DNA from: Podarcis filfolensis
Lineage: Eukaryota
DNA: 64,000 nt
Assembly (NCBI GenBank): GCA_964270895.1
Contig: OZ185444.1
Reading direction: 5' to 3' (one strand)
The position numbers were made by a program, and so were the translations under genes. The notes below the pieces were generated by a model, which was not told where the DNA came from, ran no database searches, and saw only the letters and a list, made by a program, of their open reading frames with translations. This document shows, in pieces, positions 1 through 64,000 of this stretch. Each line of letters opens with the position of its first letter. The stretch's first letter is position 1.

Positions 1-79
1 CTTGCTCTTTAGAAATGTTCCCCATTTTCTAATTTTCTTTCATTTTTAGCAAATACGTTCATATTGGAATTGTAAATAC

Positions 80-13233
<13,154 letters not shown>

Positions 13234-13959
13234 TGCCACCTCTTGTGCTTCTACTCCACTGCCTTTAGAAAGGTCTCAATGCAAATGTAAGAACTATCAA
13301 CGTGTAAGGAAAGAACATTCCCTTTTGTTCTGAATACAGCTGTATTCGGGATCTAAATTCTATTTCCTCTTAAAGGGAGACCTCCAGTTGAGAGTTTTAT
13401 TCAAAGGGTTACTTATACTAATTGTAAAACAGACGGTACCTTCTCCAGGTTTGTTGAAGTGCTCACAGATTGAGAGTGGTTGCTAGACAGTGCGCAAATT
13501 CAAACTTCCAGAATTTCTCTCATTGTTACCTTGGTTCTTATGACATCATCACAAAGGCCACCATACGACCCCTCAAACTGGGAGTGCTCGCTTATTTTCA
13601 TTGCTCCTATGTTTAAAAGAGGAAGAAAACAGTGATTTTTGTGTAGCCTTTTCATCTCGTCGTACCTTACTCAGTAGAATTTAATTAAGAGAAGAACATC
13701 TGTAACTTATATAATTAAGAGAAGCACAAGGATGGGAGTGAAAGCAAGTGAAAACGTCAGCTCCTGCCCTCTTCAATAATTGCCTGCCTGCCAAAGCCTT
13801 GGTTTTTAAATATATCTTGATCATTGATCACTGCTGACTGGCATATCTACCCTACAAACTGAAGTTCCTTGGGAGTGATTCTGTACATTTCTGGAGGGAG
13901 GGATTCCTGTTTTGCCTCCTTTAAATTATCCTCTCCAGTCCCACAGAGTTCTGTTTGTC

Positions 13960-14590
13960 ATTAAATGACAAGATTATTGGAGGATTTGGAGTTCAGTGTC
14001 ATTAGTATTGCAGTTAATACTCAGTTACATCTCTGCTTTTCCTCAAATATTAGTGAAGCAGTGGAATCCCTGAATCATGACACAAAATCAGTAACATGCT
14101 GGATGAAGGCCAATTATCTAGAAAAGATATGGATTAAGGTGGTTACCAGGACTCTGGATTGTGGAATGAATGAATGGTCTACCCAATATAGAGTCTCACC
14201 GCTCCTGAAAGAACAAATTTGCATTCTATGACTTCTGCATCTGGCCTTATTCCTAGACTATCAAGTGGTGGTTGTGATCAGGAGTAACTCCTCCTAGCTT
14301 CACCCGGTACACCAGCTGCAATCTCCTTTGATGATGCAGCCTTTGTGAACTATGCTTTGCAATATCTAGATTGGATTAATGTCCTGGAAGACCTTGCTGG
14401 CCTTTTCCCACCTGGCCTGTTAGGGCGGTGTATTTTTACTTTTAGCTTTTATTATTATTTTATATGCAAACTGTTCAATTTGGCTGTGCACTTTTTAATG
14501 CATTTTGGTTATTGCTTATTACTGCTATTGTTATGTTTGTAATTATGCAAATCTTTTCAAGTTGTAAGCTGCCATGAGCCTGGCTTTATC
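13960..14590 (+). mobile_element. Old L2-like LINE 3' fragment
   Basis: Degenerate DTQL/EAVESLN...WMKAN motifs and an L2-like 3' end; boundaries approximate. Confidence 0.45.
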
Positions 14591-16149
14591 TATGGAAAGG
14601 CTTTAAGGTCATAAACTTTTAAAGGGAGTTGCTTTCAAATTGGAGAATGGTTGTTTCAATCCTTGTAAAAAATATTGTTACTATGCATTTAGTTATATTT
14701 ACAATTAATATTTTTGTGTGGTTTCTTTGATAACTGTTGTTGGAAACCAGTGTACATGTTTAATAAACATAGTTTACATTTTATACAGGACTTGTTTTCT
14801 GCCTTAAAAATTGAGCTAGTCACACCAAAAAACACACAATGAGTTTAGAAATAAGTTTTAAATAAGCAGAACATTAGAAGAAGAAGAAACAATGAGAAAA
14901 GGTTAATGTAAAAGACTGGTCCTGAACTTCTTGCTATTAAAGCTTGGGAAAACATAGAACAGTACCGGCTACAGCTATTCAGCCTGTGTATGCAACCTTA
15001 TAAAGCATGTTTACCCTAATGGCTCTTGTAGTTCTGTGGCAACTGGTGTTCCTTCCATAAATGAAACCATGAATAAGTCATCTGAATGAAGAAACAAGCT
15101 GATTTGGTATTATTTTAAAATAATATATGTGGCTAGTGTCAGTTCTCCATGTGTTTAGTAACACTGAAACCCTAGAATTCAATAGTCAGAAGGAAGTTCC
15201 ATTGTTTTCAGTGGGGCTTCCTCCAACTTAATCTGTATGTAATTGAAGCCAAAAGTAACATTGATCTAATTCAGTCTAATGCTTGACATGGAGAAAGGGC
15301 ACGCTTATTTTTATGACAGCTCATAGTATAATAATAGAGAAGCAAAACACTTCTGCTGAACAGGCTACATATCTAATAGAATATTTATAATAGTAACTTG
15401 TGAACATAGATTTCTCTACAACCCTTACATTTAATTTTAAAGACTAGCCATCATTTCCCCACACAAAGGGAAATCACCTGAAGACTTGTCTATGCAACAC
15501 AGAAACTTTTTCAGAGTTATGGAAGCTAACCGCTGGACACATGCTATAGAAAATGAACTAAATTGCCCATTTAGATGTAACTACCGGTACATTACCAAAC
15601 AGCAGCTGCAGGGATAAACATCCAGCGAGTGCACAGATCTAGCCTGTAAAATGGTATAAACTCTGGAGATGTATATTTTAAACGGTATTTCCTTCCTGAA
15701 TAACCACACACCACTTTGGTAATTAAGCAATATATAAATATCTAAAACGTGTGTGTTGCCAGTGCCCTCAAAAGACGGCGCTCCATTTGAAACATTGTTC
15801 AATTCAGTCCTCTATCTGAATGCATTGCTGGAGTTGTCCAAATCCATTTTTAAAGTATATATGTGTACAGCTTTAATTCTATCAACTTGGCTTCTTCTTT
15901 CTTTTGAGCGGCTCCTCTTTTTCACTGCCAGCCGCCTTGAGTCCCGTCGGGGGTGAAAGGCGGAGTATAAATACTAACAAACCAAGTGGAAAAAGCTGGC
16001 CATCAACAGGGAGCACCTGGGTGCTTCTTGCTGACTGGAAAGCCATGCGGGTCACTTTGCTCATACTTTTCCCCGCTAGGGGGAGATGTACTGTCTTAAT
16101 TCCAAGCACAATCATTTCTAACTCTTCAAGTCTGGCATATGCAAAAGCT

Positions 16150-16670
16150 GCGCTCTCTTTATTAGGGACGAGCGAGCGGCCCGACCAGCCCCTCTGCGCT
16201 GACGTCACGCGAGAACGAGTCCCTCAGCTTCCCTCCCGGACTACATTTCCCGGCACCCCTTTCAGCCGGGCCTAGCTACGCTTGCTGCTCCGGTCGCCGC
16301 CGGGGGGAGGCAGCCTCTAGGCCTACTGCTGCTAATCACCGGCGTCGCGTGCGGGCCGGCCGGCCGGCCGCTGCCTGCTCCGAGGCCGGAGGGACCACCA
16401 TGAGCCGCCTGGGCTCGGTGCAGCAGAAGGTGGCCTGCCTGTTCGTGACCCAGGTGAAGGAGGAGCCCTCGGCCAAGAGGGAGCGCCAGGTATGCGGCGG
16501 GGAAGGCAGAGCGAGCCCCGCGCCCGCCGGGGGAAAGCCGGCGGCGGGGAAGAAGAAGCCAGCGCGGGGGCGGCGGGGGAGGAGGGTCGGCAGCTGGGAA
16601 AGGAAGGCGCTTCTTCTTCCCCGACTGCCTTCTTGATCGCCTCGCCTCGTGTTTTCAGCCCACGTGAGGC
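16150..16670. promoter_or_regulatory. CpG island / bidirectional promoter of RLIG1 (+) and C12orf50 (-)
   Basis: Abrupt GC- and CpG-rich stretch around the RLIG1 ATG; perfect CRE TGACGTCA at 16200-16207; ACTACATTTCCCGGCA at 16240-16255 (ZNF143/THAP11-type ACTACAnnTCCC motif). Confidence 0.85.
16400..16489 (+). CDS. RLIG1: RLIG1 exon 1 ([30 protein letters not shown])
   Basis: ACCACCATGA Kozak, CAG|GTATGC donor, inside the CpG island. Confidence 0.95.
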
Positions 16671-16673
16671 GGC

Positions 16674-16714
<41 letters not shown>

Positions 16715-19700
16715 ATTATTATTGACCCTTCAGCCTGTGCTTCGCATGCAAGGGCACTTTACCTGCGTGCACCTTTCCTTGTAGGAATGTCTGCAGGAGC
16801 GAAATGGCCCTGAATTGTTTTGAGGACGTTTTGGGGCACCTTTCTCTGCTTCCTGGCCCTTGCTAGGGTGGGTCGTTAGTTACTTGAGCATCATATTTGG
16901 GCCAAGACTTAGCTCGGCTTAGCCTCCCCCCCCAAAAAAAAACCACCCATCCACCCATTTCTAGGCCTGCACACAACATCAACACCACTACCCCTCCTTT
17001 GGAATATATGAGTCTCATTTAACGCAACAGGTGTATCATATTTTATTTTTGCACCTGCTGCTCAAGTAAGTGCTCTCTGTTTGTCATTTACATTGATCTA
17101 CTCAAGTGCCATCAGTAGCTGGAGTGGGCTGGATACTTGTGAAGGTGAAGATCCCTCCCTGCTTTCCCCTCTCGGGTATATTTTCGCATTCAGGCTGAAC
17201 CATTATAATGCACTGAGCGAGTTCCTTAATAACTTTTCTGTATTCAGATGCTAAGAAACAGCAGTAACCGCAAACCATCAGAATACATCTCACTCTTTCT
17301 CTGCTTAAGTTTGATGGAAGAAAAGGTTACATTACAAGTTGGATTTTCATAGTGTAGCCATCTTTTAATGAGATTATCCCTGTGATTTCAAAGTAATAAA
17401 CATAGCTACGTACCATTATTTTGTTGGTGATGCGGCTTCTAATTTCAAACTGAAGCCTTGAGAGCAACTGTTGTTCCCATGATAAATGATGCATGGAATC
17501 TTTGTTGCCATGGATATAGTAGCTTTTAAGATTCTGTAACCCTAGGCTTGATTCCTTCAAAATGGAGAACCCTCTCAAAATGACTTTGAAATTCAGTAGG
17601 AAACGGAGAGTCTACATTTCATCCTGTGAATCGATGTTGTTATCATTACTTGTGAAATTTATATACCGCTCTTCATATAAATATCATAGGGCGGTTTACA
17701 ACATAGAAATGATGGCTGTATAGTGTCATGGAATCAATGTTATTAAGAATGAAAGTTGCTGGGTTTGGGGGCAGACATGGGGGTGGGGATGGAGAGCTAA
17801 TTCCTGCCTTGAAAAAAGTTATACTTCCAAAATACTTTGACACCTATTTTCTCCTTAGCCTTTTAAAGTGCTGGCCACCGAAACAATTAATCCAAAGGCA
17901 TTGGATGCAGATATATACAGTGCGGTCCCAACTGAAAAGGTGGATGGAACTTGCTGCTACATAACTATGCACAAAGGTAACGTGAAAGAGCTCTGTTAAG
18001 TAGGCCTTTTTATAGTGAAAATATGCTGTACATAATTCAAAATATGGGCTTTATCCATACTGAATTCATGGCTAAGGGAAGTGTTGGGCTCCTGTCGATG
18101 GTCAGAGGCTGAAGGATAGGGAGGACAGCCTCCTGCATTTGCCCAGGCTGAGGGAGATGAGTACATCAGCCCACACTATCTTCACTGATAAGAACAGTGA
18201 TAGCCTGATGTCACTGTAGCCACCTTGGGCAAGCCAGACCTTGGGCAATTGGCTTAGTCGCCTCCTTCCATTTCTCTATAGCCCCCCCCCCCCCCAATTG
18301 AGTGAGCAAGGTTTTCCTCACCACATATTGATTGGCAAAAGGGACTGGCTGTTCTCTTCTCCCCCTACACATGACTCTCACTTGCAGGCATCTGGGCCCC
18401 ATGCTTTCTCTAGACGCTTTTGTAAGTTTCCTTCCTCTAGGCCAGTGTGGAACCACGGGGCTACTATCCCTCTAGCAGGCCAGCAGAAATTTGTGCAGAT
18501 TCGTAACTCTTGTGGGTTTACTTCCAAGACTGTTGTAAGAGCTTATACGAGCAGCTGCTCCATGCCATAGTTAAAAGCAATATTCAGTACTTGTTGAAAG
18601 CAGTTGTCTATATTTTTGCTTGTTTGTTGTAAGGAACTCCATGATAAATTTTGATGCCATTTTGTTCACTATAGGGCAGCCATACCTTTGGGCCCGGTTG
18701 GATAGAAAACCAAACAAGCAAGCCGAGAAAAGATTTAAACGTTTTATGCACTCAGCAGGCGACTCAAAAGGTTAGTGGCTATTTTTTTGGTAACCAAGAG
18801 CTTATTTATTTTAAAGATTTTATTGGTTTACAAAAGTACATGTCCTATCTCTTTTGGTTGTACAGTCTGTCCTACAAATCAGTTACATTTGTTGTGAGAC
18901 ATTAGTGTTGAGTACAGTATAATGTTGAGGAAGAAGAGGGGGAAGAGGAGGAGTGGGGTGGTGAGGCTTATATTCTTTCGTATAGTGTACATGTGGGGTT
19001 TTGTGTCAGCATCAACTGGGTAGGTTTTCTTTTGTTTATTACATTTCCTTGGTAGTGAGATGTATTGGGGGGCAGGGTGTGGCTGGTTGACTGTGGTTGA
19101 CTGCAGTGGGGTTTGTTTGCATTTGGGGGGCCTTGTAGGGTCAGGTAAACCAGATTGATTCATATGCTGTCAGTAGATTCTTGTCGTTGTCTTGTTGGGC
19201 TGATAAAGGAGAGCCATACTGGGGTGACGTCATCGTCTTCTATTTGTCCCTGTGTCAATTTCAATTTATTGGTTAGCTTTTCTAGCAAGGTCATTTCCCA
19301 TACAATTTGATACCATTGGTTCATGTTTACTCCTGAAAATTCCCTTCAGTGTCTAACTATGAGGCTTCTGGCTGCTGAGAGTAGGTGGGTTATAAACTAT
19401 ATAATGTGAGTGGTCATTATGATCTTGGAAGATGTTCAGTAGGGCCAATTCTGGGGTGAGTTCTAATACCTGTTTAGCTATTTTGCATATCTCTTGTAGG
19501 ACTGCTGTCCAGAAGGGTTGGATTTTAGGGCATTCCCACTACATCTGGAGGTATGTGCCTGTGAAGGTGCAGCCTCTCCAACATCTTGGTGAGGTTTCTG
19601 GGCATATCCGTGCCAGTTTCTGTGGTGTTAAGTACCACCTGTAGATGAGTTTCAGAGTGAGTTCCCTTCTTTTGGCTGACACGGACTTAAAAGGAGGTTT

Positions 19701-22700
19701 AGACCACATTCTAGACCATTGTGCGGAGTTTATTTCATAGCCTATGTCATGCTCCCATGGTCCTTTATTGCATCAAGGGGGGTTGTGGGATTTTGGAACA
19801 GTATTTTATATATTGTGGATACCATTCCTTTACTGTGTTCCTCTGCTGTCAGGAGAAGGTTTTTGAAGGTGGTCAAGGGGCTAGAGGCTGCTGATTCTAC
19901 TGTTGGATTGTTTAAGAAGGCATGTAGTTGATGATGTGTTAGCCAAGTTATTTGGGTGTTCCCTAGTTTGTCCTGTATTTCTTGTGTTGGTATGGGTTTG
20001 CTGTTGTTGTAGAACTCTTTTAGACAGTGTTGGCCTTTGGCTAGCCTGGTTTTTATCTGGAGGTTTTATGCTGCATGTTGGAATAGTGGGTGGTAGGCCA
20101 GGGGGGTTAGTGGGGATGGGGATAGTTTGCCTACTTTTCCATTCCATGCTTTAAGCATGGACTGTTCAGTGTTGTGGAGATTTTCTTTAGTTTGTTTTGG
20201 AGAAATGGGGGTGCTGTTGTGGGGATGCTTTCAATGGTTTCTTTCTTCAAGTGGACCCATTGTTTTGTCTCGTCTTCTAGAATATACTGGATTATGTGGC
20301 GTACGTGGTTGGTGATGTAATATGATTCTATTTTGGGGATTCCCTATCCTTCTGAGGTGGGGAAGCACAGGTATTTGAGGCTTATTCTTGACTTTTTGTA
20401 TGAGAAAATAAACGAGGGTAGTTTTTTTCTGCCACTTCTGGAGTTGGGCTGGGGGAATCCAGGTTTGGAATAAATAGATTAGTTTTGGGAGGGTGATCAT
20501 TTTGCTCATGGCTATTTTGTCTGAGAGGGTGAAGTTGGTGTCGTTCCATTTCCTCAAGTCTCTGTTGATTTGCCATCATGTGCACGTGCTCCTTTCTTCT
20601 TGTTGACTGGAACATCAACATTTTTAGGAGGAATGTAGGAAGGTTCAAAAAGTAAATGCTTCTAAATGGGTGGGGCTGCCTTTAAAAGGTGACTTGGAAG
20701 CTACAATTAATCCAGAATGCAGCAGCTAGACTGGTAACTGGGAGCGGCCACCGGGACCACATAATGCCGGTCCTAAAGGATCTACATTAGCTCCAAGCAC
20801 AATTCAGAACGTTGGTGTTGACATTTAAAGCCCTACAAGATTTCAGCACTGTATACCTAAAGGAGCATCTCCATGCTCATTGTTCAGCCCAGACATGGAG
20901 GTCAGTTCTGAGGGCCTTCAACAAGGAACCACACAGGTGGTCTTTTTGGTAGTCACACCTGCCATGTACATTGCATGTACCTCCTGCCAGATGTGAAAGA
21001 GTTAAACAACTGTATAATTTCTCGTAGACATCTGAAGGCAGCCTTATTTGGGGAAGCCTTTAATGTTTGATGTTGCTGCTGCTGCTGCTTTTCCTGCATT
21101 TTTGCTGGAAGTCATCCAGAGTGATTGGGGTAAGCCAGTCAGATGGGTGGGGTATAAGAAAAATAATTATACATACAAATGCAGAATCAGCATTTTAATA
21201 TCTTTGATAATACTCTTAACAGAGCAGTCCATACTACTTAAATTTATAAAATCCATGTAATCAATTGCTATTGCCAGTTTTGTTTGTCTTAGGATGAATT
21301 GTGTCAATACTTCTTCAGAAGATAGATAACAAGTGTATTTCATATTCTTGCCTCCAGGATTTACTTGGAATATTGAAGATGACTTCAAGCCTGTCCCTGA
21401 ATGCTGGATTCCAACAAAGGAAATAGAGTACTGCAATGGAAAACCTTTTCCTGATGAAAATGGACATATTCCAGGTAGAAAAACATAGCTTAACACCAGA
21501 AAAATCTGTTCCAAACTTTAGTCATTTAGAGATCTTAAATACTTTATGTAATAATTTATTAATTTACTCATTCAACAATTATAACTGAAAAACAAGCCAC
21601 CCATATAAATTTGTTCTAGAGTGGCCTATCAATATTGTAAACAAGTAAGTTGGGAATTACCATGTCAAAAGTCATACTTGCATGGTGAATTAGTCCTTGT
21701 ATAGCCTATTTCTTGTTCAGGTAGCTTGATATAGCTTGTTTACCTTCACTATATTATTGAGGGACTAAGGTTGAAATGTCATGACAGGGCTGATCTGAAT
21801 AACATGCATTCTCCAGATCACACTGAAGTGCAATATTGAGACAGAATTGTTGGAGGCGTTCCCTAGTGAGCAATATAAATTTGGATATATGCAAGACCTC
21901 AGTGTCCGATTAGAGATTATTTTTTAACCATTGGTTTTTCATATTTGAGCAGTATTAATGTTCATATCACCTGTAATATTTTTATAAACAATGGAGCCAA
22001 CCTAAATAGGGGGAAAATATTGTTTTGTTTTTTTACAGGCTGGGTGCCCGTGGAACAAAACAGCAAACAATATTGTTGGCATACCTCTGTTGTTGACTAT
22101 GAATTTGAACTAGCGCTCATTCTGAAGAATCACACTGAGGAACCTGGTCTTCTGGAAATTAGTCTAGTGCCCTTATCAGATCTCTCAGAACAAACTCTGG
22201 AGCTTATTGGAACGAGCATTAATGCAAATCCATATGGTAAGCATATCTTATATTCATCAACAAGATATTTTTCTGAGAGCTTTATATCAGGCACTGGTAA
22301 TAAACACTGTGTACGATTATTGCAAACACAATCTTTTAAGAATTACAATACACAGCAAAACCTTTGGCAAACAAACATAATAATATGCAGCTTGCTTGAA
22401 GTGTTTACAACTAAACAAATAACAAATAAAAGCATCATGTTGATAAAGCCTAGAGCAGTGGTCGGCTGAGCTGCAGCAAATAGAAGGGTTCCTGTCTGTC
22501 TTTAGCTGAATTGCTCAGACTCTAGAAACAAAATATTTGGAAAACGGCTACAAGTAGCATGGAGCTATAAAAGCAAAAGCCCAAGAGAGTTGGCTAAGGG
22601 AGTATCATTGACGATTAGGAAATAAAGGTGGGACTTGGAAACTTCCGTAATACAATAAAATAGTTGATTGTATTTGTTTAATAATCTTTTAAATAGGCTT

Positions 22701-23683
22701 AGGAGACAAGAAACATCCTATCCACTTTCTCGTACCACATGGAACATTTCAAATAAAAAATGCCCCTCCACTGAATCATGATGACATATTGTCTTGGTTT
22801 GATGAAAGCAAAGAAGGGAAAATTGAAGGAATTGTATGGCATTGTGCTGATGGAAACTTAATTAAGGTAATTCTGAAAGATTTATTGAATAACCAACATC
22901 TTGATTTTATCTACGAATGAAAGGCCTTTAGTTCAGTAGCTTCAACATGCTGCCAAGTTTATTTTTTAAAAATTGAGCAAAGAAGAAAATGGATTTTCAG
23001 CTGCAATTGAAAGCTTAGTAAAAAAACAAACCACCAAATTATGTTATCATTTAATTCCCTAGAAGCACTTTCACATTATACATGAATGCATTTCAACATA
23101 CCAGTGCTTACAGAAAAAGTTGCATAAAACATGCAAATATACACATGTGAATCCATATAATATCTTGGTGTTTGCTCATCATTCAATCTATTTGGCTGTT
23201 TATTTTAGAAGAAAGCCATGGGAATGAAATATTAAGCCTCCAGAGTCATTTCCAGATGTCAGTTTTGATTTGGTGCAATTTGTATCTTCTATTTTATGCT
23301 TGTAATGTAATTTTGGAGAAAAGAATGGAGTAGCTGTTTCAAACACAAGCAGGAAAGGATGAAGCCTTCAATCATCAAGAATTTAAAAACATGTCTCAGT
23401 GATTGAGTATTAAAATGTGTCCGTGCAATTGTTTCAGACTCTGATCTGGTACTTAGTGCAGTTAGTAATGTAATTGTTTTTCTTTTCTTCATAGCTCCAT
23501 CGGCATCATCTTGGCTTGTGCTGGCCAATTGCAGACCCTCAATTGATTTCTCAGCCAGTTGTTATCACCTTTAGTGGTGCCAAATACAACTATAATTTTG
23601 AGCCAAAGACACTTTTCCATTATTTTTCAAAATTGGAGGGACAAAGATTCAATAGTCTCAGAGATATAGTAAGTAATCTGTGA
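16400..23683 (+). CDS. RLIG1: RNA 5'-phosphate/3'-OH ligase 1 (C12orf29), 7 exons, 325 aa
   Basis: Exons 16400-16489, 17859-17976, 18675-18770, 21358-21474, 22039-22236, 22697-22866, 23495-23683 sum to 978 nt (325 aa + TGA), all GT-AG. Nucleotidyltransferase motif I TEKVDG has its Lys at residue 57 (17937-17939). Also contains [16 protein letters not shown] and [10 protein letters not shown]. Confidence 0.97.
16674..16723. repeat. (ATT)n microsatellite at the 3' edge of the CpG island
   Basis: Direct reading. Confidence 0.98.
17859..17976 (+). CDS. RLIG1: RLIG1 exon 2 (PFKVLATET...[16 protein letters not shown])
   Basis: ttttctccttag acceptor, AAG|GTAACG donor; carries motif I KxDG. Confidence 0.96.
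18675..18770 (+). CDS. RLIG1: RLIG1 exon 3 ([23 protein letters not shown]...)
   Basis: cactatag acceptor, AAG|GTTAGT donor, 96 nt. Confidence 0.96.
18802..20645 (-). mobile_element. L1-clade LINE, 5'-truncated 3' portion of ORF2, antisense in RLIG1 intron 3
   Basis: A-rich tail at ~18802-18830; ORF2 motifs [13 protein letters not shown] and C-terminal [14 protein letters not shown]...CWRGC..TGT...[10 protein letters not shown]; contains stops and frameshifts. Confidence 0.8.
20672..21075 (+). mobile_element. L2 LINE 3' fragment
   Basis: [26 protein letters not shown]; same family as 61790-62640. Confidence 0.8.
21358..21474 (+). CDS. RLIG1: RLIG1 exon 4 ([18 protein letters not shown]...PDENGHIP)
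   Basis: cttgcctccag acceptor, CAG|GTAGAA donor, 117 nt. Confidence 0.96.
22039..22236 (+). CDS. RLIG1: RLIG1 exon 5 ([14 protein letters not shown]...[12 protein letters not shown])
   Basis: ttttttacag acceptor, ATG|GTAAGC donor, 198 nt. Confidence 0.96.
22697..22866 (+). CDS. RLIG1: RLIG1 exon 6 ([15 protein letters not shown]...[14 protein letters not shown])
   Basis: ttttaaatag acceptor, AAG|GTAATT donor, 170 nt. Confidence 0.96.
23495..23683 (+). CDS. RLIG1: RLIG1 exon 7 ([15 protein letters not shown]...LRDIVSNL*)
   Basis: ttttcttcatag acceptor, TGA at 23681-23683. Confidence 0.95.
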   Translation, partial: LHRHHLGLCWPIADPQLISQPVVITFSGAKYNYNFEPKTLFHYFSKLEGQRFNSLRDIVSNL

Positions 23684-23844
23684 CCAAATTTTTTTTATAA
23701 AAAAAGTAGGCATCTGTGTGATTGTTCATTCCTTAGATAGGGGATGTCAAAAGGTTTCCATTGTTGAAATGTAATGTAAATAGTATTTAGGCAACACATG
23801 GCTCAATGTGTACATGTATATATAACATACTGCTGCTTATTATG

Positions 23845-23910
23845 TAGCAGACAAGCCACAAATAAAAATCTATAAACTTTTGAGTGGGGTTTTTTTTTTT
23901 TTATTGTGTG
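23845..23910. terminator. Candidate back-to-back polyadenylation signals of RLIG1 (+) and CEP290 (-)
   Basis: AATAAA on + at 23861-23866 followed by T13 (23890-23902) and TGTGTG; AATAAA on - at 23905-23900 followed by a U/GU-rich tract. Confidence 0.5.
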
Positions 23911-25057
23911 GGAAACATACCTATTGAAGTGATGGTTACGTACCTGAAATCTCCTGCTTTTTGTTTTAAATTATTGTATAGTTTGTACATTCAGTTGTGG
24001 TAATGACTAGTTTGTATGGATGAATTTCTTCTGGCAACGTATAACTGAAAAGCATATTTAAATTTTGCAACAGATCAAACTATAAAGTGAAAGAAAAATT
24101 TCCTAAACGCTTTTTTTTAACAGAATGCTTTACTGTCAAACTTTTGAGGAGTAGAACATTATTCTTCACTAACTTAGGGTCAATTGAGTAGCCACGGGGT
24201 AGCTTTATATTTTATACTCTGCTACAAATATTGTAGCAAAAAATACTTGTGTGCATTAAATCAATTCTGAAGAGTTGCTGTGTGCAAATTCATTGCTGTT
24301 TCCTCAAAAATACATACATGTGATTTTGTTGCTTCCATATATTTTCAAAGGAGCAACATATATCTTATGAGTAATAAAAGTAAGATACACGTGTATATGT
24401 CATGGAATACAATGTTTGAGAAGCCACTGGCATTTGTTTTAAAATGTTTAAATTAATAAGATACATTTCTTTTGAAATGCATATGTTACAATACTACTGT
24501 ACATTGTTTGCTTAAATGATGTTAGGGCAGCTTTACGTAAAGTCGCTTCTGATAATGAAACTAAAATTCAGTCGTACTAATGGAACGCAAAAAATGAGAA
24601 GTAAACTTGTTTAGCAAGTTTGTATATATTTTATTAGATAAAGCCCATATTTCTGGACTGTCATTTTTAGGGTAAATAAGCATTAAACTGTTTGAATAAT
24701 ACACTAGTAATGAACAAATGTAGAAAAATAAATAATTTCTAAACTGCATTCAGTTTTATACCTTCACTGCAAGCACATCAATGTAAGATCTATAAAAATA
24801 TAATACTGACTATATAATAAATTAGCACAAAAAACAACAGTGTAATAGTACTATACCTTTAGTCCTTACTTTTGCTCCTGTGTTTGCAGAAGTGAAAACA
24901 AGCAGTAGCTCATGGAGATGCTTGCTTTGGCAAGAGCTGAAACACATTTCTGAGAAAGTATAAAAAAAGCTTGTTTGACCCCTGACATAAGAATGTTCTT
25001 GTTTCTTTTCTGTGCCAAGCCTCAGGTCTTCTTTAAAAACATTCTGTACTTTTTCAT

Positions 25058-25246
25058 TTAATCAATAGAAACTCTGGCTGGAATATCTACCTGAACACCA
25101 AATTGTTCAGAAAGTGTTTTCAATTTCTCTTCCAAGAGAATATTTTTTTTAACTTCTTCATTATAGTTGTATTTTAGATCCTCAATTTCTTCAAAAAAGG
25201 ATGGATCAAAGTGGTCCAGTTCATTTTTCAGCTTTCTGACTTCTTC
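25058..25246 (-). CDS. CEP290: CEP290 terminal exon 54 ([28 protein letters not shown]...ARVSID*)
   Basis: ttcctcattag acceptor, TAA at 25060-25058. Confidence 0.95.
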   Translation of the reverse strand, partial: EEVRKLKNELDHFDPSFFEEIEDLKYNYNEEVKKNILLEEKLKTLSEQFGVQVDIPARVSID

Positions 25247-28200
25247 CTAATGAGGAACAGCAAAAATTTCACACAATAAATCCTTACACATTAAATCCTA
25301 ACAATTTCATCTCAGATACATGTGCATTGTTTCATCTTTGGCTTGGGGCTTTGATGTAAAATGTAGGCCGTAAACATAATGGGCACAATCTAGCCAAAGT
25401 TAAGTACTTTTAAATCCCAGAGATTCTAGTGGGGATGTAAGAATGCAGCTCTTTGCCCACTAAAATCAATGGGACCCAGAAGTCTGGCTAGCTCATGCTC
25501 CGAGTTTAAGAACACGGATGCAACTTTTCATTGTAGTAGAGGAGTGAATCTTCAGGTGGGTTGTTTCTCTTCACTTTACTAGGTAGGACAGTAGAAATAC
25601 AGAAATGTATCTGTGGGAGACAGCCTTGCCTTAGCTCCTATAGACAAGCTCTGGGTTTGCTCTGCCATTTTCTCTGCTTGCTGGAACTTCGTAGTCTTTC
25701 TTCTTGCTAGATGTACTCTCAAAACCCCAAAGCTTTGCACTTGGGACAGTTTTACTATTTTTTCCACAGAATTAGGTTAAAAATATCTGGTGCTGCTGGC
25801 TTGTGCCCATACTGTTTAGTATCTTACCTTTGGGAATCTACAATCCAATATGGGGAAATTTCACCTGTCTTGAAAAGCTTGATAGGAAAGAGGTAACCTG
25901 TGAGTGGCAGGTGAAATATCTAGCAAGGAATGACTGTTAATAGCTTATCTCAAATTGTGGGTAATGATAGCTAAAACACATTCTGAAAAATCTTCTCAAT
26001 AAACAGATACTTATCTGGAAGTAATTGGAATATTTACAAGACTTACATGAAGTCGCTGCTGTTCTAAATCAGAGGTTTTCAACTGTGTCTTGAGGCTTGT
26101 TACCTCTGCCAGTAGTTTATAGTTTCCATCTTTCCCTAGGGATTCAAATGGAAGATTTTCCATATGTATGTGTGTGATGAAGATTCCAAAAAAGTTACAA
26201 GCTAGAAAGTCTGTTCTCTACTGCTACAAAGTTAATAATTTACTACAAACATTTACAGGCAGCTTCCCATTTATGCACCTTTGATTTGCTTGCGGTGCAA
26301 GGCACCTGGAAGTGGTACCCAGAAATGGGAGCATCTGGTTAGCCAAGCTCTGCTGTCCCATACATGTCAGCTGTGCCTGCTTTGCCACCCCTCTGACTCC
26401 TGTGAGCATAAGGGACAGCAGGACTCCTATCAAGGGTGCTTCCATTTTACACAACTTTGTGTGTGCAACCCCCACGTAAATAGGGAGTCACCTTTACATT
26501 ATTTACATAAGCATAGGTAGGCATCTTCAGACAAATAGTCTAATTGCTCATGTGTTTACTAGGTTTGTACCACAGGCAGTTCAATAGACATGTAGATAAT
26601 ACTCAATATGTTTTAGATGCCAGTTAACAGCCTTATGTGCTATAGCTGTATAACCTCAGAATACAGTAAAAACTACCACTACTTTCCAGTGTTCTGTTCT
26701 CATTTTCCTGAAACTTAATATTCTAAATCTAATGTGATTTCCCTCAATAAATGTAAAGTTTCCAATACAAGTGGAGTAAATGAAGCCATTTCATTGGTCC
26801 AGCCAGGTGAGTAAATAAAGTCCTTACATGACAATTCAAGATAAGTTTTATCATTAAATAAAACCGGGGAGTCCCAGGTTTTGTAGAGCTTCACCTGAGT
26901 TCCTTTGTGACAAAAACTGGATATTCTGGGAGAATGGTTCTACAAAAACTTAGATACTGCTTACTGTAATTTACTTCACATTCAAAAACCTATTAGTCAA
27001 AAGTCCTAATCCTTCCCTTGCTTGAGTGGAAGGCACTTTTGCTCACATACGTCTACCATTTCCTCCCTCTTTTAGCCTTCCACACTTCATTCAGCATTGT
27101 TCAGATATGTCCCTGATTCTAGGAAGTAGCTTTTCAGAAGGCTAGACAGCCCTGTTGTGTGAGTGAAGTTCTGCTAAAGCTTCTTTATATTTAAGTCTTT
27201 GGTAGGTTTGATCTGTAGTATTTTAAACGTTACCAGCTGCAAATCCACCATCTTCCTTAACTTCAGTCTGTTTTCGAGAACTCTCCACCTGGTAAGCTAA
27301 CTCTGCCTTTTCCTTTTCCAAACGATCATTGGTTAATCTGCAACCGCATAAAACAGGACAAAGATCTAAATAGTCCTCAATATTTTTCCATGTAGATCTG
27401 TAGAAGAAACAAGCTTTTCTTTGCTTTACCTGAGAAGCTGAAGTTCTTTGGCAAGCCCTTGCTCTGTTTTGGCACCCTCAGGAAAGTGTTTGAGAAGTTC
27501 AACCTTTACATAGAAGAAAAGAAAAAAATACTTTTAACATTAGAAATTTCTAGGTCTTTGTGTTCTGGGTTCTTTGCTCTGCTACAGGCAATCTGGGACT
27601 TCCGGTCAGCGCCGGCGATTAATGGCTGACTTTCCCCCGAGCTCCGGGGGAAGCCTGCTCCGCGGGTTCGGGTCCTGTCGCAACGGCGAAGCGGGGACCC
27701 TAAAAAATCACAGGCGCGGGAGCCTGTGAGCGAAGAGATCCGGCGGGCACCTTTTGCGCCCCCCCAAAACCGCAAAGAAGCCTTTTTAAAGGCTTTGGAG
27801 CGGCAGCGGGAGAACGGCACGGTGCTGAGGGTCGCTGACAAAGCCTGCTGAGTGAAGCCGCATTGCCATGATCGGAGAGCGCTGATTTCTTCTCTGAAAA
27901 TTGGACTTTAAAGCAACTACTCGAAGTTCAGCTCCTGTGCTGTCTGGGTTTGTGGTGTGGTATGTGAACAAGAACAGGTAATACACGCCTGACTCCAAAG
28001 GAAAGAAAAATCTAAAAAGTAATGAATTAAAAAGCCTGCTGAAAATAAAACTGTAAGGGACTCTTAAAAAAAACTCTTTGTAAAGCCAGAAGACGTGACA
28101 CAAGCAGGAGATGGTGCTATTCCAAATGCAAGTCCTTTCCTCTAGATGTGTAGAGGAGAGGAAAGTACAGCATCCTAAACAAAAGGTAGATTGTGCACTA

Positions 28201-31200
28201 AAATTCTGCAGATAAAATATAAATTAAAGATGGTTGGCAAATTACACCCGGAATCATGTTTACTTACCTGTTCTTTTAAAATTTCAATATATTTTTCATT
28301 TTTTTCTTCACTCTCTGTGGATTTTCGTAATGCCTGTTTAAGATCACTAATGGCTTGAGTTTTTTTGGCAATATCAGCTTCCATTTCTTTCATCTTATTT
28401 TCATACATTCTGAAAGAGAAAATTAAGATCTGTTCAAAACGTTGTTTCTAGAGTTAGAATAAAACCTTAAGCTGCTATATCAAGGGAGTGCAGCAAAGAG
28501 GGATCATTTTACAAAACAGTATGGGAAAGATGTTTTATATGTCAAGCCTTGCTGATCTACAAATTATATTAAGGCACCACACTTAACAAATTTTGCATTA
28601 AGGAACTTGCACAACATCCATTTATTTTTCCATTAATATACAAAGCAGAAACAATCAACTGATGAAATTCACAAGTGGGAGAAGATATAAATAAGGAGGG
28701 TGGGCAATTTTTTAGCCATTTCTCTTCAGTAAATATGAAACCAGTATGATGCTTTATCAATTTGGTGATGGTGGCTTTTTTTTTTTTAACAAAAAGGATA
28801 CTTTCTCTCTTTCCAACATTGTTGCTCAAAGTTCAAAGAAAATACCTACAATATGAGAAGAAATCTATATGATGGTGAGTATTCATGAGCACACCATTTT
28901 CTATGGAGCACTTGATGCCTGTTAGTTGCTGGGAATCTTGCAACGTATCCTGGACTAGACAGAGCCTTTGATATAGGCAAGGCGTTTATTATACTCCTTA
29001 ACTGGAGTGCAAATTAAGGATAATTTAACCATCAAAAAGTCCCAAAGTATGTCCTCTTTTAACAAATGTGTGACATGTGAATGGACCACAGAGACACTTA
29101 ATAAAAATAAAAGCAACCTGAAATCAACTCACTCCTATTGCACACAATATTATTCACATTAGTCTAACAACAATCAGCAACTGTCCCAAACAGCATTTAT
29201 ACACTTTCCTAACTTGATTATGTATGACTGACTAAATAAGTATACTGTATACATGACTCAGGATCATATACTGGATATGTACAATTTTTTTTTTATTCTG
29301 AAAATAAGTCTCATTTATTGGCAACAATGAGGAAAATAGACAAGCAAAGCTATCCAATTAATCTTTAAGTTCTTACCTTGTTATCACAATGGATTTCCCA
29401 CCCTTGCCATCAGCTCCCTCAAGCTGCAGGTTTCTGCTTTCTGCCAAGCTTAACTTCCTTAGGGTCTCTTCCAGTTCTGCAGTCAATTTCTCATTTATTA
29501 TCTCAAGATTATTCTTTGCAATCCGCAGCTTCTCTGAATTCTCTGCTTCCTATTGACCAACAAAAATCCCCCCAAGAATATTGCATGCATTGAACTGGTT
29601 CAGATGGAATTTTTCAAGAAAGGGTACGCCTATACCTTATGTCAGCTTAAGCACCGTTCAATTCAAAGGAGTTGTTCATTATATCCGAAATGAGAAACTG
29701 TTTTAATACATGCTTACAGACCTAGATCTCAGAAACCATATTTCATTCCTGATTAGTAAATACAAAAACATATTAGCTTGTTTCAGATGTAATGAAGAAC
29801 TGTGCTCTGAATAAAACAAGTGTGGAAGCTGTTGTGCAAGGGAAGGGCAAAAGGAGAGTGTTAATTCCTACTTGCTATATACTATGCTTTAACATGCCAG
29901 GGTTTTTATGCCCCAAAGGATCCATTGTAACAAGGAATTTTTAAAAAGCTATATTAGATATTCTAAGCTAGAAGGCCTTTGTCTTTTGAGAGAAGAACTG
30001 AATGATAATAAGAATACTTCATGATATCAACGTTTTCACAGATGTACCTTTTTCAGCTCCTTCCGGATTCTCTCATTTTCAGCAATTATCTTTTCCGTGC
30101 CTTTAGTTTTCAGTTCATAGCGCATACTCAATTCCCCTCCAAGGTGAACTTTTAGTTTTTCCATTTCAGACTTAATTCAGAAATAAATAAAAAAGGGTAT
30201 TGGTTATCTGTCATGTTGATATTGCTACAAACTGGAAAAAAGCACTGTGCCCATTTAAGTATATGAAAAAAACTCGCACCAATTTATAGACAGCTGTGTG
30301 TAATTCTTTAAAAATCACCAATAAGTTTAAAATAGAATCCTACACTGAGCTTTCCATGGATCTTATATACATTTAATTTTTATATTAACACACAAAATCA
30401 TACGGCTTTCGAAAGGGAATATGTTACCTTTAAATATTCATTTTCTTGTTCAAGGCTGGCTAGTTTTTCATTGGAGACTACTCCAGGTGCTTTCTTAAGC
30501 TCTTCGTTTTCTCTCTGAACTCTCTCCACAACCTTTTTCATCAAACCAATTGTTTTCTCTAATTCTGGAATAGTTTTCCCACTTCTTCCAGACTATACAA
30601 CAAAGAAGTATTTGTCATTTTCATGTCAAAGAACTCCAGAGTTATTAGACAGCACCAGTTCATTTTCATTTAGTTCTCACAGAATCTTTAGCTTTTTCTG
30701 AAACATTAGTTATCAAGGGTTGGCAAGCTGGAATGGTGTTTTTGCAGGACCACCTCCATCCATCTATCTATGGATGATAAACTTGGTCATGCAAAAGCCA
30801 AACGTTCCCTATAATCTTAATGCACTCAAGAAAACTCCTCAACACTTGGCTCGAAAGTTCTAGCCCTGAAACTCATCCATCCAGAGACACATACCCAGAA
30901 AAGTGCAGATAATTGCATTCCCTTTTTACTCACTTGGAAATTTCCTTTTCAGTTGCCACAGTGGCATTGACTTTAATCCTGGGACACAGCGTTCTTTGAA
31001 GCAGAGGCGTATGTGACTCCCAAAGTTAAACATTTCATATTGTTTTTTGTGTGAATAGTTAATAGCTATAAAATAAGTATGATTTAGGAAAAAGGAAACA
31101 AAATATTTGGTTTACACTTGTTCTTAAAATTCAAGCTCCACAATGTTTAATACATACCCCTCTGACATTGCCTAGCTTCCGCTCAGCTTCTGCCTTCTCT

Positions 31201-34200
31201 CGTTTCAGGAGCTCACACATTTCCTTTAAATCAGCTACTTGGTTCTAAAGAGAATAAAATAGTTTTTCCCAGCTGAAAACTATACTCTAAAAATTATGCA
31301 GTTTACACTGAAAGTAATTGATCAGAACCATTATTATCTAATGAATTTTTCTGTTTGGGGTAAATGAAGGTTATATATGTGACTTATCATATAAATGATT
31401 CATAATGAAAGGACTCGTGAACCCCAAAGTATACATTGGCATTCCATGGCACCAGTCAACACGTTGAATGTAAAAAAATATACCTTTAATCTTGGCAAGT
31501 CTTTGTTGGCCTGTTCCAGCTGGAATCGTAATTCCATATTTTCAGATGATAGCATTAGGTTCTCCTTTTGAAGCTCTTGTTCTTTTTGATATTGATCATC
31601 TGATCCTAATCCTGATGTCTTGGCAAGCAGAAAAGGAGAAAGATTAGTATCAAAATGCTGAATATTTGCATTGTTTCACTTGACAAATAGCAATGCAATT
31701 GTAACATTCTGGTAAATGCCTGATCAGTTTATCCATAACATTTTTGTCTTTGGGTTGGTCACTGATATATGGCGTCTGATACAACACTTGTCAAAAAGAA
31801 ATGTTGCTCACTGCAAAGGCTTTAAAGGTACTAGCAGTTTGAATTGTGCTTGGAAATGGACTAGAAGCCATTTCCAAGAATAGTCCCAGTGAGCAGACTT
31901 ACAAGATATATTTTGAACGAACAGCAGCTGTCACATACACATGATGCATTATAGTAGTGAATCCTGGGTCCTATTCACACGATAATTCCATGGGTACTGT
32001 TCCACTGAATTCAACCAGAATTTAACAGCAATATTTGATTTGAGCTCAACTCACTGCAACACCTGCCATGGTTCTGTTATGAAAATATTAACTACTTTGT
32101 ACAGCTAGCCACTATGCACAGAACTGTATGCTAATATGCTGCTCATGGTGGCAAATAACTACTTGTAGTATTATATGCACAGATAGCAAATAAATTCAAG
32201 CCCTATTTGGGTGCACATGCAACACATGGAAGGTGGTAAGGCCAGGTGGCAGGGATGCAGCAGAGATATGGAGGCTAGATGTTTGGGCCCCTTCCGACTT
32301 CCCTCCCAGTGACTAATCACAGGAGGGGCCCCTTTTCCAAATCTACAATTCTATGACTGAACATATAGGACTTGAACAAGCAACAGCAACAAGACACATT
32401 CACAATGAACCAGAAACAACGCTCAGGATATATGCTGGAATGTTTCTGTTGTAGAAGTACAAGCTCATATTTTAGTACAATTTTTTACATTTCTTCACCG
32501 TCCTGGATGTTGTGGTAGCCTATTTCATCCTATGCACTTGTATTCTAGAGCAAAAAGCCTCAGGTGTCGACATTTACTATGATGGTGCTGTAGGTTAAAC
32601 TAGGAAACGGGGTTTCACTACATTACATACTTCAAGCAGGATCAGCTACACAAAGGATTGGTAAAGGGGAAAAGCAGGGAGTTCTTGTTTTTGGCAAACC
32701 TGAGGAACTTCACAACACTCTGCAGTCAGGTCAGCCCTCTCTTGCTCAGTTTGATGGCTCTCATGGGCATCTTCTACCATGATCTCATCATTATTTTTTT
32801 CAACTTCTGTATCGGAATCGCTGGGCTGATTAGCAGCTTCCTCCGAGTTAGGCTGAATGGAGCTCTTTCCATCAGAACAAGATTCATGCCCTGTTGCTTT
32901 TTCTTGTTCATCTTCACCACCTTCATCTCCATCACCACCACCACTGCCACTGGAATGCTTGCAAGTTTCTTCTGTTTCTCCTTTGGTTATTTCACATTCT
33001 TGGTCAATTTTCTCTTCTTCAGCAGAACCATTTTTCTGTTCTGCATTCTCTTCAATGGAACTCGTTTTTGGAGAGTTGCTCTTTTTACCTTCTGATGCTG
33101 CCTCTAAATCCACTTGATTTCCCCCATTTTCAAAGTGCTGTTCTGGAATTCCATTGACAGCAACACCTTTGGCAGCCTGATGGGATTCGTCTGTAATATG
33201 TGTCCCCTCATCGTCCCCATCATCATCTGTGTTAGTCATATCATCAAAAGCTTGGTGTCTTGACTTGGTGTTGCCCAACAGAGTCCTCTTAGGCAGGTAT
33301 TTCAGATGTTTGTGCTTAGTGAATTTGTTAGTAGTAAGAGAAGTATTAGCCAATGCAGCTGTCTCACATGGAGAACTCTGATACAGAAGAAAGAGGTAAT
33401 GTTGCATAGAAAGAAAAGTAGTAGATAGTAAAGGAAGGATGACACCTATTCACATTAATGTAACTTAATCGGAATATAGCTTAACTGCAAGAAGAAACAA
33501 GATGCAAATCAGGATGATGTGGACTCGTTCAGTACATCAATTTTATCTGGTTTCAGTTCTCTAAAGCTTAATTCATCCTCTGCTTCCACTTGTCTCTAAA
33601 CTAAGCTGCCATATTCAAATAAAAAATTTTTTCCCTGTCCTTAAATCTAACAGAACTTTGTGGCCCATCTAGTTCAACATTCTGTTTTTAACCAGTCAGG
33701 TGCTCTTGGTAGGTACTTCACTGTTTGTCCCCGCATCTAATACTCTGAGATGCAGACTGCCTCTGGAGATTGAAGGTTCCATTTAGTCGTAACAAAAGAG
33801 CCACTAAACAGACCTTTGAGTTTGTCTATTTTTTTCCCCAAGTTATCCAAGCTAGCAATTATCACTGTACTGCAGTAATGACTACTATAAGCAGACCACA
33901 AGTTGTTTGAAGAAGTATTTTCTTTTGTCTTTCTTGAATACACTGCCACACCAGCAATTTAACAGTACAACCCTGAATTATAACATTATGAAGGAAGATG
34001 AAATTTCCATAATTTATTTTTTTCCATAACGTTAACAAGTTTTTAAAATCAGTATCATACTCTCTTTAGCCTTCTTTTTGAACTTAAAAGCCCCAAACAT
34101 TTTAATCTTTCTTAAGATGCGAGTTGGGTCCAACCCCTGGTCGTTTAGTGCCCTTTTCTGGTTCTTGAAATAGCAAGGTTAAAACTGCACAATATGTGCT

Positions 34201-37200
34201 TGCATCATAACATAAGGATACACTGACACTGATTTTATATCCTTTTTCTAAGAAGTGCCTTACTCTGAATTTGCATTTTTCACTTCTACTAAGTTCATAC
34301 CTTTAAGTGGGGGTATTCAGATGTTACTAAGTTCAGTGTATCTCTCTAGTGGAGATGGAATTGAAATTCCCTTTTTATCTAAGCCTGCTCAGGCAGTAAT
34401 TCTTCCCCCATTACAGGACCTTATATACTTTCTCATCACCCCTCAAGACAGGCATTGATGCTTCAATCTTCTCACTTCACTCCTTGCAATATAAAATCTG
34501 AAGGTTCTCCTAATGTTAGTACAATGCTATCATTACAAAACAACCAGGTACCGACCCATTGGTGTTCAGAATTACAAAGCTTTAAGTACCCGGTTTCTGC
34601 AGCACTTGCACAGGCAATAAAATTCTCATCAGCTGAGATAAAGAACAGAAACAAGACAGCTTACACAATGAAGGCTACAAGTTGAATGTAAACACACACA
34701 CACACACACACACGGCTGCATAATTCAAGTAATAAGAATAGATTAACCTACTGAAGGTCTTGAAAAAGTGTCTCTGGAAAGCTGTTTCTCCAATACAAGA
34801 AGCTTTTCTTGTAGGTATCTGTTTTTTAAGTGTAAATCTTCTACAACAGAATCTCGAGGGACAGCATACTGTGTCCTGCATAAAAAGCATGTGAGATTGC
34901 AGAACCAGTGCATGACTTGACATACGATTTACATTTTTAAAAATTATTCTACTTAAACATGGGTAAGGATGAGTAGCATTAGATATGCACCAGCTTTCCT
35001 ATAATGCACATGCTATCCTACAGCATTACATAAAATATATCTATCCACACACATATTGATCTGGTTCAGATGAAATGCTAAACTATGCTTTAGTTTTACA
35101 TGCATAACTCTCGGACTTGTACACTACCCATTCCCCTCTCCTCCTCCAACATGACTATGAACAATTGATCAGAAGGTTTCACATCCATTTTCAATTAACC
35201 ACGATTAATCATTTCATCAGAACTCCTAAAAATACATATTTCTGCACTGAACTTGTTAATAAGAGGGTGCCACAGAAAACTTTAATCCTCTTTTAAGAAA
35301 TACCTGTTTGTGAAAAAGCAGCATTCCTCTCTAAAATATCAAGAGTAGCCTAATTTGTACATAAAGCTAACCCATAGCTGTTTAGCTAAAGTATGGTTTT
35401 TCTGAAAATCTGAACCCAGCTTACTACTTTACCCATATTTGTTTCTGCCAACAAACCATATTGTGAAGCCACAATTGGTTATTGGGTTACATTGATTTGG
35501 AGTAACGCACAAACCCCAAAGCTATGCTTGACCATGGTTTGTTGAGCCAACTCACCCCAACCACTCACCAAGCTACAGTCATGAGGCAAGAACAACTGGA
35601 AAGCAAACTAAGCTTTAGAAAAATAAGTTGTGGCTTGTTTGCCTGTCTGCTTCTTGAACAAAACCATGGTTAAAACAAACAAGTATCCAGCATTGTGTGT
35701 ACATTAAAACTAACGTAATTTTTTAATGCCATGCTTGTATTAATTCCTCAAAATGGTTAAAATGTTCAGCTTCCAGGAACAGTGCTCTCTTGAAATGTAC
35801 TTAATAAATCAAAAGTGCCTATTTAGAAAAGACCATAAAAAACAGAGCACTCTTAATTTCACTTTTTTTGGAAGTATTTCTTACTTTAGGTGAACAATCT
35901 CATTCTCCAAATCTATATTTCGTTTTCGTAGCTCTTCCAGCTCTCTCTCTGATTCAGAGGCTCGTACTCCTACAACCTGATCAACAGTAACACCACAGCT
36001 CTTGAGTTTCTTCTGCAAAGCAATTTTTTCTTTATCCGCCCTGTAGTATTTAATGGATTTGCATTAATATAATGGTACATTTGCTTCCATACAAAATAAC
36101 ATTTGAAGATTAATTGGTCTGCTTAATCTGATGCATGCCTACTCAGAAATCATTCCTACTCAGTTGAATGAGATTCCCTCTCAGGAAATGTGTACAGGAT
36201 TGCAGCCCTACTTGAGGAAGTTTTTTCCAGGAGTACCTATAATTAGGAGATCTAGAAAACTGTGCCAGTGGACTACATTTGAGAAAGTGCTGTCTGCAGC
36301 CTTATAAACATACAATACACTACTATAGCACCATGTCCTTGATCAATAAATAGTGGTATGTCATATTGCTGTAAGTTTTGTTAATTAAAGTAAGCTTACT
36401 TTGAAAAAAGTTCCTTTACTGTGTTTAACTGTTTGGCTAAGGACTCTACTTCCTTCTCCTTTTCTTTCAGTTTGTTCCTCATTCCTTCCGTTTTCATCTG
36501 CCATTTCTTACTTTCCTCCCATCTAATTAATTCTTCCTTAGAGCTCTGCAAAATGACCAAAAAAAAATATGTAAAGTTCTCCAATTTTATTTCTAAAGAG
36601 TGAAAACATCCACATTTAAGTCTGCTTATTTTTCTTTAATAAATGCACGCATAAATGTTTGATGTGCTGCTTTTTCTATCCTCTTCGCTGTGGAATAGAG
36701 AACCCTTTTTGGACAGACAGGACCAGTCATGCTATCTGGCCATTCATTCATTTGCATTCTGCCTTTGGGGGCACAGCCTACCCAAGAAGCCTTGCAATAT
36801 CAAAACCGTATAAAACACATCACAACCCTGCCCACAAGTATTTCATTCATAACAAAGCAAATGAGTCATTATAACGCAGAAGAAAAACATGATAGTGAGA
36901 AATGATGTAAGCTAAATTTATTTTAGTCGTGCATCTCTCATACCTTGTCCTCTCTTGGGGTTTTCATTTCTGACTCATCGCTCTTCTTTCCTAGTTCACT
37001 TTCCAACTTCTTAATTTTTCTTTGAAGTTCCTCTATCAGGCTTTGGTCATCAGCTTTTCCCTGAAAAATTGGGAAAAGTTTAAACTAACTTTAATTGCCA
37101 TGCATCATGACTGTGGACATTGGGAGCATTTTAGCAGGTATCATCACTGCACAACCAGATGCGATATTCAAACTCCATTGAAATGAATGCAAAATACACA

Positions 37201-39785
37201 GTGGCTGCCTTTTCTGGATTATGCTCTTAATTAGAGAAGCACTGGCTCTCAGAAATGATTATACACACACACACACACACACATACACACAGGCACACAC
37301 ACATTAAGCGAAAATGCAAGCGTTCTACACATGCAAATATTCTTCATTCAAATAACCAAGTTTAATGCTTCAAGTATATAAATAAGATTATAATTACGAT
37401 TTAAATAAGACACAAGCACAGATACATAGATAAGCTGGCTGATTTGCACTTAATCATAGTTGCCAGGTTTTTATTTATTCAATTCATTTATATATTGCAA
37501 ACTCAGATAAATATATATGCAGTGTACAAAATTCTCAATTAGAACCAAAACAACGTTCAGATGATTTGTTGCAGTGCAAAACCAGCCAACCAGTGACTCA
37601 AGAAATATGCAATTTATTTGTATACTACCAAAACAATGTTCTTTGTTTTATAATTCAAAATATATTTACCTGAATTGCATTGGTTAACCTTTTAATTCGC
37701 TTTTTCAGTTCTTCATTTTCTTTTTCCATCTCTTCTTTCTCCCTTAGAAATTTAGTGTGGGCTTTAACTTTTTTCTGAAGCTCGTGATTTAAATCATCCA
37801 CCTCATCTAGTAATGAATTCTCTTTATTTTTGCTTAGCTTGAGGGCATCTTTAAGTTTTGAAAGTTGGTCATTTAAATCTTCTAACTGAATCTAAGAAAA
37901 AAAAATTATGATATATTATTTCAGGACTGCCAACAAAATGAACAAAGAAACAAATGACAATGCATGCCATGTCAGACAATAAACATCTTTGCTAATATTG
38001 GGTGATATCATGGTCAATTAAACCCAGAACGGATCCACTGAAAACAACATACAAGTCAAATGATCTCTATTTGTCTACTCTGAATGTGACTAATCTTAGA
38101 TATCACCTACTAAAAACACAGTTCTAAAAAAAACAAACCCTGGCCATGTATATTTGTGACCAAAAAAAGCTAAAAGGAGAGATCCTTTTTTTCTTAACCA
38201 CACCAAATACTCAGTTGCATTAAGACTCTATGCTGCTGGATTCAACATCAAAAGCTGGGGCCGTTGGTGCATCAAGCCCAGTATGATCAATTCTTATAGG
38301 CAGCACCTGTCTCTTGGAAAGTTACTAACTGAAATAATTTTAGTGGCAATGCTAGAGATACAATCCAGAAATATATGTACACAAAATGACATGGTTTACC
38401 ACATAGCAGCCCTACTACCACATAGTAAATAAATCCTGAACTGCAAGCCTACATTCACCCAATTTTTCTAAACACCAATAAAGTATTATGATGTATCAAT
38501 TTATTGTTCTTCTAGGGAAGAAAACGTGCAAAACCATGGGTAGTATCCCATACATCTTGCAATCCATGTGCCAGGTTTCAAGGAAGCACAAGTATGTTTT
38601 TTTGTGGAATAGACTACAATTACAGACACATTATCAGTGTACCTTGATCGCAGTAATACGGAACACAGTTTCATTCAATTTTGTGCAGGAGGCCCACACA
38701 CAATGTGGTGAAATTAACAGAAACTGCTAAGTAGCAGTGTCTGGGAAAGTGCATCATGGGGCTTTTAACAATCAAAAGTACTATTTGAGGACTGGAAGAC
38801 AGAGCAGCGTATTGGTGTCTGTAATGCTCACGGTGACATCTATCCCCTCTGGTGTTCTGCTTTCACATCAAGCCAATATAGGTAAGACTTCACTTCCTGC
38901 TCACCCTCAGTTCCTTTGTTTGCTTGTCAACGATCTGTTGAACGTTCATGTGTGCCTCTTTTTGTGATGCTACAGAAATAATCTGTTGTTCTGCAGCAGC
39001 TGTCATTTCTGCTCGGAGCTCCAGAAGTGCTTTACTCAAAGCCTGAAAAATATTTATCAATCTTAAAAATGATAAATTTGATGAAAAACAATAAACACAA
39101 ATCCTTTTAACATCTAGGTCAAAATTTTGCAGTTATATGCCTATGTGCTTTGCTGGACAGCTGAAGAAAGCAAGCAAGTAAAAAAAAATCCAACAGGGAT
39201 AAAAGACAGGAGTAAGATATATGTCTATGACACAAAGTGGGAAAAGGTTAACAGTAAAGGTAAAGGTAAAGGTACCCCTGCCCGTACGGGCCAGTCTTGC
39301 CAGACTCTAGGGTTGTGCGCTCATCTCACTCTATAGGCCGGGAGCCAGCGCTGTCCGCAGACACTTCTGGGTCACGTGGCCAGCGTGACAAGCTGCATCT
39401 GGCGAGCCAGCGCAGCACACGGAACGCGGTTTACCTTCCCGCTGGTAAGCGGTCCCTATTTATCTACTTGCACCCGGAGGTGCTTTCGAACTGCTAGGTT
39501 GGCAGGCGCTGGGACCGAACGACGGGAGCGCACCCCACCGCGGGGATTCGAACCGCCGACCATGCGATCGGCAAGTCCTAGGCGCTGAGGTTTTACCCAG
39601 GTTAACAGTACATAGAGTTAATATTAGGTTTAAATAATAAAGTAGCCTAATATTCAACAAGCTCTCTGCTTAATATATTGCCATCATTTCTGGTGGCAGT
39701 TAACATAAGGCAATAAGAAGAGCCATGCTGGTTCACACCAGTGGCCCATCTAGTTGGGGTAACCAGTCAGATTGGGGGGGTTACA

Positions 39786-39821
<36 letters not shown>

Positions 39822-41413
39822 TGTTCAGCATCCTGTTCTCACAGTGGGAAACCCACAAGAGCATTCTCCCCTCCTGTGCTATCCAGCAACTGGTTAAGTG
39901 TTTAGAGTGAAGTTGAGCCGACGACATTCAAAAAGTTATAGAATTCAAGCCAATGTTCCCTCAATTAATTCTTTATTGTTCTTATTTCACAAAAGTGTCT
40001 AAAATATACTAGACACTGTATGTAAGAAAAATGAGTAGGTCCTTGCAGAGAGGCTCACAATAAAAAAGGTGAAATAATTCTGGTTTGTTAGAGAAAATGA
40101 GCTGGTTTACACCCAATTACTAGTTTCCATGCTTACCTTCTGCTGTTTCTCTTTTAAGGCTAGCTGATTCTTCAGCCGTTCCACTAGATTTTTCATTGTA
40201 GTTGTTGGAGCTCTATTATTTGCTTCTCTTTGGGCCTCCAGCTCCAGTTTTGCATTCAGTAATTCTTTCTCCATCTGTGACAACAAACTTCTTAGCTCAT
40301 CCACTTCATCTTTCAATTTTTTCACTTCAGCTGCATGCTTCTCTTCAAGCCTAGCAGAGCAAAATAATAAATAATAATGACATCCATTGGCAAAATTGAG
40401 CGAGTTCCAGATGGACTAACTAGGCTGAAGTATTGCATCGTTTTGATTATAATTATACATTATTCCCAACAGCAGCCTAGAGGAGCAACACACTGTTAAA
40501 CTGTCTTTGTGATAAGCAAAGTCAGCTGTGTTCTCTCATTTATTTTCTTCATAGCTCATTAACAAACAAATGTCCTCACTTTATTTCACCTCGTGGCTCA
40601 AAAATCTACTGTTCAAAACATATGCTTGGGAGGAGAATCATCAGGGTAGTCCATGCCACCACCCACAGCATAAAAATCCTGAGAGCTCTGCCAGATGTCT
40701 GCTTGTTAAGTTTCATGTTAGAATAGGGTTTATGAAAGCTGAATCTAATGCATGTGACCCAGAAATGAGGAAACTGTGGCCATTCAGATCTTGTGGGACT
40801 CCGTTTCCATCAGCCCCATACAGTGAAGCCAACGGCCAAGGAGAATGAGAACTGTTGTCCAGCAACATCTAGAAGGCCATGGGTTCCCCACCCAACTGTA
40901 CATTGATTCTGTGATGCACAGACTGGAGACCAGTGAATGGATTCCAACTGGTCAAACCTTCCAGTAATTTGAAGGCAAGTAGTTACAATCCAGTCATGTA
41001 TACCTAAATCTAATTTGGGGGGAAAGACACTATATAACAACCGCATTGACAAGAGGTTAATTATGGAGGGAAGGATACTGTCTACATAATGCTTATTCCA
41101 GAGCAATGAAGCTGAACTAAATAGGACTACAGGCTATGGACCACAACCAATTTTATTCTTTTAACAAAATCCTATAAAAACCAAAGGGTGGTATCCAACG
41201 AAGCAGTTCCACTAGCCCAAGCAATAAAACTTCTTCTCCCTCTCCTCTCCCCATGCAGTTCATAAATATGTTCTGGGGTTCCCCCAGAGCAGGTTGGGGG
41301 GCCTGGTGGGAGAGGAAGCTCCATAGTTCAGCCAAAAGGACTTGTGCAAGAAGAACTGTTAGTTGGATACTGCCCTATGAACTGATCTTTTCAACATACC
41401 TTTAAAAGATAGT

Positions 41414-41455
<42 letters not shown>

Positions 41456-43846
41456 TGAATATATATACCGCCGTATACCCGGAGGTCTCAGAGAGGTTCA
41501 CATAAAAAGATCACAGTATATAAAATAAAAATAAAAGCAATAACCCAATAATACGCCCCGCCCCCCCGCCAAAGAGCCACATTTTAAAAGGGTATGGGAT
41601 GTTGATCAGGTCAACCAAAGGCCTGGTTAAAAAGGAACACTTTTGCCTGGCGCCTAAAGGAGTATAATGAAATACTCCTGAAAACAAAAATAACCCATTA
41701 TTTTTATATAATGATAATGAGCTCTATGTTTAAGCTGAATGCTTACCTCTACGGTTATGTATATATTTTAGCCAGGTTTTCTAAAGATTAATGAAACATG
41801 ACGACTCTCAAGATCTCAGCAGATCATTTACAGAATGAAGTATAATTCTAATCTACACTTACTGGACCCTGATGTTATCAAATTCCTTGATTTTTGCCAA
41901 AGTAATCTGCTTTTGCTTCTGCAATTCGGACGATGTTTTCTTTAATTTGTTCAGAAGGGATGCAAGGGAACTGTCCTGTTCTGCTACAGTTTGCTCCATC
42001 TCTGCCAGACGAATTAAATGTTTATTTGCTGGGACAGCTAAAGATGGCTTTTTCACCAACTCCTGTGGAACAAAACAGGTTATCTAATGAATAAATATTC
42101 CATTCTTTGTTTGATATTACTGTTTAACTCATATCCTGGATGTAATGTATAAGCTAAGATGCATGATATATTTGCATCTTAACTAAGTTGGGGTACAGTA
42201 TGGCTCATTTGCCCCTATTTACCTGGTAAATTCTTGCAATATAACCATGTTTTTCATTCACATGCTGTGAAGCCCTAACAATAGCTTGTCTAAAAATAGC
42301 GTTTTACAAAAATTCCTAAAAATGGTTTCCAGAAATCTTTTTTATTACCAGTGTGTGTTTTATTACTTTTCTATCATCAGGAATGCAGTACACTATGGCA
42401 CTGATGATATCTTAAGAAAGGCACCTTTGTTGGTTTAAACATTGAGCCACGGTCACAGGATATGAAGTCATCACTGCAAATTTGGGGCCTAGATCCTTAA
42501 GAGCTTTATATGTCAACTCGTCACTAATGGTGCCCCAAAGGATGCAGAAAGTCAGTGGAAGCCTGATGGAAATCAGTGGCTGGAACCCAAGGGCTCCTGG
42601 TGTGAGCAGACATTGATTCAGCTCACTCAATGGGTGGGACAGTGATCTGCGCTGACTTCCCACTCCATATGCATTCCTCTTTAAAAACCAGAAAACAATT
42701 CCCAAGGTTGTCTCCAACCCATGGGACCAGCGTTTTGACAGTGGGGTGGGCAGCTGTAAAGAGACAGCTTCCACAAATTACTTTACATCAGAACTTTGCT
42801 GAATCCAAGCCATAAAGGATAAGAAATCACCATATTTCAATTCTGTCCCCATCTTACCTTTATTCCCCAAATCCTCAAATGCAGAAATCATGAACAAAAC
42901 TTATACTTACTAATGCAGTTTGCTTGAATTTGTTAAAAGAACTGTCAGCATGTATATCTAACTTTTGATGTAGCACTCTGAGGTCGTCTTCATGTTTCTT
43001 TGCAATTTCCTCTTGTTCCTAAATAGTGCAAAAATATATATATTTGTTTTGTGTCCATTCTATTCTACAAAAATTTCAAATAGTTACTAATCTTATCACA
43101 CTAAATGCAAAAGTAACTGAAAAGGATGTCCACAACAAAAGGCAATACTCTTCAAGTTTTCCAAACACAGAAGTCACTTTTAGCTTCCTTTACTTCCTTA
43201 TGCTACATATTCAGGACTTTTCCCCATGAATGGCACTCAGAATAATGCAGTCCCAAGTCATGTTGGAAACACCAAATGGCACCTCTGTGCCACCACTGCT
43301 CAGTTCAAATGGCCCTGTGTAACCCAGCATTTTTCATTTATTCATTCATTAAAAAAATTCTACAAAGCCCTTCAATTCAAAATTTCCAGGGCTGTTTACA
43401 ATAACAGCTCATGCATTTTGTATTGTAAATACCTCTCTTGCTTTGGCCAAAAGGTATTGGTACTTTTTCAACACTTCCTCTTTTTGATTTAATCTTGCTT
43501 GCATATTTGCAATTGTCTGGTGCGCAATTTTCAGAGCACGAGGAGAGGCAGCAGAGTCCTCTTCTTTTGGTCCAAGCTCTGCTATTATTTTCTCTCTCTC
43601 TGATGATGCTGGCAATCGAAGTCTCAGTTCATTTATGATCCTGTCCCTGGATAAGATACTTTGCTCTGCTTTCCACAAAGCAGCTTCTTTTTCTTTCAGT
43701 TTCTGTAATAAAATAAATCTGTTACCAAAAACGACAAAAATAATTGAGAGGATTTCTTCTTCTTCTTTTTTCAACATGGAGAAAAGAGTGGGGAAATAAA
43801 GGCAAGTGGGGAGCTGTGAAAAACAAGTGGTGGGGGCAGGACCAGA

Positions 43847-43892
<46 letters not shown>

Positions 43893-46800
43893 TATTCATT
43901 TTTAGGTCAACAGAACTAGACAACCAACAAAGAACATCACAGCATAGCTGTTTTAATCAAAGGCAGGAGCAACTGAACTGTATTCTGGGAGATACCTACT
44001 TCCCAAGACATTGTTCCTGCCTTTGACCACCAGGTGGAGTCAAAGCCCAACCTGATAGCCTGGCGCCTTCATTACATATCTTTAAGTGCCAGGCCAATCT
44101 GTTTCTCTATAACCAAGCCTTTGGCTGAGTAACATTCTGTGGCCTTTTAAATGGGTTTGTGGAAGAAATTATTCAGTTTTTTTTTCTTTTTGTTCTATTA
44201 TGAATTTTATGTTCTCAACTTATATTTTTACGTTGTGAATCACTGTGTGATCCTTAGGTGAAAGGTGGCATACAAATTTAATAAATAAAAGTAGAAAAAA
44301 AGATTTTAAAAACTGAACAGCCTTCTGGAGTGAGAGGAAGGAGCAATGCAACTAAAGATACCCTCCTCTGCCGGAGGCAAAATCTCTACTCTATAAATCA
44401 CTAAAAGCATATGATTCAGTTAGCTGAACAATCCAATCACCTCTTCTAAGGATTTGCAGGTGGCTTGCACTTCCAGGATAGTTCGGACGTGTTCTCGTAT
44501 TTTCCTTAGAGCTTGCTCAAGCTGATGTGCAAGGGGCAAGCTGGGGTCTGGAACTGATCCTGTAGCTTCATCAAACTGCAGAGAAGTAAACAGAAATGGT
44601 TGTTTTGCGCAGGCAGGCGGAGACCCCCCCCCCTCAACCCCAGGCAACAGCCGGGTGGAAGAATGACACTTGATGTGTTATGGGACTTATCAGTATGAAA
44701 TCAGGTACCTTCTGAGCGGTTCTAATTATGTCCTTCTGCTGACGGTCATAAGTGTCGAGCTGACGTTCTAATTCTACTTCTCTTTGTTCCCAGGCCAACT
44801 GCCGCTCCTCATGGAACTACAAGATTTAAGGGGTTTAATAAGGACTGTACACAGCCTCTGAGAGCAGCACAAATATATGTTAGATACAGGAACATTTTTC
44901 ACGTTACATGCAGCAAAACTTTTGTAGGAGTTTTCTCTGCAGAATTTCGAAAGTTACATTTTTTAAAAAAAAACACCAATAGTACAACACCACTAGCTTT
45001 TCTGTACCTTGCTCTGCTGTACAATTTCTTCTTCCAGGTGATTAATGGTACGTTCGTATTCAGAAAGGATATTGTTCAAATATTTAATCTCTTCCTTTTT
45101 CTTGGCTAATTCGCGGTTCAGTTTAAGGTCCTGAAGACGAAGCTCTTCAATTTTCATATGCCACTCAATTACCTGACAATACACAAATGACCAAATCTGA
45201 CAACAATTTAAGGACCAAACTGATTCCAAATAGTGCCAAACTACTGCAGAAAAAAAGATGAACTATCTCATTGTGGAGTTTCTCTCAAAAATCAGAATTT
45301 GTTTGAAAGGATTGGTGGTTGGGAAAAAATACATAACCATGTAGAATCCTTGGTGCACAAGCAAGCATCTCATTAATTCTTTGCATTTTGGCCCAGATTA
45401 ACAAAATGAAGAATGTGTGCATGTGATTAAATATGAAAACAAAAGAATCTGAGTGATGAAACACTAATGGACTACAACACACATTCAAATGGGGGTGACG
45501 TGACATTTTTACAGTGGAAATTGACATTCTGTCAATTGACATTGATAAGCAGATGCTGCTTTTCTCTCTTGGCTAATCAAGGCAATAAAAATGAAAAATC
45601 AAATCAAACAAACCCCAAAACCTTATGTGAACTTAGAGTCAATTCTCAAATAAATATTTAAAGTTGTTATATCACAAACCTTCTGTGCTCCTCTTGTATC
45701 TTTCAATGTGGCTATTAGTTCTTCTAATCCTTTTAGCTTTGTCTCCAGCTCCAGTGCTCTGTTCTCTGCATTTCGGCGCTCCTGCTGAGCAAGCTGGACC
45801 TCATCCATAGTCTTAAGTTTGTCATTCTGAAGCTGAATCATAGTTTTGGAGAACTTCTCCTGCTGAGCCAGGGGCAAAGCACCACTGAATTGTCGTCGCA
45901 GTGACTGTACAGTCTGGCGGAGATGCTTAGCTCTATTCCTCCCCTCGAGTCGTGTATAGTACAATGCTTGCTCTTTATCATCCAGTTTCTGCTCTAGGCG
46001 CATATTAGCCACCTCCATCTTCTGAAGTTTTGACATGGCAGCCTCTAACTTGGCCACAGCAGTGGCTTCACTAACCTGAAGGGCCACGATATGTTGATGT
46101 AATTTTGCAACAAGTGTTTTTTCATCTGATTGTGCCTGAATAGCAAGTAAGATAAAAATATATATTTTAATCAAATGCATTCGCCAAGCATTTACATGGT
46201 ATTGGGCTTATTATCTGTGTCACAGGGGTGAATGGTTATGCTTCTAAGCAGAGATAGCCCATACCTGAAAATCCAAAATCTGCATTCTGAGCGATTCCAC
46301 TTCTTTCTCTCTGGATTGCTGGCGATTCTCCAAAGCATCAACTTGCATCTTGGCAATATCAGACAGCTCTTTTAGCCTAGCAAGACAAGTGAAACCTATT
46401 TAGTAAAAAACACTGCAAGGGTAACAGTATTCTCTTTTTCTCCCTCCCCCCCATATGCAAATAATAAAAAAACAGTACTAAAAGGATATATGTTGAATGG
46501 AACTGCTGCACATTTAAGGCTAGCAGATGAAAATGTCTAGCAGATGAAAAAGCTGTTTGAGCCTCGATGCCTAAAGACTGTTTACAGGTTGAGAATGTGG
46601 TTGAAACCTGAAACATTGTCACAACAGCACTGTCACTAGGTCCATATGAAGTGCCACATGGAATAATTGTGTCACATAACACTACTGAGTTTTGATGCTA
46701 TAAATGAGCTGTTTACATTAAGTTGTAGCCCACCACATACTGGCTGCATTCACATGCAACATAGTTTAAAGCTATGTGGACAAGCTACAGCAAGCCTGAG

Positions 46801-49800
46801 CAAAAGATCTGGCTCCCAACACTCCCCCTTTTGCATTCTTCTGCAGGTCTGGTGAAAGGACATCTTCAGAGTTTAGTTTCCCTTTTAAATACTCTTGACT
46901 TAGGATTACATTTCAACCAGGTACATTTCATAAGAAGCCATTTTCAAACCCTAGGTTCTGCTGGCTTGTGAAACCATTGTTTGATCCTTGGTTTGTGCAT
47001 AACGCCAAGCCAAGATTCTGTAAAACTGATACTATAACTTAGCAGAGGTCTTCTGAATACAATGGCAAAGCAGGGCTCATTTAAGCCAGGCACTTCATTT
47101 GGGCTCATGGAGCTTCATCCATGCAGCACTAAACCATGATTTCACATTACAGTCATACCTCGGGTTACGGCCACTTCAGGTTGCGTCTTTTCGGGTTGCT
47201 GACCGCCAAAACCCAGAAGTACCGGAACGGGTTGCTTCCGAGTTTCGGTGGTCGCGCATGCGCAGAAGCGCCGAATCGCAACCCATGTGTGCGCAGATGC
47301 AGGTTGCGAACATGCATCCCGCATAGATCACGTTCGCAACCCGAGCATCCACTGTACAATGCAATCCAGACCACTATGTTAAACACATGTAGGTTTTTTT
47401 AATAGCTGCTTCCAAACATAAGATTCTATTCTGTGGACTTGTATAGGTTTCAGATGCTGCTGCTGTATCATTTTTTGTAATGTTTTTATATATTTTTTAT
47501 ATATTTTATACCTGCACACTCTGCCTTACAGGCCTTTTCCCACCTCGCCTAAGAAGGCTGGGCCCTGACTGACTTCAACTACAAAAGTTGAGGCTGTTGA
47601 ACAGACTCTTAGGTTGTGATATTGTTTTTGTATCTTTATTTTTGTAATTTATTATTTATGTGGGAATTTTAAATTTGGTTGTGTACTTTCTGATGTGTTT
47701 TATTTGTTGTTTATTTCTACCTTTGTTAATTTGTAATTATGTAAATATTTTCATGTCATAAGCCACTGTGAGCATGGTTTTAACTATGGAAAGGCAGAAT
47801 ACAAATACAATAATGTGTGTATGTTTACTCTTTTGATTATTTTATCATAAAGCTGCCTGAAAAAATGACCGATAAAATTTTAATTAAACAAAACTAGACT
47901 CCAAAGAGCAGCATGCGTGCACAATTTCAACATTTCCTTTGCAAATCTTTCCCACAGACCTCCCAATTACTCTTTAAACTTCCCCCAGGTCATAAAGCAG
48001 CTCCAGGATGAGGAATGGTTGGGTTTTAAAGTGAAAAACCAGTGTCATTCCCCACAATTTTCCCTTTAAAAGGCTCCCATGACGTGTGTGTGTGTGTGTG
48101 TGTGTGTGCATATAAGGGAAGAGGGGAGCAGTTCTAGAGGGAAATTCAAATAAACTTGGAAGTATTCTCCCCCCCCCCCCACACACACACCTCTTCTACG
48201 CAGGGCTGAAATCAGAGTAATGCAAGAACCTTTAAACTTACTTTGATACTTCAATCTTGAGCTCAGTTTCACTTTTCTCCAGGTCCATAATTCGACGTCT
48301 ATCTGCCTCGCTGACTGCTTTACTCACACTGCTTGACAGTTCATCTCGCAAAGACTGTTCCACTTTCTGTGCTTCAAGGTTGATCTTTGTAAGCTAAGAG
48401 ACATGGCAGGTTTGGTAAAGATATTCAGAATCGGAACACTACATTCAGTCCAAAACAACAACAACCTATTAGTACATGGGTAGCCAACATGAATTATCAG
48501 GTGTTTGTGGCATGCTTTGCTAGGATTGTGAGGACTCGTGGCATGCACAGCTGGCTGTAATGTAGAACACCAGCATGTCTTTCCTGGGCTGAATTTCCGC
48601 CTGCTCTGACTACTTCAAGATACAGGAGCCTTACAAACACTAACTACAAACAATCTTGTATTCAGCTTGTGATAAACTTGCCCCCAAACGCCACTCTCTT
48701 AGTTCATGTGCCTGAAGAATTAACTGGGGGAGAGAAACGGAATGAGAGCCTTTCAGCAGAATGCACCAACATCCTGTGTATTCACATTAATCCACAGTTT
48801 ATTTCAAACTACATTTTAAAGTGATGTTTGGCTTGGTCATAAAGCAGTTTCTTCTAGGTGTTAGGAATTTGTCAACCTTATATGCCTACTTTCCACCTTA
48901 CTCAATAGTGTATCTCAAACAGTGCAACATCTCTAAATGCAACTAGCTCCAAGAAACTATTGGGGGAGGGCGGGGGAATGATAGGAGTAATTAAAGAGAA
49001 CAGTATGCTAATGCATTTTCCAACACTTTAAGCAAACTATGTAATCACAGCTCAGCAGCCAACCTCAGCAAACTTTGTTTCCAGTTCAAAATTGCGTTCT
49101 TCCACTTGTTTTAATGTGTTCCGTAAGTGTTCATACATTCGCTGAGAGTGCTCTGCCCTTTGCCTTTCATTTAGTTCTTTCATTTCCAGCATAGTAATTT
49201 TCTTAGAAATAGAAACAATCTCACTGTTTGTTATGGCTTTTGTGGCCTTATCTGTAGCACTGTCTCCTCCTACAAATTGACAATAATATAAATGGAAAAG
49301 TTTAGTGACAGACACATTTTAAAAACAAAACAATATAAAATCTGCAGTACGGAACAGAGGCAGAAATCTTCAACTTTTTCAAAATATTTAAAACATCTTT
49401 TGCATAGTTCAGAACTGGAATATTTATAATTGCCCTTTACCTTGTTTAGTTATTATTACTTCCCTTTTTTATCAAAGGGACTGGGTTGATCTTTTCAGAC
49501 TTTGGCAGAATCTTGACAGGATATCTCACTTCTAATACACTATAGGGGTTGTCTTCGCAAATAAAACACTCTAATAACAGGTAAGTTGTACTAATGATCA
49601 CAGATTCCTTTGGGGATATATTGAGCTCAACATCATTTTCCCTTTTATTTTTCCCTTTAAAAAAAGTTCTAGGCTTGTGTGAATACCATTTAAGAATACT
49701 AACAAGCTTTCAAGTGAATGTTTGGATTCTTGTTAATTTAAGAATAAGAAGGCTTGTGTTTCAAAATGTTGTTCAACTCTACATTTTAAGGTACCAGGTT

Positions 49801-52800
49801 TACAGAGAAAACATGTATCATCTCATTGCAATAAAATGATCATAATACAATGCACTCACCCAATTTTGCTGTTTGCTCCCAAGCTTGTTCAAGTGTATGA
49901 AGTTTCTCTTTTGTAATTTCCAGCTCCTTGTTTAAAGACTCAATCTGTTCTTTCAGGGATGCATTTTCACGCTATATGGCATGGCAAGATGTGGCACACC
50001 AAAAACAATTTAAAGACAAATTAAAATATAATAACAGTTTAAAAACAAAACAAAAATATTGCTTTGTGCAAGCAGTGAGAGAATGTTAGACACTAATTAA
50101 AAGAAAGGGATCCATCCATACAGTGCTGTCTCCCAAGTTAAAGTGTAAGTAGCTTTCAAAAGAGATCACTATGAAGATCACACCTAAGTATATCCTTCCC
50201 TCTCTGTTTTTATAGTTAAAGCACTAGTGGTCTGTAATAGTATTTGGGAAGGACAATAAAAAGATTGTTTTCCTTTCAAATCCGGCCTACAATATTAGAC
50301 AGCTGAATCTTCTGCTGGATCTGCACCACCAGCATAAAATTGAGATGGAGAAATGTAGATAATCTAAAGTTATCTCAAAGTAGCATGGCAGTATTACCTC
50401 TAAGTGCTCCAAATTAGTTGTTCTTTGAACAAGCAAGTTATCTTTTTGTAGCATATCCCTGTATTTAGCAGTTAATTCATTATACTGCTTATTGGCCATT
50501 TCCAGATCATTCAGAGGTACACAATCATCCAACGCTTTCTGCAATGCTGCCATCTTGAAAGTTGCCATTTCCTGAACAAAGAAGGAAGAAACAGTCTATA
50601 TGGCATTCGAAAAAGGAGGAATGCCGAAGGTGCACACAAAAATACTGCAGCAGGTCACTAGGAATATAGAAGCCAAACTGTACTGTGAGAATAGCTGTGG
50701 CATATATTGAAAAGTGCAAAAACAGCTTGGATTTTGCAGACACTTGGAAAGAGTACATGATAAATCCTATTGAAAAAGAGAAGTATCGAGGCTCCACACA
50801 ATCAGGACATCTGATCTGAGTAGGAATATGACCCATATGGTGCTCTTATGAGCAGCTTGTGTGCAACACTTGGGATTCCTTTTCAAATGTTGGGTGGCAC
50901 ACAGTCGGTGCTGCCTGAGGATGTGATGTTGGAAATGGTTCAGGAAGCACAACCTCACTGCTGTTTTGCATACAAAAGCGTCTTGCACACAATCGCCATG
51001 TGAGCAGAGCTGGCATGATATATAAAACATACCTTGAACCTTTGCAAACGGCCAATCTTTTCTCCAACTGCAGCCTCCACAGCTATTAACTCGGCCTTCA
51101 TCTTCTCATTCTCTTTCCGGAGATGCTTCTCCATTTCAAGTACGGTTGTGTACTGCCTTGCCAGTGACCTTTCATTTACCCTCAGAACAGTTATTTTTCT
51201 ACTGTAGTCTGCAAATAGCCGTTTAAAGTCATCGCTATTCTTTTCAAGTGCATCTAATAAATTCTGTGGGAAGATTAAAAATGTCACTGGCACTGTGCTG
51301 TGAGTATTAACACATATTTTAAGCAGTCAGTGGCCTTGATCTAGCTAAACAGAAGCAGATACAGTGGTGCATAACAGGCCTCTTCTCCCCTCCTCCCAGT
51401 CCTATGCAGTCCTGGAAAAGCCACTCCAGAGAACTGCATGAGATGAGACATGGGCATGAGAGAAATCACTGCAAATCTCCCCTCAAAAACCTTGCCAGAC
51501 CCCACGTTATTTTTTATAAAATACTCCAACCTTTAGAAACAGCTTTTCAGGAAATGAAAGGGCTCCTAGCAGGAAGCAGGTGGGAAAGCCTTGTTGTCTC
51601 ATGTGGAACTTGTAATTCTTGGCACCCAAGCCCATGAATATAGGATCACTACTTACATAATATTCTTTTATTTTTACATCATCTTGCTCCTTTTGATGTT
51701 CCAATCTTTTCTTTTCTTCTTGTATTTTTTCACCAGCAGTATGCCAGTGTTCCCTTTCACTAAAATAAGGAAATGGATGTTTTGTAAAACACATTATTGC
51801 AACTATTGTGTCATATTGTGCTAGGTAAAATCTGAAGTCTGAAAGTTCGGAACAAAAGATTTATAAGCTGCCAATAGAGAGGAAACAGATTTTGGAAAGA
51901 GCAAGTTAACTCTTTCGTCATTGCAGAGCATGGCTGAATATAAGCATTTTGTACTAGAGATGAACAATTTTTGACACCAGAATTATTAAGGGTATTTGAA
52001 ACTCTTTTAATTAATTTATATTTATTTAATATGAATAAAAAAATGTATTAATAAACTTTTTTATTAAGTACTAATTTATTAATTTTTATTAACAACATTA
52101 GTTTGCTGCCCCATAACTGTTCTTTAGGGGGGGAAATACAATTTTTGTTCCAAAAAAGATAAAAATACACTATTTAACTGTAGTGTTTGATTTTATGGTT
52201 GCATTGTAATTCACCTAGACACACCTTATTTACTGTAATTCACCTTCTTTGGCTACTATACCAAGATATAATCAGAATTATACCTTTGATATTCTTTATA
52301 CAGCAAGCCTTGCTGGTGGCGGGCAACTGCAACTTTCCTTTTATAGTCTTCTAGCGCTTCTTCTAATTTCTTCAGCAGCTTCTCTTTATTTTCCAGTTCC
52401 TAATGATACACATCAAATTAATTGCATGACATATCTCAGCTTCAATTCTAATGGATATAAAATATATAAAATGGAGCGCCTTCCTATAGCTATATGCTTT
52501 CTGAATTAAAATATTCTACAAAGACTGACCTCATCACATATATTTGTCTGTGGGAAAAGTTGCAGTTCAAGATGTAATATCAGTTTTCACCTTAAATAAT
52601 AATATCAAGGTTATATAAAAGATATGTGAACAGGATTTTGTTCCTTTCACTATTACTTTAAAAACCATTGATGAGATACTGAACTGCCATGAATAAGAAA
52701 CTTTGAATATAGAATGCTCTGTTTTTCATTAAAATACTGCATGGCTTTGAAACCACCATGGTATATACATACATATGCACATACGTGTGTGTGTGTGTGT

Positions 52801-52809
52801 GTGTGTGTA

Positions 52810-52863
<54 letters not shown>

Positions 52864-61800: not shown

Positions 61801-63625
61801 TGGAGGATGGATGGTGGCTAACAGATTGAGGTTGAATCCTGACAAGACAGAAGTACTGTTTGGGGGGGGGGGACAGGGGGTGGGGGGGTGTGGAGGACTC
61901 CCTGGCCCTGAATGGGGTAACTGTGCCCCTGAAGGACCTGGTACACAGCCTGGGAGTCATTTTGGACTCACAGCTGTCCATGGAGGCACAGGTCAATTCT
62001 GTGTCCAGGGCAGCTGTCTACCAGCTCCACCTGGTATGCAGGCTGAGACCCTACCTGCCTGCAGACTGTCTCACCAGAGTAGTGCATGCTCTAGTTATCT
62101 CCCACTTGGACTACTGCAATGCGTTCTATGAGGGACTACTTTTTAAGGTGACCCAGAAACTACAACTAATCCAGAATGCGGCCGCTATACTGGTGACTGG
62201 GAGTGGCCACCGGGATCATATAACACTGGTCCTGAAAGGCCTACATTGGCTCCCAGTACGTTTCTGAGCACAATTCAAAGTGTTGGTGCTGACCTTTAAA
62301 GCCCTGAACGGCCTCGGCCCAGTATACCTGAAGGAGCGTCTCCACCCCCATTGTTGAGCCCAGACACTGAGGTCTTCCTCTGAGGGTCTTCTGCTGGCTC
62401 CCTCACTGCAAGAAGCGAGGTTACAGGGAACCAGAGAGAGAGCCTTCTTGTTAGTGGCACCCTCCCTGTGGAACACCCTCTCTTCATATGGCAAGAAAAT
62501 GACCAACTATATGACTTTTAGAAAACATATAAAGGTAGCCATGAATTGGGAAGTTTTTAATGTTTGATGTTTTAGTATGTTCTGATATGTGCTGTGAGCC
62601 AGCCAGATGGGCAGGGTAAAAATAATAAAATTATTATTAGTTAGTATTATTAAGATTAAGATTACATAATACATTGTACACTGAAAGCACATATATTGAT
62701 GGTAAAATCTGTAATATCGCCACTCTAAAACAGGGACATAAAGTAAATTTCTGTTCATTGTGCAGTACTCTATACTCATGCATAGATTTCTAATGTTTAA
62801 CACAAATATTTGTTTGGTTTCTTCTTATTGGACAGAAAACTACCTGCTGGAGGGCCATAACGCTGCTCTTGTCAGCATCAAGGTGGGCCATTTTCAGTTT
62901 CTCTCTCAGAGTTAACAACATTTGCTGATACTCAATGATTTCTTCATCTTTAGAAGCCAAGATTCCCTGCAAAGCAGAATATGGTAAGGTGGAAAATCTT
63001 CAACAAAACATAAATCTTAAAAGGTAGCTGAAATAAAATATGCAATACCTTCCATTCTTCCACTTTTTCATTCACAGCTGCCATGAGAGGGTCATCTTCT
63101 TCATTCTTTGCTTTAAGTTGCTCCATTAACTCATGCACCTGTAAGATACCATCAATATATGATGCATGAAATATGACGTATGAAAATACAAGCTATGAGT
63201 GTATTACTCCAGATGCATTAACAAAGGGAATCAATGGTAATCCAGTTTTTACTCTATTTGCTTACTGGATCAAATACTTATTTAATGATCAATTTGTCAT
63301 CACTCAGTGGTCACGCAGGATGTGTCATCTTTCTGATTTGATCTTTCTGTTTTGGTCCATTGTATTCCAATTTTAAGGTCTTTTATAGTTGTACAGTATC
63401 TTTACTAATCTGCTTCTGGAAAGAAGGTAGGTTACATTTTACCTGAAACTTATACTGTTCCTTTTCCTTTTTTAGTTGGTCCACAACAATGTCAGATTGC
63501 TGCACGATAAGCTTCATTTTATTGTACTCATCTGTCATCTTTTCCATTTCTTGCACCGATTCTTCTAGATTCTTCCTCATTTCCTGATTCTGAGCCTCTA
63601 ATTTTTCATTAGCTTCGGTCAAACT
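25058..63625 (-). CDS. CEP290: Centrosomal protein of 290 kDa, partial (exons equivalent to human 10-54; exons 1-9 lie beyond the window)
   Basis: 45 consecutive in-frame exons with coiled-coil peptides recognisable as CEP290 (e.g. [11 protein letters not shown]...[44 protein letters not shown]). Sizes match human exon sizes as I recall them (e.g. 456, 165, 108, 135, 200, 214 nt). Confidence 0.98.
26047..26135 (-). CDS. CEP290: CEP290 exon 53 ([29 protein letters not shown])
   Basis: atccctag acceptor, CAT|GTAAGT donor, 89 nt, phase 1-0. Confidence 0.88.
27234..27337 (-). CDS. CEP290: CEP290 exon 52 ([16 protein letters not shown]...)
   Basis: AG/GT bounded, 104 nt, phase 2-1. Confidence 0.92.
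27430..27503 (-). CDS. CEP290: CEP290 exon 51 ([24 protein letters not shown])
   Basis: AG/GT bounded, 74 nt. Confidence 0.94.
27595..28140 (+). mobile_element. CpG-rich island in CEP290 intron 50, probably the 5' end/UTR of an L1-like element
   Basis: Starts abruptly at GGGACTTCCGGTCAGCGCCGGCG; dense CpG over ~27600-27900 in AT-rich intron; no recognisable ORF1; right boundary approximate. Confidence 0.45.
28268..28409 (-). CDS. CEP290: CEP290 exon 50 ([16 protein letters not shown]...ILKEQ)
   Basis: AG/GT bounded, 142 nt. Confidence 0.95.
29377..29549 (-). CDS. CEP290: CEP290 exon 49 ([21 protein letters not shown]...KSIVIT)
   Basis: AG/GT bounded, 173 nt. Confidence 0.95.
30048..30170 (-). 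CDS. CEP290: CEP290 exon 48 ([19 protein letters not shown]...RKELKK)
   Basis: AG/GT bounded, 123 nt. Confidence 0.95.
30428..30592 (-). CDS. CEP290: CEP290 exon 47 ([25 protein letters not shown]...)
   Basis: AG/GT bounded, 165 nt. Confidence 0.96.
31158..31244 (-). CDS. CEP290: CEP290 exon 46 ([29 protein letters not shown])
   Basis: AG/GT bounded, 87 nt. Confidence 0.96.
31484..31618 (-). CDS. CEP290: CEP290 exon 45 ([21 protein letters not shown]...DLPRLK)
   Basis: AG/GT bounded, 135 nt, phase 0-0. Confidence 0.96.
32700..33377 (-). CDS. CEP290: Candidate non-canonical CEP290 cassette exon in intron 44, 226 aa, acidic/disordered
   Basis: Acceptor cctctttcttctgtatcag, donor CAG|GTTTGC, 678 nt with no stop, phase 0-0 matching the flanking exons 44 and 45; 53/226 residues are D/E. 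Confidence 0.6.
34752..34875 (-). CDS. CEP290: CEP290 exon 44 ([25 protein letters not shown]...FSRPS)
   Basis: AG/GT bounded, 124 nt, phase 2-0. Confidence 0.96.
35885..36040 (-). CDS. CEP290: CEP290 exon 43 ([24 protein letters not shown]...)
   Basis: AG/GT bounded, 156 nt. Confidence 0.96.
36400..36545 (-). CDS. CEP290: CEP290 exon 42 ([16 protein letters not shown]...KELFS)
   Basis: AG/GT bounded, 146 nt. Confidence 0.96.
36944..37060 (-). CDS. CEP290: CEP290 exon 41 ([22 protein letters not shown]...)
   Basis: AG/GT bounded, 117 nt. Confidence 0.94.
37262..37302. repeat. Imperfect (CA)n microsatellite
   Basis: Direct reading. Confidence 0.9.
37670..37891 (-). CDS. CEP290: CEP290 exon 40 ([27 protein letters not shown]...)
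   Basis: AG/GT bounded, 222 nt. Confidence 0.95.
38905..39042 (-). CDS. CEP290: CEP290 exon 39 ([22 protein letters not shown]...)
   Basis: AG/GT bounded, 138 nt. Confidence 0.96.
39257..39598 (-). mobile_element. Sauria-type SINE (CpG-rich, apparently young), 12-bp TSD
   Basis: (ACCTTT)n tail, B-box GGTTCGAATCC, direct repeat AGGTTAACAGTA at 39245-39256 and 39599-39610. Confidence 0.9.
39702..39895 (+). mobile_element. CR1-derived short element interrupted by a nested 65-bp insertion (39756-39820)
   Basis: AAGAAGAGCCATGCTGG..CAGTGGCCCATCTAGT|CAGCATCCTGTTCTCACAGTGG; a homologous uninterrupted copy lies on - at ~59150-59240. Confidence 0.6.
40137..40350 (-). CDS. CEP290: CEP290 exon 38 ([13 protein letters not shown]...[27 protein letters not shown])
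   Basis: AG/GT bounded, 214 nt. Confidence 0.96.
41416..41675 (-). mobile_element. 3' end of an L2/CR1-like element with (AAT)n tail
   Basis: (TAT)n at 41416-41455 adjoining sequence shared, in opposite orientation, with 43960-44290 (GGCGCCAGGCAAAA, CCAGGCCTTTGG). Confidence 0.55.
41863..42062 (-). CDS. CEP290: CEP290 exon 37 ([30 protein letters not shown]...)
   Basis: AG/GT bounded, 200 nt. Confidence 0.96.
42911..43018 (-). CDS. CEP290: CEP290 exon 36 ([21 protein letters not shown]...KQTAL)
   Basis: AG/GT bounded, 108 nt. Confidence 0.96.
43433..43702 (-). CDS. CEP290: CEP290 exon 35 ([31 protein letters not shown]...KARE)
   Basis: AG/GT bounded, 270 nt. Confidence 0.96.
43847..43892. 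repeat. (GATA)n microsatellite
   Basis: Direct reading. Confidence 0.98.
43960..44290 (+). mobile_element. 3' end of the same L2/CR1-like family
   Basis: GTGCCAGGCCAA...CCAAGCCTTTGGCTGA...ends with AATTTAATAAATAAA. Confidence 0.5.
44441..44575 (-). CDS. CEP290: CEP290 exon 34 ([26 protein letters not shown]...)
   Basis: AG/GT bounded, 135 nt. Confidence 0.96.
44709..44816 (-). CDS. CEP290: CEP290 exon 33 ([21 protein letters not shown]...)
   Basis: AG/GT bounded, 108 nt. Confidence 0.96.
45008..45172 (-). CDS. CEP290: CEP290 exon 32 ([21 protein letters not shown]...QQSK)
   Basis: AG/GT bounded, 165 nt. Confidence 0.96.
45680..46135 (-). CDS. CEP290: CEP290 exon 31 ([20 protein letters not shown]...TRGAQK)
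   Basis: AG/GT bounded, 456 nt. Confidence 0.97.
46265..46376 (-). CDS. CEP290: CEP290 exon 30 ([37 protein letters not shown])
   Basis: AG/GT bounded, 112 nt. Confidence 0.96.
47150..47354. mobile_element. Tc1/mariner-type MITE (related family, CpG-rich)
   Basis: TA-flanked imperfect TIRs CAGTCATACCTCGGGTTACG / CAGTGGATGCTCGGGTTGCG. Confidence 0.75.
48084..48108. repeat. (TG)n microsatellite
   Basis: Direct reading. Confidence 0.95.
48242..48393 (-). CDS. CEP290: CEP290 exon 29 ([19 protein letters not shown]...)
   Basis: AG/GT bounded, 152 nt. Confidence 0.96.
49064..49269 (-). CDS. CEP290: CEP290 exon 28 (...[21 protein letters not shown]...ETKFAE)
   Basis: AG/GT bounded, 206 nt. Confidence 0.96.
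49860..49971 (-). CDS. CEP290: CEP290 exon 27 ([33 protein letters not shown]...)
   Basis: AG/GT bounded, 112 nt. Confidence 0.96.
50398..50571 (-). CDS. CEP290: CEP290 exon 26 ([19 protein letters not shown]...TNLEHLE)
   Basis: AG/GT bounded, 174 nt. Confidence 0.96.
51033..51263 (-). CDS. CEP290: CEP290 exon 25 ([12 protein letters not shown]...[10 protein letters not shown]...LQRFK)
   Basis: AG/GT bounded, 231 nt. Confidence 0.96.
51657..51759 (-). CDS. CEP290: CEP290 exon 24 ([20 protein letters not shown]...KEYY)
   Basis: AG/GT bounded, 103 nt. Confidence 0.95.
52284..52399 (-). CDS. CEP290: CEP290 exon 23 ([22 protein letters not shown]...[11 protein letters not shown])
   Basis: AG/GT bounded, 116 nt. 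Confidence 0.96.
52785..52860. repeat. Compound (TG)n(AG)n microsatellite
   Basis: Direct reading. Confidence 0.98.
52917..53066 (-). CDS. CEP290: CEP290 exon 22 ([15 protein letters not shown]...[11 protein letters not shown])
   Basis: AG/GT bounded, 150 nt. Confidence 0.96.
53465..53629 (-). CDS. CEP290: CEP290 exon 21 ([32 protein letters not shown]...)
   Basis: AG/GT bounded, 165 nt. Confidence 0.96.
54588..54730 (-). CDS. CEP290: CEP290 exon 20 ([22 protein letters not shown]...PSLERLVN)
   Basis: AG/GT bounded, 143 nt. Confidence 0.96.
55048..55132 (-). CDS. CEP290: CEP290 exon 19 ([28 protein letters not shown])
   Basis: AG/GT bounded, 85 nt, phase 0-1. Confidence 0.94.
55463..55555 (-). 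CDS. CEP290: Candidate non-canonical CEP290 exon in intron 18 ([31 protein letters not shown])
   Basis: Acceptor ttacttgttctctag, donor GAG|GTAGTT, 93 nt, phase 0-0, helical/coiled-coil-like. Confidence 0.72.
56040..56612 (-). CDS. CEP290: Candidate non-canonical CEP290 cassette exon in intron 18, 191 aa (LSFHLDSE...[21 protein letters not shown])
   Basis: Acceptor atcttcttttcttttcag, donor GAG|GTGAGA, 573 nt with no stop, phase 0-0 matching exons 18 and 19. Confidence 0.72.
56983..57095 (-). CDS. CEP290: CEP290 exon 18 ([20 protein letters not shown]...EVKEK)
   Basis: AG/GT bounded, 113 nt, phase 1-0. Confidence 0.92.
57656..57743 (-). CDS. CEP290: CEP290 exon 17 ([29 protein letters not shown])
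   Basis: AG/GT bounded, 88 nt. Confidence 0.96.
57867..57967 (-). CDS. CEP290: CEP290 exon 16 ([33 protein letters not shown]), GC donor
   Basis: catttcag acceptor, GAG|GCAAGT donor, 101 nt. Confidence 0.94.
58810..58972 (-). CDS. CEP290: CEP290 exon 15 ([23 protein letters not shown]...LRGRL)
   Basis: AG/GT bounded, 163 nt. Confidence 0.96.
59532..59704 (-). CDS. CEP290: CEP290 exon 14 ([10 protein letters not shown]...[15 protein letters not shown]...DYES)
   Basis: AG/GT bounded, 173 nt. Confidence 0.95.
60575..60698 (-). CDS. CEP290: CEP290 exon 13 ([26 protein letters not shown]...)
   Basis: AG/GT bounded, 124 nt. Confidence 0.96.
61790..62640 (+). mobile_element. L2 LINE 3' fragment in CEP290 intron 12
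   Basis: [11 protein letters not shown]...[16 protein letters not shown]...[13 protein letters not shown]...LQLIQNAAA...LHWLPV...[16 protein letters not shown], with an AAT-rich tail. Confidence 0.9.
62844..62966 (-). CDS. CEP290: CEP290 exon 12 ([17 protein letters not shown]...[12 protein letters not shown])
   Basis: AG/GT bounded, 123 nt. Confidence 0.96.
63049..63138 (-). CDS. CEP290: CEP290 exon 11 ([30 protein letters not shown])
   Basis: AG/GT bounded, 90 nt. Confidence 0.96.
63443..63625 (-). CDS. CEP290: CEP290 exon 10 ([38 protein letters not shown]...)
   Basis: AG/GT bounded, 183 nt. Confidence 0.96.
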
Positions 63626-64000
63626 CTACGAATTTAAAAGTAAAATATTTATAATGAGAAACCCATTTCAAAATTGAAAAAAGCCAGCTCTGGCAAACTC
63701 CAAAATGGACCGATAGTGCCAACCCTGAATCCAAGTAAAGTAGGATTAATTTTTACCACAAGACCACCACAACTGACAACCACTGCTGAATCCACTGAAA
63801 TATATTACTCACTTACTTCTTAGCCCCAAAGTCTAAAACAAAGCCATCTGCAACATTAATAATCAAGAGATCTTAAGAGCCATATCCTAAGTGTCATATT
63901 AACGTCCATCTAGAAAAATTGGAGCTATGCCATCTTCATATCAGCAGAAGATACAAAATTCACTGAATGCTGATGTTTTAAATTCTTCTGCTATTTTCGT

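Follow-up and report, generated by a model that had tools for sequence, protein, structure and literature searches.

Exon 4a of MAPT (Big tau) is a single large alternative exon for about 250 amino acids; the encoded segment is acidic and disordered, and its length is conserved while its sequence diverges (PMC12896622). For RPGR ORF15, a form arising by intron read-through is present in the annotation (PMC3563624). CEP290 itself has a published photoreceptor exon, a Musashi-dependent microexon of no more than 30 nt that is found from fish to mammals, and the Musashi signature combines a CU-rich upstream intron with UAG triplets clustered in the first 200 nt past the 5' splice site (PMC4991804, PMC9509328, PMC6952364).

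Here we describe an acidic exon between exons 44 and 45 of a lizard CEP290 gene, identified in a stretch of 64,000 nucleotides (the window, Table 1). MAPT exon 4a may be regarded as the closest analogy to the insert, which is likewise one large exon of a microtubule-associated protein, acidic and predicted to be disordered, and keeps its length while its sequence drifts. However, the two share no sequence homology, as phmmer retrieved seven clusters of reptile orthologues only, and CEP290 is a coiled-coil transition-zone protein whose insert has so far a reptilian and not a vertebrate-wide distribution. With RPGR ORF15 the exon has in common that an acidic, low-complexity segment of a connecting-cilium protein from the same interaction network is concerned, which in CEP290 is presumably also used alternatively, and that a read-through form has been annotated. 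ORF15, in contrast, is a terminal exon of purine-rich Glu-Gly repeats, whereas the CEP290 exon is internal and in phase 0-0. The analogy with RPGR ORF15 and its glutamylation that the earlier note had drawn proved weak, since the insert has no Glu-Gly repeat array, contains 15% E and 8% G and is homologous to its own orthologues alone. Musashi-dependent exons including the Cep290 microexon resemble the acidic exon with regard to the host gene and seemingly also to the downstream UAG triplets and the CU-rich upstream intron. The acidic exon differs from the microexon in its position in the gene, its size of 678 nt and its occurrence, so far, in reptiles only, and its putative Musashi dependence is suggested by motif counts.

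Table 1 Features of the CEP290 interval surrounding the acidic exon. Positions refer to the window; carets mark splice boundaries.
Feature	Position	Strand	Remarks
CEP290 exon 44	34752..34875	-	124 nt; ends FSRPS in phase 0; donor TCA^GTAGGT
Upstream intron flank, conserved	33378..33438	-	pyrimidine tract and invariant AG at 33378-33379
Acidic exon	32700..33377	-	678 nt, phase 0-0, 226 aa; first 44 residues basic, rest acidic
Best-conserved peptide block	33288..33317	-	consensus K-x-K-H-L-K-Y-P-x-K; K23, H24 and L25 invariant
5' splice site of acidic exon	32692..32699	-	CAG^GTTTG(C/G)CA, intron +1 to +8; weak, invariant
Proximal downstream intron	32500..32691	-	conserved blocks CTGCTTTTCCC, TGTGTAG and TGTAG plus 7 UAG; candidate splicing-regulatory region
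Read-through stop codon	32646..32648	-	17 codons past the unused donor; closes a 253-aa read-through ORF
CEP290 exon 45	31484..31618	-	135 nt; begins TSGLGSDD in phase 0

The acidic exon and its splice sites

The acidic exon begins behind the acceptor ...cctctttcttctgtatcag^AGT (boundary 33378/33377) and ends at the donor CCTCAG^gtttgc (boundary 32700/32699). Its 226 codons contain no stop, D and E together account for 53 of the 226 residues, and a basic stretch is present near the start. Coordinates and sequence of the stop-free, phase 0-0 segment of 678 nt with an acceptor and a CAG^GTTTGC donor, as put forward in the earlier note, were confirmed. Its statement that this is the longest ORF of the window held when all six frames were counted, the complete open frame extending over 801 nt (32649-33449). 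The absence of repeat-element motifs was likewise borne out. No repeat family of the window overlaps the exon, in which micro-repeats are limited to two to three copies of 23-30 nt, and neither a Pfam scan of the insert peptide with E values up to 10 nor an Rfam scan of the 3.5-kb interval gave a match. A gene on the opposite strand was considered and rejected, as each of the three antisense frames has 3-15 stops in every species.

Exon 44 shares 75-100% identity with the orthologous exon in the fetched loci L001-L005 (tblastn) and is colinear with residues 248-289 of the alligator protein, and exon 45 is 84-100% identical in L001, L002, L003 and L006. The phases fit: the end of exon 44 and the start of exon 45 are both in phase 0, and the lengths of all eight inserts compared are multiples of three.

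The donor CAG^GTTTG(C/G)CA is identical in eight of eight lineages with the sole exception of the C/G at position +6, and it matches the U1 consensus CAG^GTRAGT at six of nine positions. The acceptor reads (C/T)AG^AG in all seven lineages aligned and AAG^AA in the crocodilian copy. Among the trimers enriched in the upstream 200 nt, TCT, CTT and TTC are at the top. The insert would be spliced between exons 44 and 45 with the help of a good acceptor and a weak, invariant donor. From the combination of a weak but invariant donor with an unusually conserved flanking intron we infer that inclusion of the exon is regulated and not constitutive. If the donor is left unused, the frame would continue for 15-29 codons into the intron until a stop is reached, which would give rise to the ORF of about 250 amino acids found in LOC entries.

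The sole spliced evidence is provided by the protein KYO17388.1 of Alligator mississippiensis ('centrosomal protein of 290 kDa isoform C'), which is a partial sequence of 935 aa from a computational gene model. It maps colinearly on the window and joins ...FSRPS^NTVHDN...ENLQ^TSGIGSDD..., which means that it contains the orthologous exon at the same two junctions as proposed for the lizard. The Logan contigs carrying the ORF are all unspliced. The longest CEP290 product comprises 2696 aa in Podarcis (P. muralis) and 2767 aa in Dermochelys coriacea as compared with 2460 aa in Pogona, for which the RefSeq product is devoid of the acidic exon; the Podarcis value is ambiguous, because two candidate exons in intron 18 (573 + 93 nt = 222 aa) fit equally well. 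Entries as separate proteins exist for the ORF in Podarcis (XP_077790922.1), Pogona (XP_072857936.2, partial), Dermochelys (XP_043348499.1) and Natator (CAM5081768.1), and the RefSeq LOC models in three of these species (Podarcis, Pogona and Dermochelys) read through the splice sites as a separate gene. The designation of the exon as hidden in the earlier note is therefore adequate insofar as we found no published description of it in the literature on CEP290 in sauropsids or lizards, on novel or cassette exons and on acidic or disordered segments. It is not adequate for the ORF, which is already annotated, namely as CEP290 in alligator and under LOC entries in three species.

Reptilian orthologues

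Eight copies of the exon were compared, from the window, Podarcis, Pogona, a sea turtle, a crocodilian and three further reptile assemblies. The seven clusters found by phmmer stem from an exhaustive search over 1.84 billion proteins and are all reptilian. Peptide identity amounts to 33-53%, with about 37% for alligator versus lizard (phmmer). In the fetched loci the segment follows exon 44 at a distance of 0.7-2.1 kb, precedes exon 45 by 0.8-1.5 kb, or both, as measured to whichever flanking exon the respective contig reaches. When the 3.4-kb interval of the lizard was compared with those of Pogona, turtle and other squamates by blastn, exon 44, the acidic exon and exon 45 were the only alignable parts. 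Around the acidic exon, the alignable flank covers 20-85 nt per side, and 44-61 nt on the upstream side.

As judged from this distribution, the acidic exon was already present in the last ancestor shared by squamates, turtles and crocodilians, if not earlier. The squamate-archelosaur ancestor dates back about 280 Myr. The wider search for orthologues envisaged in the earlier note was thus successful for squamates, turtle and crocodilian, and it did not yield a bird or mammal counterpart; amphibian and fish counterparts were not found either, with searches that are poorly suited to this question. Word-indexed searches with a profile of nine sequences, with the alligator insert region and with an archelosaur-weighted profile added no taxa. 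Searches of this type are limited by length and shared words, and their blank results are weak evidence.

Coding constraint and alternative explanations

The eight copies are 678, 678, 633, 615, 624, 648, 657 and 636 nt long and all of them are stop-free. Across 1723 codons, frame 1 does not contain a single stop, while 69 are present in frame 2 and 256 in frame 3. Codon periodicity is strong, with 42% G at position 1, 47% A at position 2 and 38% T at position 3. In an unconstrained nucleotide alignment, 28 of 28 gap blocks proved divisible by three. Between the window and Podarcis, three of the 15 indels in the flanking introns are multiples of three and the exon has none. Stop-creating changes make up 3.3% of random point changes and the tree spans about 6.5 substitutions per codon, so that tens of nonsense mutations would be expected under neutrality, as opposed to zero observed. 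Omega was estimated at 0.65, and fixing it at 1 costs 2dlnL = 19.7; pairwise values mostly lie at 0.4-0.8, and the pair L005-L007 reaches about 1.0. The coding nature of the segment is upheld by dN/dS and by the indels, and frameshifts or stops, which the earlier note had named, in combination with missing junction reads, as evidence against it, are absent from all eight reptile copies.

Constraint on the amino acid sequence of the insert is weak. The KHLKYP block has a mean pairwise identity of 0.68, and the other blocks range from 0.16 to 0.52, mostly 0.2-0.4. Identity between the window and Podarcis is 95.0% for the acidic exon, 95.7-96.0% for the introns and 99-100% for exons 44 and 45. 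These alignments show that what selection keeps is an uninterrupted frame together with length, charge and some short motifs, and that the bulk sequence is not kept.

In principle, the open frame could have arisen by chance or could belong to a decaying relic exon in a purine-rich intron that is functionless at present. An omega of 0.65 overall and about 1 for one pair would be compatible with this, as would the fact that identity between lizard and Podarcis is no higher for the exon than for the intron. In 200 shuffles of the whole window, the longest open frame measured 458 +/- 70 nt with a maximum of 855 nt, so that at least one shuffle reached 801 nt. In contrast, 678 nt was never attained in 5000 dinucleotide shuffles of the surrounding 1.1 kb (mean longest frame 213 nt, maximum 543 nt), and the frame has stayed open in eight of eight lineages in spite of 50-67% amino acid divergence outside the lacertid pair. 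Together with the frame-preserving indels, the lack of the expected stops, an omega significantly below 1, two invariant splice sites and the status of the exon as the sole alignable island of the intron, this makes a fortuitous or relic frame highly improbable, and we consider it effectively refuted by the comparison. An origin from a piece of a transposable element, or of a retrocopied gene, that was turned into an exon is the least credible of the explanations. Large lineage-restricted exons are sometimes born in this way, and interspersed repeats are present elsewhere in the window. However, the exon has no second copy within the window and no Pfam domain, the exhaustive protein search ended with the orthologous clusters and without any paralogue or protein of a transposable element, and the same exon-exon position has been retained across reptiles.

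A more serious alternative accepts the segment as coding and assigns it to a separate, nested transcript on the same strand, as in the LOC models, or to an alternative last exon, with translation crossing the unused donor until the nearby stop is reached. One would then expect either an independent acidic protein of about 250 amino acids or a CEP290 that breaks off behind exon 44 and ends in an acidic tail. Both RefSeq and ENA carry the ORF as separate proteins. Both turtle models start in an upstream mini-exon of their own (MSNLSLQ, L003 about 5001-5021) with the perfect donor CAG^GTAAAA, which is joined to the acceptor of the acidic exon before the donor of the latter is read through. Furthermore, the first six to seven read-through codons exhibit weak similarity outside the lacertids (HFSSP / HYSSP), and AATAAA or ATTAAA occurs 230-260 nt past the donor in L006 and L007. 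On the other hand, a conserved start is lacking: the upstream ATG is missing in L002, L006 and L007 and stands at variable distance elsewhere, protein conservation starts exactly at the acceptor, and the turtle mini-exon has no alignable equivalent in the crocodilian or the lizards. The read-through tails (15-29 codons) vary in length and sequence between lineages, whereas the donor GTTTG(C/G)CA is invariant in its nucleotides even where the read-through residue shifts from C to W. The window, Podarcis, Pogona and Dermochelys are devoid of a poly(A) signal over a distance of 800-1080 nt, and the alligator model employs both junctions. We thus deem a nested gene or an alternative last exon, as well as the products to be expected from them, unlikely. 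The acidic segment is very likely a genuine CEP290 coding exon kept by selection, i.e., a phase 0-0 cassette between exons 44 and 45. This conclusion, drawn from genomic comparison, agrees with the in-frame acidic cassette originally proposed, whose frame, length class and splice sites are kept in eight reptile lineages.

The predicted insert within CEP290, its possible regulation and its meaning

The insert comprises 205-226 residues with a net charge of -19 to -33 across lineages, the lizard copy being at -33. AlphaFold2, run with the alignment, predicted it to be disordered (pLDDT 45, no secondary structure), with the highest pLDDT at the KHLKYP block. In the predicted alligator context, the helical structure ends ahead of the insert and is taken up again, at high confidence, directly behind it. 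According to these models, the insertion site would coincide with a helix break some 430 residues ahead of the C-terminus. The microtubule-binding region of CEP290 was reportedly mapped by Drivas et al. in 2013, and the insertion site would lie downstream of this region, not inside it. An included exon would add a disordered insert consisting of a short basic head with K-x-KHLKYP-x-K followed by an acidic, Ser/Thr-rich tail. Such an insert may act as a flexible spacer or projection that carries negative charge and few linear motifs. With it, the folding of the C-terminal part of CEP290 back onto the axoneme-proximal region, or its reach from there, would be altered.

The UAG triplets of the proximal downstream intron start at 32648, 32620, 32602, 32579, 32547, 32532 and 32522. 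Over the first 200 nt behind the donor, UAG reaches 2.0-2.5 times its expectation in every lineage and ranks second of the 64 trimers, with a cluster at 153/168/178 in the window. Downstream of constitutive CEP290 exons, UAG is found at only 0.57-0.85 of expectation, and it is also depleted upstream. The enrichment is significant against all 200-nt windows (Fisher p = 6e-4) and modest per lineage, where it falls into the top 1.4-17% of windows. As a lead, the UAG clusters hint at activation of Musashi type in photoreceptors or other Musashi-high cells, and they give an indirect hint of the photoreceptor isoform envisaged in the earlier note.

CEP290 is among the most studied genes for ciliopathies and blindness, and its domain map and its isoforms are almost wholly mammalian. 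It now appears that a large insert, acidic and disordered, can be accommodated in the C-terminal region of the protein at one defined helix break, and the insert is probably used in some cells. This is of relevance to how autoinhibition of CEP290 and its attachment to the axoneme are modelled and to the shortening or engineering of CEP290 constructs, while direct relevance for medicine would require a mammalian counterpart and is otherwise limited. Annotation is also concerned, as one and the same exon is currently scattered over CEP290 isoforms and spurious 'uncharacterized LOC' genes. For disordered spacers in general, the insert represents a clean case of what selection preserves, namely frame, length, charge and few motifs. 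Tentatively, and with considerable reservation, we envisage a reptile 'big CEP290' that might be switched on by Musashi-type factors in photoreceptors or sperm cells, might alter autoinhibition or axoneme docking and might have been lost in mammals and perhaps in birds. If this is true, the ciliary transition zone of reptiles would have a lineage-specific regulator not described before, in functional parallel to RPGR-ORF15 and Big tau.

An acidic open segment in CEP290 and its relatives in reptiles

Between CEP290 exons 44 and 45, the minus strand of the window carries 678 nt without stop codons, referred to here as the acidic exon. A long pyrimidine tract with a terminal CAG lies on its 5' side, and a CAG/GTTTGC donor stands at its 3' edge. 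An earlier note, made from the sequence alone, had proposed a CEP290 cassette exon of phase 0-0, and re-reading of the strand confirmed its edges as well as the flanking exons (...FSRPS and TSGLGSDD, phase 0 on both sides). As also claimed there, the frame is the longest of the window: at 801 nt it tops all six frames. The ATG-initiated ORF from a mechanical listing (253 aa) starts within the pyrimidine tract and stops 17 codons past the acidic exon donor. Such a length is more than chance would give: the longest open frame in whole-window shuffles measured 458 ± 70 nt, and none of 5000 local dinucleotide shuffles contained one of 678 nt. The codons also show strong periodicity, with G at 42% of first, A at 47% of second and T at 38% of third positions. 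The counts given for the peptide agree with ours: 53 of 226 residues are D or E, with residues 1-44 being basic (K/R 8 versus D/E 1) and the rest acidic (D/E 52 versus K/R 12). No repeat family or sizeable tandem array overlapping the exon was found within the window, in line with the earlier description, nor was a Pfam domain or Rfam family found over it.

Positions of features in the window and in fetched reptile loci (L002, Pogona; L003, Dermochelys)
Feature	Position	Strand	Remarks
Acidic exon	33377-32700	-	
Open frame around acidic exon	33449-32649	-	
ATG-initiated ORF	33407-32646	-	
K-x-KHLKYP-x-K block	33317-33288	-	
CEP290 exon 44	34875-34752	-	ends ...DTFSRPS, phase 0; donor TCA/GTAGGT
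CEP290 exon 45	31618-31484	-	starts TSGLGSDD..., phase 0
Possible mini-exon, Dermochelys coriacea	L003 4968-5021		54 nt, phase 0-0; acceptor ...ctacag, donor CAG/GTAAAA
First exon of turtle models	L003 ~5001-5021		starts MSNLSLQ
Second-longest open frame	56001-56636	-	636 nt
Candidate 93-nt exon	55463-55555		
~230-nt element, two copies	5226-5456; 8815-9045		
(GT)n microsatellite	34690-34713	-	
Pogona GT run	L002 3041-3073		
Dispersed repeat pair	20680-21074; 62139-62571		
Dispersed repeat pair	2721-3047; 39261-39593		
RLIG1 (C12orf29) model, leatherback turtle	L003 10758-11760	-	

Searched exhaustively with phmmer against 1.84 billion representative proteins, the acidic exon peptide matched seven clusters only (192-264 aa), whose members were named by exact look-up: Podarcis muralis XP_077790922.1 ('uncharacterized protein LOC144328972', 90% identical), Pogona vitticeps XP_072857936.2 (partial, 53%), the sea turtles Natator depressus CAM5081768.1 and Dermochelys coriacea XP_043348499.1 (40%), and four Logan-assembly clusters, one of which also contains Alligator mississippiensis KYO17388.1. 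The latter, a 935-aa gene model named 'centrosomal protein of isoform C', follows the window colinearly through successive exons as far as the 3' end of CEP290, near 25061. It reads ...EREFSRETFSRPS, then NTVHDN...EVCENLQ, then TSGIGSDDQYQ..., that is, exon 44, insert and exon 45; in this deposited model, therefore, the orthologous segment is already joined to the exon 44 and 45 orthologues on either side, at the junctions that had been predicted for the lizard. Whether annotated isoforms include the exon, as the earlier note had asked, has a mixed answer: the alligator CEP290 model does, while for four species RefSeq and ENA enter the ORF as a protein in its own right and the longest annotated Pogona CEP290 isoform is without it. 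The exon is already public, though its records are one CEP290 model and several 'uncharacterized' proteins; our literature searches turned up no account of it. In protein databases, our searches found no bird or mammal homologue.

Other features were noted in the window and in the fetched loci. An RLIG1 model in the leatherback, only ~4 kb beyond the acidic exon, is convergent with the 3' part of CEP290; this fits the tail-to-tail layout suggested for the window, where C12orf50 was noted at 10-13 kb. Close to the C12orf50 region, two copies (~84% alike, 3.6 kb apart) of a ~230-nt element have mutually inverted ends, TACAGTGGTACCTC... and ...GAGGTACCACTGTA, and the element therefore looks like a MITE-type mobile element. 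Two dispersed pairs, direct and inverted (70-82% identity, blocks of 55-129 nt), are presumably interspersed repeats in and beside CEP290. The GT runs of window and Pogona are probably independent simple repeats, since the former lies ~40 nt past the exon 44 donor and the latter upstream of exon 44.

Coding constraint and predicted structure

DNA was fetched around seven of the matched proteins and compared with the window, giving eight exons. The segment lies 0.7-2.1 kb 3' of the exon 44 orthologue and/or 0.8-1.5 kb 5' of the exon 45 orthologue, distances being limited to whichever exon each contig reaches (L007 reaches neither). From conserved AG to conserved GT, the exons measure 678, 678, 633, 615, 624, 648, 657 and 636 nt, all multiples of three. 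Stops summed over species (1723 codons) number 0 in frame 1, 69 in frame 2 and 256 in frame 3, and all antisense frames are closed. All 28 gap blocks in a nucleotide alignment made without codon constraint are multiples of three; between the window and Podarcis, this applies to 3 of 15 indels in the flanking introns, and the acidic exon has none. Frameshifts or stops in related lizards, which together with a lack of junction reads the earlier note had named as refuting an exon, were not encountered among the eight lineages. For the dN/dS comparison it had also proposed, a codon model put omega at 0.65; with omega held at 1 on that tree, lnL fell by 9.84 (2dlnL = 19.7, with kappa held at its free estimate, a minor approximation). 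Random point changes in the lizard exon would create a stop in 3.3% of cases and the tree length is ~6.5 substitutions per codon, from which we calculate that tens of nonsense changes would be expected under neutrality; not one is seen. Within the 3.4-kb span delimited by exons 44 and 45, alignment of the lizard with Pogona, other squamates and the turtle succeeds at three places only, namely exon 44, the acidic exon plus 20-85 nt of flank at either end, and exon 45. Together, the open frame in all eight lineages, the frame-preserving gaps, the omega test and this lone island in otherwise unalignable intron exclude both a chance ORF and a repeat origin.

Constraint on the amino acids themselves is weak. 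Pairwise omega is 0.4-0.8, and ~1.0 for the pair L005-L007. Between the window and Podarcis, the acidic exon is 95.0% identical, which does not exceed its introns (96.0% and 95.7%), while exons 44 and 45 are 99-100% identical. Kept across lineages are the open frame, a length of 205-226 aa, net charge (-19 to -33), pI (4.3-4.9), low hydrophobicity and a few short blocks, chiefly K-x-KHLKYP-x-K, with a mean pairwise identity of 0.68 versus 0.16-0.52 (mostly 0.2-0.4) for other blocks. AlphaFold2 with the alignment predicted no secondary structure for the peptide (pLDDT 45). For the alligator protein, predicted from a single sequence, helices extend up to ...FSRETF; after them come a low-confidence helix over the first 20 insert residues, ~200 disordered residues and, from DDQYQREQEF..., a long helix of high confidence (pLDDT 80-92). 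From the insert to the alligator C-terminus there are 432 residues. As predicted helices stop before and restart after it, the insert is placed by the model at a natural break between helices.

Cassette exon or separate transcript

Judged from these sequence comparisons, the acidic exon is probably a cassette of CEP290. A separate nested or terminal transcript, as the stand-alone entries in four species would have it, is improbable. The turtle models of this kind begin in a small exon of their own with a perfect CAG/GTAAAA donor, which is joined to the acidic exon acceptor, and then read through the acidic exon donor to a nearby intronic stop. However, this mini-exon cannot be aligned to crocodilian or lizards, the start codon is not conserved (the upstream ATG is absent in three lineages and varies in position in others), and the read-through tails are dissimilar and 15-29 codons long. 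Protein conservation starts exactly at the acidic exon acceptor, the donor GTTTG(C/G)CA is invariant at the nucleotide level, and no poly(A) signal was found within 0.8-1 kb in four lineages, the window among them.

The possible turtle mini-exon between exon 44 and the acidic exon reads TRLEEFQLLHKMSNLSLQ. Both the RefSeq LOC122455835 model and the Natator model begin at its ATG. For Podarcis, the longest recorded CEP290 product has 2696 aa; those of Pogona and Dermochelys have 2460 and 2767 aa. The Podarcis length fits the addition of 226 residues but fits equally two intron-18 candidate exons (573 + 93 nt, 222 aa), which confound inference from length, and is therefore not counted as evidence. 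The 573-nt candidate is contained in the second-longest open frame of the window, an intronic frame on the CEP290 strand with a basic stretch and no Pfam match found.

Possible splice regulation and role of the insert

Weak conserved splice sites together with conserved flanks are the usual signs of a regulated alternative exon. The acidic exon donor matches the U1 consensus at 6 of 9 positions, and this weak donor is invariant in all eight lineages, spanning the squamate-archelosaur split. Downstream, the flanking intron is conserved over 50-85 nt (squamate comparisons) and upstream over 44-61 nt, versus 6-28 nt at constitutive neighbour exons. We infer that inclusion is regulated and alternative. 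The Musashi signature of photoreceptor-specific exons combines UAG clusters, at most 200 nt beyond the 5' splice site, with upstream PTBP sites rich in CU (PMC4991804, PMC9509328, PMC6952364). Counted accordingly in the 200 nt after the donor, UAG occurs 48 times versus 23.4 expected (eight species summed); observed-to-expected ratios are 0.57-0.85 after exons 44 and 45 and 11 other CEP290 exons, and 0.69 window-wide. By enrichment after the donor, TAG ranks second of the 64 trimers, behind CCT, and is depleted upstream (0.59-fold). In the six independent lineages, UAG reaches the top 1.4-17% of each locus's 200-nt windows (Fisher p = 6e-4). These motif counts give a tentative lead that the exon might be Musashi-activated, in photoreceptors or other Musashi-high cells.

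In outline, the current model places the CEP290 C-terminus on axonemal microtubules and the N-terminus on the membrane, with both termini holding a closed state (PMC10914257). The insert would add a strongly acidic, disordered segment of ~210 residues within the final fifth of the protein, at a break between helices. Most simply, it may serve as a negatively charged, flexible spacer or projection with a few linear motifs, and could alter reach or self-association or repel acidic tubulin tails. The likeness to RPGR-ORF15 drawn in the earlier note holds loosely: ORF15 is terminal, whereas the acidic exon is internal and lacks a Glu-Gly repeat array. The nearest described analogue is the insert encoded by exon 4a of Big tau, ~250 aa, whose length is kept but not its sequence (PMC12896622); both are acidic, disordered and length-conserved. 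The mouse photoreceptor-specific Cep290 exon, a microexon of at most 30 nt traceable to fish, is distinct.

The acidic exon occurs in squamates, turtles and crocodilians and therefore dates to the common ancestor of living reptiles. It is probably a lineage-restricted alternative exon, not described before, through which a well-known gene would gain a disordered insert.
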